The notes: generated by a model from the sequence alone, not told the origin. A stretch of 64,000 nucleotides of DNA from an uncultured Phycisphaerales bacterium (GCA_963844715.1 CAWJPJ010000006.1:640001-704000); one strand, 5' to 3'. Positions 1-64,000 are shown, counted from the first letter of the stretch. Made by a program: numbers and translations.

Positions 1-564
1 AAATCAGATGGACGGAGAAAATCGCCACATCAATCTCAGCCCCAGCCTGTCGCTTCGAATTATTCTCTCCCACGTGAAAGACGGCGTGGAGATGGCGCGC
101 GAATACGCGCTGCCGACCAGTCTGCTGCCGATCATTCAGCAGCATCACGGCACGACTCTGGTGGAATATTTCTATCACCAGGCGGTGACCCAGCAGGATC
201 AGCAGGCGGATATTTCGCCGGAAGTTAGCGACGCGGAATACCGATACCCCGGCCCCAAGCCCAAGAGCAAGGAATCCGCCATTGTGATGGTTGCCGACGC
301 CGTCGAGAGCTGCGCCGGGCAACGCGCGAGCCCACGCCGGCGAGAATCGAAACCCTGATCCATGAGCTTGCCATGAAGCGGCTCCACGACGGCCAATTCG
401 ATGAATGCGATCTGACCATGCGAGATCTGGAACGCATCGAGCGCTCGCTGGCCAAAACGCTTCAGGGCATTTATCACGGTCGAATCGCCTACCCCACCAC
501 AAGTTCGGCCGCCCCGGTTACCGCGACCCCCGCACCCGGACCGGCAGCGACCAAATCCGCGTGA
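1..564 (+). CDS. HD-domain phosphohydrolase, C-terminal part (7TM-HD / PgpH-like cyclic-di-AMP phosphodiesterase family); 5' end outside window; frameshift near 315
   Basis: SHVKDG, IQQHHGTTLVEYFY, YRYPGPKPKSKESAIVMVAD in ORF 8..358, continuing as DGQFDECDLT...YHGRIAYP in ORF 373..564; usual position upstream of ybeY. Confidence 0.85.
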
Positions 565-1073
565 AAAACAACCTAAATTTGACCATCGCGGCTCTTGTCG
601 GCAGCCGTTGGGCTGGATTTCTGGAACAGCACCTGCGCCGCGCTCACGAATTGTTGCGATCTCCGCTGGAGGATATGGCGGTCACTATCGCGGGCGATGC
701 GCTGATGCGCAAACTTCACCATCGCTACCTGGGCGATTCCGCTTCCACGGATGTGCTCACGTTCGAGCTGGACAAGAACAATTCCGGAGCGGTGGTTTCG
801 GGACAGATTGTAATATGTCTTCCCGTGGCCCGCCGAGCTGCAAAGATTCGTGGCATTCCCATCGAAAAAGAATTGCTCCTTTACGCTTTGCATGGCATGT
901 TGCACCTCGCCGGGTTCGACGATAGAACCGTCGCGGGTTTCAACGCCATGCACAAGAAGGAAGACCAAATTCTGATCCAAATGGGGATCGGCCCGGTCTT
1001 TCGTCCAAAGAATCCGCAAATTGCCGGGCGAAGAAGATCGCGCGGCGCGGTAAAATCGGGAACAGCGCGATGA
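561..1073 (+). CDS. ybeY: rRNA maturation endoribonuclease YbeY
   Basis: TDVLTF and HGMLHLAGFDD zinc motif; GTG at 561 overlaps the upstream stop (GTGA). Confidence 0.92.
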   Translation: MKNNLNLTIAALVGSRWAGFLEQHLRRAHELLRSPLEDMAVTIAGDALMRKLHHRYLGDSASTDVLTFELDKNNSGAVVSGQIVICLPVARRAAKIRGIPIEKELLLYALHGMLHLAGFDDRTVAGFNAMHKKEDQILIQMGIGPVFRPKNPQIAGRRRSRGAVKSGTAR

Positions 1074-2354
1074 AACTCTATCTCACCATCGCCGGCGTCG
1101 CCGCTGCCTCGCTCCTCTCGTTTATCTTCTCATCCCTGACCTATTCCCTGCGCGAATTTTCCCGCCAGCGCCTGGCCGAACTTCTGGGCAAGCGCGACGC
1201 CGACCACTGGTTCGAAACGCTCACCGAGCAGACCGCCGACCTTGTTTTCCTTACCGCGGTCGCACGGCAGGTTTGCAACGTGACAATCTGGGCGTTCACG
1301 TTCGCGGCGTTTGAACAGACGGATTTGAGCCGCATTTTTTCGCTACGGAATGACGATTGTCGTGGCCGTGATCATCGCGGTTTTCTGCTCCATCGCCGTG
1401 CCTTACGCGGCGGCGCGCTACGCCTCGGCGGAAATCGTCGGAACCGCCGCCCCGCTGCTTGGCGGGCTCTATTGGCTCTTCGCTCCGATGACGAAGCTGA
1501 TGCACAAGATCGATCACACCGTCCGTCGCGCCCTGGGAGCCGATCAAACCAGGACGGATCACCAGCACATCGAGGATGATATTCTTTCGGCCGTCGAGGA
1601 AGGCGAAAAGGAAGGCGTCGTCAAGCCGCAGGAACGCGAGATGATCGAATCGATCATGGAATTCGCCCAGGCGACCGTCGGCCAGATCATGACCCCCCGG
1701 CAGGAATTCTCCGCCATCAGCGCCAAAGCGACCCTTGACGACGCCAAGCGCGCCATTGAATCGAGCGGGCATTCGCGCATCCCCCTGTATGACGGAACCC
1801 TCGATCACGTCATCGGCTTCCTTCACGCGCGCGATCTCATCAAATATCTAGGGTCCGCCACCGAGCCTTTCGACGCGCGGCGGGCCATGCGCCCGGTGGT
1901 CTTCGTCCCCGAGACCAAACCTCTGCGCGATCTGCTAAACGATTTTCGCGCTCAGAAGGTACACATCGCCATTGTGCTCGACGAATACGGAAGCACCGCG
2001 GGGCTGGTCACGATCGAAGACATCCTGGAAGAACTGGTCGGCGAAATATCCGACGAGCACGAACCGGCGGAGCCCCCGATGTTCAAAAAGATCGACGAGA
2101 AATCCGCGGATGCCGATGCGCGCATCACCATCGAGCAGCTCAATCGCCTGCTGGGGATTTCGCTGCCTGAAGACGCGGGCTACGAAACTCTGGGCGGATT
2201 CCTGACGACCGTGCTGGCCAAGATCCCGGAAAAGGGCGCGACGTTCGATCAAAACGGGGTCCGCTACACGGTGCTCGACGCCGAGCCGCAGCGGATCAAG
2301 CGCGTGAAGATCGAAATGTTGCCCGCCACGGCGGACGTCCGCCGCGCCGGGTAA
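1070..2354 (+). CDS. Hemolysin/CNNM family protein (DUF21 TM + CBS pair + CorC_HlyC); frameshift near 1340
   Basis: Hydrophobic N-terminus (ORF 1070..), then IMTPR, HSRIPLY, VLDEYGSTAGLVTIEDILEELVGEI and YETLGGF (ORF 1350..2354). Confidence 0.9.
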
Positions 2355-2546
2355 CGAGTTTTTGCGCAGATTCGCAGCCAAATCGGCGGTTTTACCGAAA
2401 CACGCGCCGATCAGAACCTGCGCTGCCAGCGGTCATCCGCATCTCCATGCCCCATAAGACTTTGCAACCGATTCGAGTCTTCACGGGTTGTAACAGGCGT
2501 CTTTAACCACTAAACTACCCGACTTTCCCCAACGGGCAGGTTTTTC

Positions 2547-3601
2547 TTGATCATTGTCATGCAATCCAACGCACCCCAGGCGGCCATCGACCGGGTGGTT
2601 CGTGAAATCGAGAAGATGGGGTGCCAGCCGCACCTTTCCCAGGGTCGATTCCGAACCGTCATCGGCGCCGTCGGCGAAGAAGCCAACATCGATCAAAACC
2701 ATCTGGCGACTCTGGACGGCGTGGAAAAAGTCGTCCCCATCATGAAGCCTTACAAACTCGCCAGCCGCGAGTTTCATGAGGAGGATTCGATCGTCGAGGT
2801 GGGCGGCGGAACTGTGCCGAAAGTAAAGGTCGGCGGCCTCCACACGGTCTGCATCGCCGGGCCTTGCGCGGTCGAAAATGAAACCATGCTGCGCACCATC
2901 GCCCGCCAAGTGCGAGACCGCGGCGCGACGATTTTCGCGGGGGCGTCTACAAGCCGCGCACAAGTCCCTATTCGTTCCAGGGATTGGGCGAATCGGCCCT
3001 GAAGTTAATGCGCCAAACCGGCGACGAACTGGGGATGCCCATCTGCGTCGAAGTCATGGACACCCGGCAGGTCGAGCCGATGGAAAAGTTCGTCGACTGC
3101 TTTCAGATCGGCGCGCGGAACATGCAGAATTTCGATCTCCTCCGCGAAGTCGGAAAAACCCGAAAAGCCGTGCTCCTCAAGCGCGGGCTGGCCGCCAGCG
3201 TGAAGGATTGGCTTCTTTCCGCGGAATATATTTTGAGCATGGGGAATCGCTCCCTCATCCTCTGCGAGCGCGGAATCAAAACTTTTGAAGACAGCATTCG
3301 CTACACGCTGGACGTAACCAGCTTCCCGGTTTTGCGGAAGCTGACCCATTTGCCCGTGATCATCGATCCGAGCCATGCCGCGGGCGTTCGGGATTACGTT
3401 CCGGCGATCGCCGCGGCGGGAATCGCCGCCGGAGCCAACGGCTTGATCGTAGAAGTTCATTACTGCCCCTCCGAAGCCCAGTGCGACGGGCCGCAGGCGC
3501 TCTTGCCCGAGGTTTTCGGGGATTTAATGTCCCAATTGAGGAAGATCGCCGCCGTCTTCGGGCGCGAATTCGCCGAGGTCGGCGAGCCGGTCCACAACTA
3601 G
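2547..3601 (+). CDS. aroF: 3-deoxy-7-phosphoheptulonate (DAHP) synthase, type I-beta with N-terminal regulatory domain; frameshift near 2940
   Basis: MKPYKLASRE, IAGPCAVE, then YKPRTSPYSFQG (shifted frame), QIGARNMQNF, LKRG, LCERGI, DPSH, DGPQAL. Confidence 0.92.
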
Positions 3602-3612
3602 GGAATGCCAAA

Positions 3613-4368
3613 ATGAAACGCGTATCGTTCGTTGCCGGCAACTGGAAGATGAATACGACCAAAGCGACCGCCGTCGAATTGGCGAAATCCGTCGCCAAGG
3701 GTTTGCCCGCCCATGCGACGGTCGGGGTCGCCCCGCCGTTCGTCTATCTCGACGCCGTCGGCGCCGCCATCACCGGTTCGAAACTGCTGCTCGGGGCGCA
3801 GGATGTTTATTTTGAAAAGAATGGGGCGTTTACGGGCGAGATTTCAATTGAAATGCTGAAGGACCTGGCCGTGAAATTCGTGCTGACGGGGCACAGCGAG
3901 CGCCGGCATGTCATCCTTGAGCCGCCGGCGCTGATCGCCAAGAAGGCCGCGGCGGTATATGCCGGCGGACTGACCCTCGTGCATTGCGTGGGGGAAAAAC
4001 TCGAGCAGCGCGATGCCGGAAAGACCTTTGAGGTCGTACAATCACAATTGGATGAACTGTCGGCCCCGGCAATGCTTGACCCGGAACGGCTGGTGATCGC
4101 CTACGAGCCGGTTTGGGCCATCGGCACCGGGCGGACGGCGACCGATGCGCAGGCGGAGGAAGTTCATCAGTACATTCGCCAGTCGCTTGCGAAAAAATGG
4201 AACAAGGATTACGCGGATCACGTGCGAATCCAATATGGCGGCAGCGTCAAGCCGGAAAACGCCCGCGGTTTGCTCGCCCAGCCGGACATTGACGGAGCCC
4301 TGGTCGGCGGCGCATCGCTCAAGCCTGACGGGTTCCTGGGAATCGCCGCCGCGGCGCCGGCTCGATGA
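3613..4368 (+). CDS. tpiA: Triosephosphate isomerase
   Basis: AGNWKMN, GAFTGEIS, GHSERRH, AYEPVWAIGTG, YGGSVK, LVGGASL. Confidence 0.97.
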   Translation: MKRVSFVAGNWKMNTTKATAVELAKSVAKGLPAHATVGVAPPFVYLDAVGAAITGSKLLLGAQDVYFEKNGAFTGEISIEMLKDLAVKFVLTGHSERRHVILEPPALIAKKAAAVYAGGLTLVHCVGEKLEQRDAGKTFEVVQSQLDELSAPAMLDPERLVIAYEPVWAIGTGRTATDAQAEEVHQYIRQSLAKKWNKDYADHVRIQYGGSVKPENARGLLAQPDIDGALVGGASLKPDGFLGIAAAAPAR

Positions 4369-4387
4369 TTTATTGATCGGAGTTTCG

Positions 4388-4708
4388 ATGCTTCTCACTT
4401 TCTATTACGGGATCACCGGGCTGTTTCTGGTGCTCTGCGTCGTGTTGGTCCTGATCGTGCTCATTCAAAAAGGGCGCGGCGGAGGGATTTCCAGCGCCTT
4501 CGGGGGCTCGGGCGGAAATACCGCATTCGGTGCCAAGACCGGCGACGTGCTCACCTGGGCGACCAGCATCATATTCGGGCTCTTTATGCTTCTGGCGATC
4601 GCGCTGAATCTGATCGCCGACAAGATGGACCAGCCGCAGCAACCCACGCAACAGGCCACCCCAGCCGCGCCCGCCGCGCCCAGTGCGCCAATGCCCCCAT
4701 CCCAATAA
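4388..4708 (+). CDS. secG: Preprotein translocase subunit SecG
   Basis: TM-LIQKGRGGGISSAFGG-TM pattern directly after tpiA. Confidence 0.92.
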   Translation: MLLTFYYGITGLFLVLCVVLVLIVLIQKGRGGGISSAFGGSGGNTAFGAKTGDVLTWATSIIFGLFMLLAIALNLIADKMDQPQQPTQQATPAAPAAPSAPMPPSQ

Positions 4709-4730
4709 AACCCACCCTGGATCGACACGC

Positions 4731-5612
4731 ATGATTGTCAGCATGACCGGATTTGGAGACGCCACCGCCGAACGCGACGGCACCCATTACTCCGTGGAAA
4801 TCCGGTCGCTCAACAACCGGTACTTCAAGCCGATCATCAAGCTCCCGGATAATCTGAGCGGCCTGGAACCGGAGATCGAAACCCTGCTCCGGCAGAAGCT
4901 CGGACGGGGATCAATCACCTTCATCCTGAAAATGCGCCTCAATAGCGCCGAGGCGGCCTATCACATCAATGGGCAGGCGCTGAGGGCTTATCTGGACCAG
5001 TTGCAGGAAATTGAGGGACTGGAAAATTTCGTGCGGATCGATCTGGCGAGCCTTGTGAGTCTGCCGGGCGTGTGCCAGGAGCCGCGGGACGAATCGGACG
5101 AAATCGAAAAGCATGGCCCGGTCGTGCGCGACCTGGCCGAGGCGGCGATCACGCGATTGTCCGCCATGCGGGCGCGCGAGGGGCAGGCGATGCTGGTCGA
5201 TCTGCTGAAGCACACAAAGCAGATCACCGCGCATTTATCTGAAATTCAGACCCGCGCGCCGTTCGTCGTCGAGGATTATCACAAAAGATTGGCGATGCGC
5301 GTGAACCAGCTTGTCGCGCGAGCCGAGTTAAATATTGATCAGCGCGATCTGATCAAGGAAGTGGCGCTCTTCGCCGAGCGCGCGGACATCAGCGAGGAGA
5401 TCGCCCGCCTGCGCAGCCATCTCGAGGCGTTCGAGCAGGCGTGCAACGACAGCGAGCATTCGGGGCGAAAGCTGGACTTCATCGCCCAGGAAATGCTGAG
5501 GGAAGCGAACACGATCGCCTCCAAGGCCAACGATGCGTCCATCGCCACCCATATCGTGGACATCAAGGGCGCCATCGACCGGCTCAAGGAGCAGGTTCAG
5601 AACATCGAATAA
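4731..5612 (+). CDS. yicC: YicC/YloC family endoribonuclease
   Basis: SMTGFG, EIRSLNNRY, DISEEIARLRSH, GRKLDFIAQEMLREANTIASK, EQVQNIE. Confidence 0.93.
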   Translation: MIVSMTGFGDATAERDGTHYSVEIRSLNNRYFKPIIKLPDNLSGLEPEIETLLRQKLGRGSITFILKMRLNSAEAAYHINGQALRAYLDQLQEIEGLENFVRIDLASLVSLPGVCQEPRDESDEIEKHGPVVRDLAEAAITRLSAMRAREGQAMLVDLLKHTKQITAHLSEIQTRAPFVVEDYHKRLAMRVNQLVARAELNIDQRDLIKEVALFAERADISEEIARLRSHLEAFEQACNDSEHSGRKLDFIAQEMLREANTIASKANDASIATHIVDIKGAIDRLKEQVQNIE

Positions 5613-5613
5613 C

Positions 5614-6207
5614 ATGGAACGCCGAAAAAACCCTCCATCCGGTCTATTGGTCGTGCTCTGCGGACCCTCGGGCGTCGGCAAAAGCACCATCGCGCGCGAA
5701 CTCGCCGAAAAATACGGGCTGCATTACATCGTCAGCGCGACCACGCGGGCCAACGCACCGGGTGATGATCAGGGGAAAATCTACCAGCACATTACCGCCG
5801 ACGAATTTTTCAATCGGCTCGACAAGGATGAGTTCCTGGAATATGCCCAGGTTTATGGCGACTATTACGGAACGCCCAAGCACCCGACCCTCGAGGACCT
5901 GGCCACGGGAAAGGACGTTTTGCTGGAAATCGACGTCCAGGGGGCCTTGCAGGTGCGGTTTCAGTATCCCAATGCATTGATGATCTTCATTTTGCCGCCC
6001 GATGAGCCTACACTGTTGCAACGATTGCAAACCCGAGGCCGCGACAGCGCGGACGAAATCGCCAAACGGTTCCGGGCCGCGAAGCGTGAAATTCATATGG
6101 CCAAGGGAAGCCGGGCTTTCGATTACATGGTGATCAACGACGACCTGGACCGCGCGGTTCAGGAGATTCTCAAGATTATTCGGCACAAACGAGCCGGAGG
6201 AATTTAA
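5614..6207 (+). CDS. gmk: Guanylate kinase
   Basis: GPSGVGKST P-loop, SATTR, YYGT, EIDVQGA. Confidence 0.95.
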   Translation: MERRKNPPSGLLVVLCGPSGVGKSTIARELAEKYGLHYIVSATTRANAPGDDQGKIYQHITADEFFNRLDKDEFLEYAQVYGDYYGTPKHPTLEDLATGKDVLLEIDVQGALQVRFQYPNALMIFILPPDEPTLLQRLQTRGRDSADEIAKRFRAAKREIHMAKGSRAFDYMVINDDLDRAVQEILKIIRHKRAGGI

Positions 6208-6212
6208 CGACA

Positions 6213-6437
6213 ATGATTGAAGCACTGAAAAGCGACGAGATCGTGACCAAGGTTGGCGGCCGATTCAAACTCACCGCCCTGATTCAGAAGCGCCTGCTAG
6301 AGCTGATGGACGGCGCTCGCCCCCTCGTCGAACGGGAAAACATGACCGATCTCGAGGTGGTGGTCCAGGAGATTCTCCAGGACAAGATCGCCATCGACTA
6401 CGAAGCCAGCGGGCTCGATGCGCCGGTCGTGAAATAA
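6213..6437 (+). CDS. rpoZ: RNA polymerase omega subunit
   Basis: 74 aa; KVGGRFKLTALIQKRL; canonical gmk-rpoZ-coa gene order. Confidence 0.88.
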   Translation: MIEALKSDEIVTKVGGRFKLTALIQKRLLELMDGARPLVERENMTDLEVVVQEILQDKIAIDYEASGLDAPVVK

Positions 6438-6441
6438 AGTC

Positions 6442-7032
6442 ATGGCAGCCGAATCCCTCAAAGGGCGAGAGATCGTCATCGCGGTTTGCGGCGGTATCGC
6501 CGCCTACAAAACCGCGGACATCGTCAGCAAGCTTGTCCAGACCGGGGCGGGCGTGACGGTCGCCATGACTGAAGACGCCCGGAAGTTCGTCGCCCCGCTG
6601 ACGTTCGAGGCGCTGTCCGGCCGAGCCGTGCATACGCATACGTTCGACCTGAAGGACAGCTCCGACCCGCAGCATATCTCCCTGACGGAACAGGCGGATG
6701 TGATGCTAGTCGCCCCGGCCACGGCGAACATCCTCGCCAAAACCGCGTGCGGCCTGACGGACGACCTCGTCAGCCTGCTCATCTGCGCCGCAGCGTGCCC
6801 GGTCGTCTTCGCGCCATCGATGAATAACCGAATGTGGGAAAACGCCATCACGCAACAGAATGTCGAGAAGCTGAAATCGCTCGGCTATCGGTTTTTGGGA
6901 CCGGACTCCGGATGGCTGGCCTGCCGGAACGTAGGGGCCGGGAGAATGGCCGAGCCTCAGCATATCGTTCAAGAAATGACCAAACTCCTCGGCGAATCGG
7001 AATCTCGTCCGCGCACCAAAAAGAAAGTTTGA
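6442..7032 (+). CDS. coaC: Phosphopantothenoylcysteine decarboxylase (flavoprotein, CoaC domain only)
   Basis: GGIAAYK, HISL, VAPATAN, PSMN, LAC...GAGRM; ends where the CoaB domain of CoaBC would start. Confidence 0.88.
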   Translation: MAAESLKGREIVIAVCGGIAAYKTADIVSKLVQTGAGVTVAMTEDARKFVAPLTFEALSGRAVHTHTFDLKDSSDPQHISLTEQADVMLVAPATANILAKTACGLTDDLVSLLICAAACPVVFAPSMNNRMWENAITQQNVEKLKSLGYRFLGPDSGWLACRNVGAGRMAEPQHIVQEMTKLLGESESRPRTKKKV

Positions 7033-7035
7033 TTT

Positions 7036-7153
7036 ATCCCCTCTCCCATTCGTGCAGTTCCGGCACGGTGGGATAGGGTGAGGGGCGATTCTCGAACCTC
7101 GAAAACCGCCCCTCACCCCGACCCTCTCCCCGTGAGTACACAGGGAGAGGGAA
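7036..7153. repeat. REP-like composite palindrome (GGGTGAGGGGCG...CGCCCCTCACCC plus CCCTCTCCCC...GGGAGAGGG hairpins), copy 1
   Basis: Inverted repeats visible in sequence; reverse-complement copy at 11811-11932. Confidence 0.85.
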
Positions 7154-7159
7154 ACACAA

Positions 7160-8873
7160 ATGCCCACGATCCTCCACCAACTCGACCAGAAATTCCGCTC
7201 CGCCATCAAAGCGGCGTTCGCCATCGATTCCGACCCCCAACTCGCGGCCAGTCAAAACGACAAATTCGGCGATTACCAATCCAACGCGGCCATGGGATTG
7301 GCCAAAATCCTGGGCGAAAAGGAAGGCAAGAAGCTCAATCCCCGGGCGATTGCCGAACAGGTAAAAAGCAAACTGGAATTGGGGGAGATGGCGTCGGAGG
7401 TTTCGATCGCCGGCCCGGGTTTTATCAACGTGCGGCTGGCGCCGGCATGGTTGGCCAAAGAGCTTGCCGAGCCGCTAATTGAAAAAACCGCCAACCCGCA
7501 AACGATTGTCGTGGACTATTCGGGGCCGAATATCGCCAAGGAAATGCACGTCGGCCATTTGCGGAGCACGATTATTGGCGATGCGATCAGCCGGATTCTG
7601 GAAGACCAGGGACACAAAGTCATTCGGCAAAATCATATCGGCGATTGGGGGACGCAGTTTGGGATGCTGATCGCCTATCTCAAGGAAGCCCACCCTGAAA
7701 TCCAATCAAACCCTGAGGCGGTGTTTCTGGCTGACCTCGAAGAATTTTATCGAAGCGCCAAGCAAAGGTTTGATGGCGATCCGCAGTTTGCGAACAAAGC
7801 CCGCAAAGATGTTACCGAGTTGCAGGGAGGCGGACAGGCGGAATTAAACTGGTGGAAATTCATCGTTCAACAGACTCGCGCACTATACAAAGATATATCG
7901 TGAGCTGGAGGTAAAGCTCGGACCCAACGACGAACGGGGTGAATCATCCTACAACGATCAGCTTTCGTCCGTCGTCGCTGAGCTAAAACAGAAGAATATC
8001 GCGATCGATTCCGAAGGCGCCGTCGTCGTCAAAGCACCCGGCTACGAATCCCCCCTGATTATTCAAAAATCCGACGGCGGATATCTCTACGGCACGACTG
8101 ATCTCGCCGCCATTCGGTTTCGAATCAAGGACCTGCACGCCGATAAGATCATTTACACCCACGACAGTCGCCAGCAGCAGCACTTCAATCAGGTCTTTTG
8201 GACCGCCGAGCAGGCCGGCTGGGCCAAACCCGGAATGCTGATTTACGCCCCCTTCGGCTCCATGCTGGGCGAAGACGGCAAGCCCTTCAAAACCCGCACC
8301 GGCGGAACGGTGAAGCTCAAGGAATTACTCGACGAAGCCGAGCAGCGGGCCCTGGCCGTGGTAACGGAGAAGAATCCCGAGTTGCCAGGAGAGAAGCGGG
8401 AGCAGATTGCCCATGCCGTCGGGATCGGGGCGGTGAAGTATGCCGATCTGGCCAAGGATCGGATCAGCGATTATGTCTTCTCCTTCGACAAGATGCTGGC
8501 CCTGGATGGGAATACCGCGCCGTACCTTCAATACGCCCACGCCCGAATTCGCTCCATCGGCCGCAAGGCCGTCGAAAGCGGCGTAAAACCCGGAAACGTG
8601 ACCCTCCAATCGCCTTACGAATTGGCCCTGGCGAAACATATTCTGCGCTTTACAGAGGTGGTGGAATTGGCGGCTCGCGAATTGAAGCCGCATTATCTGT
8701 GCACCTACCTTTACGAATTGGCAACACGTTTCAGCGGGTTTTACGAGAATTGCCCGGTGCTGCAAAGCGAACCAGAGATTCGCGCAAGCCGATTGGCGTT
8801 ATGCGAATTTACCGCCAAGGCCTTGGAGACGGGGTTGGATCTGCTCGGAATCGAACACCCGAATCAGATGTAA
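7160..8873 (+). CDS. argS: Arginine--tRNA ligase; frameshifts near 7900 and 8200-8230
   Basis: GDYQSN, AGPGFIN, DYSGPNIAKEMHVGHLRS (HIGH), GDWGTQFG, KSDGGYLYGTTDLAA (middle frame), FKTR, GNTAPYLQYAHARI. Confidence 0.95.
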
Positions 8874-8882
8874 ATTCGTTTT

Positions 8883-9068
8883 ACCGCGAAGCCGCGACGA
8901 GCGCGAAGAAACAACAAAATCTAACCACGGATTTCACGGATGGCACGGATAAGAGAAATACAAATTTCTTCTCTTCATCCGTGTCATCCGTGAAATCCGT
9001 GGTTTAACAGTTCTTCCTTTTCTTCTTCGCGATCGGAGTCTAGCCGCCGTGGCGGGCGTCTTAGCGGC
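8883..9068. repeat. Nested palindromic repeats between convergent argS and GH44 genes
   Basis: Inner arms AACCACGGATTTCACGGATGGCACGGAT (8923-8950) and ATCCGTGTCATCCGTGAAATCCGTGGTT (8977-9004), inside outer ACCGCGAAG...GCGCGAAGAA / TTCTTCGCG arms. Confidence 0.85.
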
Positions 9069-10684
9069 TAATTCTTTATCGTGAGTCTGATCGTGCTGAC
9101 GCTGTCGGGGGGCAGTTCAATCTGTAATTTGTTGGAGTTGGCAATCTTAGTATCCGAGACCGGTTGCGGCATCTTGCCGGCTGATGTCAGGGAGAAAATC
9201 TCCATCCGCGTATAAGTCTTCGCGTTCGACAGATTGAATTCCGTGGCCAGCGGCCGGGTCGATTTGTTGATCGCGACCAGGATCATTTCGCCCGGACGAT
9301 CGGATTGAAGGCTGGCATAGATGGACGTATCGGCGGGGTCGTTCGTGGTGGCGCGGATGCTCGTATCGCCAAACGCGCCATCCTGCCCGTCGAAATCGCG
9401 GAACATACGGAACGCCGCGGCGATAAAGGGCTCATGATCAGCCAGCGGCCACTCGCACGCGGCAAACACGCCTTCGTGGCCGAAGATTCCCAGGCAATCA
9501 GCTTCAGCGATCGCGCCGGAGATTTCGTCCCACCCACCGAAGTTGTATTCGCTGATGGAGAGGCGCGTGCCCGGGTAATTGCGATTGATTTTGCCCAAGA
9601 GCCGGTGGATCAGATCGATCGGGCCGGACCCGTTCTTGGTGATCCAGCTATTTTCGACGTAGGTCGGGTCCCAAAGCGAGCGGGTGTCCTGCACGCGGGC
9701 GGCCGCCACATCCGGCGAGGAATCTTTTTCGGTAATTCGAATTTTGCGGACTCGCACCGAGGGATACCAATGGACGTCGAACACGTCGAGCAATCTGCGC
9801 CCCGCTTTTGTCCCGGCGTCTTTCATCGCCCGCAAATAAACTTCCTGAAAATCGCGCCCACCGGCGTCGGGCGCGCCTTGCAGATTCACGAACGCATGCC
9901 ACCCGTAATTTGCTGGGCCGAAGACGAGCGTGTTCGGATCGATATGCTTCACGGCCATCGCATACTGAATGCTTTTATCGATCAGTTCCGCGTAGGTCGT
10001 TTTTTCCGCATGCACCTCCGCATGAGTCTGACTCCACAGGCTCGGCTCATTATCCAACATGAACCAGATGGGGGACTTCGCATCCGTCGAGCCGTATGGA
10101 TAGCGTATCTGAACCCAATTGACGAACTCATCCTGATAAATGACGGGTGAATTCAGGTCGGGCGTCAAGGTAAATGGCGCATTCTTGAACGGCTGCTCCG
10201 GTCGAAACCGCTTACTCAGATAATCCGGGTCGCCGCGCAGGTCGCCGTCCCCTTTTTTGTCGGCCGAGACGTAACCGACCATGGGGACGGTGAGGATAAT
10301 GGCGGCGCGATTTTGCGGCGCATTTTCGATTCCCGGGATCATCGCCCCGCCGGGAAGGTCGCCCCCGCCGAGGAAATTATCATTCTGGTAATGCCAGTCA
10401 TTTCCGGCGTTGGAGGCGTTGTTGGTCCAGTTATACGCCGACCAGCGATTGCCGCCGAGGCGCGTCAGAGTGATGTTGGGATAATCCCGATCGATGGGGT
10501 GATTGACTCCGTAGATAAAGCGCGAGATCGGTTTGACGTCGGCTGTGGCGTCGATCGTGAACTGAATCGGCTCGGAAATCGACCCGGCCTGAGCTACCGC
10601 GAAGGCGCGAAGCACGCTAAGAAGAACAACCAGGGCAAATATCCAATGCTTTTTCTTGGCGTCTTCGCGCCTTGGCGGTTTCAT
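9068..10684 (-). CDS. Secreted glycoside hydrolase family 44 (endoglucanase/xyloglucanase)
   Basis: Signal peptide; RLGGNRWSAYNW..NASNAG.DW, LDNEPSLW..TH (acid/base), DVHWYP, ISEYNFGG (nucleophile). Confidence 0.88.
   Translation of the reverse strand: MKPPRREDAKKKHWIFALVVLLSVLRAFAVAQAGSISEPIQFTIDATADVKPISRFIYGVNHPIDRDYPNITLTRLGGNRWSAYNWTNNASNAGNDWHYQNDNFLGGGDLPGGAMIPGIENAPQNRAAIILTVPMVGYVSADKKGDGDLRGDPDYLSKRFRPEQPFKNAPFTLTPDLNSPVIYQDEFVNWVQIRYPYGSTDAKSPIWFMLDNEPSLWSQTHAEVHAEKTTYAELIDKSIQYAMAVKHIDPNTLVFGPANYGWHAFVNLQGAPDAGGRDFQEVYLRAMKDAGTKAGRRLLDVFDVHWYPSVRVRKIRITEKDSSPDVAAARVQDTRSLWDPTYVENSWITKNGSGPIDLIHRLLGKINRNYPGTRLSISEYNFGGWDEISGAIAEADCLGIFGHEGVFAACEWPLADHEPFIAAAFRMFRDFDGQDGAFGDTSIRATTNDPADTSIYASLQSDRPGEMILVAINKSTRPLATEFNLSNAKTYTRMEIFSLTSAGKMPQPVSDTKIANSNKLQIELPPDSVSTIRLTIKN
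10596..10679. repeat. Palindromic repeat embedded in the GH44 signal-peptide coding region
   Basis: ACCGCGAAGGCGCGAAGCACGCTAAGAA ... TTCTTGGCGTCTTCGCGCCTTGGCGGT; similar to intergenic copies at 8883 and 27433. Confidence 0.8.
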
Positions 10685-10690
10685 CCGTAT

Positions 10691-11743
10691 TTAGTGATTG
10701 GCAGTCGGATCCCAGCCGCCGAGGACCTCCGTGATGGTCGTCGCGGCGGCTTCTTCATCCGTCAATTGCCTGGACCACGGAACGCGTTTGTCCGGGTTTG
10801 CGCCGGGGCCGATGCTTTTATATTCGGCGTATCTGACGGTGTGAATTCTTTGCGGAACGCTCTTCCACGGTGACCAGCCGGCGGGGTTGATCTGCGGGCC
10901 CATCCAGCAATTCATATAAATCGCCGCGGCAAAGTCGCGCCAAGGGCGGCCCAGATAAACTGAGCCGTCTTTCACGTCGTCGGCAGCCGTGAGCTTGCAG
11001 TTCATGAAGACGTACCCGTATTCGGCGGTCTTCAGTGTTGAACCCGCGGTGAGATAGCCCGCGTGTTTGGAGTGAATTTCGCAGTCTTGGAAGACGGCCG
11101 TCGAATTTCCGAAGATGAAATCTACCGTTCCCTCGATGTAGCAATTTTCGAAGTAGAGGCGGTTGGTCCATGAAGCCGTGGGGGCCACGGTGGTCGCGGG
11201 GCCGTGGGTGCCGGGGATAGAGGGCCGGGTATCGCCCTGCGTGAGAGGGGGCGGCCCGCCGTTGGTGAAGAGAGTGTCCACCAAGCCGACGAATCGGCAC
11301 CGGCGGAAAATGTCGCGATCCCCTTCGGCCGCAATCGCCACGGCCTGCGAAGAATTTGGCGGCGTGGAATTCGCGAAGGTCAGATCATCCGCTTCAAATT
11401 CCGCCGAGCGAATGGTCGTGCTCGCGCTCCGCGCCGTACCGATGGGAATGCCATTGGGGCCGGCGGTGTTGTGCTGGAGATTGAAGACCAGCACGGTCGC
11501 GGCGGCGTCATCCCCGTACATTCGAATCGGCGGCTTGTCGTAAGCGACGGTAATGTGCTCCGTGTAGGTGCCCGGCTTCACGTGAATCACCACCGGCTTG
11601 GGCCCGGCGGGGATGGAATCGATTGCCTGTTGAATGGATGTGAATTTTCCAGTGCCGTCCGCGGCGACTGTGATGGTTTCAGTCGACGAACAGGCCGAGA
11701 GAAAAAGAAAAAGCAAAGCCGAGAGCCCGCCCAGGCGTTTCAT
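10691..11743 (-). CDS. Pectinesterase (CE8) family lipoprotein, paralog 1
   Basis: Lipobox LSAC; VAADGTG.F..IQ.AID, KPGTY.E, QAVA, DTLF, EGTVDFIFG, YLGRPW; start placed at ATG 11743. Confidence 0.9.
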   Translation of the reverse strand: MKRLGGLSALLFLFLSACSSTETITVAADGTGKFTSIQQAIDSIPAGPKPVVIHVKPGTYTEHITVAYDKPPIRMYGDDAAATVLVFNLQHNTAGPNGIPIGTARSASTTIRSAEFEADDLTFANSTPPNSSQAVAIAAEGDRDIFRRCRFVGLVDTLFTNGGPPPLTQGDTRPSIPGTHGPATTVAPTASWTNRLYFENCYIEGTVDFIFGNSTAVFQDCEIHSKHAGYLTAGSTLKTAEYGYVFMNCKLTAADDVKDGSVYLGRPWRDFAAAIYMNCWMGPQINPAGWSPWKSVPQRIHTVRYAEYKSIGPGANPDKRVPWSRQLTDEEAAATTITEVLGGWDPTANH

Positions 11744-11810
11744 CGATACAGCGCGCGACGCTGTCTCGAGGGCGTACCGCCGCGTGTTGCCCCGCGGCTC
11801 CCGGTTTTTT

Positions 11811-11932
11811 TCCCCTCTCCCCATGTACTCATGGGGAGAGGGCCAGGGTGAGGGGCGATTTTTTTTGGAGCGTCGAATCCCGCCCCTCACCCCAACCCGC
11901 CGTGCCGGAACTAAAGGAGTGGGCGAGGGGAT
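11811..11932. repeat. REP-like composite palindrome, copy 2 (inverted relative to 7036-7153)
   Basis: CCCCTCTCCCCATGTACTCATGGGGAGAGGG and GGGTGAGGGGCG...CGCCCCTCACCC; shared GTTCCGGCACGG spacer. Confidence 0.85.
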
Positions 11933-11973
11933 TAATGCTGTGCATCCATTAACGATTTCCCGTCCGGATAGAC

Positions 11974-13110
11974 TCATTGCGCACTCGCACCCGACGGACT
12001 TGAGGAGGGATTCCAATGGTCCTCGCCGCCGAGCACCGCGGGAATGGTGATCGCCGCCGCCTCATCGGCAGTCAGCTGCTTCGACCATTTCACGCGCTTG
12101 TCCGGGATTGCGCCCGGGCCGGTGCTGCCATACTCGGCGTAGCGAACCGTATAAATGCGATTCGGTGCGGACTTCCAGGGGAACCAGCCGTCGGGGCTGA
12201 TTTGCGGGCCCATCCAGCAATTCAAATAAACGACGTTGGCATATTGGCGCCACGGGCGCCCGAGATAGACGGAGCCGTCCTTCACATCGGGCGAGGCGGT
12301 CAATTTGCAGTCTATGAAAACGTACCCGAAGGGCACGCCGCGCACCGTGGAGGCCGCCGTGAGATAGCCGTGGCGCTTGCTGTGGATCTCGCAGCGGTTG
12401 AAGACGGCAGTCGAGTTGCCGAAGATGAAATCGACCCCGCCCTCGATGTAGGAATCTTCGAAATAGAGACGATTGGCGGGGGCAGCCGGTGCAACGGGAG
12501 CCGTGGCGGCCGGCGCACCCCCGGCCGGGATGGGGGCCTCGGCGCCGGGCGACGATCTGCCGTTGGTGTAGATCGTGTCCTGCCACCCCAGGAATCGGCA
12601 GCGGCGATAAATCTGCCTGTCGCCCAGACACGAAATCGCCAGGGCCTGTGAAATGTCCCGAGGAGTGGAATTGGCGAAGGTGACTTCATCCGCCTCGAAA
12701 TCATCGGCATAAGCCACGACGCTGGCGGTTTTAAAGGTTCCGATTTTCTTTCCATCCGGCCCGAGCTTATTCGCCTGGAGATCGAAGGTCAGGATCGTCG
12801 TCTGCGCGTCGTCGCCGTAAACGCGAATCGGCGGTTTATCGCGCGTGATGGTGATGTGCTCGGTGTAGGTGCCGGGCTTGACGTGAATCGTCGCCGGAGC
12901 GGAGCCGGGCATGATGGAATCGATCGCGGCCTGGACCGTCTTAAATTGTCCGGTCCCGTCGGCGGCAACGACGATTTCCGGCGCCGGCTTGGGCACGTTG
13001 CTCACGTTGCTATTGCTGGCGCCGGTGCTGTTGCTGTTGCTGGCACACCCGACCGCGCCAACGATCCAAATCGCGGCGACGCTGCAAACGGCAAGGGTTC
13101 TACCTCTCAT
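11974..13110 (-). CDS. Pectinesterase (CE8) family lipoprotein, paralog 2
   Basis: Lipobox AVGC; FLGWQDTIY, EGGVDFIFG, YLGRPW, YAEYGSTGPGA; start placed at ATG 13110. Confidence 0.92.
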   Translation of the reverse strand: MRGRTLAVCSVAAIWIVGAVGCASNSNSTGASNSNVSNVPKPAPEIVVAADGTGQFKTVQAAIDSIMPGSAPATIHVKPGTYTEHITITRDKPPIRVYGDDAQTTILTFDLQANKLGPDGKKIGTFKTASVVAYADDFEADEVTFANSTPRDISQALAISCLGDRQIYRRCRFLGWQDTIYTNGRSSPGAEAPIPAGGAPAATAPVAPAAPANRLYFEDSYIEGGVDFIFGNSTAVFNRCEIHSKRHGYLTAASTVRGVPFGYVFIDCKLTASPDVKDGSVYLGRPWRQYANVVYLNCWMGPQISPDGWFPWKSAPNRIYTVRYAEYGSTGPGAIPDKRVKWSKQLTADEAAAITIPAVLGGEDHWNPSSSPSGASAQ

Positions 13111-13227
13111 CAATCGATCCTCCTCGTGGGAGGAATGATAGCTTTGACGGGCGTGAGCCGGTAGGCCTGATGTCGATGATCCTCTTGCACTTTTGGCCGG
13201 GAGGATTGCAACAGTAAGATACCCCCC

Positions 13228-15417
13228 ATGCCTCGAACCGCGACCGCGTTTGCTCTCATCCTGCTGTTTCCCGTCTTTGCCCTGGCCGATGTGAATTCGA
13301 TCGGAATGAACTTGACCCAGGTTCCGGCGGACACATTTCTGATGGGCTCGGACAAACCCGGGACATTCTGGGACGAACAGCCGGTGCATCGGGTGACGAT
13401 CTCCCAAAGCTTCTATGTTTCCGATCTGGTGACGATTGACCAATATCGGAAATTCAAGCCGGACGCGGCGCTCAATAACGCCTGCGCGCCCTACGCGGCG
13501 GGGATGAGCTGGTACGACGCGACGGCGTTTTGCGCGTGGCTTTCGAAAGTGGAGAAGAAACCTTATCGGCTGCCGACCGAAGCGGAATGGGAATACGCTT
13601 GCCGCGCGAACCCCGGGATGATCGGGTTTTCGCAGTGGTGCCAGGATGGGTACGGTCCCTATCCCTACGAGGATCAGATCGACCCGGTGGGTTATGCGGA
13701 CGGGCGCGTGAAAGTGATCCGCGGGGCGTATCTGGATGAGCCGAGCAAGTACAGCAATCCCAAGGATTATTTGAATCCGTTTTCGCGGGAAGGGATGCCG
13801 CCAAATTTTGGGCCGATTGGGCCGTTCGGATTGCATCGCATCGGGTTCCGCGTGGTCCAGGCTGATCCACCGGCGGGAAATCCTCTCCCTTTTATTCCCC
13901 CCTACGCCCGGCAAGGGGTGAAGCAGACCGCGGACTTCGTCGCGCTCGGGCCCGACCCCAGTAAACCTTACTTCCGCAAACGGCGGATGCTGCCTATCCC
14001 GCCGGAGGACAGTTCGGATGAACTGATTCGTCACGCGGGGCTCGATCCATCGTTTCGGCATCACAATCACAGCCCAGGCTTGGAGATTCTTCCCAATGGG
14101 GACGTTCTCCTGATCATTTACACCTCTCACAACGAATACGAACCGGAGGTGAGCCTGATCGCATCCCGGCTGCGCTTCGGGGCCGACGAATGGGACTTCC
14201 CCAGTCCCATGTTCGACACGCCCGGCGCCAACGATCACGCCCCGCTGCTCTATAACGATCGCGGCACGCTCTATCTGTTTTGGGGCAATCCATACGCCTG
14301 GGGACATTTCCCGTTTAATTTTGTCACCAGCGTGGATAACGGCGCGGATTGGTCGGGCGTGAAATATCCCGAGGTTGTAGGGCCGATCGGGAACCTCGGG
14401 CGGCCGCAGCCGATTAATACGGTGATTCGCGATTCGATCGGCACGATGTATGTCCCGTCGGATAACGAAGGGGCGCACGCGCTTCTCTGGGCAACCGACG
14501 ATAACGGAAAAACCTCGCGCGATACGGAGGGCAGAACCGGCGGACGGCATACGACGTTCGTCATGCTCAAAGACGGCACGATTCTGGGACTCGGCGGAAA
14601 GGACTCGGATATCAACGGCTATATGCCGGAGTCGGTGTCACATGATGGCGGGAAGAACTACGAGATTTCCGCATCGCCGTTCCACGCCCTGCGGAGCGCG
14701 CAGCGGCCCTGCGTGATTCGGCTTCACAGTGGACGCATTCTCATGGCCGGAGATTGGCGGGCCAGCAAAGGCCCGGCGGCCACGCGATTTTCCGAAAACG
14801 GCTGCTACGTCGCCCTCTCCGACGACGAAGGAAAAACCTGGCATTTCAAAACCCTCCCCGGCACCCAGGCCGGCAAGCATGGCTCGGACACACTCGGCTA
14901 CTGCGTGGCCCGCCAAGCCCCAAATGGGGACATTCACCTTATTACAACTCTCACCCACCCGGCACTCGATCTCGAATTCAACGAGGCATGGATTCTCAGC
15001 GACGATACGGAGACGGACGAATCGAAAATCACGGCCAACTCAGCTACGGCAATTCACGACGTCCGCGATTACCGCGAGGATTACCCCGACGGGTCGCCAC
15101 GAATTACCTGGAGCGCGGGGATCGGGAACGATGGCAGATATCTGCTGGAGGGACCGGAAACGTGGTATTACCCCTCCGGCGTCTTCCAGCGGCAAGCCGC
15201 CTATCACCTCGGCAAAAAAGTCGACACCGAAAATTACTTTTCGCCTGACGGCATCCCCGTCTGGCAATGGGAATACAACGCGGACGGCACGGCCGATTAT
15301 TCGACTTGGTATCCCAACGGAAACCTGCGATCGCAATCAAAGTGGAAGGATATGGAAATGATTCCCAAGAGCGATCGGTTTTATGAATACCCCGGAAAGT
15401 TGTCCGTGGAGCCGTAG
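13228..15417 (+). CDS. Secreted multidomain protein: FGE-sulfatase (SUMF1-like) domain + BNR/Asp-box (sialidase-like) propeller + MORN-like repeats
   Basis: Signal peptide; FLMGS, EQPVHRV, YRLPTEAEWEYACRA, IGFRVV; Asp boxes SVDNGADW, TDDNGKT, SHDGGKNY, SDDEGKTW; C-terminal WYYPSG/WYPNG repeats. Confidence 0.82.
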   Translation: MPRTATAFALILLFPVFALADVNSIGMNLTQVPADTFLMGSDKPGTFWDEQPVHRVTISQSFYVSDLVTIDQYRKFKPDAALNNACAPYAAGMSWYDATAFCAWLSKVEKKPYRLPTEAEWEYACRANPGMIGFSQWCQDGYGPYPYEDQIDPVGYADGRVKVIRGAYLDEPSKYSNPKDYLNPFSREGMPPNFGPIGPFGLHRIGFRVVQADPPAGNPLPFIPPYARQGVKQTADFVALGPDPSKPYFRKRRMLPIPPEDSSDELIRHAGLDPSFRHHNHSPGLEILPNGDVLLIIYTSHNEYEPEVSLIASRLRFGADEWDFPSPMFDTPGANDHAPLLYNDRGTLYLFWGNPYAWGHFPFNFVTSVDNGADWSGVKYPEVVGPIGNLGRPQPINTVIRDSIGTMYVPSDNEGAHALLWATDDNGKTSRDTEGRTGGRHTTFVMLKDGTILGLGGKDSDINGYMPESVSHDGGKNYEISASPFHALRSAQRPCVIRLHSGRILMAGDWRASKGPAATRFSENGCYVALSDDEGKTWHFKTLPGTQAGKHGSDTLGYCVARQAPNGDIHLITTLTHPALDLEFNEAWILSDDTETDESKITANSATAIHDVRDYREDYPDGSPRITWSAGIGNDGRYLLEGPETWYYPSGVFQRQAAYHLGKKVDTENYFSPDGIPVWQWEYNADGTADYSTWYPNGNLRSQSKWKDMEMIPKSDRFYEYPGKLSVEP

Positions 15418-15422
15418 CCATC

Positions 15423-15785
15423 TCAAATGTTCTGGATCGCAGCGAAACAAGCGCCGACCAGCAATATTCCGGCGAACAATCCCGCAAATAGGCCCAGAAC
15501 GAATGGAACCATACCGCGGCGATTAGCGCTAATAGCCAGGAGGAGCAAAACTATCACCAGGGACCCAAAGAAGACGAGGACAAGCGCCCCCGGAACGGAA
15601 TTGGTGGCCGATGCCATAAACAGCACCGCGACGCCGACCACTATCGCGCCGACGACCAATCCAGCCATAAACTGCGCTGCGAGTCGACAGCCGCCGGGCG
15701 GTGCGCCTTCCTCGCCCACGTTGGACCGTTTCGTCCCGTAGCCTAAGAGAATCGGCTGGCGATGTTCGGGCGGCTTTTCGTCCAT
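15423..15785 (-). CDS. Small membrane protein, paralog 1 of 3 (MDEKPP..LGYG; C-terminal PFVLGL...LLVGACF)
   Basis: 120 aa, about three hydrophobic segments; shares motifs with the two adjacent genes. Confidence 0.75.
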   Translation of the reverse strand: MDEKPPEHRQPILLGYGTKRSNVGEEGAPPGGCRLAAQFMAGLVVGAIVVGVAVLFMASATNSVPGALVLVFFGSLVIVLLLLAISANRRGMVPFVLGLFAGLFAGILLVGACFAAIQNI

Positions 15786-15809
15786 GTCTCGGCCTTGGGG
15801 GCTAGCGCG

Positions 15810-16133
15810 TCACCGTCCAATCCTCAGAGGTGCGATGAAGCAGACTCCTTGAAGCAGGAGCCCCAGACACATTCCGCAAAGCAGGCCTTGAGTAAACGGT
15901 GCAATCTTGCGGCGCGACCGGACCATCCAGACGATGAAACCCACGACGGCGACCCCAATTAATCCGAGTACAATCCAACCGACCAGGAGCGAGCCGGTTC
16001 CCCCGGCGGAGAAGCTGGCTACGCAGATGACCGCCACGAACCCGCAAAAGACGCCGCCAAGGCCCGTCGCAAGGGAGAGGCATCCGCTCGGGTCAGGCAT
16101 GCCATAATCGAGAACCGGCGGTTTTTCGTCCAT
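15810..16133 (-). CDS. Small membrane protein, paralog 2 of 3 (MDEKPPVLDYG; C-terminal PFTQGL...LLQGVCF)
   Basis: 107 aa; same N-terminal hexapeptide as paralog 1; Cys-rich TM segments. Confidence 0.75.
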   Translation of the reverse strand: MDEKPPVLDYGMPDPSGCLSLATGLGGVFCGFVAVICVASFSAGGTGSLLVGWIVLGLIGVAVVGFIVWMVRSRRKIAPFTQGLLCGMCLGLLLQGVCFIAPLRIGR

Positions 16134-16150
16134 GAGTTTTCCCCAGCGCC

Positions 16151-16484
16151 TTAAATATTACTGTTGGAAAGAGCGACGAAGCAGACACCTATCAAAAGAA
16201 TCGGGACGAAAACCGCTCCCGTCAAAAGGCCCAAATAGAAAGGTCCGAGTCGCCGGCGCGCTGCGCGTGATCCAGAAATTAATCAGAATCGCCGCGGCCA
16301 GTACCGGAACAAGAACCCACAGCGGATTGCCTACCACCCCAGCAAGGATGAAGAACGCACCGGCTATCCCGCCGGCTCCCAGGAAGGCGCCCGCGAAGAA
16401 AGGACCAACCGCGCCGCCCTGCCGCGGCACCGGAACGACCGCATAATCAAGCGTGGGCGGTAGCGGCGGCTCTTCGTCATCCAC
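16151..16484 (-). CDS. Small membrane protein, paralog 3 of 3 (MDDEEPP..LDYA); frameshift near 16245, corrected C-terminus PFYLGLLTGAVFVPILLIGVCFVALSNSNI
   Basis: GTG start overlaps the radical SAM stop; the alternative frame restores the shared PFxxGL...GVCF motif and ends at TAA 16151. Confidence 0.7.
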
Positions 16485-17926
16485 GATTCTCTCCCCCGAT
16501 CGAAATCGGCGTCAGCCGATCCCGCATTCCATCGTGCATGGCCTGCAATTCCGCGAGACGGCCGCTCTTTCCGTCGCGGTAAAACAAATTGTACGTGTCA
16601 AAGGGGATGATCCGCCCGTCCGGGTGGGCGATGTGGACGCAGGTTTTCTTGACGCCTGCGCACATCAAAATTCCAGGCGTCCAGAAACTGCATGATGATG
16701 ATCCGAAAAATGTTGTCGTAAGTAACGGCCGAGGGAGCGGCGACCTGAGGGAGGCAGCACAAAAGCTGGCGCAACGACAATTCCGAACTCTGCGGGGAGG
16801 CGGCAGTGGAAAACAATTTGAAAAGTTCGGCGCGAAGGCGCGGATCGCGCTCGTAGACGATGGTGTTGCCTTCCCCGTGAAGCAGGACTTTGGGATCGAT
16901 CAGACCGGTGAGGGGAACCACCGAGCCGTTGATCTTCAGAGCGTAAGCCATAGCCAGACAATCGGGGTGGCACGGAACCGGGATCACGTCGGCGGGCTTG
17001 AAGACTGAGGATTGGGAGAGGATGTTCTGGCGAATTTCGCCGAGAGTGAGGCGGTCTTTTTCGGGGTCGAAAGCTTCCAACCGGCCGGCGATTTGAATCG
17101 GCTGAAACGTGATGCCACGGACGCACTTTTGCTTCAGGGCGAAGTCGATGAGGTCGCCGATCTCGTCGTCGTTCAATCCCTTTTTTAGAGTGACGACGAG
17201 GGTGGTGGAAATATTGTGCTCATTGAGGCGATCGAGGGCGCGGCGGCGGACGTCGGACAAATCGCTTCCGCGCAGAACGCGCAATGGGTCCGGGCGCTGG
17301 GAATCCCACTGCAAATAAACCTCGAAACCCGGCATGTAATCCTTCAGGCGGCGCGCGAAATCCGCATCGGAGGCGATCTTCACGCCGTTCGTGTTCACCA
17401 TCAGATGCTTGATGGGGCGGGCCCTTGCGGCATCGAGGACGGCAAAAAAGTCCGGATGAATCGTCGGCTCCCCGCCGCTGATTTGGACAACGTCGGGCTT
17501 GCCTTCGTTACGCACGACGCAATCAAGCATGAACTCGATCTGTTGCATGCTCCGATGCTCAAGCCGATGCGGCGAGGATTCGCTGTAGCAGACGGGGCAG
17601 GTGAGATTGCACTGGTCGGTGATCTCAACGAGCGTGAGGCAGCTGTGCTGCTCGTGATCGGGGCACAATCCGCAATCGTACGGGCAGCCATAGCGGATCG
17701 GGGTGTTGAACTTGAGCGGCATCTGTCCGGGTTTGAGAGTCTGGCGCGAGAGCTTGTAATATTCCGCATCGGTTGAAATCAGCACCCGCTGATATTTGTG
17801 CTGGGGGCACCATTTCTGGAGATAGACCCGGTCGTCCTGAATGATGACCTTGGCCTCGACGCGCCGCAGGCAGGTCGAGCAAATGCTGTTGGTCAATTCG
17901 TAAAAGAGATAGGGGCGATCAGGCAT
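16477..17926 (-). CDS. Radical SAM enzyme of the Tes / MJ0619 (tetraether lipid synthase-like) family; frameshift near 16657
   Basis: N-terminal CSTC...CPQH, GCPYDCGLCPDHEQHSC, rSAM motif CNLTCPVC, SGGEPT, NTNG, PCHPDC, C-terminal KTCVH...DGRIIPFDTYN. Confidence 0.85.
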
Positions 17927-18680
17927 GAACCACCTCGGCGGGCTGACCGGCGGGCTTCCGTAAAAGATTACGCACAGCGCACGCAGCGGCGATGAAGCTG
18001 ACCATCTGAATCGGGCTTAACCCGAAGTATGTTTCGCGCGGCTTGATGAACTCAATCAGGAACCGCCAGGTGAAATAGGAGAAGACAAACCACTGAAACA
18101 TCCGGCCCGGGGTGCGCGGCTTTTGGAGGTAGAACAGAAACACGGCCATCATGACGATGCAGTAGCCGATTTCGTAAAGCTGAGTCGGGTGGCGTGGGAT
18201 GCCGTCGCCGAAATCGACGCCCCAGGGGAGAGACGTGGCAATGCCGTAGGTGTGATCGGGTAACCCCTCGAGAAAACAGCCGACCCGCCCGATGGCCAGG
18301 CCCAGCAGGATGGGGAAGACGAAGCGGTCGCCGGTGGATTGTTTGATGCCGGTAAAGTGTTTTGCGATTTCGACGCCGAGCCAACCGCCGGCGAGGCCGC
18401 CGACGATGGTTTTTCCGCCGAGCAAAAGTCGCGGCTGGTTATAGACGGGCCAGTAGGCGTGAATCGACTCGACAATGGCCAGGATCTTCGAGCCCAGCGC
18501 CGCTCCGGCAAGGCAGCCGACGATGATCCAGAGCCCGGTTTCATTGTTCAACCGCGGGCCGGGGAATTTTTTTCGCGTGATCGAAAAAAGAATCCCCCCG
18601 GCGATGTACCCGGCGGTTTCCATTACCTGATGCGCCTCGATGGCCACGCCGAACGGATGGAAGACAACCGGAAAAGTCAC
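17919..18680 (-). CDS. Prolipoprotein diacylglyceryl transferase-like protein (divergent Lgt paralog)
   Basis: Multi-TM; GGKTIVGG, IGRVGCFLEG, TSLPWG, RHPTQLYE, YFTWRFLIEF; 8-bp overlap with the rSAM start. Confidence 0.85.
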   Translation of the reverse strand: MTFPVVFHPFGVAIEAHQVMETAGYIAGGILFSITRKKFPGPRLNNETGLWIIVGCLAGAALGSKILAIVESIHAYWPVYNQPRLLLGGKTIVGGLAGGWLGVEIAKHFTGIKQSTGDRFVFPILLGLAIGRVGCFLEGLPDHTYGIATSLPWGVDFGDGIPRHPTQLYEIGYCIVMMAVFLFYLQKPRTPGRMFQWFVFSYFTWRFLIEFIKPRETYFGLSPIQMVSFIAAACAVRNLLRKPAGQPAEVVHA

Positions 18681-18739
18681 CTTTACCTCCCCGCAAGTTA
18701 GAATACTCTAACCGAAACGGGTTTGATATTCATTTTTAG

Positions 18740-20812
18740 ATGAGCGCCATACCCTCGATCGATCGAAAGACACTCGTTCAAAGGCTCAACCCCGTCGTTC
18801 ATCGAGCCGATCCCTTTTCGGCGGCTCTCCGTCGGGAACGGCGAATTCGCATTTACATCGGACATCACCGGGCTGCAAACCTTTCCAGACGAATATCACA
18901 CGGATTTCCCACTTTGCACGGCCTCGCATTGGGGCTGGCATACAACCCCCCCGCCGCCAGGCGTCGATCCAATGAATTTCCGGTATGAGATTTACGACAC
19001 CTACGGGCGCAAAGTCGGCTATGCGACCAGCTCGCGCGGCCAGGAAACACTCTTCAACTGGATGCGGCAGAACCCGCATCGATTGCATCTGGGGCGAATC
19101 GGGCTCGAGTTGCTCAAGCCGGACGGTTCGGTGGTCACATCTTCTGACGATTTGACCCACGTTGAGCAAACGCTTGATCTCTGGTCGGGGTTGCTGCAAA
19201 GCAAATTCTCGCTCGGCGATTCTCGGCTCAGCGTTCTGTCGTGTGTTCATCCTGATTTGGATTTGCTCGCGGTTCGAGTTGAGTCGCCGCTGCTGCACGC
19301 GGGCGATTGCGCGTGATCGTTCACTTTCCTTACGCTTCGCCGGAAACGGATATGGCCGATTGGATGAGCCCGGATCGGCATACCACGACGCTGATCCTGG
19401 CCGCGAATTGGGCTCAGTTTCCGCGCAAGCTGGACATGGACGCCTATGGCGCCACGCTCGCGTGGTCCTCCGGCGGCCTGGGCCAAACCGATCCGCATCG
19501 GTTCGTGCTGATCTGTAATGATGCCGATGCGCTGGAATTTGCGATCCATTTTCAGCAACGGCCGACTAATCTGGATCTCCCCTCGTTTGGGGCGACGCGA
19601 GCCGCGGCGGCCGATCATTGGCAGAAATTCTGGAGCAGCGGCGCGGCCATCGATCTGACCAGCAGCACCGCCAAGGAAGCCCCGGAACTTCAGCGGCGAA
19701 TCATCCTCTCGCAATACGTCACGGCGCTGAACTGCGCCGGCTCTCTCCCCCCTGCCGAAACCGGACTGCTTTTCAATTCCTGGTACGGCAAGTTCCATTT
19801 GGAAATGCACTGGTGGCACTCCGTTCATTTCACCGCGTGGAATCGCCCCGAACTATTCGAGCGAAGCTTGGATTATTACCGGCGAATTCTGGGCGTTGCC
19901 TACGAGAATGCGCATCGTCAGGGATACGACGGCTGCCGGTGGCCGAAGATGGTCGGCCCGGACGGGCAGGAATCACCCTCTCCAATCGGCCCGGTGTTGA
20001 TTTGGCAGCAGCCTCATCTGATCTATTACGCGGAACTTTGCTATCGGCGAAAACCGACGGCCGAAACGTTGGATCGATGGAAAGAAATCGTCCTGGAGAC
20101 GGGGGAGTTTTTGTCGCAATACGCCTACCTCGACAAATCGCGAAATCAATATGTACTGGGTCCGCCGCTAAAAACGGTTTCGGAAAACACGGATGCGCAC
20201 ACGAATAAGAATCCCACGTTTGAACTGGCTTATTGGCGCTGGGGTTTGCAAACGGCGATCCAATGGCGGCAGAGATTGAATCTTCCGATTCCACCGCGCT
20301 GGACCGACGTGGTGGCAAAATTGTCCCCCTTGCCGCAGAACAACGGATTGTATCTTCTGCAAGAAGGGCTGCTGGACACATTCGACCGCTGGAACGTCGA
20401 TCACCCCGCGATGCTCGGAGCATTGGGAATGCAGCCGGGAGATGGCGTCGATCCGCAAATCATGGGGGCCACCCTCCGGAAAGTGCTGGACAAGTGGCAA
20501 TGGGATAAAGCATGGGGCTGGGACTTCCCCATGGCGGCGATGTCAGCCGCGAGAACCGGCCAACCGGAACTGGCGATCCAGGCCCTGTTCATCAACAGCC
20601 CGAAAAATCGGTTTCACCCCAACGGACACAATTACCAGCGGCCAAGCCTGACCGCTTATCTGCCAGGCAATGGAGCCCTGCTGGCCGCCATTTCACTGAT
20701 GGCGTGCGGTCTAGAGAAAGACCCGGCCAACGAGGCTTCAGGGTTCCCGAAAAATGGGAAATGGTCCGTTCGGGCGGAGGGGTTTCAGCGGTGGATGGCG
20801 CCTGAATCCTAA
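18740..20812 (+). CDS. Six-hairpin (alpha/alpha)6 glycoside hydrolase-like protein (family often annotated GH65-like); frameshifts near 18800, 18950 and 19305
   Basis: IDRK.LVQR.NP, LSVGNGEFAF..DITGLQTF, NPHRLHLG, PPAETGL..NSWYGKFHLEMHWWH, WGWDFPM, YLPGNGALL across frames. Confidence 0.7.
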
Positions 20813-20945
20813 TCTTTCTCTTAATCCTCTTCCTACTCTTAATCCTACTCTTAATCATAATCTCAAAACGAGAGCAAGATTAAGATGAAGATTAAGAGTA
20901 GGAAGATGATTAAGAGCAGGATTAAGAGTAAGAGTAGGAGAAGAT
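20811..20945. repeat. Low-complexity inverted repeat built from CTCTTAATC / GATTAAGAG units
   Basis: Pyrimidine-rich arm (CTCTTAATCCT repeated) followed by its purine-rich complement (GATTAAGAGTAGG repeated). Confidence 0.8.
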
Positions 20946-20950
20946 GGAGA

Positions 20951-20991
20951 GAAAAAGAAACGAGCCCTGGGTTGGGTGACTCCAGGGCTCG
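20951..20991 (-). terminator. Probable intrinsic terminator of the PEP-CTERM gene
   Basis: CGAGCCCTGG (20961-70) pairs with CCAGGGCTCG (20982-91); followed on the minus strand by TTTCTTTTTC. Confidence 0.7.
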
Positions 20992-21052
20992 CTAGGGTGA
21001 TCGGCCGCACCGAAGGAGTGGCACGGCCGTCATTGAGAGCGCCATGTGAACG

Positions 21053-24000
21053 CTATTTCGCAATCGTTCGGCGGCGGCGCCGTTTCAAAAGCACTCCCAT
21101 CGCACCCAAGGACAGCATCATACTGGTCGCCGGTTCCGGCAAAGCATCGATGCTAGTGGCTGCCACGCCGCTCACGGTTGGGTCGCCGTAAGCGGGATTG
21201 CTGAAGTCGAAATCCAGAACCGGATCGTTCGGCACGGAGGGAACTACGATTTCAAGCTGATACGCCGCCATCGCGCTCAGGTCGCCGGTATTTCCATTGC
21301 CTTCCTGTCCGTTCCCGGCCGAGTAATTTCCGGATGCGTCGTACCACGTGTAATCGAACGCGGTCAGATCGCTTTCCAAGCCCGTGAGGCTCTCTCCGCT
21401 GTCGAAGCTGAAGAAGAGGTCGATCGGATTGGACCCGAAGCTCGACGGATTGCCGTTCTGATCGTCAACCTGCATATACAGATAACCGGCTTCCGCGTTC
21501 AGATTCGTCAACGGCGCGGTCGTAAAGGTTCCGTTGCCGTTGTTGGTGACGTACATGGTGTAATTGTTCGTCGTTCCGCCGGCTTCGGGATTGGTGCCGC
21601 CCTGCGTTCCCTGAAGGAGTTGCCGCCCATAGGCAATGGCGTTGCTGTTGGTCGGAACAAGTTCGACCAGAGGGGCAACCGTCGGGGCGACAGTGACGGT
21701 GGCGGTCTGATTGTTGTTGTTATAGCCCTGGTAAGTGTCCTGGTCGCCGTAGGTGAAGCTGTACACTTGGCTCGCCGCAGCCGTGGAGCTGGCGGTGAAT
21801 GAACCGGTATACGTGGGGCTTGAAGCGCCCGCGGTGATCGTCGGCGTTCCGCTGAACCCACTGGTATATCCATTCCCATCCGCCGAGACACCCGACACCG
21901 CCGCGCCGTCGCGGAGCGCCGAGCCGTTCAGCGGGTTGCTGAGCGAATAGTTAAAGTCAACCGTCTGGCCCTGGGTGACGACCGGGTTGAGGATCTGATT
22001 GGGAATCGCGGCGTGATCGAATACCGATCCGGTGATCGTCGCCGTGACATTTGCGTTGCCAACCGCGCTGGCCCCGGGGAGCGACTGATCGTCGCCGGTA
22101 TTGAAGCTCACGTTGACGTTCTGCGTCCCGGCCGTGGAAGCCGCGTTAAAGGCGGCGGAGTAATCGCTGGAAGAGCCCGCGGAAATCACGCCGATGGTTC
22201 CGCCGCTGAGATTCGCGCTGGTCCCGCCGACCTGGAGGCCGGCGCGAGCCGCCCCACCGCCGTCGGTCGCGGCTGCGGCAAGGTTCACGTTCGCCGCCAG
22301 GGCGCCGGAGTTCACGAAGGCGTCAAAGTTGTTGCCCGCGGTAACCGTCGCCGAGGCCAAGGCATGGTCGAGGACGTTGACGGTGACGGTGCCAGTCTGC
22401 GAGCCACTAGTTGAGTTGGAGTCGATGACCGAGAAGGTACCCGTCTGACTCGCGCCGACAGCGGTGCCGTCGAATGACAATCCGGAATAGGGATTGCTAG
22501 TTTGCCCCGCCACGACCGAGCCATTGACCTGGCTGCCGACTACGTTGGAGACATTGGAAGTGTTGAACGTGACCGGGTCCGAGCCGGTCGGAGCAGTGTT
22601 CTGGATCGTGAAACTGAACGGATCGGTCCCGCCGGTGATAATCGAGCTATAGGTCGGCGTCGCGGTGATCGTGCCGATCGTTTCCCTGTGGACCAGATCG
22701 GTTTCACCGGTGTTCAACTCCAAGTGATACGCGGGGTTCGAGACGCCGGTAAGATTAAGTGTGGCAAACCCCCCGTTCGCCGCGAGGTTCGTGCCATGGC
22801 TGAGGGTCGTATAGGTCATCAGGGTGTATTTGCCCTGATCGAGCGAGCCGAGATTCAAGGCCAGGATGTCGCTCGTGCTGGAGGTGTTGAGTGTGCCGAC
22901 GACGGCGAGTTCGTCGTTATTCCCCGCGCCGACGCCGAGAGACAATTCGCTGTCCGCGCCGAAGGTTACGGTGTTGTTATGGCCGGTGGTGCCGACGCTC
23001 AACGTCGCCATCGACGTATTGGTATCGCCGGGCGAGAGAATTGCCAGGACGGTCCCGGATTTACCGGTGAGGGTCAACGTGTCATTGGTCGCCAGGCCGA
23101 TGGTTCCGGTGCCACCCAGCGTCGTGCTGGCGGTGATGCTGTTGGGAATGGAAACGTTGCCCAGACCAGAATCCGTCCCGTCAATATAGAGGGTTCCGGC
23201 GTCAATCGTGGTGGTCCCGGTGTAGGAGTCATTGCCGGACAGGAGCAGGACACCGCCGCCCTTTACGGTCACCGACTCGATGGTGTTGTTGAAGGGGATG
23301 AGGTTGGACGTGACGGCGAGGTTTACGCCGGGATAAAGGCCGCCGGAAACCGTCGCGGTGGCGATGTTAAAGGTCGTCGCCGACTGAATGCTGACGCTTC
23401 CGCCGCTGATCATCGCGGTCGTCGACGCGGCGTCGGTCGTAACGGCGGCGGCGTCGCTGGTGCCGAAGAGAGAGTAGTTCCCGCCCTGGGAGTCGCCGTT
23501 GTTTCCCAAAGCGGCGACCAGGGAGCCGCCGGTGAACGTCAGATTGGGCAGTGTGATGCGGTAGCTGGATGTCCCCAGATCGGTGACCGTTCCGCCGCTA
23601 ATGGCGATCGTTCCCGGGGCCGTGTCGTTCCAATAGCCGAACGCATCCGTTTCTCCGCCGATCAAAGTGCCGCCGGACTCAACCGTGGTGGTACCCGAAC
23701 CGAGGGCGGTATCGCCGGTGTTGAGGCTGCCGGCAACTTCAACCGTTCCATTAATAGTCAAACCGCCGGTGTAGGAGTTATTGCCGGTCAGCAGCAGCGT
23801 TCCTGCACCGGACTCGCTGATGCTGTGGCTGCCGGAGATTATGCCCCCGACGGTGAGCGTGCTTCCCGAGACGGTGACCGTCGGGTTAGTTCCAAGCGTG
23901 ACGGCGCCCGTGCCGAGATTCAGGCTGCTGGTCCCGCCGAAGGTGAAGCTGCTGTTCCAGTTCTGAGTGACGTTGTGGCTGAGGGTGATGGGGTTGCTGG

Positions 24001-27000
24001 TCGTGTTATCGAAGTTTCCGCCCGCGATCGTGAAGTTGCCCGTGCCGATCGCGGAGGCGCTATTGATATCGAGCGTGCCGGCGTCGAGGACAGTGCCACC
24101 GCTATAAGTATTCGTGTTGGAGAGAACCAGGGTGCCGGTGCCGGTTGCCATGGTCAGTATAGCGCCGGTGCCCCCGCTGAAGAGGCCGGTCTCGGCGAAA
24201 GTCATTCCGCTGGCGATGTTAAAGGTATCGGTGCCGGTGTTCAGTGTAACCGCTCGGCTGCCGGAAACGTTGCCCGTCGCGTTCAATGTGCCGCTGGCCA
24301 GTGTGATCCCGCCGGACGCGCCGAGGTTGCTGTCGCTGGAGATGCTGAGCGTGCCGGCATCAATGATCGTCCCGCCGGTGTAGGTATTGAGCCCGGAGAG
24401 AACCAGGGTGCCGGTGCCGGTCGCCATGGTCAGCGCGCCGCTCTGGCCAGTGACGTTGGCGATGACGCCGCCGTAATTCAGGGTCTGACCGCTGGCGACG
24501 TTGATCGTCCCGCCGGACGTTCCAAGCTGAATTCCGCGATCGCTGTCGAGGGTCAGGCTGGCGGTGTCCTTCAAGGTGCCGCCGGAGAACGTCAGGAAGT
24601 TCGCAACGGGAGTGCCGGCCGGCAGCGGTTGGGGGCCTAAATCGAGATCGTTGCTGATACTGAGCGTGCCGCTGGAGAGGTTCCATAAGCCGGAGTAGGG
24701 GTTGCTGCCGCCGAGGACGACCGTGCCCGCGCCGGCGATATTCATCGTGTCATTCGACGCGCCGGCGGAAAGATCGCCAGCGTCGATCGTGAAGTGTCCT
24801 GTCCATGCTGCTGGTTTTCAAAGTGAAAGTATCGCCCGCGGTTGCGTCCAGATTGATCGCGGCGTTTTCGACCGCCGTTGTTCCGCTGCCTTCCACCGCG
24901 CCGCCGCTGTTGAGGGTCGACCTGGGCAGTCGAGGTGATTCCGCCAAACTGAAGGGTGCCGCCCGTTTTCGACGACGGGAATCGCTGATCCGAGTGCGCC
25001 ATCTGGCGGTGACATTCCACAATTCCACTGTTGACGGTGACGCCGCCCGGTGAAAGAGTTGGATCCATCGGAGAGAGTGACTGTTCCGCTTCCGCTCATC
25101 GCCAGGCTGCCGCCGGTGCCGCTGATCAAGCCGGAAATATTCGGCGTGGTCTTGCTGTTATTCAAAGTCAGGGCGTTGCCGCCCAGGTTGACCGCGCCGG
25201 CGCCGGTGAGAGAGAGCAGGCTTTGATTCGGCGCCAAGGGCGAGCGTGCCGGGTGTTGGTGACATCCGCGGTGCCGCTGCCGAGCGCGCCGGTCGTATTA
25301 AGGTTTAGCGTTGAGCCGGGCTAACGGTGACGCGCGGTCCCGGTGACAAGAGAAGAGGCCGCTGTTCCCAATGTGGAAGAGCCGCTGCCGGAGAAGGTGA
25401 TCGTTCGCCCGTGCCGCCGTCGGCCAGCGCGCCGAGGGTGAGGGCTGTGCCGGTCGCGCGCGATGAAGGTGGCGTTGCCGGTCAGGGTGGTTGTGCCGAA
25501 GGTCAGACGCGGCCGTTCCGCTGGCGACGTTGGTCCCTTTTGCGAGGCTCAGGGTGTTGTGCGCCGATGGAGAGGGTGCCGAGGGTGTAGTTGACGCCCG
25601 CGCCGCTGCCGGCGAGGTCGGACGTAAGTGTCGAGGTCCGCCGAATGGTCGTGTTGTAGGCGGTGAGGGCTCCGCCGGTTTGAAGATCGAGGGTTCCGCC
25701 GTTCAAAACCACTGCGCCGGTTCCGAGAGAGGCGGAGTTTTGAGCCGCCAGTGTTCCGGCCGACACGGTAGTGTTGCCTGAATAGGTGTTGGCGGTGGTC
25801 AGGAAAAGCGTACCGGCGCCGGTGGCCAGGGTGAGGCCCCCGGTTTGCCCGGAGACGTTGGCGATCGTTCCGCCATAGGTGAGTGTTTTGGTACTGGCTG
25901 ACGTCGAACGTGCCGCCGGCGGTGCCGAGCTGTATTCCGCGATACTGGCTTAGGGCAAAGCTCGCGGTGGCGTCGAGGGTTCCGCCGCTAAAGGTGAGAT
26001 AGTTAGCCACGCCAGGGGAAGTCGGCGCGGCACCGAGATCGGTGTCAGCACCGATGCTCAGGGTGCCGGAACTCAGATTCCACAAACCAGCATAGGTATT
26101 GGCTCCGCCCAGGGTGATGGTTCCAGCGCCTGCGACGGTGATAGTGGAGGTGGACGCCCCGCCGCTCAGATCACCCGAATCGATGGTGAATGAATCGGAG
26201 GCGGTGCTGCTGGTTTCGAGGGTGAATGTGCCACTGGCCGTATTGGCGAGGATCATGGCCGCGTTTTGAACGGACGTTCCGCTGCCTTCAAGCAGCAGTG
26301 TCCGCGTCAAAAGTCAAAGCCTTGGTCGAAGTGATTCCGGCCAACTGCAACGTGCCGCCGTTGATGGTGGCGGTGCCGGTGCCCATCGCGCCAGCCGCGG
26401 TGATTTCAAGGGTTCCCCCGTCGACGTTTACGCCGCCGCTGAAGGAGTTCGACCCGTCGGACAGGATGTAGGTGCTAGATCCGGTCTCGGTGACAGCGAC
26501 CGTACGCAGCCCCGTGCCGTTGCTGATGGCGCCACTCAGGGTAACGACTCCGGCTCCAGTGCCAGTGAGGTTGAGCGTGGCGCCGGTGTTACTTCCGTTA
26601 TTTGTAAACGCGTTGGCGATGCTTTCATTGCTGGCGGAGCTTTGAGTGATGGTGGGATTGGCCTCGATATCAAAGGAATCGCCACCGAGGAAGAATGCGC
26701 CGCCGCCACTGCTGAAGGTCAGTGCTGGTGAAGATAAAGTCGTTGGCGATGTTGTTATCAAGGGGGATGGTGTTAGTACCAAGATTTTTTGTTCCCGCAA
26801 AGATGAGCGCCGTGGCCGTATTGGACGTGGGGGCAGTGCCGCCCCAGTTGCCGGTATTGCTCCAGTCGCTGGCAGTTCCACCAGTTCCGCCCCCGTTCCA
26901 GGTAAACGTCGCGGCCGATGCCGCGGCAGCGTTGGCATTGCCACCACACCCGCGATCGCCAGCGCCATAACCCCGGCGGCTTTGGCCTTACCTCTAAATG

Positions 27001-27046
27001 CACCTATAGAACGGCTGCTGTACCCTAGGTCTTTCCACAATCTCAT
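21053..27046 (-). CDS. Very large (about 2000 aa) secreted beta-strand-repeat (autotransporter-associated repeat) protein with PEP-CTERM sorting signal; many frameshifts in 24.7-26.9 kb
   Basis: Repeated GTGTLVLSG.NTYTGGT.I.AGTL motifs across several frames; signal-like N-terminus; C-terminus LPEPATSMMLSLGAMGVLLKRRRRR. Confidence 0.85.
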
Positions 27047-27432
27047 CTGAGGCTCCTTCTCGATCGACTTCTCTCACTGGCGGCAAACTGCACCTACCGA
27101 GTGAGCGCCTCTGGACCCTATGTGCCACCCGACCAGACTGAGGTATCCCAAGAACGGCGACCCAACGCCGGTTACGGCGAGATACCTCTGACGAGCCGGA
27201 TGATTCCCACTTCAGCGACCGCCCTGACGGCCGCATTCGAAGAAGACAATGTCGCAAAAACCCCCAAAGACAAATCTGCCAAGCCCCGATTTTTCGGATT
27301 AGCGCTTTCTTATTCGCACGTTCTGCCGCTTTATGCCGGTGAATCCCCGTTAGGCGATACAGACGTCATAACCGGTCAAACGACCTGCACAATTCCCGAA
27401 ATCTGTTCCGTTTATGCAGGCAAAATGGATGG

Positions 27433-27544
27433 AACCGCCAATCCGCCAGAGGACCCCAAGATCAAGGCGCGAAGAAAACCAATAATTGGCCCTTTGCATT
27501 TCCCTGCGCGGTTTTACCTTGGCGTCCTCGGCGGCTTGGCGGTT
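27433..27544. repeat. Palindromic repeat (AACCGCCAA...TTGGCGGTT family)
   Basis: AACCGCCAATCCGCCAGAGGACCCCAAG ... CTTGGCGTCCTCGGCGGCTTGGCGGTT. Confidence 0.78.
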
Positions 27545-27556
27545 TAATCATCTTCA

Positions 27557-28372
27557 ATGATTCGAAGAGACGCCCCCAACGAGATCTGGCTGATCGCCCA
27601 GCACGATCATGCGCTATTGGCCGGGGAGCTGCTGAACAACGTCGGAAACGCCCTTTTTTCGCCGCCGACCCCGTTCCAGGCGGTCATTTCCGCCACCAGT
27701 CATCATGATGTGGGCTGGCAATCGCGGGATGCGTACCCCTCCCTGAACTTCCAGAATCGGCCTGCCCATGTATTTGAAATAAACATCGAAATCGCCCTCG
27801 CAGCCTGGCAGGATTCGGTCTCGGCGGCGCTTTTGGAGGACCCGTATTCGGCCCTTTTGGTGAGCTTGCACGCCATGAATCTGGCCGCCGGCGCAACGGC
27901 CAAAACTCCGCCCGATGCCTTCCGCCTCCAGCAATTCTTCCAGCGCCAAGCCGAGTTGCAGGAATCGCTGCGAAAGAAACTGGGCATGCGGACAGACCTT
28001 CCGCTGACTGGCGGTCTGCGCGGCTCCGAGCGGTCGGACGATGAAGAACTTCTCGCCTCCAATTTCCATTTGCTTCAGTTATTCGATCAACTGAGCCTGG
28101 TCCTGTGCTTCGATCGGCTGGTATTTAAGCGCATTGGGGACGTCTATCCGCGGCCGATGGAAGCGCCGGTGACGATTCGTCTCGATCGGACGGCTCCGGG
28201 GGTGATTCGAATCGATCCCTGGCCCTTTGCCGTACCCCGATTGAATCTGCAAATTCCCGCCAAAAGATTGCCGGATAGGCGGTACCCCAGCGAATCCGCG
28301 CTGGCCGATGCGTACGCAAAAGCCAAAACGGAATTGCTCCATGTACAGTTGAAAACCTGGCAAGAAATCTGA
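27557..28372 (+). CDS. DUF3891-like (HD-related) family protein
   Basis: LIAQHDHALLAGEL, HHDVGW..D, YSALLVSLH, LQLFDQLSL, IDPWPF. Confidence 0.75.
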   Translation: MIRRDAPNEIWLIAQHDHALLAGELLNNVGNALFSPPTPFQAVISATSHHDVGWQSRDAYPSLNFQNRPAHVFEINIEIALAAWQDSVSAALLEDPYSALLVSLHAMNLAAGATAKTPPDAFRLQQFFQRQAELQESLRKKLGMRTDLPLTGGLRGSERSDDEELLASNFHLLQLFDQLSLVLCFDRLVFKRIGDVYPRPMEAPVTIRLDRTAPGVIRIDPWPFAVPRLNLQIPAKRLPDRRYPSESALADAYAKAKTELLHVQLKTWQEI

Positions 28373-28415
28373 AATCTGAGATTGAAGATCTCAAAATTCC
28401 CCTATACTCGCCCGC

Positions 28416-29387
28416 ATGATTCTAGCCGGTGTGGATGAGGCGGGTTACGGCCCGGTTCTGGGGCCTCTGGTGATCGGCTGCTGCGCGTTTGAGATCGCAG
28501 GCGATTTCCCGCCGGAAGAACTCCCCTGCCTTTGGAAAAAACTGAGCAAGATCGTCAGCAAGAAGAAATCCGCCAAGGGGAAAAAGCTTCACATCAACGA
28601 CAGCAAACAGGTTTACAGCCCGAGCGCGGGATTGAAGGAACTGGAGCGGTCCGTGGTGGCCATGGTTCTGGCGATGGGACAGGAGCCGAAGAGTTTATGT
28701 GATTTTGTGAACTGCACGGCCTCGCACGTGACCGAGGAACTAACCCAATATTCCTGGTATCAAGGATATGACGAGGAGCGATTCCCCATCGAGCAACCGA
28801 TGCTCCCGCTGCAAATATTCGCCAGTGCCCTTCGCAGGCAAATGGAGACCTCGGCCGCGCGATGCGTGCATCTGGCGGCGCGAGTTGTACTCGAGCGGCA
28901 GCTTAACGAGCGCTTCGCCGCCACGCGCAACAAGAGCGCGGTGCTGGGTTCGGTCACGTCGATTCATCTCGATTTTCTTTTGCGAACATGGGGGACACAG
29001 CCCCTGGTGATTTTCTGCGACCGCCAGGGTGGGAAGGAACACTACGGCAGCGACCTGCGCCTCTGGTTTGGCGAATGGGATTTGGAAGTCCTCAACGAAA
29101 AGGACGGCCGAAGCGATTACCGGCTAAAGCGAGACGCGAACACGGTCCACATCTTCTTCCGCGAAAAGGCCGAGTCGCAATGCCTCCCCGTCGCCATGGC
29201 AAGTATGCTGAGCAAATATCTGCGCGAATGCCTCATGCGACGCTTCAACGCCTTCTGGTCGCAACAACTACCGGAGGTCACGCCTACGGCGGGGTATTAC
29301 AATGACGGGCTGCGGTTTTTACGGGATATTGAGGTGAAGAGAAGGGAGCTGGGCATTCGGGATGAGGAGATGATACGGTCTCGGTAG
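28416..29387 (+). CDS. Divergent ribonuclease HII-like protein
   Basis: GVDEAGYGPVLGPLV, DSK, CDRQGG, KAE...VAMASMLSK. Confidence 0.75.
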   Translation: MILAGVDEAGYGPVLGPLVIGCCAFEIAGDFPPEELPCLWKKLSKIVSKKKSAKGKKLHINDSKQVYSPSAGLKELERSVVAMVLAMGQEPKSLCDFVNCTASHVTEELTQYSWYQGYDEERFPIEQPMLPLQIFASALRRQMETSAARCVHLAARVVLERQLNERFAATRNKSAVLGSVTSIHLDFLLRTWGTQPLVIFCDRQGGKEHYGSDLRLWFGEWDLEVLNEKDGRSDYRLKRDANTVHIFFREKAESQCLPVAMASMLSKYLRECLMRRFNAFWSQQLPEVTPTAGYYNDGLRFLRDIEVKRRELGIRDEEMIRSR

Positions 29388-29570
29388 AGACGGAGAGACG
29401 GAGGGAGGTTCGGCGCGGGGAGACGTCTCAAGCTGCGCTAGAGCGGGCGAGCCGTGGAACAGTTGAGCAGTGGAGGGCGAGGCGGGCCGTTCGGGCAGAG
29501 GGAGGTTCGCGAGGCATCTTTTGCGTTCAATAAATACGGGGGGGGTATAGCACATACGTAGATATTGATG

Positions 29571-29626
29571 AATAAATAGCTGCGTCCCCGTTTCATGTTC
29601 CGTTTCATGTTCCCCGTTTCATGTTC
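29571..29626. repeat. AATAAATAGCTGCGTCCCC boundary motif followed by triplicated 12-mer CGTTTCATGTTC
   Basis: Copies at 29589-29600, 29601-29612 and 29615-29626; the third runs into the RHS core. Confidence 0.8.
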
Positions 29627-30863
29627 GGCAACATCGTCAGCCAGACCAGTCCTTCGAACCAGCCGCGCTTTGCGTATTCTGGAATGCAGCTCGACCCTGC
29701 AACGGGTCTCTACTACGACAGCGCGCGTTACTACGACGCCGGCACGGGCACATTCATCAGCCAGGACCCCACAGGCTTTGGCGGCGGGACAGCCGATCTC
29801 TATGACTACGTCGGCAATGACCCGGTGAATATGACCGATCCGTCGGGAGAGCGCGGATTCGCCGCCGAAGCGGTGCAGAATAAGCCGTCCATCCAACTGA
29901 TGTTCGCGCCTCCGACTGGAGGCGGCGGTGGAGACGTAGCTGCTGCCAGACCTCTCCGACCTGGAACAGCTATTGGCACTTGACCCGCTAGCAGCATTTG
30001 CCGGCCCCCCCGACGAGTTCACCCAGCTCCACCCCAAGCGGCGGCGGAGGGCCTGGCGAAACCATCAATTGGCCGGATTTTGGGGTGGGCGGCCCGGCCA
30101 TTGGTCCGGGATTCTCGTATAACGCAGACTTCTCGGATGTCATGGTTAATCCGGCGGCTTATGGGTACTCACCGCAATTTGACCCATCGACTCAGCTGCA
30201 AAACCTTACAGACGGCCTAAATCAGCTTCTCGATGACCCAGCCGCCGATATGGAAAACGAGCAAATCAATTCCTACGTCCAAGCGCAGAACAAGATACAG
30301 AATGCTAACATCGAATACGGCGGGTTTGACTACCTCACCGGCGGGGGACAAACAGTGCCCATTTATACCACGCCAGCGTCGATCGACTACATTTCCGGTG
30401 GATTCAACCTAACAGGCCAGGCCTTACTCGCAATAGGCACAGACGGCGCGTCTCTAGAAGAGGAGTCGATAATTGACACTGCGGTGGTCGGTGCAGAGGA
30501 TAGCGCCGCAGATGCAGTCCAGGATACTGTTCCAGTCTATCGGGCCGTTTCTCAAGCCGAGTGGGACCAGATTGCTCAGGACGGCGAGTTCTACTCGCCT
30601 CCGAACGCATCAACGCCGACGGGCAATGCGGGCAAGTGGTTCTACGGCGACCAAACTTCGGCGGAACAATTTGCAAGCACCATATCTCAGCTCAGCTTGA
30701 AAACACTCCATACGGGGTGGTGCAGGCCCAGGTGCCGAGAAGCTCAATCACATTTATGCAATCTGGGATTGACAGTGGCTATGGAGTGACTAACGGCACG
30801 GGCCTATTCTCCGAATTCCCCGGGCTTAGCGGGGTTCCAATCGCACCGGTGACTCCTCCATAG
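29621..30863 (+). pseudogene. Orphan RHS module: RHS-associated core + variable C-terminal toxin; 5'-truncated and frameshifted
   Basis: FGN...RFAYSG.QLD..TGLYY..ARYYD..TGTFISQDP.GF.GG...LY.YVGNDPVN.TDPSG; distal VYRAVSQAEW...GKWF. Confidence 0.85.
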
Positions 30864-30870
30864 GAGTTTT

Positions 30871-31297
30871 ATGGCAGATCAAATACTTGAAAAAAATGCC
30901 CCTCGCGTCCTCTTCGATATACGAAACGACGCGGACAAACTTGCAAGGATGCAAAAAGCCTCGACATCCGCTGGGCCGTGGGGGGTCGCGATACAGCATG
31001 GCTTTGTTGGCTCGCCGGAATGGTGGTCAGCTCTTGAATCACGCGAAATAAAACTCGAAACTTTTGAGGGCACGATCAGCGGCACAGACTTTGGTCCCAT
31101 GGGCGACACACTGGAAGTGCACATCACAGGACCGGAGGGAAAGCAAGATTGGATCGCATGGACGGGATTTGATGTGGCGCTTGTCGGAACCAAGGTTCGC
31201 ACCCGTTACGTGCGGCTGCTGCCCAAGCAGCCTTCAATTCATCGACCAGGCTAGCTATTTGGTTCCCGTGCTGTTACAAGTCGAAGTTGTGGATTAA
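30871..31297 (+). CDS. Putative cognate immunity protein; frameshift near 31250
   Basis: Starts 7 bp after the toxin stop with AGGAG RBS; about 140 aa; position typical of RHS immunity genes. Confidence 0.6.
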
Positions 31298-31615
31298 CCC
31301 ACTCAGTGGGAACCCGCCACACGGCGACAGAGAGCGAGGGAGCGTTGGTCAATTCGAGGCACAAAGCCCCTTCGGAATTTTGATGCCCAGCGATACCGTC
31401 GGTGCCGCCGCCGACTTCAAAAACTTCTGGTGATATAATTCGCTCGGCAATCATGAGCGAAGTGAGCTTGAACCACACGAAGGCCGGAAAATCATCAATC
31501 AAACGAAAGCGAACAGGTCTGAATTAAGGTCAACGCGGTGGCATCTTTAAAAGAACTGAGCGGGTTGATGGCATTCGGATAGGCTTTACACGCCGATCGT
31601 GCAACCGTCTAATTC

Positions 31616-32563
31616 GTGGTGATGTACCATGATTCGCCAGGTTCTGTGGTCGTGGTCACTTCCGCCGACGCGGGGCATTTTGAGCTGGCAAACGAATTGA
31701 TGGATTCCGTGCGGAGTCATCCCGGCCTCGCGCCCATCAAACTCGGCATGCTGGACTGCGGCCTCACAGACGCGCAGCGAGAATTGCTTATCGCGAAAGA
31801 TGTGTTGATCGTGCGCGCCCGATGGGAATTCGAGGAGGGTTTTCCGCCGGAAATGCCGACGGCGTGGCTCGCGTTGTGGTCGCGTCCATTTCTCCCGAGA
31901 TATTTCCGCGACTTCGACGTAATCGTCTACCTCGACAGCGATACTTGGGTGCAAATGGCCGATGGGATAGTGGACCTCGTTAACGGCGCCGAGCGCGCAG
32001 ATATTGCGGTCGTCCCGGAGATGCATCCGAGTTACCAGCATCTTTACTTTCCGCAGCATCCCGCCCGCAAATTGCACCGACACGCGTTTGCCCAGGTTTA
32101 CGGACAGCAGATTCCGGCTCCCATCGACGGCGTTGTTCTCAACTCAGGAATTTTTGCCGCACGGCTCGACAGCCGGCTATGGGCGGCTTGGGCGGCGAGT
32201 CTGGCCGAAGGATTGGAAATGGTCCGCAACGCGCTTCTGCCAGATGGCAGCCCCTTCTTTTCGGCGTGGCATCCAATCAACCACTTGATCGAGCAAAATG
32301 CCTTGAATCACGTGTTCAGCCAGAGAGGGTTGAAACTTCACACGATGTCAGCGCTTTACAACTTTATCTGCGGGTTGTCGAAACCGCTGTTCGACGCGGA
32401 CAGCCGGAAGCTGGTCGAACCGTCTGCCCCGTATGCTCCGATCCGAGTCATTCACCTTTCCCCCGATGGGAAACGAGCGACCACGGTATTGGATCGGCAC
32501 GGCCACACGCATCGTCACGGCCTCCGCTGGTCCGACTGGCGGGAAATCGTTAGCGGACATTGA
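31616..32563 (+). CDS. GT-A fold glycosyltransferase (GT8-like)
   Basis: YLDSDTWVQ (DxD), LNSGIF, IEQNALN, YNF, IHL. Confidence 0.75.
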   Translation: MVMYHDSPGSVVVVTSADAGHFELANELMDSVRSHPGLAPIKLGMLDCGLTDAQRELLIAKDVLIVRARWEFEEGFPPEMPTAWLALWSRPFLPRYFRDFDVIVYLDSDTWVQMADGIVDLVNGAERADIAVVPEMHPSYQHLYFPQHPARKLHRHAFAQVYGQQIPAPIDGVVLNSGIFAARLDSRLWAAWAASLAEGLEMVRNALLPDGSPFFSAWHPINHLIEQNALNHVFSQRGLKLHTMSALYNFICGLSKPLFDADSRKLVEPSAPYAPIRVIHLSPDGKRATTVLDRHGHTHRHGLRWSDWREIVSGH

Positions 32564-32690
32564 AGGCAACAACGGAATGAAACCGGGACGTGCGCGCTTC
32601 ACATCCGGGGGGTTGGACGGAGTAGAATGCCCCACGGCGGCGCCGTGGGCGTTATTGAGATGGGCGAGGGATTCGTAGCACGCTCGCGAT

Positions 32691-33680
32691 TTATGGTTTG
32701 CGGCGCATGAACTCGCGAATGAGATCGGCGATTTCGTCGGCGGCGGTATCCAGGGCGAAATGGCCGGCGTCCAGGATGTGCACCTCCGCCTTGGGGACGT
32801 CGCGGCGGTAGGATTCGGGTTCGGACAAGTCGAACGATGGATCGTACTTTCCCCAGATCACAAGAAGCCGGGGCTGAGTCTTTTGCATCCAGGCTTGCCA
32901 CTTGGGGTATGACTCGACGTTGGTGCGGTAGTCAAAGAAAAGATCGCTTTGGATGTCGGGTTCGCCGGGTTTGTTGAGGAAGGCGTATTCATCGGTCCAG
33001 AGATCGGGGTCGTATTTCTCGGGATTCGGGTCGCTGCCGACGTGCCGCGTGCGCGTGGTTTCGAAAGACAGAAGATTTTTCCGCAACGCCGCTTCGTTGG
33101 CGGCGCGGTCGGCCCAGAAGGCGCGGCGGGTTTTCCAGTTGGCGCCCAATCCCTCGTTGTGGGCGACGGCATTCTGCACAATCAACGCCTCGATGCGCTC
33201 TGGATGCGCAAGGGCCATGCGAAAACCAACGGGACCGCCGTAGTCCTGCATGTAGAGCGTATATTTGCTCAGGCCCAGCGCTTCGGTGAAGCGATCCATC
33301 TCGCGGGCAATGTTGTCGAATGTGTATTGATAGTCCTTGGCGGAGGGCGCATCACTGTGCCCGAAGCCCGGATAATCCGGCGCGATCATGTGATACTTGT
33401 CCGACAGCCGAGACAGCAGCGGTTCGAACATGCGCGACGAGGACGGCAGTCCGTGCAGCAGCAAAATAACGGGTGCGTCTTTCGGGCCCGCTTCGCGATA
33501 GAAGATATTCAGGCCATCCACCTTGATGGTGTGATACGTCGTACGTGTTTCCATCGTGGATTCCTTTGAATCAGCGAGAATATCGCCTGAAAGAATGAGC
33601 GTGGCGGCCACGCCGAGCCACGCTATTTGCCGCAATGAGATGCGATTCACGTGCTCGTGCGATTGTCCGCTCAACATCAT
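32691..33680 (-). CDS. Alpha/beta hydrolase (epoxide hydrolase / dehalogenase-like, Asp nucleophile)
   Basis: LLHGLPSSS, PDYPGFGHS, QDYGGPVG, WGKYD, AGHFAL. Confidence 0.9.
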   Translation of the reverse strand: MMLSGQSHEHVNRISLRQIAWLGVAATLILSGDILADSKESTMETRTTYHTIKVDGLNIFYREAGPKDAPVILLLHGLPSSSRMFEPLLSRLSDKYHMIAPDYPGFGHSDAPSAKDYQYTFDNIAREMDRFTEALGLSKYTLYMQDYGGPVGFRMALAHPERIEALIVQNAVAHNEGLGANWKTRRAFWADRAANEAALRKNLLSFETTRTRHVGSDPNPEKYDPDLWTDEYAFLNKPGEPDIQSDLFFDYRTNVESYPKWQAWMQKTQPRLLVIWGKYDPSFDLSEPESYRRDVPKAEVHILDAGHFALDTAADEIADLIREFMRRKP

Positions 33681-34618
33681 TTTCCCCTGGGAATGAACCC
33701 GGGAACGCCGGTCTGGACCACGGCATTAAACCTGACCCGCGCGGTGACTCCATCGCTGATCTCGCGGATGGCGTCTTGCGGGAGGGCGGAAACTTGAAAG
33801 TTCTCCTGGATGCGGCTGGGATTTTTGGAGGTCGTCAGAGGAGCCGTCCCGCGCTGGATGGCCCAGGCGAGCAAGACTTGAGCGGGAGTCTTTTTGACTC
33901 GCTGGGAGATGGCGACGATGACGGGATCCTGCATCAAATTGGGATCGCTACTGTGGCCCAGGGCCGCGAAAGCCTGGAGGACGATGCCGTTGCTTTTGCA
34001 ATAGTTCAAAAGATCCCATTGCGGCAGATAAGGATGGGATTCGACGTGAACCACCGCGGGCTTAATCGTCGCGGATTTAACGATATCCTGCACCTGTTCC
34101 AGGCTGACGTCGGATAATCCGATGGCTTTACATTTGCCGTCTTTCACGAGGCCCTCCATCCCCCTCCACGTATCCTGCAAGGTCACCCCTTTGTCATAAA
34201 TCACATTGCCGTTGGCATCTCTCGGATCTTGGTTGTCTCCGGGTTGGAAAGCGAAGGGGGTGTGGATGAGATAGAGATCGGCGAAATCGAGTTGAAGTCT
34301 CTGAAGACTGGCCTCGCAGGCGGGTTTGACGCGTTCGGGGCGATGATTTGTGTTCCACAGCTTTGTGATGACAAAAACGTCTTCGCGCTTGATCTTCCCG
34401 GCCTTGAAGACCTCCTGCATCGCTTCGCCGACTTCTGTTTCGGTGTGGTAACGTTCGGCGGTGTCGAGCAGGCGAAATCCTGTTTCCAGCGCCGCCTTGG
34501 TGGCGGCTCTGGTTGCCACGGGGTCGGGGATGAGTGTGCCAAAGCCGAGCGCCGGCATGGCGCTGGAGCCATTGTTGAGGGGTATTTTCGTATATCGGAG
34601 GTCGTCGGGATTCACCAT
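33677..34618 (-). CDS. Aldo/keto reductase
   Basis: LGFGT, DTAERY, TKLWN, DLYLIH, KAIGLS, AQVLLAW; AGGAG RBS before ATG 34618. Confidence 0.92.
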   Translation of the reverse strand: MVNPDDLRYTKIPLNNGSSAMPALGFGTLIPDPVATRAATKAALETGFRLLDTAERYHTETEVGEAMQEVFKAGKIKREDVFVITKLWNTNHRPERVKPACEASLQRLQLDFADLYLIHTPFAFQPGDNQDPRDANGNVIYDKGVTLQDTWRGMEGLVKDGKCKAIGLSDVSLEQVQDIVKSATIKPAVVHVESHPYLPQWDLLNYCKSNGIVLQAFAALGHSSDPNLMQDPVIVAISQRVKKTPAQVLLAWAIQRGTAPLTTSKNPSRIQENFQVSALPQDAIREISDGVTARVRFNAVVQTGVPGFIPRGK

Positions 34619-34746
34619 TTTTTTACTCCTTGAATGTCTTCGGGCTCTATTGTGAATCAATCCGATTTAACTTCCCAGATCACTTCCAACTCGACTGGGG
34701 AGCCGAAAGGGTTGCGGCGTCGCTCATCATTACAACCTCATGCGGC

Positions 34747-35475
34747 TTACCAGCACCCCATGTGAGCGCCGCCGTCAACATAAAGGATGTGACCCGTGAT
34801 CGATTCGGAGTCGGTCAGATACATTACCGCGTCGGCGATTTCCTTGGCCGATGATGGGCGGCCCATGGGAGATCGGCGCTCCATCTCCTCGTCCGGCGTA
34901 TTGCCTTGCATGGGGGTATCGACGACGCCGGGGGCGACGGCGTTCACGCGAATGCCATCCTTGGCGTATTCCATCGCCAGTTGCTGCGTGACGGTGGCGA
35001 GGCCGCCTTTGGTGATCATGGGGACTGAGGCGGTCGTGCCGCGGATGGGGTTGCGAACCAGAGCGGCGGTGATCGTCACGATGCTGCCGCCGGATTGGCT
35101 CGCCAGCATTTGCTTGATGGCCAGTTGGGTGATGTAGAGAAATCCCTCGACGTTGGTTGAAACCAGCGATCTGAGATCCTCAGCCGTGTAATCGACGAAG
35201 GGCTTGCTGAAGATGATCCCGGCGTTGTTGACGAGCACATCGATGGACCCGAAGCGATCGAGGGCCGTTTGGGCGATTTTGGCGGCGGTTTCGGGAAGCC
35301 CGATGTCGCCATCGACGAGGGCGACTTGCTGGGAAGCCGTGACTTCCATGGATTGGCTGATCTTCCGGGAATTGGCGACGACGTTATAGCCGCGTTCCAC
35401 GAATGCGTTGACGACCGCCGCGCCGATTCCCTGCGAGGCGCCGGTGACGAGGGCTGTTTTGTTTGAATTGCTCAC
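34747..35475 (-). CDS. Short-chain dehydrogenase/reductase
   Basis: TGASQGIG, NNAG, IRVNAVAPG, VDGG; start placed at GTG 35475. Confidence 0.9.
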   Translation of the reverse strand: MSNSNKTALVTGASQGIGAAVVNAFVERGYNVVANSRKISQSMEVTASQQVALVDGDIGLPETAAKIAQTALDRFGSIDVLVNNAGIIFSKPFVDYTAEDLRSLVSTNVEGFLYITQLAIKQMLASQSGGSIVTITAALVRNPIRGTTASVPMITKGGLATVTQQLAMEYAKDGIRVNAVAPGVVDTPMQGNTPDEEMERRSPMGRPSSAKEIADAVMYLTDSESITGHILYVDGGAHMGCW

Positions 35476-35618
35476 GTTGGCTGGTGCTCGCTGAAAAAGA
35501 ATAACTGTTCGCGCGGGATTACAATATACAGGATCGGGAAGTGAGTCAGCGCGAGAAAATCGCATTTAGCGGAAAGAAGATCTTTACAAAACTTTACAAT
35601 TTGGCGATCGGCCGGTGC

Positions 35619-38600
35619 CTACGACGTGGGCGAGGAGGCTGAGCGTTTTTCCCAAGCGGATTTGAGGAGATTTTTTAGAGCCATGAGAACGGTTTCGGGA
35701 GTCATAAAGCTCGGGGGCATGCGCAGATAGACGGTTTTTTCGTCGATGACGCTGAGGCGCCCGGCGCGCCGGTTAAGCCGGCCTGGGCGAGCTTGGCGTC
35801 GGCGACCGTGAAAATAATGTCCGGGTCCTTCTTGATGATGCTCTCGATACCGAAGAGACCGGCGAGCAGGCGCAGCTCGGTCATGGCCAGGAGCAAAATC
35901 GCTTGGCGGGGGGGATCGCCGAAGGCGTCGGAGAGGTCGTGCTCGATGGTGTGGAGCATTTCCAGGGAGTCGCAGCGGGCCAGACGACGGTAGGCATCCA
36001 TGCGCTGACGATCGGCGGTGATCCATTCGCGCGGAATCAGGGCGGAGACGCCGATGTCGACGTGGGCTTCGGGCCGGGAGGGTTTGGGTTCGTTCTTGAG
36101 CTGGCGGGTGGCGTCCTCGAGAAGGTTGCAATACATCTCGTAACCGACGGCGGCGATGTGGCCGCTTTGTTCGGGGCCGAGGATGTTGCCGGCGCCGCGG
36201 ATTTCCAGGTCGCGCATGGCGATCTTGAAGCCGGCGCCGAGATGGCTGTATTCCTCGATAGCCTTGAGGCGTTTGCCGGCGATGGGCGTGACCGGGCGAT
36301 CGGCCGGCAATAATAGATAGCAATAGGCGCGATTTTTGTAGCGGCCTACGCGGCCGCGGAGCTGGTGCAATTCGCTGAGGCCGAAGCGATCGGCGTTGTT
36401 GATGAAAATCGTGTTGGCGTTGGGGATATCCAGGCCGCTTTCGATGATGGTGGTGCAGACGAGAATGTCCGCCTCGTGGCGGATGAATTTGAGCATGACG
36501 TCTTCGAGTTCGCCTTCCTCCATCTGGCCGTGGCCGATAAGAATGCGGGCGTCGGGGGCAAGTTTTAGAATTTCATCCGCCACTTCGGCGATGTTGTAGA
36601 CGCGGTTATGGACGAAGTAGACCTGACCCTCGCGGTTGAGCTCGCGCAAAATCGCCTGGCGGATGCGCTGTTTGTCGTAGGCGATCACTTCCGTGACGAT
36701 GCTCCGGCGATCCTGGGGGGCGGTGGCCAGCGAACTGATGTCGCGCAGGCCGAGCATGCTCATGTGAAGGGTTCGGGGGATGGGCGTGGCGGACATGGTT
36801 AAGACGTCCACAGTGCGGCGCATCTGCTTGAGGCGTTCCTTGTGGGTGACGCCGAAGCGCTGCTCTTCGTCGACGACGACGAGGCCGAGGTCGGCGAATT
36901 TGACATCGCCGCTGAGAAGTCGATGCGTGCCGATGAGGATGTCGATCTCGCCGGCGGCGACGCGGCGCAGGATGGCTTTTTGCTCCTTGGGGGTTTTGAA
37001 TCGGCTGATCGATTCGATGTGAAACGGATAATTGACCATGCGCTCGTGGAAGGTGCGATCGTGCTGCTCGGCCAATACGGTTGTGGGGACAAGCACAGCG
37101 GCTTGCTTTCCGAATTCCACGGCTTTGAAAATGGCGCGCATGGCGAGTTCGGTTTTTCCGTAGCCGACGTCGCCACAGAGAAGGCGGTCCATCGGCTGCT
37201 GGCGCTGCATATCCTGCTTGATCTCCTCGGCGCCGGTGATTTGATCGGGCGTGGGTTCGTAGGGGAACTCGGCCTCGAATTCCTGTTGCCAGGCGGTGTC
37301 GGGGGGATAGGCGAGGCCGGGTTCGGCGGCTCGCGCGGCTTGAATCTCCAGCAATTCGGCGGCCATGTCCATCACGGCTTCGGAAACTTTCGCCTTTTGC
37401 TTTTCCCACGACCCGCTGCCGAGGCGGGAGAGTTGGGGATGGCCTTTGAATCCGCCGGCATATTTCTGGATGAGGTTGATTCGATTCGCCGGAACGTGGA
37501 GGACGGCGTTGTCCGCGAAGCGCAGGGTGAGGTATTCTTCGCTGCGGCCGTCCTTAATCATCGTGTGCATGCCGGTGAATTTGGCGATCCCGTGGGCGAC
37601 GTGGACAACGTAATCGCCTTCCTTCAAATCGAGGAAGGAATCAATGGGGCGCGAGGCGACAACCTTGGCGACGCGGCGCCGCTTGCTCGTAACGATGGAA
37701 CAGTTCGTGATGGCCGAGCAGAGCCAGCGGCTTTTCCCCGGCCCCCACTTCTTCCCAGACGAAACCGCGGTGGAGATAGCCGATGGGGAGCTCGATCTTT
37801 TCGGATAGTCCCGGGGCTTTTTGTTCGAGCAATTCGGAGAATCGCTGGCGCTCGCCTTCGTTTTCGCAGAAGACGGCGGTTTGATGCGTCTGGGCAAGTT
37901 CGTCGAGTTCCCCAATCGCCTTGGCGGCCTCGGTCTCGAATCTTTGCAGGGAGCCGACGGGCAGACGCACGTGACCGCCTTGCCCGGAAAGAAAGGTGGT
38001 ACCCCCCTGCTCGAATTGGCTCATCTCGACACGGGTGAATCTCTCGGCATGCCGAAGGACGGCGCTGAGTGGATAAATTCCGCGCTCGTCCTGCAAGCGG
38101 TCGAGATAACTTTTGGCCTGCTCGGCGATCTCGAGGGCGCCCAGAGGGCGACGATCGAATTTTCGCGCAGGTATTGGAGGAAGCTCGCGGACTCGCCGGC
38201 CTCCGGCAATGCGCCGCGGATGTCCATCACCACGATGGAATCCAGTTTTTCACTGGAGCCGAGGGATTCGGGATCGAACCCGCGGATGGATTCGATCTGG
38301 TCGCCCAAGAAGTCGACGCGGACGGGCAGGCCCATGCGGGTTCCGGCGGATTCGAACAAGCCGGGGATATAGATATCGACGATGCCGCCCCGGACGGCGA
38401 AATCGCCAGGGACTTCAACCTGGTCGAGGCGGTTGTAACCATGCTCGGAGAGCCAGACGATCAGTTTTTCGATCTCAAGGGACTGACCCGCGCGCAGGGT
38501 TTGGATGAGGTAGTCGAGCTGCTTGCGCGACGGGACGGATTGCATGAGGGATTGGATCGAGGCGACCAGGACGCCGGAGACCTCGGGATCGGTTCCGGCG

Positions 38601-38936
38601 GCGTAACGCGCGACCAACCGCATGCGATTGGAGACCTGTTCCTCGCTGGCGCGGCCGAGGGTCCCCGCTAATTCGAGCGCGGGCAAAACCTGGGGGCGGG
38701 TTCGGGAAAAGAGTTCCACATCGTCGGCGAGGTCGTCCGCTTCATCGACGTGGCCGCAAACGAGGAGAATGGGTCGGTCAAGCTGCTTCCGCAAGACCGC
38801 CAAAACAGCGGCGACACTGCTGCCCCAGAGTCCGGAGACGCTGATGGCGGAGGATTGGCGCAGTTTTTCCGCCAAATCGAGCAGCGGGCGGCGCAGCAAC
38901 AACCCGCCCGACCGCATCGGGTGGTGAGGTACTCAT
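35619..38936 (-). CDS. mfd: Transcription-repair coupling factor; frameshifts near 38890, 38120, 37690 and 35760
   Basis: GDFAVRGGIVDI, GDYVVHVAHGI, DRLLCGDVGYGKTE, DEEQRFG, SATPIPRT, QLRGRVGR, DLEIRGAGN. Confidence 0.95.
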
Positions 38937-38989
38937 CTCGTGCGAACATGGTAGCGCGATGCGAGCGGCGCGTAAAGGCCGGGCCCCGA

Positions 38990-40420
38990 TTAAAGAAGTG
39001 GAGAGAGAAGCGAGACGGCAGTGTCGGCGTATTGTGTCCATCTGGGGCGCTGGTCCCAGATGGCTTTTTCGACTTTGTCGGATTGGGCGAGGAACCCGCG
39101 CTGAATCTGGCGGACGGATTCGGTGACGGTCGGGCCATACAAGATCAGGTTCAATTCGAAATTGAGATTGAAACTGCGGACATCGAGATTCGCGGAGCCG
39201 AAGATGGCGAAGGCATTATCAACCGTCATGGTTTTGGCATGAAGGAGCCCGGGATTGAAGAGATGGATATCGATTCCCGAGGCGAGGAGATCGGCGAAAT
39301 GGGCTCGACCGGCCAGGGCGGTCGCGACCTGATCGCCCCGCCGGGGCAGCATGAGGGTGACTTTGACCCCGCGGTCGGCGGCCATGAGGAGGGAGAGCAT
39401 GGTGGTTTCGTCGGGGACGAAATAGGGCGTCGTCATCATTAATTGTTCTCGCGAGCACTGAATTGCCGCCAGCGCGAGACGGCGATAGGTGGCCTCGGGG
39501 CCGAGGGGACCGGTGGGGACAGCCTGCATGGCGACGTCTCCGGCGCTCGCCTGGGCGTCGTCGGGCGGGAGGGGGACTTCCTGGCCGGTTTCGAAATACC
39601 AGTCCTCGGCGAAGATGGTCGCCAGATCGGTCACGATGGGGCCGCGGAATGTGCCGGTTGCGTCGAACCACGGATTTCCGCGGCGGCCGCCATAATGCTC
39701 GTCGATGAGATTGTGACTCCCCATGAGGGCGACCTTGTTGTCGATGATGGCGAGCTTGCGGTGATTGCGCAAATCCATGCGAGCGAAACGGCGGCGAACG
39801 AGGGCGACGGGGAGCGCGGCGGCGACCTGAACTCCGCCGGATTTGAGGGCCCGGGCAAGCCCGCCGCGGCCGAAGAACGTGCGCGAGGCAACGGCATCGG
39901 CGAGGACGCGGCAATGTACTCCGCGGCGAACCGCCGCCACGAGCGCGTCGGAAACGCGCTGGGAGGGATCGTCGTTGGCGAAAATGTAATAGAGAAGATG
40001 AGCCGATTCCTTCGCGCCTTCGATCTGGGCGATCAAATCTTCGACGAACTTGGGGGACGCGGTTTGGAAAGTAACCTGATTGCCACCGGCGACGGGGAAG
40101 CCGGCGATGGACTCCGCCTGGCGGACGATGGGGCGCACGGATTCGGGAAGATCGAGAGTCGATTGATTCTGTGGGCGCTGGCGATGACGGGCGGGATCGC
40201 GAAAGCGATTGGAGACGCGAATGTGGCGCTCGGCACGGCGCGGACCGAGGCGGCTTTCGCCGACCAGAAGGTACAGCGTACCGCCGATATAGGGATGCAG
40301 GAAGACGATCATGAGCCAGGCGAGAGAGGCGCCCGGCGCAAGTTGCCGCCGAAGAACGATGGGGACCATCCCCGCCCGGATGCACCACCCAATCGCGAGG
40401 TAGCAGATGAACCAGGACAT
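38990..40420 (-). CDS. cls: Cardiolipin synthase
   Basis: N-terminal TM pair; two HKD motifs RNHRKLAIID and LHAKTMTVD; GSANLDVRSF. Confidence 0.92.
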   Translation of the reverse strand: MSWFICYLAIGWCIRAGMVPIVLRRQLAPGASLAWLMIVFLHPYIGGTLYLLVGESRLGPRRAERHIRVSNRFRDPARHRQRPQNQSTLDLPESVRPIVRQAESIAGFPVAGGNQVTFQTASPKFVEDLIAQIEGAKESAHLLYYIFANDDPSQRVSDALVAAVRRGVHCRVLADAVASRTFFGRGGLARALKSGGVQVAAALPVALVRRRFARMDLRNHRKLAIIDNKVALMGSHNLIDEHYGGRRGNPWFDATGTFRGPIVTDLATIFAEDWYFETGQEVPLPPDDAQASAGDVAMQAVPTGPLGPEATYRRLALAAIQCSREQLMMTTPYFVPDETTMLSLLMAADRGVKVTLMLPRRGDQVATALAGRAHFADLLASGIDIHLFNPGLLHAKTMTVDNAFAIFGSANLDVRSFNLNFELNLILYGPTVTESVRQIQRGFLAQSDKVEKAIWDQRPRWTQYADTAVSLLSPLL

Positions 40421-40435
40421 GCGGTAGCGGAGACG

Positions 40436-43126
40436 TTACCCGCCCTTGTCGCCGGAGAAAAGATCGCCCTCCGGAATGAGCTTCACGGGTCCGAGCAGGC
40501 CGGCATCGCGCAAGGGCCAATGCGAGGCGTCCAGCGGCCGATTGTGGATGCTCATCACATTGGCGTCGTGGAAGATTTTCCACGGAATGCCGAGGCGATC
40601 CATCGAGCGGATGCGATTGGCCGCGACGTTGGTGACATAAATATCGAGGATATTTTTCCCGGGCTTCAAGTAGGGGCCGACGTCGGCCGTGAAGGGTGGG
40701 GAGATCAGTGTTGAGACGGATTGGCCGTTCACCTGGACTTCGGCGCTGTCGCGAACGTCGCCTAAATCGAGGACCCAATGCGGGGCCCAGATGCTGGGTA
40801 GATCGACTTCGATTTCATATCGCGCGGTGCCGGCGAAACGCTGCCTGGCCGCTTCGTTGCCATTTGTCCAGGAGGCGAGATGATCCATTTCGAAACCGGC
40901 GGGCAGATCGGGGCCGCCCTCCACGAAATCTACTTTCCATTTCCCTTCAATGAGGATGGCCGCCCCGGCGGTTCGTTCGTAGGGCCAGGGGCGGGCCTCG
41001 ACTTGTTCAGCGGCGAACGTGCGAACGATGCGGGATTCATTCTCCTTGAGTTGCAAATAGATTTGCGTGCGTCCGAGATTGTCCGTGCGCATCTGCGCCA
41101 CGCCGGAGTGATCGGGATTCATGGGATCGAGAAGGACGGCCGACTGCGCGGGCTTGGCGAGAGTGATCCAACCTGAATAGTCGCCCCCGGACCAATTGAC
41201 CAGGAAATAATTCTCGCCCTTTTCCCAGGTCCGTCGGATAAAGCGAATGCCGAAATCGGTCATTGTCTCCCGCTGCGTTCCGTGTTCGGTAAGCTCGTCG
41301 GTGATTTTCTGCGGCGATGATTCCTCCACCACTGTGACGCCCATGCGGCGAAGAAATGCGAGCTGAGTGCAGGTGCTCACGGGCATGTAACGGCACGGGG
41401 GGATGACGATCGCCGTGTAAACGTGACCGCCCAGAATGACGCCATGCGGCGACGGCTGGGCGTTTCGGAGCATCGCGTCAGAGACCTCGTCGAAGCCAAA
41501 GCCTCGCTGCCAGAGGAGCCACGCCACGCCGTGGACGGGCATTTCGCGCATCCAATCGCCGTCGATCTTCAGGGGCATGAGCATTCCTCTTGGCGAATGC
41601 CATAGATCGTAAATCGGCAGATACAACAGCACGTCGTTGTCTTGCGATCCGGATTGGAGGACGGACTGGCAGCGTGTGATGTAGTCGCAGAATTTGGGCA
41701 GATCGCGCCACAAGCCGCCCGTTGGGCTGAAATCGGTGGAGGCGTAGAAGACCCAGCCGGGCCAGGGGGCATCCTTGGGTGAATAGGGAATTCCGTGTAA
41801 GACGATGTGATTGACGCCGGCCAGAAAAAAGAAATCGGCCTCGCGTTTGGCCTTGGCGAGGGTGGCGTTGAACTGCTCGTCGAGCCAGGTGAAGGATTCG
41901 GCGGATGCGAGATTTTTGCCCGTGCAATGCGCGGCCGACGAGGCGCACTTGTCAACGGCAATATTCGTCTCGTCGAAATTTTCAAAGCACTCGGTCTCCG
42001 GAATATCGGCGGCGGCGTAGAGATCGAGAATGTTCGCGGGGGCGCCGTGGGCCTGCTCGCGCGAAAGCATGCCGTGCTGGTGGCACCACTGGGTCCAATC
42101 TTGGATGAATTCCAGGTGCAGCTCGGCCATGGTTTGGCAATAATCGCACTTGGCTTGGCCGATTTGGTCGGGAGTGCCGTCGCCCATCAGGGCGGGAAGC
42201 GCGCGGGTCAGGTCGTAATGGCGGCGGCCTTTGAATTCCTTGAAGAAATTGGACGTCCAGTCGCCGGCATATTCGTAGGAATCGTGAAACTGAGCGCGCG
42301 GCAGGAGGCCGTGATAATCCGCGAAGGCTCTGTCGAACTTTGCCAGGTAGTGATCCAGGGCGGTAGTGGAAAACGGATCGACGACCCATCCTTCGCCCCC
42401 GGGAGCGGCTCGCTTTACCTTTTGGAGAGGGCCGACGAGGGAGACGACGCAGACTCGCCACTTGCCGGACGGGGCGAGCCAATCGATTTTGCCGTTCTTG
42501 ACCCTCCAAAGGATATCGAAAATTTCGCGATCGTCGGAAAGAGCGACGACGCACTGGAGGCGATCCGTGGGGAGTTTCGCCTTCCAATGCGATCCGCCTT
42601 TGACGTGAAATTCCTGGAGTTTGGCTTTCGCCGAGGCGTCGTCTTTGGTGATCCATGGTCCGCCCATGGGCCAGCCGGTGCCGGTGGTCATGTCGACGCC
42701 CATGTCGAGGCTTTTTGCGTCGGCCGTGGTCACGTTTAGCATTTCCATCCAGGTGGGGGATAGAAAGGGGATGTAGCGGTCTTCGTAACCGCGGGCGCCG
42801 TAGATGGGGCAAATTTCTACGCCGCCGATACCGGCTTGGTGATATTGGGTTAGCAGATTGCCTAAATTGTCTCGGTCGACTGCGCTGCCCATCCACCACC
42901 AACGTGTCCAGGGGCGGCTGACTTGCGTTTCCTTCGGCCACGCGAGGGGATTGGCGGCACATCCCGCCAGGATCGCCAGGAGCAGGAAAGCCGAGACGGT
43001 CGGGATGAATCTTAAGGATCGCGTTAAGGCATTATGCCGTAAAATGAGGTGGCGAAACACGGGGCGAGGCGGGGTCAATTTTGGTTGCAACGGGGGTGAA
43101 ACTTGGGAGAATCCCGCGCCAGGCAT
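40436..43126 (-). CDS. Glycoside hydrolase family 106-like (alpha-L-rhamnosidase) lipoprotein; true start probably slightly downstream
   Basis: Lipobox LAGC; PWTRWWWMG, GIGGVEICPIYG, TGWPMGGP, DSYE, QAHG, AESFTW; C-terminal LDLGDV...GLLGPV. Confidence 0.82.
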   Translation of the reverse strand: MPGAGFSQVSPPLQPKLTPPRPVFRHLILRHNALTRSLRFIPTVSAFLLLAILAGCAANPLAWPKETQVSRPWTRWWWMGSAVDRDNLGNLLTQYHQAGIGGVEICPIYGARGYEDRYIPFLSPTWMEMLNVTTADAKSLDMGVDMTTGTGWPMGGPWITKDDASAKAKLQEFHVKGGSHWKAKLPTDRLQCVVALSDDREIFDILWRVKNGKIDWLAPSGKWRVCVVSLVGPLQKVKRAAPGGEGWVVDPFSTTALDHYLAKFDRAFADYHGLLPRAQFHDSYEYAGDWTSNFFKEFKGRRHYDLTRALPALMGDGTPDQIGQAKCDYCQTMAELHLEFIQDWTQWCHQHGMLSREQAHGAPANILDLYAAADIPETECFENFDETNIAVDKCASSAAHCTGKNLASAESFTWLDEQFNATLAKAKREADFFFLAGVNHIVLHGIPYSPKDAPWPGWVFYASTDFSPTGGLWRDLPKFCDYITRCQSVLQSGSQDNDVLLYLPIYDLWHSPRGMLMPLKIDGDWMREMPVHGVAWLLWQRGFGFDEVSDAMLRNAQPSPHGVILGGHVYTAIVIPPCRYMPVSTCTQLAFLRRMGVTVVEESSPQKITDELTEHGTQRETMTDFGIRFIRRTWEKGENYFLVNWSGGDYSGWITLAKPAQSAVLLDPMNPDHSGVAQMRTDNLGRTQIYLQLKENESRIVRTFAAEQVEARPWPYERTAGAAILIEGKWKVDFVEGGPDLPAGFEMDHLASWTNGNEAARQRFAGTARYEIEVDLPSIWAPHWVLDLGDVRDSAEVQVNGQSVSTLISPPFTADVGPYLKPGKNILDIYVTNVAANRIRSMDRLGIPWKIFHDANVMSIHNRPLDASHWPLRDAGLLGPVKLIPEGDLFSGDKGG

Positions 43127-43169
43127 TACTTTGTTGGAAGAATGGCGAATTTGTGCATTGGAGGGGAAA

Positions 43170-45351
43170 ATGCGGATTGTCCGGCCCCGTCACAAGACAG
43201 TCATACCCGCTCGCGCCGTGCTCGCCGAGGCGCTCGAATCACGTTTGTTTTTGTCCGCCTCCGTGTCAAACCAGTTTTCTGCCGCCCCGACATTTATCGA
43301 CCTGGGTCCCGTCTCGCAATTGAACAGCTTTTCCGCGACCGGCGTGCAGCCCCTCAATCTTTCCGCTCCCTTTATCCCGAGCCAGATCCGCTCCGCCTAT
43401 GGCGTCAACCTGATTTCGCTTAACGGAACCACGGGTAATGGGGCGGGGCAAACTATCGCAATCGTCGACGCTTATAACGATCCGAACATCATCGCCGATA
43501 CCAATTCCTTCAGTTCCAACTTCGGGCTGTCGCAGTTCAACGGGGCCGGCGAGCCGACGCTCAAGGTTCTGAATGAATCCGGCGGAACGTCGTTGGCCGA
43601 CGTCCCCAACTCCACGCCGGGCGGCTGGGACGTTGAGGAATCCCTCGACGTCGAATGGGCTCACTCGATTGCGCCTGAGGCGAACATCGTATTATTTGAA
43701 GCCAACAGCAACTCGGGCAGCGATCTATTCACCGCCGTCGCGACGGCCGCCGATTATGCGGGAGTTTCCATGGTCTCGATGAGCTGGGGAGACGGCGAGT
43801 TCGCGGGAGAGAGCAGTTTAGATTCGTACTTCACCACACCTTCCGGGCACCAGGGAGTGACATTTGTGGCGTCCGCGGGAGACAGCGGCGACATCCCCAG
43901 TTATCCGTCTGAATCACCAAACGTCATCTCGGTAGGCGGGACGAGTTTGACCATTAATTCAGATGGCAGTTACGGCGGCGAATCAGCGTGGTCCGGGGGC
44001 GGCGGCGGTTTAAGCGCTGACGAGTCTCAGCCGTCCTACCAGGTCGGCAAGGTCAACAGCCTCACGACCGCCGCCCGCGCCGCCCCGGACGTCGCGATGG
44101 ATGCCAGCCCAAATACCGGCGTCCAGGTGTTAGATACTTATTATTACGCCGGCTATCTGGGAGTCGGCGGCACGAGCGCGGCCGCTCCCATGTGGGCCGG
44201 ACTGATCAGCATCGCCGATCAGGGGCGTCGCCCTTCAGGGCCTGCAATCTCTCAACGGACATAGCCAAACATTGCCGGACCTGTACAATTTGTCTCCCTC
44301 CTATTTCCATGACGTGATCAGCGGAAGCAACGGACAATCGGCGACCGTCGGGTACGACCTGGCAACGGGACTCGGTTCCCCCATCGCCAATCTGCTTGTC
44401 CCCGCGCTGGCGGGATATCCGACCGGACCGAAGCTTGCCTTCGCCACGCAGCCGCCAAGCAGCGTGATGTCGGGAAGCTCCATGTCGTCCATAGTTGTGG
44501 ATGTCGAGAGTGCGAACGGCTCTCTGAACACCAGCGACAATTCCAATGTCACGCTTTCCGTTTCAAATGCCCCGGCCCGCGCGAGCCTCAACGGCACGGT
44601 TACGGTCGCCGCTTCCGGCGGCGTCGCCACGTTCAGTGGTTTGTCTCTGGACGAAGGCGGTACCTATACGCTCGAAGCGAGCGACGGCAACCTGTACGTC
44701 GCCCTGTCCAATCCCATCACTGTTGTTCCCGTAGCACCCCAAGTCCTCAGCACCCAGGTCGGTAACGGCTCCGCTCAGCGATCCACGATCAGCTCCATCA
44801 GCGTCACCTTCAATGCCCCGGTCCTTCTCGGCAGCAACCCCTTCACCCTCTACCAGGAAGTGCTCAATCCCGACGGCTCAATCGACACCGGCGCATCGCC
44901 GAACAACGTCACGGACGACGTCACCGGTTCTCTCACCAACGGCGCCGCGACCCTCACGATTGCCGTCACGCCGGGCGGCGCTCTCGATCGCACCGGCTCG
45001 GATGACGCCGGGTTCTTCGTCAACGGCATCTATCAGTTGGTGCTAAACGGCGCAGGCATCGCCGATTCCACCGGCAGCGTCAAATTTGATTCCGGCGCCT
45101 CGACTGCGGCGATCTTTGCATCGAACGAGACCGGCACAGGAACATCGCCGTACTTCCACGTTCTGTTCGGCGACCTGACCGGCAGCGGCACGGTAAACGC
45201 GGGCGATTTGCGTACCTTAGGCATGGATTTTGCGTCCTCGGTCGGCGACTCGAACTACAACGCGGCCCTCGACTACAACGGGACTGGCACGATCAACGCC
45301 ATCTCGTTACGCGCTTTTGACGAGGATTACGCTGTCAGCTACGTCTATTAG
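43170..45351 (+). CDS. S53 (sedolisin-like) peptidase with LEPR-XLL-type N-terminus and C-terminal Ig-like/dockerin-like region; frameshift near 44230
   Basis: EALESRLFLS; GQTIAIVDAY, EESLDVE, SMSWG, AGDSG, PDVA, GGTSAAAP, GYDLATGLGSP; GDLTGSGTVN...LDYNGTGTIN. Confidence 0.85.
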
Positions 45352-45381
45352 GCTCAGAGAGATGACTGGAGTGCCGCGTGT

Positions 45382-47334
45382 TTAGGGCTCCACCCAGACC
45401 AGCCCGGGGATATGCAGATCCAGTTCCCGACGGAACTCGGAAATCTCCTCGCTCATGTTGGTCTGCTCGTCGCCCTCTTCATCCTTCTGCATCCAAGTGT
45501 TGATGCCGAGGGCGACGCCTGACTCGCTGATGAGGGGTCCGCCGGAGTTTCCGTGGCGGATGAGGGCCTCGTGCTGGATCCATTGTCCGCCGTCGGTGTC
45601 GGAGACGACGCGGCCGACGGCGCCGCGGGTTAGGGTGTATTCGAAATCGCGATCCTTGAATTGGGATTCGATGTCGGGGGCGGCATTGGCCTGATCATCG
45701 GAGATGAGTTCCTTTTCGAGTTCCTTCGCGCCCAGAGCGGCGGAACCGAGGCCTGGGAATCCGGCGGCGTAGACTTCGCTGCCGCGCATTTCGCCGGCGC
45801 GGGCGGCGAGGCGGAAGTATTTTTGGTTCGGGCGGGAAATCCTCAGGACGGCCAGATCGAATTTGGGGCTGATGTAGACGACCTTGGCCTCGTACTGGTC
45901 GCGCCCGAAAAAGACCCAGACTCGGGATTCGATTTCGATGTTGGTACGCTGGAACAATTCTTTTTGAAAATCGGGATCGTCGAGTATTTCCTTCTCGGCG
46001 ACGACGTGATGATTGGTCAGCAGATACCCCGTGGGCGTGACGGCGAAGCATGAACCGGATACGAAGGGCTGCTCGAAGGTGCGTCCGTCGGGAAGGATCG
46101 CCTGGCAGCCCAGGACGACGAACCCGACGGAGGCCCCCACCGCTGTCTCATCCCGCGGGCTGGTTACAAACGGCGCATTGCGATCCGGCGCGGCGGCTGC
46201 GGCGGGCGCGGAGTCGGTGGCGCTGGCTAGCTGGGCATCGGGCGCGTCGGTTGCGGCGAGCTTGGCGGGCTCCGCCGGCGCTTTCGGAACCGGCGGCTTA
46301 GGAATAGGGGGTGATAAAAGATCATCGCAGGAAATCTCGGTGTAGACTTTGACGTCCGGCGCGCCCAGCGAAGGGTCGTCGGACCGGGCGGGCATTTTGG
46401 TCAAGCCGTCGTCGATGACGTCGGTGTTGAAATCCCATCCCGCGCCGTCCGGGGTCCGCGCGACGTCCACGGCGAGGCGCTTCACCTTGACCAACACCGT
46501 AACAATCGAACCCGGCAACTTTGAGATCAAATCCGCGTTGTTCGTATAGATCTTGATCGGCCCCCAATACTGCATGCGGGTTTGCTCCGCGGTGAGGAGT
46601 TGGGTCTGGCCGGCCGTAAGCGCCTGGCCGGAACTGGCCAGATCGTTGCGGGCGGCGGCGATTTCGGAATTGAGTTCGGAGATCTGCGCTGTCAGCGCGG
46701 CCGTGCCGGGTCCGGAATAAACGCTCAACACATTATTCCCGCTCTGTCCGGCTTGCCCGGCGGCTCGCTCGTGCATCGACGCAAATTGATAGTTGCTCTG
46801 CGCCTCGCTCAACTGGCTTTGCAGCGATTCGAGCCGGCTGCTCGCGGAATCGTACTGATCCTGTCGCGGCTTGAGCGCTATGCGATCGCCATTCGTCAGG
46901 GCGACACGATCATCAGAAAATAGATGGCCGTCCACGCAAATCACGCCTTGCGAACTCACTGTTACGTTCTCGATGATCACCTTGGCGCTGGCGTTGGAAT
47001 CGGCCAGTTGGGTGATTGAGGCCGCCGCCGTGGCGCCTTTGTTGTCGAGCCATTCCTGAGTGGCCGAGGGGGTCCACAAGAGGCCGATGGAGCCGGAGAA
47101 ATCCTCGCGCACTTGTGTCTCGAGGGCGTGAATGCGCAGGGAGAGGTCGGGGAGATGCGCGGCGAGGTCTGTGGATTGCGAAGGCTGAGTCTGTGCCGGT
47201 TGGGTCGCGGCCTCGGCGGCACGCTCGGCCTGGCGCTCATGCAGACGATCCATCGCTTCTTCGACGCTCATCTGCGCGTGCGCGGTCGCGCAAAATGCAA
47301 GCGACAGCAAAATACACGAAACCCAGCGGCCCAT
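45382..47334 (-). CDS. Secreted trypsin-like (S1) serine protease with long coiled-coil N-terminal region
   Basis: Signal peptide; triad LTNHHV, DLAVL, GNSGGP. Confidence 0.85.
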   Translation of the reverse strand: MGRWVSCILLSLAFCATAHAQMSVEEAMDRLHERQAERAAEAATQPAQTQPSQSTDLAAHLPDLSLRIHALETQVREDFSGSIGLLWTPSATQEWLDNKGATAAASITQLADSNASAKVIIENVTVSSQGVICVDGHLFSDDRVALTNGDRIALKPRQDQYDSASSRLESLQSQLSEAQSNYQFASMHERAAGQAGQSGNNVLSVYSGPGTAALTAQISELNSEIAAARNDLASSGQALTAGQTQLLTAEQTRMQYWGPIKIYTNNADLISKLPGSIVTVLVKVKRLAVDVARTPDGAGWDFNTDVIDDGLTKMPARSDDPSLGAPDVKVYTEISCDDLLSPPIPKPPVPKAPAEPAKLAATDAPDAQLASATDSAPAAAAAPDRNAPFVTSPRDETAVGASVGFVVLGCQAILPDGRTFEQPFVSGSCFAVTPTGYLLTNHHVVAEKEILDDPDFQKELFQRTNIEIESRVWVFFGRDQYEAKVVYISPKFDLAVLRISRPNQKYFRLAARAGEMRGSEVYAAGFPGLGSAALGAKELEKELISDDQANAAPDIESQFKDRDFEYTLTRGAVGRVVSDTDGGQWIQHEALIRHGNSGGPLISESGVALGINTWMQKDEEGDEQTNMSEEISEFRRELDLHIPGLVWVEP

Positions 47335-47442
47335 GTTCGTCTCCCGACATTCAGAAAGGCGAGTGTAGATTATCCGAGTTAATGTTGGATTTGCGAAAAG
47401 ACCCGGCGGAATTGACAGGGCAGCCGAGAAATGATGGGAAAT

Positions 47443-48828
47443 TTAGATGGTCCGAGCCCGCCGGCGGGGTTTGATCCCGGCCGCCGTAGCCAAACCAGTC
47501 ATCGTTAGCATCGCCGGCCAGAATGCCGCTGGGAGGGGGACGGCGGTTACGCCTGTGCCGCCGCCGGTGTTGCCGGAGGTTCCGCCACCGTTACCGCCGG
47601 TGCCGGAGATGGTGCCGCCCGGCGTCAGGAGGAAGCCTTCGAAGTTTCCGTTGAATTCGCCCATGCCGATGATGTCCCCGTTGCTATTGACTCCGGCGGC
47701 GGAGATCAAAGTCCACCCGCTGTCGGCGGCAAGCAGCGAATTCAGGTCGACCATCGTCGTGCCCGTGTCCACGAAGGCGTGATAATCACCGTCGGCCGTG
47801 AGGGATGTTCCTACGATCTCGCCGGAATCGTTGATCGCGGTGGCGATGCTGAAGGCTCCGCCGAGGGTGCCGAGATCGGTCATGATCTTGGTCGCGCTAT
47901 CGTAGAGGAACCCGTGCCCGACCGTAAAGGCGAGCGACGGTTCGCTGATGGCGATCCCGCCGATTCCGCTTCCTAGAACAGCGGCTTCCTGATCAAGAGT
48001 GAGAGTCGCCTTGCCGGAGCCCGTGGGAGGCGGGGTGGTATCACCAGACCATCCGACGACTTCGCCAGAATCGTTGATTCCGGTGGCTGCGCTGTAATTG
48101 CTTGAGGGGAGTGTACCCAGATCGAGAAGAGAGCCGCCGCTGAATTCGAAGGCGTGCCCGCCCGCGCCGCTGCTGCCGTTGTATGACGAAAATCCCACCG
48201 CCACGCCGCTCGAATTGATCGCGTCGGCGATGGTATCGGTATAGAGGCCCGGGAGGGGGCCGAACTCGGTCAGCGTTCCGTTATATATGTAGCCCGCCGA
48301 TTTTCCCTGAGCGATGCTCAGGGACCCGGCTAACGCTCCGGAGGAATTGACGCCGAGGACCGATCCATTGGAGAGGATGCTCGATATGGCGCCGGTGACG
48401 CCGAGAGGTGTGGACAAATTAGTCAGCGTTCCACCCTGATAAGAGAAAGGCTCGAACCCGGTCGATGCGGTCGCTTCGCCTACTATTTCACCGTTGTCGT
48501 TGATGGCGTCGGGAAACGCGTAGGAGATGCCTTTGGGATCGGCTCCGAAGTTTGGAATGAGCGTCGCTGAGGACGTCGTGAAGAGGTATCCGCCTTCGCC
48601 CCCCCCGGCGGAGTTAAAGGAGACGCCGGACAGTCCCGTGGCGGTAACTGTGACGTCGTCCGCAAGCCCGACGATTTGATCGCTCTCGTTCAGACTGAAT
48701 GGGACGGTGATGTCGTCGCCGGAAGGCGGGGTTATGCCCGTGACTATGTAGTCCGTCGCGGCTCGACACACTCCCGGCAGCAGGGCAATTCCTGCCATGG
48801 CAACAAGCCAAGATTTGGCACGAGGCAT
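47443..48828 (-). CDS. HAF-repeat extracellular protein with VPLPA-type (PEP-CTERM-like) sorting signal
   Basis: Repeats AINDSGEIVG...HAF...DLGTL; C-terminus VPLPAAFWP-TM-KPRRRAR. Confidence 0.88.
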   Translation of the reverse strand: MPRAKSWLVAMAGIALLPGVCRAATDYIVTGITPPSGDDITVPFSLNESDQIVGLADDVTVTATGLSGVSFNSAGGGEGGYLFTTSSATLIPNFGADPKGISYAFPDAINDNGEIVGEATASTGFEPFSYQGGTLTNLSTPLGVTGAISSILSNGSVLGVNSSGALAGSLSIAQGKSAGYIYNGTLTEFGPLPGLYTDTIADAINSSGVAVGFSSYNGSSGAGGHAFEFSGGSLLDLGTLPSSNYSAATGINDSGEVVGWSGDTTPPPTGSGKATLTLDQEAAVLGSGIGGIAISEPSLAFTVGHGFLYDSATKIMTDLGTLGGAFSIATAINDSGEIVGTSLTADGDYHAFVDTGTTMVDLNSLLAADSGWTLISAAGVNSNGDIIGMGEFNGNFEGFLLTPGGTISGTGGNGGGTSGNTGGGTGVTAVPLPAAFWPAMLTMTGLATAAGIKPRRRARTI

Positions 48829-49026
48829 TTCTCCTCTCCCTTCACACCGACTCGACACTGCGTTTGGTTCGCCCCGTAACTGCACCCACGGGGCTGATAC
48901 GATAAGCCCCTAAATAGTCGCAGGGAGGCAAATTGCTGTCAATTAAAATTTTCCGTTCTGATTCTTATTGACCGAAGAGAAAGCGAAGGGTTGGATATTA
49001 GCCGCCTAAATATTGGATGTCCTCAA

Positions 49027-49377
49027 ATGACTGAGCTAGGCATCATCATCGGTTCGACCTGGATCTTCGCGGCTTCGGTGATTATCGCCATATGCATCCC
49101 GCTGGCCCGGGGCAAAATCCCGCCGAACCGGTATTACGGCATGCGATTCCCTGAGTCATTCGCGTCGGTTGACGCATGGTACGCCATCAATCGATATGGC
49201 GGACGGCGGATGATCGTCTGGGCGGTCCCCATATTGGTTCTGGGCATCGCCATTCTCTTTCTCCCAATCGCGCCGCTAATGGCCTCCCTAATGGTGCCCG
49301 TGGTTATCGTTTTGGTGCTGATCCCGACGATCATGACGATGCGTTACGCCAACCGCTATGGAAGAGGCGAGCGATAG
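49027..49377 (+). CDS. SdpI/YhfL-family membrane protein
   Basis: IPPNRYYGMRFPESFASVDAWYAINRYGG flanked by TM helices. Confidence 0.8.
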   Translation: MTELGIIIGSTWIFAASVIIAICIPLARGKIPPNRYYGMRFPESFASVDAWYAINRYGGRRMIVWAVPILVLGIAILFLPIAPLMASLMVPVVIVLVLIPTIMTMRYANRYGRGER

Positions 49378-49387
49378 CGGAAGCCGT

Positions 49388-49819
49388 TCAGGGTTGGTCG
49401 TTTCCGATCATCTCGCCATTCGTCGGCCGCGGGTTCTTTTGGGACATGACCCAGACAATCAGCAGGATGTAGCCCGCGGCCAGGCAGGACCAGGTGACCC
49501 AGGGAGTCTGCGGCTGGTCGGACACCTGCGACGGATCGTTGGGATCGAGATATCCTGACATCAGGCGGATGTTGTATTCCTGCGACCATTTGAATTTGGA
49601 AACGGTTGTGTAGGCGAGGCTGCCGATCGTGAGCAATCCCCAGAGGATGGCCAGAGTCGCGATGACTTCCGCGCGGCGATGGCGTCGGATGTTAGCCAGT
49701 ATGAGCACGACGAAGACCATCACGCCGGTGACGGCGACCTCGGCGGCACAGAGGAGCATCATCGCCAGATTGCTCTGGGAATTGTCGGTGTTGTCGGCGT
49801 AGGCGAGAATGGAAAGCAT
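49388..49819 (-). CDS. Hypothetical membrane protein
   Basis: 143 aa ORF with about three hydrophobic segments. Confidence 0.55.
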   Translation of the reverse strand: MLSILAYADNTDNSQSNLAMMLLCAAEVAVTGVMVFVVLILANIRRHRRAEVIATLAILWGLLTIGSLAYTTVSKFKWSQEYNIRLMSGYLDPNDPSQVSDQPQTPWVTWSCLAAGYILLIVWVMSQKNPRPTNGEMIGNDQP

Positions 49820-50368
49820 TCGGGAATATTACGACGGGAGAGCGGTCGTGTAACCATGAAGTCGATTTTCTCAATCTGCGTGTTGATGGTTGGGTCCGCC
49901 TTATTGCTGGGGGGCGCCCCTCCGCTGACGAGCAATCCGCGTTAAATTCCGGATACGACACGGCCATCGCCGACTTGCGGCATCATTGGTGGGACCCTGA
50001 CAACGATATTCCCCGAATTCGGCCCACGCGCGGCGGTAATTCTTCGCCGACCTCCTGCGATGTGGGAATGATCAACAACAATGCACGCCGTCCCAGCTTC
50101 TGGCAGATGACGCACTTTGCCAATGTTCAATATTGGAATTGGAAGATCACTCATTCGCCGGCGATGAAGGCGGAGATCAAGTCGGAGTGGAGATACCTCC
50201 ACAACGTCTATACCGACGACGAAATCGCCTCGGGCGGCAAATCCGCGGGCATCGTCAATGTCTCCGACGACGCGGCATGGGAACTGAACTATCTGATGCA
50301 GATTCATGATGTAACGGGATATTCGCTGGCGATGGACGATGCCAGAGCGCTTCTGCGAAACACACTAG

Positions 50369-51743
50369 CAGGACGCTGAAAAACTCGGGAGTTGGCGCAT
50401 TTTCCTGTCTGTTGGCCGCTTTTCAATGGCGGGTTCCATCTCGGATCGTTCCAAGGGCTTCAGTTCGTTCGAGTTCGTTGGCGGATTGCATGCCCAGGTT
50501 GAGTTTCACACGGTACTCAGGTTGCGCATCCGGATCAGATTGAACGCCGCCCCGGCCAGGTGGGCCTGCTGGCCGGTTTTTGAATGTCCGATCAACCGGG
50601 TGCGATACAGGCCGCCGATCGTCTTGGCCCAGCCGATCCATTCCTCGATCTTCTTGCGGCAACGCTGGCTGATGGCGTAACCGAGGGTCTTGGCGCGCCG
50701 ACGCATCCGCTGGCGGGCCGCGATGTTGGCTCGGTTCTTCCAGCGATAGGCGGCGGTGTCGCCGCCGATCTTGCCCTCCTTCACCGCCACGTGCGGACGG
50801 ATTCTTCTTCGCTCCAGCCCACGCAACAGCGGACCCTGGTCGTACCCCTTGTCGGCCCCAACCGTCTTGGGTTTGAGCCCAAAACGTTTCTTGACCCGAT
50901 CGATCAGCGACAACGCGGTGACCGGCTCGCTGTTCTCCAGCGGCGAGTTGACTTCCACCGCCAGCACCAGCCCGTGGCGGTTCTCCACGATCGCGTGCAG
51001 CGCATGGCTGAGCAACGCCGGCTTGCCGTCGCTCTTGCGGACCAGCTTCGCGTCGGAATCGGTGGTTGATTCGTGGGTGTCGTTGGACCGCTTCTGGCCG
51101 TGGAAGTCCACCTCGGCGTTGCGGCCCTTAAAACCGTTGTTATCTCCCGCATCATTGTCTTTTTTGTCCTTTTCATCCCTGGGTTTGAAGCTCTTGATCG
51201 ACGCATACGCCTCGATCAGCGAGCCATCCACCGAGAAGTGGTCGGGGCTGACCAGTCCCGCGGCGATGGCCCGACGCACCGTGCCGTCGAAAAACGCGCC
51301 GATCAGCCCGTGCTCTTCCAGCCGCCCGCGATTGTGCGAGAAGACGGTGGCGTCGAATACCTCTTCGTCGATCCGCAGGTCCAAAAACCAACGGAACAGC
51401 AGGTCGTGATCAATCCGTTCCACGAGCTGCGCCTCGGAGCGAATCGAATAGATCGATTGCAAAAGCAACGCCTTGATCAGCCGCTCCGGCGGCACGCTGG
51501 GCCGGCCTTCGGCCGCGTAGGCGGCATCAAAACGCCGACTCATGGCCTTCAAGTCTTCATCGACCATGCGCTTCACGGCCCGCAGCGGATGATCAGGACG
51601 GACGCGTTGTTCCAGATCGATGGCCGCGATGAACAAAATGGATTGGGGATCGGCCTTGCCTCGCATGAATGACCTCCGTGTCTGGGTGTCACACAGTTCA
51701 GCGCCACCGAGAACATTCGTCAAGAGGGTTTTTCAGCGTCCTG
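50369..51743 (-). mobile_element. IS5-family insertion sequence, 1375 bp, 16-bp terminal inverted repeats, CTAG target duplication
   Basis: CAGGACGCTGAAAAAC (50369-84) / GTTTTTCAGCGTCCTG (51728-43); CTAG at 50365-68 and 51744-47. Confidence 0.93.
50506..51666 (-). CDS. IS5-family DDE transposase
   Basis: DHPLR, GRPSVPPERL, YSIRSE, HFSVDGSLIEA, SNDTHESTTD, GADKGYD, RKKIEE. Confidence 0.93.
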   Translation of the reverse strand: MRGKADPQSILFIAAIDLEQRVRPDHPLRAVKRMVDEDLKAMSRRFDAAYAAEGRPSVPPERLIKALLLQSIYSIRSEAQLVERIDHDLLFRWFLDLRIDEEVFDATVFSHNRGRLEEHGLIGAFFDGTVRRAIAAGLVSPDHFSVDGSLIEAYASIKSFKPRDEKDKKDNDAGDNNGFKGRNAEVDFHGQKRSNDTHESTTDSDAKLVRKSDGKPALLSHALHAIVENRHGLVLAVEVNSPLENSEPVTALSLIDRVKKRFGLKPKTVGADKGYDQGPLLRGLERRRIRPHVAVKEGKIGGDTAAYRWKNRANIAARQRMRRRAKTLGYAISQRCRKKIEEWIGWAKTIGGLYRTRLIGHSKTGQQAHLAGAAFNLIRMRNLSTV

Positions 51744-52942
51744 CTAGAGCGGTTCGCAGACCCGAACACGCCGCGGGTTCATTATGGAGCGATCAGCGCG
51801 TCACCCTATGGAATTCTTTACGCGACGCCGACGGGCGATCCGGACCATCAGGGGCGCTCGACGACATTTGAAATCATGATGGCCAATGACGCGCTATACA
51901 TCTATCAGCAGACCCACGACGCCGATTACCTCAATTACGCGATCGGGACTTACGGCTGGACGAAAAAGTACATGAAGCATCCGGAGCGCGGGTATTACTA
52001 TTGCGAACTGGACATCAGGCCGACGGTTAACGGAGCGAGAAATCCGCATTACCTTGTTCCCATGGGAGACTATTACGGGCCGCCGGTTCGCGGGCTCAGT
52101 TCGAGCTATAGCGGCGGGACGATGGCCATGGCGGTCGCGGCCGCACGTCTCTACAGAATCACCGGCGATCAACAATATCTGGACGAGGCACAAAAGATCA
52201 CCGAGGATTATGTCGGCCGCCGCGCAGTTCTGGCGGCCGGGCGATCTGTTCGTGAATGAGAGGGACGGGTGGACGGATGGTTACTGGGCGCCGTATTTCG
52301 CCGACGAGGTGCTTGCTCTGCCGGGGGTCGATCCGACCGGATTGTGGAAGATGTGTTTGCGGAACACCGCCCTATCGATCATCGCACAAAGAACGCCGGA
52401 TGGTTTCTACGGCGCCGATTGGAGCGGACCGGAGCTGAATACGAACGATCACACGATGACCTGGGAGGAGCAAGCCAGGCGGGGAAGGGGTTCAGGCGAA
52501 GGAATGGCCCTGCCGGGGCAGATCATGACGTCGTCGAACTCCGCCGCGATGATCACGGCGGCGGAAATCGCTGGGAAGGATCATTAATCCCGGCGTTTTT
52601 CAATTCCTACGCTTATCCTTAACATTCAGCCAGGGTGAGGCCGAAATCTCAGCCCCACATCGACAATGACGCGCATAAATTAAGCAAAAGCAGAGATTTG
52701 AAGGCGACTGCCTACCCAGAGCCTCCTCGATAATTCGCCGATTCAGCCGCTGGTCAGTGTAGTTATCGCATTTTTGTGCTGTCGCATGGACTGCAATTGT
52801 TTGCATCATCTGGAGGCGACGTATAATCTTCGTCCGCCGACCACTACGGTTGTGGAGCGAACGACGAATAGGCCATCGCGGCTTGCGGCCGGCATGCCGG
52901 GAGTGGCGCGGAACCAATCTGCACTTCCGAATGGGAGGGATC

Positions 52943-54260
52943 ATGCGCGCGACACTAAACATTTTAAAATGGCTTGCGCTAGTTCCCCTGGCGGGTCTCT
53001 TCGGGTGCGCGGGAACGCGCTCAGCGAAGACTTCGCGGATTATTCCAGAATTTACGGCGATTCGATGAATAAGCAATTGCTGTTAAACCTTGCAAGAGAA
53101 AGCCACAACGAGCCGGTTTATTTCATCCAATTGGCCTCGATAAGCTCGCAATACCAATTCACAACGTCAACGGGCTTCAACGCCTCACATACCCGGACGG
53201 CGCCACCAAACCAAGGCGCCGCCGACGAGGTTCAGAACGCCCTCACGTTGGGAGGCACCATCAACGCAGGCGTTCAGCAGACTCCCGTGTTCAGTTTCCT
53301 TCCTCTCAACGGCGCTACCTACGCCCAAACGCTTGCAACCCCAATTCCGGCAAAGGTCTTCAATGAACTCTACGACCAGGGATTTCCGGCGGACATGCTT
53401 TTACGGGTTATGGTGGATGAGATTCGGATCAAAGGCGGCGCTCCGGCACGCACCCCCAGTATCTTAGAAATAATCCGTACGATGCGACCTATCCCGCTTT
53501 CTTGAGGTTTTGCGACAATATGTTTTATGCACAGCGCGCTCATGCGGTGATTGCGGCCACGCCGGACACCGGTGACGCGAAGACCGCCGATCCCGTCGCG
53601 AAGAGACTCAAAGGACCGACCACGGTTTTCTCGGCGCCCAGGGCGAAGCTGCGCGATATCGTTGCGGCATACGACGCCAAACTCGATGTGAAATACGACA
53701 CCAATGGATATACGATAACAAAGCCTTCGGACGACCTACAATTGGTTCTGAACGACAACCCCTCTGATGAGGAATTGGAAAATCACTGCCCGAAGGCATT
53801 TGCAAATCAGTATTTTGGGGACGCAGCAAAAGCCGAATTCAGATTTCGGTCATTCGAGGCGGTCATGTATTGCGTCGCGAAGGAAGAGGGTTATTTCGAG
53901 GATCTGGCGAAGCCCGAAAATCAGGGCGGAGGCGGTATTACATTCGAAAATAACCGCGAGCTTATTGCGTGCGTGCCTGCAAATGGTTCCGAGCTAAGCC
54001 CAGGTTGCAGAGTCAGACCCATCCTTACGATCAAGTATGGCGACGAGCAACGCGCGGATCTCCGAAAAACGGCCGAAATCTGGTACGAGGGCGAATGCTA
54101 CACGATAGGCGATCCGGCTGGTGAAGGCTCGGGGGAGACGTTTAAAAAGAATCACTTCGCCGACAACCGGACGGCTTTCACACTGATTGCGTATCTGTTC
54201 TCCGAAGTCGCGGTAGACACGAAGAATTTGCCGCCGCAACAACTGATTCAGGTGCAATAA
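52943..54260 (+). CDS. Hypothetical lipoprotein; frameshifts near 53030 and 53480
   Basis: MRATLNILKWLALVPLAGLFGC lipobox; continues QLLLNLARE...EPVYF, PVFSFLPL.G, FRFRSF, WYEGECYTI in consecutive frames. Confidence 0.65.
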
Positions 54261-54503
54261 CCGGAAGCGATCCCATACAGGGTGAGAGCGGTTATTGCCA
54301 TGCGGCGCTTTCCTGCAATTTGGCTCCGCGCACATACCGACCGCAAAACATTATCTCCCATGGAGTCGCAGGAACTCTACGATCTGCATAAATCATGCAC
54401 ATTGCGGAGCTCGCACGTGAACCCCGCCGATTGAGGTCGGATTGAAAGTTCCCAGCGCGTCCATTTTCTCCTGGCAGAAGAGGGCGTGTCTCGCATTGCG
54501 TTC

Positions 54504-56411
54504 TCAAACCGCCAGGTAGAAAACGCATCCCCAGTAGCTGCTCACTCGATAGTTGTTTAGCCAGTAATTCGTGACTGAGGCCGTTGCGGTGCCGTTGATG
54601 AGGTCGGTCCATACGCCGTTGACGGGGAAAGGGATGTTTGTGTACTGATCCACCCACGAGCAATTGAGCACGACGATGAAATGATCGACCTTCCCGGCCG
54701 CGTTGTTTCCCCACCGGTGATAGATGATCACCTGGCCGGGCACGTCAATTCCGTATCCACCCGGGCCGAAATCCGTCTGGCTCTGGTCGTAGTTGTCGGG
54801 ATAAAAATTCGGCGAGCGCAGGCTGGGATATTTGTTGCGCAGGCCGAGCAGCAACTGGTAAACCGCCTCGATCTGCGTTCCGATCGCGTCCGTCGCCTGC
54901 GACCAGTCGAGCGGACGCGGATTGACTCGCTTCTGCGCCGCCGGATAGTTCGTATCATCCTCGGGCATCCAGATCGACCGGCCGAATTCCTGACCGTTGG
55001 CGATCATCACCGCGCCGGGGCAGGTCGCCAGCGCAATCAGGTACGGCTGCGCGCGATACCACAGCGGCCGCCCGCCGGCATTAAACGCGAGCGACGAATG
55101 ATCGTGGTTTTCCAGATAGATCACCGGCCCGATTGGAAAGTTGAATTGATACGCGCTGTTGAGCACGCGCAAATAATTAGTCTGGGGCTGACTTCCATAT
55201 GCCAGATATCCCGCCGGTTGCCCGGTTGGGTCTTCACCGGCGGGGTAAGACCGGAAGTTGTCGAACCAACCGTGAGTGGCCCCGATCGTGTTGGTGTCGT
55301 TGACCACCCGGAAGTCCCACCAGTCCTCGAGAATAAGCGGAAACGTGGGGTTGTTCTTGCCGGCCAAATAAGTTTTGAGATTCTTGATCAACGCGGGCAC
55401 CCCTTCGGCGGGGACGCTTGGATTGTCGTATCCCGAGACCTCATCAAAGCGAAATCCATCCACGCTGAACTCGTCGATCCAATATTTGCACACGTCGGTG
55501 ATGAACTGCTGCGTGCACAGGTTGCCATATTGCAGGGGCAGGCTCCCAAACGTCGATGCGGTCGTGAAATTGCCGATAAACGGACACTGGGACGGATCCT
55601 GCCACAGAAAATAATAGGGGAAACCGCGCGTCGCCACGCCGGCGGATGCGTGCTGGAGCACGATGTCCAGGATCACCATCAATCCTGCCTCATGACAGGC
55701 GGAGATCATGTTCGCCAGGCGCGATAGCTTCTCGAGGGGCGCGCTGACATTGCGGTCGGTGACGTAAAAATACTCCGCCGAGAAGAAGTATGCGGGATCG
55801 TATCCCCAACTGTAGGTATCGGAGTCCGGCCAGGCGACCCACGGCATGAACTCGATTGCATTCACGCCGAGCCCCTTGATGTAGTTGAGTTTGCTCGCAA
55901 TGGCATCGACAGGCGCTTGGGTGTCGGTGCGATACCCCGACGTGAAGTCGTCGATCATCAGTTCGTAAATCACCAAATCCGCGCCGCCAACGCGCTTGGC
56001 GGGGCTCAGCGGCGTCACGTTGACGTCCGAGCCGCCGATGATGAACGCGGAATTGTCGGAGTTATTTCCGCTGTACTTGGTGCACGGGTCGCCGACCCAC
56101 TGCACAGCCCCGTTCTCGAATGTCACGATATATTTGTACTGGTAGTACCCGTCCGGAGTGCCGGGCGGCAGCGGAGCCTTGAACAAAAACCCGTTTGCCG
56201 TGTTTGACCTCGACATCATCAGCGGCGTGGTGGCATCCCAATCGGCGGAGAGCCCGGCGGCCTTCTGAAAATCCCCTACCACCCCCACCGTCGCGATCTG
56301 GCATGGACCGCCGATCGAATACTGGGTCGGGTCGATCGTGTTATCGGGAACGAAGAGCTGAAAACCGTACTCGCCGCCCGGCCACTTGCCGAATCCGAAA
56401 GTTTCGTACAT
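54504..56411 (-). CDS. GH13 alpha-amylase-family enzyme (branching enzyme/pullulanase-like) with N-terminal CBM48-like domain
   Basis: IYEL, LGVNAIEFMP, WGYDP, LDIVLQH, DGFRFDEV, ILEDW, YLENHD, GQEFG. Confidence 0.88.
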   Translation of the reverse strand: MYETFGFGKWPGGEYGFQLFVPDNTIDPTQYSIGGPCQIATVGVVGDFQKAAGLSADWDATTPLMMSRSNTANGFLFKAPLPPGTPDGYYQYKYIVTFENGAVQWVGDPCTKYSGNNSDNSAFIIGGSDVNVTPLSPAKRVGGADLVIYELMIDDFTSGYRTDTQAPVDAIASKLNYIKGLGVNAIEFMPWVAWPDSDTYSWGYDPAYFFSAEYFYVTDRNVSAPLEKLSRLANMISACHEAGLMVILDIVLQHASAGVATRGFPYYFLWQDPSQCPFIGNFTTASTFGSLPLQYGNLCTQQFITDVCKYWIDEFSVDGFRFDEVSGYDNPSVPAEGVPALIKNLKTYLAGKNNPTFPLILEDWWDFRVVNDTNTIGATHGWFDNFRSYPAGEDPTGQPAGYLAYGSQPQTNYLRVLNSAYQFNFPIGPVIYLENHDHSSLAFNAGGRPLWYRAQPYLIALATCPGAVMIANGQEFGRSIWMPEDDTNYPAAQKRVNPRPLDWSQATDAIGTQIEAVYQLLLGLRNKYPSLRSPNFYPDNYDQSQTDFGPGGYGIDVPGQVIIYHRWGNNAAGKVDHFIVVLNCSWVDQYTNIPFPVNGVWTDLINGTATASVTNYWLNNYRVSSYWGCVFYLAV

Positions 56412-56542
56412 GGCGATGATCTCGACTTGGAATGCGCGGCGCCCGGTTCGCGGGCTATTCTGACATCTTTCCCGCCGAACGCAACCTTTTGACTACATTA
56501 CCGGAGTCTTAATACACGCAGGACAGGAGTGTGGCGCATAAA

Positions 56543-56586
56543 TGCGCCACGGAGGACTTGAACCCACAACCGTCCGATTGAGAGTC
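56543..56586 (-). other. Degenerate tRNA 3'-half (anticodon loop to acceptor stem), probable att-site remnant
   Basis: Minus strand GACTCTCAATCGGACGGTTGTGGGTTCAAGTCCTCCGTGGCGCA: TTCAAGT T-loop; no 5' half or D-arm adjacent. Confidence 0.65.
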
Positions 56587-56672
56587 GCGACCGGCACCGG
56601 CCGAAAAGCGCTCCAATCCCTCCGGAACGCGGCGGATGCGCCGGCCGGCGGCTGATCGGGTTCACCTTTTAC

Positions 56673-57315
56673 TCAGTCGTCGTTCTCCGCCCCACCCCAG
56701 ATGCCTCGAATTCGCTCGAGCTTTCGCTCGACCGTCCTGACCGCGCAATCCATCATGCCGGCTCCCGCGATTTCTTCGTTGGTGTAGCCGTCCAATTTCC
56801 ACAGGGCGATCCGCCGCAATGGATCGTCCAGCAATCCCAGCAACCGACCGACTTCGATCATTGAAATAACATTCTCGTCCGGACCTGGAGAGGCGGCGAT
56901 TATCTCCTGAAGCGGAGAGACTTTATTGGCATCGCCCGGTGCGCGCAGCGGGCTTCCACTCCATGCCGACGTTTCGACCGGCGGAGCGATGTCGATTGAT
57001 TTTGTTGCTGACCCGCCGATTGGTGATCGTGACCAGCAATTTCCACAGATCAACCCGATTGTTCAGGTCCTTGTATTTCTCCGGCGTATCGCCGCTGGCG
57101 AGGACGCGATAGACGCTCTGGAGGACATCTTCCTCGTCTTCCCGGTGGCGAATGCCGGCCCGCTCGAGGCGGCGGCGCGCGATGGCCAGCAGATCAAGCG
57201 CATCGCGCACCCAGAGTTTCGCCGCCGCATCCTGAAATTGCGCGCGGTCGGTGGTCTTGAGTTTCTCGATCAGGAGGGTGACGGAATGGGAAACTGTTTG
57301 GTGCTCGGGATCCAT
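56673..57315 (-). CDS. ECF-type sigma factor (planctomycete type); frameshift near 56950
   Basis: SVTLLIE.LK, AAAKLW, DEEDVLQS, LWKLLVTIT, LRRIALWKLDGYTNEEIA...RTVERKL. Confidence 0.85.
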
Positions 57316-57774
57316 GGGATTGCCCTGGCACGGCATGCGCGGTCGAGCGCACGAACGGCACAACCATCGACTCGGCAAGCGCTTGCCTGCGTAGGCTTGA
57401 TATTCAGCAAATCGTTTACCAAAGAATACTGAGCCTCGGGAGGACCTTCCCCTTGGACACAATCTGTCCGGACTCGGTCTGCATCCATCGCACGATGTCA
57501 TTAACTTCCCCTGCCTCTTCGAGATCTGCCACGATCCGGTCGATGGGCCAACGGCATGAAACTCGCCACTGATATCGATGATGTGAATCACCGGGTCAAG
57601 ATAATCGTCGTGGAGACCTATGAGCCGGCGGAGGCGATTGCGGATGCGGCTGTTCTTGGTTTGACAGCACGCAGTTGTCAAAACCAATGGATTGTGAAAT
57701 CTGGCAAGATTATCATGAAGTCGATGCTGTCGGCGCTCAATTCATTGGGCCGTGGCGTCTGACTCGGAGGCCCC

Positions 57775-58260
57775 GTGGCATATCAACTCATCTTACTCGG
57801 CCCCCTTGCCATAGTTCGCGCCGCCGATCTGGAAGCCGCATTTAACGCCCGGGTCGTGGATATCGGGCTCACTCCAGGTGTAGATACGCACGTCCTTATA
57901 ACCCCAAATGATTCCGACATAGATTGGAAGGGGGCACCGGTCGCCATGTGGCTTGGACAGCCCGGCAAGGCCAGCTCAAATTCCGAGCTTGAACTCCTCG
58001 ATAAGCTACTGGCTATGCCCGCACCCGTGTTTCCGGTTGTCGAGGACCGTGGGCAGTATCACGCGGCGGTTCCCAATTCCCTCTATCCGATAAATGGCGC
58101 CCAATGGCTTACCAAGTCAGATCTAGCCCCTCTGGTGGCTGACGTTTTTCGTGCCATGCGCCTAACTCGCGTGCAGCACCGCGCCTTTATCTCGTATCGC
58201 CGAGACAAAACGCTTGGCGTCGCCCGACAGCTGTTCACCGAGCTGGGATTACGTGGATAT
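57775..58260 (+). pseudogene. TIR-domain protein, truncated just after the TIR start
   Basis: RAFISYRRD...ARQLF.EL..RGY is the TIR beta-A/alpha-A signature; sequence then switches abruptly. Confidence 0.7.
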
Positions 58261-58636
58261 CATCCTCCTCAGCGAATTCCCTCCCGCGCTCGATGACCTC
58301 TGCGCAGTTTTCCAAATCCCGCACCAGTTTATCCATTGCGCGGACGGAAGCTCGAACGATTTCGGGAGTTGCCAAGGCATATAAGTTTTGCAATTCGCGA
58401 AAGAATCGCACTAGGTAAGAGGGAATGGACCAGTCACCCGTGCCGCAGGTCAGGATTCCAATATCCTTCATCCGGCCGATCAATCGAGCGGGATTGGCGT
58501 CACCATCGGTGAATCTCCGCACAAATGCGGCAATTTCATCGTCATTGCCGAACCGCTGCCGTTCGGCGCACATCCCGGCGATTATCCGATAGTGGTCGGA
58601 AAGAAAGCGGACGAATTCGACTGGATTGCGCGGCAT
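58256..58636 (-). pseudogene. MksB-like (MksBEF/Wadjet-related condensin subunit) N-terminal fragment
   Basis: NPVEFVRFLSDHY..I..MC, RMKDIGIL, LVRFFRELQNLYALA resemble the MksB N-terminus as I recall it; truncated at the TIR junction. Confidence 0.5.
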
Positions 58637-58714
58637 TGCGCATATGGACGCTCCCTTCTTAGTGAAGCGTATCCAATACTGCGAAGATTGCCATCTTCGC
58701 GCCAAACGAAGCCT

Positions 58715-59949
58715 TTAATGGTGCTGATCGGTGGATTGAGACATATCGCCTATTGCAACAGGCGCATATTCGCGCTGAAGTTCCGCTTTCAATTGCGTCT
58801 CGGAGGGAACATGAAGTTGGTAGCGGCTGGCGAATACGTTTTTCCGATATCCTTTGCCCAACGTGTAGCGCACCACGGCCTCGTTTTTGTCAGTGCAGAG
58901 GATCAATCCAAGCGTCGGTTGGTCGCCCTTCGTTCGGCGTTCCTCGTCATAATAATTCACATACAGTTGAAGCTGACCCAAATCCTGATGCGTGAGTTTG
59001 CCTACTTTCAGATCAAGCAACACGAAGCATTTCAAGATGGTGTGATAGAAAACGAGGTCAATGTAGAAATGATCGCCATCAATTGTGATCCGTTCCTGCC
59101 GGGCAACGAATGCAAAGCCTTTGCCCAATTCCAGCAGGAACGCTCGCAGGTTGTCGATGAGCGCTTGTTCCAGATCCGTTTCGACGAGTTTCGGAGACGC
59201 TGGCATCCCCAGGAATTCCATCACGGCCGGGTCTTTGAATATGTCCGCAGGCTTCTCCACTTCATGCCCCTTTGCGGCCAGCGCGAGAGGCCCTTTTTGC
59301 CCTTGCTCAGCGCCAACCGTTCGTAAAGGAGACTGTTAATCTGCCGCTCCAATTCGCGCACCGACCAGCCGTTCTTAATCGCCTCAATCTCGTAAAATGA
59401 TCGTGCCTCCGCTTTGTCGACGCGAAGCAGTGTGCGGTAATGCGTCCACGACAGATGGAGATGCAAAATGCCGGGTTTCCAGAGTCCACCCTGTAAAGGA
59501 TAGTGAATCAGCACCGAAGCCGGGGCCGGTGTTTTGGCACGCGCCGCGCCGGCCGGCGTTTTTTTTCGCGGTGAATCCAATTGCCCACGCGGTGCGTGGG
59601 CAATTTCAAGCAACTTCACCGCCCCCGATTCCCCACGCGCCGCGTGGGCAATGCTGAGCGATACCAACCTTGGATATGTGAGATAGAAAGCCCGGAAATG
59701 CTCCAGGTTGTTCTTAGTAAAGCCCCGTTCAAAATCTTTGGTTAGACGTTCGGCGAGATCGGCAATCAACCGTGTTCCATAATCCGCTCGTCTCTGCCCG
59801 CCCTGTTCCTCCTCCACGATCTCCCGACCGATCAACCAATTGGCCACCACCTGCGTCGAGTTCACCGACCGCGCAATGTTTGACCGGGCCGATTCGAGAA
59901 TGCCTCTGATACGGTCGTAAATGGCAGTCGGTTTAGGTGCCTTCATCAT
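58715..59949 (-). CDS. YhcG/DUF1016 PD-(D/E)XK nuclease-domain protein; frameshift near 59280
   Basis: NWLIGREIVEEEQ.G..RA.YG, LSWTHY, WSVRELERQI, KDP..MEFL, ELGKGFAFVARQ, IDLVFYH, DLK, GQLQLY. Confidence 0.9.
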
Positions 59950-60176
59950 CTGCCTTTCCCGACCTGTGCGCCTAACAGGCTCGGATCACAATCCCTGCTT
60001 CGGTTGTCTTGCCCAGTCCAACTTCATCAGCCGGGATGCTCAAGACGGGGGAGCCAAGTGCCCGACCGGATGCCTTCGGATGATATCAGATCGCATCGTT
60101 TTGAAGCCAGCAAATGGCGCGGAATAAGGCGGCGAGCACACATCACGACGAGAAATCTGAAAACAGTTGTCATATC

Positions 60177-61146
60177 TCACGTGTCGTTCTTTATTTCGTG
60201 GAGCACATAATCGTTCTTGCCGAATCCTTTGACCTCAACGATGCTGCGGACGGTTCGGCCTGGTCGCGCGTTGGTGCATTCAATGAAGATAAGCAGATTC
60301 ACGGCTGACGCGATGGACCGTTTGGGAACGATCTGCGACGCCTCGCCCACCAAGTCTTCGATGCGCCGCAGCGCATCGGCGGCCGAGTTTGCGTGGATCG
60401 TTGCGACACCGCCGGGGTGGCCAGTGTTCCATGCCTTTAACATCGCCAGCGCTTCTGGTCCGCGCACCTCACCGATGATGATCCTGTCCGGTCGAAGGCG
60501 AAATGTCATGCGAAGCAAATCGGTCATCGTCACTCTCGGCTCGGTATTCTTCGTAAGCAACTCAACCTTGTCGTCCGCCGGACATTGAAGCTCCTTGGTG
60601 TCCTCAATCAGGACGATGCGGTCGCTCTTGAATGGCGGCTCCGACAGGATCGCGTTGACCAGCGTGGTTTTTCCCGATCCGGTTCCGCCCGCAACCAGAA
60701 TGTTCTTTCGTTCAACCACGGCACGCCGGACCACATCGGCGCCATCCGCCGGAAGAATTCCCTTGGCCACATAATCGTCGAGGGTAAACACAATCGACGC
60801 GCCGCTTGCGGATGGTGAATACAGGTCGCTCGGCCAAGGGTGGCAACAATCCCTGGAATCGCTCGCCGCTACGCGGCAGTACGCCAGCCACGGCTGGCCG
60901 CTCGGGCGTAACGGTTTCTCCCATGTGGCTGGCCAGCAAACGAATGGTCGTTTCCGCCGCCGGCGGTTCAATTCGGCCAATCTTCTCCCGTCCGACGCCA
61001 GCCCGATCCACCCACAACGTTCCATCGGGGTTCGCCATAATTTCCACCACATCAGATTCGGCGAGGGCATCAGCGACCAGTGGCCCAAGCGCGTGGTACA
61101 GGCTTTCTTGATGACGGTGATGAACGGTGCTTGTGTTGGACGCCAT
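60177..61146 (-). CDS. trbB: P-type conjugative transfer ATPase TrbB; frameshift near 60800
   Basis: VEIMANPDGTLWVD, GERFQGLLPP, GGTGSGKTT, IEDT.EL, RPDRIIIGEVRG, WNTGHPGG. Confidence 0.9.
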
Positions 61147-61404
61147 GATTGACTGCCGCCTTCCGTTCGTTCGATTACTTCTCGTTCGTTCGCCCGAATA
61201 GTCCCCAGCTCTCGCGCTCGTGTGAGAGTTGCCGGGATGCCGAATGCGGTGCTGCGTGCGCGGGCGATGGCCGCCGATCACTGAGCACCGACAGTTTCAA
61301 CCGCGATCGAATTCGCCGTCTGCTCCGATTGGGCAGATTTCGCAGCGGCGTTGCTCTGTGATGATGGTTTCCCTGCCTCGGACTCCGAATCAAGGGAGGG
61401 AATG

Positions 61405-61806
61405 TCACTCAAGAATCGACTCACCCGTGCGAAGATTTCTGGCTAGCAGGTCCAGAAAACGATGGAACCGTTGCTTGCCGCTCAGCAGCGCCGCCGTCTT
61501 CAGAGTGTCAGGAATTGCCGTTGTATGATTGAAGAATGATCGCATCCCCAGGCCGACCATTTCCTTCAGCACCTGAATGTCGAGCCGAAGCTGCTGCTCC
61601 AATCGCCGCACCGCATGGAAGTTTCGGTCGGCGGCCTTGAGGATTTCCTGTTCGCGCTCACTGCGATAGCTGGACAGCAGCGATTCCTTCGCCGCCTCGG
61701 CAAGCGCCGCCGAGAGAGAGACTTTCATCTCGCTCGCCCGCTGTTTGGCGGCTTGCAATACCCGTGGGTCCAGCCGGACCGTGACTTGAACGCGATTGCC
61801 TTTCAC
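61405..61806 (-). CDS. CopG/ribbon-helix-helix-like protein of the traG-trbB cluster
   Basis: N-terminal VTVRLD..V...AK RHH pattern; HT..IP...AA...GK.RF; lies between traG and trbB. Confidence 0.65.
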   Translation of the reverse strand: MKGNRVQVTVRLDPRVLQAAKQRASEMKVSLSAALAEAAKESLLSSYRSEREQEILKAADRNFHAVRRLEQQLRLDIQVLKEMVGLGMRSFFNHTTAIPDTLKTAALLSGKQRFHRFLDLLARNLRTGESILE

Positions 61807-62327
61807 AGGTCCCCCTTCGCATCATCCCGATCCCCGCCGTCGATCTCCTGCTCCAATTCCGCCTCGTCCGGCTCGACCGAACCACGAACTAACGCCGGAT
61901 CGAAAAGTGGAATTGTCGGCGGAGCGGGCAATGGCGATCCCTTCGCCCGCTCGCGCAGCCAGTCAATCGGAGGTTTGCCCGGACCATTCAGGTGCAGCGA
62001 TTGATCTGGCGCCGGCAACACCCGCGCCATGAACGTCCGATCTGCGAAATAGCGAAGCTTGCGGGTTCGCATTGGTTTGCACCCAGTTACAAAAACGAGT
62101 TGGTCGTCCACCGGCAATTCCCGGATATCACCGGGCGACAACAGCGGCCGGACATGCTCGCTGTGACTGATGGTTCGGGCGGCCCAATGCCGTCCCGGCT
62201 GCGAATAGCTTTCCCGGTACTCGGTGACGGTTCCGGTCATCTGGCTTATGCGCTGACACGTGACCGTGTCGGCCGCGGCGAAGGTCGTCAGAATGTGGCA
62301 GTTGTCCAGGATGGTGTTGTTGGTCAC
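61803..62327 (-). pseudogene. traG: TraG/VirD4 coupling protein, C-terminal fragment only
   Basis: NNTILDNCH...FAAAD..T..RIS...GT.TE, RPLLSPGDI..LP.D..LV, KLRYF.D. Confidence 0.8.
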
Positions 62328-62330
62328 CTC

Positions 62331-63030
62331 AGCCCCGTATCCACAATCATCAAGGGCGTAAAGCGTGCGATGGCGGGTGAATATAGCCGCGAACTTTCAA
62401 ATAAGGTCTTCAAAGGGCAATGCAGACTGATTCAACTTGGTTACCGACAGGGTGGGCCTGCCGGATATGGGCTTCGGCGAATGCTTCTCGACCAGGCAGG
62501 CCAACCCAAGGGCCTTCTGAAGCGCGGCGAACACAAGAGCCTTCAAACGGATCGTGTGATTCTAGTGCCAGGAGCACAGGAAGAGATTGATGTTGTTCAC
62601 TCGATCTACCAGCGGTTTGTCAAAGAGGCCAAATCGGAAGCGACGATAGCGGGCGAGTTAAACGCCCGCGGCGTGTCGTCAGGATGCGATCGGCAATGGT
62701 CTCGTGGCATGGTCCATCAAATTTTGGTCAACGAAAAGTACATTGGAAATAACGTTTACAATCGCATTTCTTTCAAGTTGAAAAAGAAAGCGCGTTTGCA
62801 ACCCCCCAGAGATGTGGGTCCGAGCCGATGGCGCATTCGATGCCATTGTCGATTCCGAAATGTTTTTCACGGCGGGGGATCATCCAAGAACGCAATCGCA
62901 CTTTCACCGATGAGGAAATGCTAAACCATTTGAAAACTCTCTTGGCTGTCCATCCCGATTTGAGCGCGGCCCTGATCGACGAGACTGAAGGAATGCCGTC
63001 AAGTTCCGTCTATCGAACTCGGTTCGGTAC
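62331..63030 (+). pseudogene. Large serine recombinase, internal fragment (catalytic N-terminus missing); frameshift near 62790
   Basis: SPVSTIIKGVKRAMAGEYSRELS.KV, GYRQGGPAGYGLRR, DRVILVPG, NEKYIG. Confidence 0.8.
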
Positions 63031-63420
63031 CCGATTGGAAATCTTGCGCAAACTTGGATGCCAGGAAGTATTGTGCCTTGTTTCAATGGATGATGAGGCC
63101 TTCACGTATAATCATAAGGTGAACACCGTTCAACCGATCCAAGAGCACTTCATGATTATGAAGGCGCTGCAAAACGGCGTGTCCGAAGAACGGATTGCGG
63201 CAAGCCTCAACGTTGACGTGAAAGCTATCCGAACTAAACGCGATTTGCTGAACGGAATTTGTCCTGAGGCAATTGAAATACTCAAGGAAAAAAGGGCAAC
63301 GGCGGCAGCACTTCGCGAAATGAGGAAGGTCACTCCAATGCGGCAGATTGAAATGGCGGAACTGATGGTCGCGGCCAACAACTTTTCAACTTCCTACGCC
63401 GAGTGTCTTGTTGCTACCAC
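63031..63420 (+). pseudogene. ParB/RepB-like partition protein, internal fragment fused to the recombinase fragment
   Basis: DDEAFTYN, IQEHFMI.KA...GVSEERIA..LNVD, LL.GICPEA, MRQIEMAELM...NNFS..YA. Confidence 0.7.
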
Positions 63421-63615
63421 AACCATACCACCAAATCGCTCGTGGAACGACGCTGCCAAATGAGCTGAAGTAAAGGATCCACCAGAACCTACTGCAATAA
63501 GAGGCAAGAATCTGGACTCGGTGATAGCGCGGATAATTTGCGTGATATCAGCATCGATTGCTGCTGAATAGGTGCGGCTCAATGAAAGAAGTTCATTCTG
63601 ATATGGTCTTCCCAA
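63421..63615 (-). pseudogene. SIS (sugar isomerase)-domain protein, N-terminal fragment
   Basis: MGRPY..EL..L..TY, PLIAVGSGGSFTSA sugar-phosphate-binding loop; truncated after about 65 codons. Confidence 0.55.
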
Positions 63616-63784
63616 GGTCTTGGCTCCAATTCTAAAGCGCGCGATGACTTATAAAGACGCGCCGGATCAATTATATCGGAACGTTGGGCCCGCGGCGACG
63701 TGCAGAGAAGTGTTTGAGAATTAGCACAACCACAACCCGCAAAGTATTGTCCGGGTTTACTCAAGATTTACGATCTATGACTTC

Positions 63785-64000
63785 CTATCCAATGGCCGCC
63801 GCGATTTGTCTGGCCGCCTCTGAATTTTTTTCCGCGTAAATTTCGGTGACGTTCAAAGTGGCATGGCCAAGAACATGCTGCGCCGCCTCGATACCGAAAC
63901 GCTTGCGGATTTCGGTTGCCGCGCTATGACGTAATTGGTGCGGATGCCAGGCATGGGCATGATGCCACTTTCTCAGCTCCGCGCTGCTCCCCGGTCAACC
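63785..64000 (-). CDS. Tyrosine recombinase/integrase, C-terminal end (not in ORF track; 5' part outside window)
   Basis: Manual translation: WHPHQLRHSAATEIRKRFGIEAAQHVLGHATLNVTEIYAEK...IG* (HxLRH, LGH, catalytic Tyr). Confidence 0.9.

Follow-up and report, generated by a model that had tools for sequence, protein, structure and literature searches.

A widespread bacterial cassette of an Lgt-family paralog, a Tes-like radical SAM enzyme and small Cys-tailed membrane proteins as a candidate lipid-modification system

The window, the whole 64,000-nucleotide stretch of DNA analysed here from an uncultured Phycisphaerales bacterium, contains five adjoining minus-strand genes, which the ORF list places where an earlier note made from the sequence had put them. 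They are the following, in the order of transcription.
17919..18680, minus strand: Lgt-family paralog, 253 aa, GTG start
16477..17926, minus strand: Tes/GDGT-MAS-like radical SAM enzyme (rSAM); the assembled ORF, 16598-17926, encodes 442 aa
16151..16484, minus strand: small membrane protein 1, GTG start, from three-frame translation (assembled ORF 16158-16484)
15810..16133, minus strand: small membrane protein 2, 107 aa, C-terminal tail ...RSRRKIAPFTQGLLCGMCLGLLLQGVCFIAPLRIGR, from the ORF list
15423..15785, minus strand: small membrane protein 3, 120 aa, three predicted helices, tail ...ANRRGMVPFVLGLFAGLFAGILLVGACFAAIQNI

The rSAM start at 17926 produces an 8-nt overlap with the Lgt-like gene, and a convergent gene on the plus strand has its stop 5 nt from that of small protein 3. 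Over positions 15200-19400, a scan for promoters and terminators gave one promoter-like site where 1.9 were expected, and it yielded no informative terminator. Two of the genes are broken in the assembled sequence. A 1-base insertion near 16655 makes the rSAM ORF stop at 16598, and the conserved C-terminus (VKKTCVHIAHPDGRIIPFDTYNLFYRDG...) runs on in another frame over 16477-16668; intact relatives are 470-490 aa long. A second 1-base insertion, near 16261, removes the Cys tail of small protein 1 as assembled. Three-frame translation places the tail ...LLIGVCFVALSNSNI, followed by a stop codon, in another frame that ends at 16151, and the corrected reading gives the tail ...RTRRRLGPFYLGLLTGAVFVPILLIGVCFVALSNSNI, which matches the family motif. 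The earlier note was right on positions and strand and missed both frame breaks. The 8-nt overlap that it described between the rSAM stop and the GTG start of small protein 1, and the gaps of 17 and 24 nt that follow, exist in the corrected frames only, not in the literal sequence; likewise, its three Cys-tailed paralogs appear when one base is removed at about 16655 and about 16261, not as assembled. The 16261 base is absent from one short-read contig each of the soil metagenome runs X1 and X3, both at a depth of 2.8, and the 16655 base is absent from one 151-nt X3 contig at a depth of 2; no listed X1 contig spans 16655. Because these contigs lack the two bases and are otherwise identical to the window, both insertions are probably assembly errors and the organism probably has an intact operon, a conclusion drawn from 1-2 contigs at a depth of 2-2.8 in runs that may derive from the same sample as the window's assembly.

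The rSAM consists of PF23545 (Zn_ribbon_HMPTM) and PF04055 domains. Its score against the TrsS model (NF045646) is 286.2 here and 328-340 in intact orthologs, with a cut-off of 490, and against the Tes model (NF045702) it is 238.6 here and 286.9 and 299.7 in intact orthologs, with a cut-off of 450. Assignment as a true TrsS was rejected because the score lies below the cut-off and the HD and NTP-transferase domains are absent, and assignment as a true Tes because the score is below the cut-off and the genomic context differs. The intact same-genus ortholog, 84% identical, matches 7TOL with an E-value of 4.5e-65 (residues 11-455 against chain positions 24-502), and by such sequence comparison the homology of the rSAM to GDGT-MAS extends along the entire protein and takes in the four-domain layout. 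The ligand scheme of GDGT-MAS, as described in the available part of the source, includes a rubredoxin-like Fe site (3Cys+His), an N-terminal cluster (3Cys+His) and the RS cluster (PMC13459092). Ligand motifs for all three, mapped by motif and not by structure, are carried by the rSAM, and C16/C19/C40/H43, C81/C85/C88/H91/H94 and C106/C110/C113 are invariant in 12 of 12 orthologs. C268, C319, C390 and C428 are conserved as well; in GDGT-MAS, the C-terminal cluster, which captures the lipid radical, has 3Cys+Met as its ligands. Sequence identity is 57-84% among the orthologs and 59-84% across phyla among the best 80 relatives. The latter range suggests an invariant, lipid-like substrate rather than variable peptides.

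The Lgt paralog matches PF01790 with 94.6 bits (cut-off 24.9, E-value 7.4e-27) and falls far below the cut-off of every NCBIfam Lgt model, scoring 40.8 against 118.9 for TIGR00544 and 65.5 against 334 for NF000778. A canonical Lgt, with a PF01790 score of 249 bits against 94 for the cassette gene, is encoded elsewhere in the genome. The AlphaFold model of the paralog (pLDDT 93.7) has the seven-helix Lgt fold, and 5AZB is its sole fold match in the PDB at an E-value of 0.001 or below (E-value 7.4e-8, TM 0.61/0.56). Residues were mapped in E. coli Lgt numbering across 75 paralogs, together with the invariant columns of alignment A2. R143, R239, Y235 and G154 are kept in all 75, D129 and H196 in 74 each, and E202 as Glu or Asp in all 75. 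H103 is replaced by Val, Leu or Ile and N146 by Cys in 75 of 75 paralogs, Y26 by His in 74 of 75, and a His occupies the E151 position in 37 of 75. In the window's own paralog, H17 stands at the Y26 position, Val at H103 and C135 at N146, with R132 (R143), Y202 (Y235) and R206 (R239) retained. Y26 of E. coli Lgt is reportedly essential. As far as the available part of the source goes, R143, Y235, R239, E202 and G154 have headgroup-binding or essential roles in E. coli Lgt, His103 of the HGGL signature is the proposed catalytic base, mutation of either His103 or Asn146 abolishes activity, and the C-terminus is cytoplasmic (PMC8689077). Since His103 and Asn146 are missing, the chemistry of the paralog may differ from diacylglyceryl transfer, and, judged from these residues, the paralog might transfer no lipid at all.

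Small Cys proteins were found in 74 of 91 loci, 58 by a C-terminal HMM and 16 more by a looser scan; 17 loci, several of them short contigs, gave no candidate. The HMM matches lie on the rSAM strand in 58 of the 91 loci, and one match lies on the opposite strand. Among 48,885 six-frame ORFs of the window's genome, the HMM matches just small proteins 2 and 3 at an E-value below 0.01. Of 32,843 six-frame ORFs of this genome, 32 pass a strict filter for Cys tails, and each of the 12 orthologous loci, counting that of the window, has at least one passing ORF next to the rSAM and on its strand; the arrangement is far beyond chance. The small genes are present in one to three copies per locus, before or after the rSAM gene, and their N-termini differ by lineage, being a B-box zinc finger (found in Paenibacillus by Pfam/NCBIfam search), a zinc ribbon or a 130-aa domain. 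Their common core consists of a basic flank, a helix, Gly, Ala, Ser or Thr at position -2 (80 of 87 proteins) and a Cys. This Cys follows a predicted N-in/C-out helix, with 201 Lys/Arg preceding the helix and 31 following the Cys in the flanks of the 87 proteins, and it lies 1-14 residues from the C-terminus in 75 of 87. Its invariance among the 87 is partly by construction, because the gathering filters favoured a Cys after a hydrophobic stretch. The canonical lipobox [LVI][ASTVI][GAS]C fits 6 of 87, position -1 often being Leu, Ile, Thr or Val. In small protein 3, L108 and C113 are kept in at least 90% of 48 aligned relatives, and the nearest protein atlas clusters are unnamed hypothetical proteins. 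Small protein 2 matches no Pfam or NCBIfam family, and searches of the small proteins in general gave none either, apart from the B-box zinc finger in the Paenibacillus N-termini. The lipo-invert C-terminal anchoring domain NF058595 was rejected as their family: 3 of 87 small proteins match it at 14.5-16.6 bits, under the cut-off of 37, the window's small proteins do not match it, and nothing in five to six host genomes exceeds the cut-off. No literature on the term lipo-invert was found. A complex prediction for the Lgt paralog (A2) with residues 62-120 of small protein 3 (A3) scored 0.00 against a mark of 0.32 in a run without controls and speaks neither for nor against such a complex.

The two enzymes occur as a pair. 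An rSAM ortholog (E-value of 5.5e-164 or below) and an Lgt paralog (E-value of 3.8e-55 or below) are both present in 12 of 41 related genomes and both absent from the other 29, with one alone in none. The Lgt paralog adjoins the rSAM gene in 11 of 11 orthologous loci and lies within 4 kb of it in 71 of the best 80 rSAM relatives, which span at least nine phyla. Three of the nine remaining loci have less than 300 nt of upstream sequence, and of five genomes with such a miss that were searched whole, four have a match of paralog grade, either a few kb farther off or on a different contig. Near rSAM homologs of only 25-31% identity, no Lgt paralog was found within 1.5 kb in eight loci. Natural fusions occur: locus L041 has a single Lgt-rSAM ORF of 985 aa, and the fusions P0241-P0243 (784-825 aa) have the order PF01790, PF23545, PF04055. 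Clustering of the loci showed no other conserved gene of at least 100 aa within 4 kb that could be a fourth component. It yielded the two enzymes, merged through a fused ORF, and antisense shadow ORFs. Among the hosts are soil isolates that are cultivable and non-pathogenic, such as Paenibacillus, Neobacillus, Cohnella, Niabella, Oleiagrimonas and Paracidobacterium, as well as isolates of Chitinophagaceae. The cassette is spread across many bacterial phyla, and no published description of it was found in the literature searched.

The genes themselves, the strictness with which they co-occur, the fusions, residue conservation and the predicted topology lead us to propose a self-contained three-part system in which mini-proteins would be lipidated on Cys and the lipid tails remodelled by radical chemistry; we are evenly divided on whether this reading is correct. 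The small proteins would insert by their last helix (the first in Acidobacteriota) from N-in to C-out, so that the conserved Cys would sit in the outer leaflet, where Lgt-type active sites operate. The Lgt paralog would hold a phospholipid through the retained Arg/Tyr/Arg/Glu pocket and move a lipid moiety onto the Cys. The moiety would be diacylglyceryl or possibly, given the new His/Cys pair that replaces His103/Asn146, an acyl group passed via a covalent enzyme intermediate. Lipidation of the Cys by the paralog fits the predicted helix orientation, the Lgt fold, the headgroup residues and the C-terminal fusion. The Tes-like enzyme, which is cytoplasmic, would be attached to the cytoplasmic C-terminus of the paralog by docking or by fusion and would direct Tes-type radical chemistry at unactivated lipid-tail carbons. 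Because the Cys is predicted on the outer side and the rSAM in the cytoplasm, the two enzymes cannot both directly reach one atom; the substrate of the rSAM would be either the donor lipid before transfer or the lipid already attached to the protein. The outcome would be a small membrane protein with a remodelled lipid, macrocyclic or coupled to a second lipid. The earlier note had proposed much the same division of labour. Its expectation that small Cys-tailed ORFs co-occur with the Lgt/rSAM pair was borne out, the trio recurring within the window's family and across nine or more phyla, but its interpretation is weakened by the non-lipobox motif (6 of 87) and by a paralog without His103 and Asn146.

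In a lipid pathway without protein modification, the two enzymes would jointly synthesize or transport a novel membrane lipid, such as a glycerolipid that is macrocyclic or has coupled tails. The small proteins would then be accessory, as a scaffold, a membrane tether for the soluble rSAM or a regulator, with a structural or metal-binding Cys. The cross-phylum identity of the rSAM, its full-length homology to a lipid-tail enzyme and the retained headgroup-binding residues of the paralog all agree with such a pathway, and a metal site could be built from the new His and Cys together with the His found at E151 in 37 of 75 paralogs. However, the small proteins are variable and multi-copy, evolve fast, and have as their common part a signal-peptide-like helix and a Cys, and they therefore look like substrates rather than subunits. 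The cassette is also present in Paenibacillus, Neobacillus and Chitinophagaceae isolates, and we know of no reports of membrane-spanning lipids from these groups. In the available part of a survey, moreover, bacterial Tes homologs track poorly with membrane-spanning lipids, being absent from diabolic and iso-diabolic acid producers outside Acidobacteria and present in just 3 of 14 iso-diabolic-acid-producing acidobacteria (PMC13159169). We regard this pathway as unlikely.

A bolder form of the proposed Cys lipidation is that the cassette builds a protein-bound membrane-spanning lipid: the paralog would place a glycerolipid on the buried Cys of a mini-protein in the outer leaflet, and the Tes-like enzyme, docked on the cytoplasmic face of the paralog, would weld the end of its tail to an inner-leaflet or sister tail. 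Its corollary is a switched Lgt chemistry, the new His/Cys pair of the paralog implying covalent or metal-assisted catalysis. This form appears decidedly unlikely. Very unlikely, in our judgement, is a RiPP-like system in which the rSAM would act on the small proteins, for example by forming a thioether or cross-link at the Cys, with the Lgt paralog lipidating, anchoring or scaffolding them. The small genes do resemble those of precursor peptides, as multi-copy paralogs that lie next to a radical SAM gene, and the available part of a study of Tes describes a carbon-sulfur intermediate (PMC13459092). However, topology prediction puts the Cys across the membrane from the cytoplasmic rSAM, conservation is far higher in the rSAM than in the small proteins, in contrast to maturases, which track their peptides, and the best structural relative of the rSAM binds lipids, not peptides. 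That the insertions are real and the cassette is decaying in this genome, leaving the rSAM without its C-terminal cluster region and small protein 1 without its Cys tail, agrees with the assembled sequence and with a third, likewise split Lgt-family locus elsewhere in the genome, but is highly improbable given the otherwise identical short-read contigs without either base, proteins still 84% identical to the same-genus ortholog, and an 8-contig assembly, estimated to be 85% complete, that would fit long-read indel errors.

To our knowledge, bacterial protein lipidation is thought to use one Lgt pathway acting on N-terminal lipoboxes, and Tes-type radical tail coupling is known for free archaeal lipids only. 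If the proposed Cys lipidation with tail remodelling is correct, a module with its own substrates would be a new class of protein-lipid modification and would provide a testable function for the bacterial Tes homologs, which have long been puzzling. With its invariant active-site changes, namely loss of His103, Cys for Asn146 and His for Tyr26, the paralog is a natural experiment in how Lgt works. The membrane-spanning form, if true, would be the first case of a bacterial protein stapled across the bilayer by a bola- or macrocyclic lipid.

Several known systems share features with the cassette. In the PEP-CTERM/exosortase and PGF-CTERM/archaeosortase systems, a short C-terminal helix is the signal for a dedicated membrane enzyme; the small proteins instead have a Cys in the helix and neither a PEP/PGF motif nor a basic tail. 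Mss of Thermotoga, a bacterial enzyme that couples fatty-acid tails, is likewise a radical SAM enzyme, but it is only remotely related to Tes and occurs in anaerobes, and the excerpt available mentions no Lgt or mini-protein partners (Sahonero-Canavesi et al. 2022). TrsS, the best-scoring NCBIfam model for the rSAM, has the same Zn-ribbon and radical SAM architecture. However, HD and NTP-transferase domains, and not Lgt, are the fusion partners of the proteins so named that were found here, and TrsS is called a selenoprotein in the available part of its source (PMC13188914). Tes/GDGT-MAS (MJ0619; 7TOL/7TOM) and the cassette rSAM have in common the N-terminal 3Cys+His ribbon, GCPxDCGLCPxH, CX3CX2C and a C-terminal NFDV...IPF.TYN block, in which the Cys of PFCTYN is Asp in the cassette enzyme (PFDTYN). 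Tes/GDGT-MAS is archaeal and makes tetraether lipids, whereas the cassette rSAM, known here from its sequence, is bacterial and paired with an Lgt paralog and Cys mini-proteins. The paralog in turn belongs with E. coli Lgt (5AZB/5AZC) to PF01790 and the seven-helix fold and keeps R143, Y235, R239, E202, G154, D129 and the RHPxQLYE stretch, and its presumed acceptors resemble those of Lgt in having a Cys after an N-in/C-out helix with a basic N-flank. It differs in having Val, Leu or Ile at H103, Cys at N146, His at Y26 and Lys at R246, and in accompanying a canonical Lgt as an additional copy, the second or third. The proteins that it presumably modifies are dedicated mini-proteins with no mature domain beyond the Cys, and it invariably comes with a radical SAM enzyme, to which it is fused in some cases.

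A head-to-tail run of five minus-strand genes in the window encodes an Lgt-family protein, a radical SAM enzyme resembling Tes and GDGT-MAS (rSAM), and three small membrane proteins with no family match in Pfam or NCBIfam.

17919-18680, minus strand: Lgt-family gene (Pfam PF01790, E 7.4e-27)
start at 17926, minus strand: rSAM gene, sharing 8 nt with the Lgt-family gene (Pfam PF23545, Zn_ribbon_HMPTM, and PF04055)
16151-16484, minus strand: small protein 1
15810-16133, minus strand: small protein 2
15423-15785, minus strand: small protein 3

The stop codon of small protein 3 is 5 nt from that of a convergent gene encoding a 729-aa protein with FGE-sulfatase and BNR-repeat regions (13228-15417, plus strand), and there is therefore no space for a downstream terminator of the cassette's own. 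An 858-aa ORF (11974-14550, minus strand) is an over-extended frame: pectinesterase (PF01095) occupies only its C-terminal third, with a signal-peptide-like start near 13100, and the remainder is antisense to the 729-aa gene. A 1230-aa protein with passenger-associated transport repeats (PATR; 21053-24745, minus strand) ends in ...LPEPATSMMLSLGAMGVLLKRRRRR, which presumably represents a tail similar to the PEP-CTERM sorting tail.

The Lgt paralog and the rSAM enzyme are strictly linked among relatives. When the genome of the window and 40 relatives were searched with each protein, rSAM orthologs (E<=5.5e-164; next best match 1.3e-53) and Lgt paralogs (E<=3.8e-55) were found in the identical 12 of 41 genomes. 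The paralog query gave no match at E<=1e-10 in the remaining genomes, and the canonical Lgt of the window's genome matched it at merely 4.2e-11. Thus, 12 genomes have both genes, 29, including the unpublished genome G004, have neither, and none has a single one. The paralog adjoins rSAM in all 11 extended orthologous loci. Each of the 12 loci contains at least one small same-strand ORF with a Cys-bearing terminal hydrophobic helix, and no such ORF is present on the opposite strand. Eight loci with rSAM homologs at only 25-31% identity have no Lgt paralog within 1.5 kb.

Extending the search to a single genome for each species, with the alignment of orthologs as query, confirmed at least 592 rSAM relatives. 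Judging by record titles, the best 80 of these (59-84% identity) belong to Planctomycetota, Acidobacteriota, Bacteroidota, Gammaproteobacteria, Melainabacteria, Myxococcota, Gemmatimonadota, Elusimicrobiota and Bacillota (Paenibacillus, Neobacillus, Brevibacillus, Cohnella and others). An Lgt paralog lies within 4 kb of rSAM in 71 of these 80 loci, and three of the other nine have less than 300 nt of upstream sequence. Whole-genome searches of five of the genomes lacking a nearby paralog revealed a paralog-grade match in four: in two genomes it shares the rSAM contig, lying 3.9 kb and about 7 kb upstream, and in the other two it is on a separate contig. Clustering detected no additional recurrent gene of at least 100 aa in the best 80 loci. 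The two enzymes also occur as natural fusions: one locus has a single ORF running through both genes, and in three database proteins of 784-825 aa the domain order is PF01790, PF23545, PF04055.

An HMM derived from the C-terminal 42 residues of 57 small-protein candidates matched (E<0.01) a same-strand ORF in 58 of 91 loci versus one opposite-strand match. Among 48,885 six-frame ORFs of the window's whole genome it matched only the two intact operon genes (next E 0.31). A looser pattern scan, judged by eye, added candidates in 16 loci, leaving 17 of 91, several of them short contigs, without a candidate by either scan. Genome-wide, 32 of 32,843 ORFs passed a strict tail filter, which in the 80 loci retained 48 ORFs in the zone beside rSAM and four elsewhere. 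In the 87 small proteins collected, with filters that favour a Cys after a hydrophobic stretch, the distance from the Cys to the C-terminus is 1-14 residues (median 8) in 75; in the remaining 12, which are mainly acidobacterial, the Cys follows a first helix and precedes a second. Because K/R residues number 201 in the 13-residue stretches preceding the Cys-bearing helix versus 31 in the 13 residues after the Cys, the positive-inside rule predicts that the Cys is on the outer side of the membrane in both architectures. A small residue (G, A, S or T) occupies position -2 to the Cys in 80 of the 87, a set gathered with Cys-favouring filters, and only six fit the canonical lipobox.

The N-terminal parts vary with lineage: the window's family has an L-[DN]-Y-G motif and Paenibacillus a B-box zinc finger, and zinc ribbons or a roughly 130-aa domain also occur. 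A reversed build, with a basic N-terminus, a helix, an LGLCG or SSCFG motif, a second helix and a predicted basic cytoplasmic tail, occurs at nine rSAM loci (L086, L087, L088, L093, L108, L111, L116, L119 and L120). They are mainly acidobacterial, L119 and L120 being gammaproteobacterial MAGs, and the gene usually sits between the Lgt paralog and rSAM. The NCBIfam family NF058595 ('lipo-invert putative C-terminal anchoring domain') was rejected as the family of these proteins, with only sub-threshold matches in 3 of 87; the term 'lipo-invert' was not found in published papers.

The Lgt paralog, named in public databases only as 'prolipoprotein diacylglyceryl transferase (family protein)', has a confident AlphaFold model (pLDDT 93.7), for which E. 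coli Lgt (5AZB, E 7.4e-8) is the sole fold match to reach significance. Passages of a review (PMC8689077) describe the phosphatidylglycerol headgroup in E. coli Lgt as held by Arg143, Asn146, Ser198, Glu202, Tyr235, Arg239 and Arg246, propose His103 as the base that deprotonates the lipobox Cys, and state that N146A abolishes activity. When 75 paralogs were aligned with E. coli Lgt and the genome's canonical Lgt, R143, Y235, R239 and G154 (E. coli numbering) were each retained in all 75, D129 and H196 in 74, and E202 as E or D. H103 is replaced by V, L or I and N146 by Cys in all 75, Y26 by His in 74 and R246 by Lys in 72. The retained and replaced positions suggest that the paralog has preserved the phospholipid pocket while its catalytic apparatus was rebuilt around a new His/Cys pair. 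According to PMC8689077 the C-terminus of E. coli Lgt is cytoplasmic, and the C-terminal Lgt fusions would put rSAM in the cytoplasm. In 56 of 56 paralogs, two charged residues within a transmembrane helix (E104 and K107 of the window's paralog; GVEIAKH) are conserved without change, and E. coli Lgt lacks a counterpart of either. Elsewhere in the genome, outside the window, a third Lgt-family locus (G000:C7:794002-794735; L044 and L045) is in two pieces with one in-frame TGA, which fits either assembly indel errors or a broken paralog.

The reading with most support, at about even odds, is that these parts form a dedicated system, in which the Lgt paralog would put a lipid on the outer-leaflet Cys of the small proteins and the Tes-like enzyme would perform radical chemistry on the lipid tails before or after transfer. 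The analysis documents the parts, how they are linked, the residues conserved in them and their predicted topology; that a lipid is transferred, which lipid it is and whether its tails are coupled are inferences. A pathway to free lipids, in which the small proteins would be subunits, is unlikely. Bacterial Tes homologs were noted in a published list (PMC8941075) that could include members of the cassette rSAM family, and the role guessed there is in branched tetraethers. In a later study (PMC13159169), Tes homologs are reported in only 3 of 14 acidobacteria making iso-diabolic acid and in none of the producers of diabolic or iso-diabolic acid outside Acidobacteria. Still less probable is direct action of rSAM on the small proteins.

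Overlaps and gaps of 8, 8, 17 and 24 nt, as described in the earlier note, are exact once two bases are removed; as assembled, the cassette contains two frame breaks which that note did not report. The rSAM ORF stops at 16598 after 442 aa, whereas the conserved C-terminus is encoded in a different frame that runs on to 16477. Alignment with 11 orthologs (469-491 aa) places this break directly after NFDVR, consistent with one extra G at 16655. Small gene 1 loses its tail, which can be read as ...LLIGVCFVALSNSNI* in a different frame. Four soil-metagenome runs from a single study supplied short-read contigs for comparison with the window across 15400-18700; contig depth was low, at 2-2.8, and these runs could themselves be the source of the window. 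The base at 16261 is absent from one contig each of runs X1 and X3 and that at 16655 from one X3 contig, no X1 piece being listed across 16655, and there are no other differences. Both frame breaks are probably assembly errors, and real decay of the window's own copy is improbable. The X1 contigs end at 16637 and resume at 16677, flanking the rSAM break site, and a partially matching contig of another organism terminates at 16655.

Full-text literature searches yielded no published description of the cassette, and a 2026 review on lipid-modifying radical SAM enzymes does not mention 'Lgt' or 'lipoprotein'. An intact same-genus rSAM ortholog matches GDGT-MAS (7TOL) over residues 11-455 (E 4.5e-65). 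The residues invariant in the rSAM orthologs fit, by motif, the Tes ligand scheme of section 2.1 of PMC13459092.

C16/C19/C40/H43: rubredoxin-like site
C81/C85/C88 with H91/H94: N-terminal cluster
C106/C110/C113: RS cluster

The cassette rSAM family reaches neither the TrsS nor the Tes cut-off of NCBIfam. In contrast to it, named TrsS proteins have an HD/NTP-transferase context: in three proteins so named by NCBI (P0244, P0245 and P0247), the Zn-ribbon/rSAM core is fused with HD and NTP-transferase domains, and these proteins are a separate, uncharacterised branch of the Tes superfamily.
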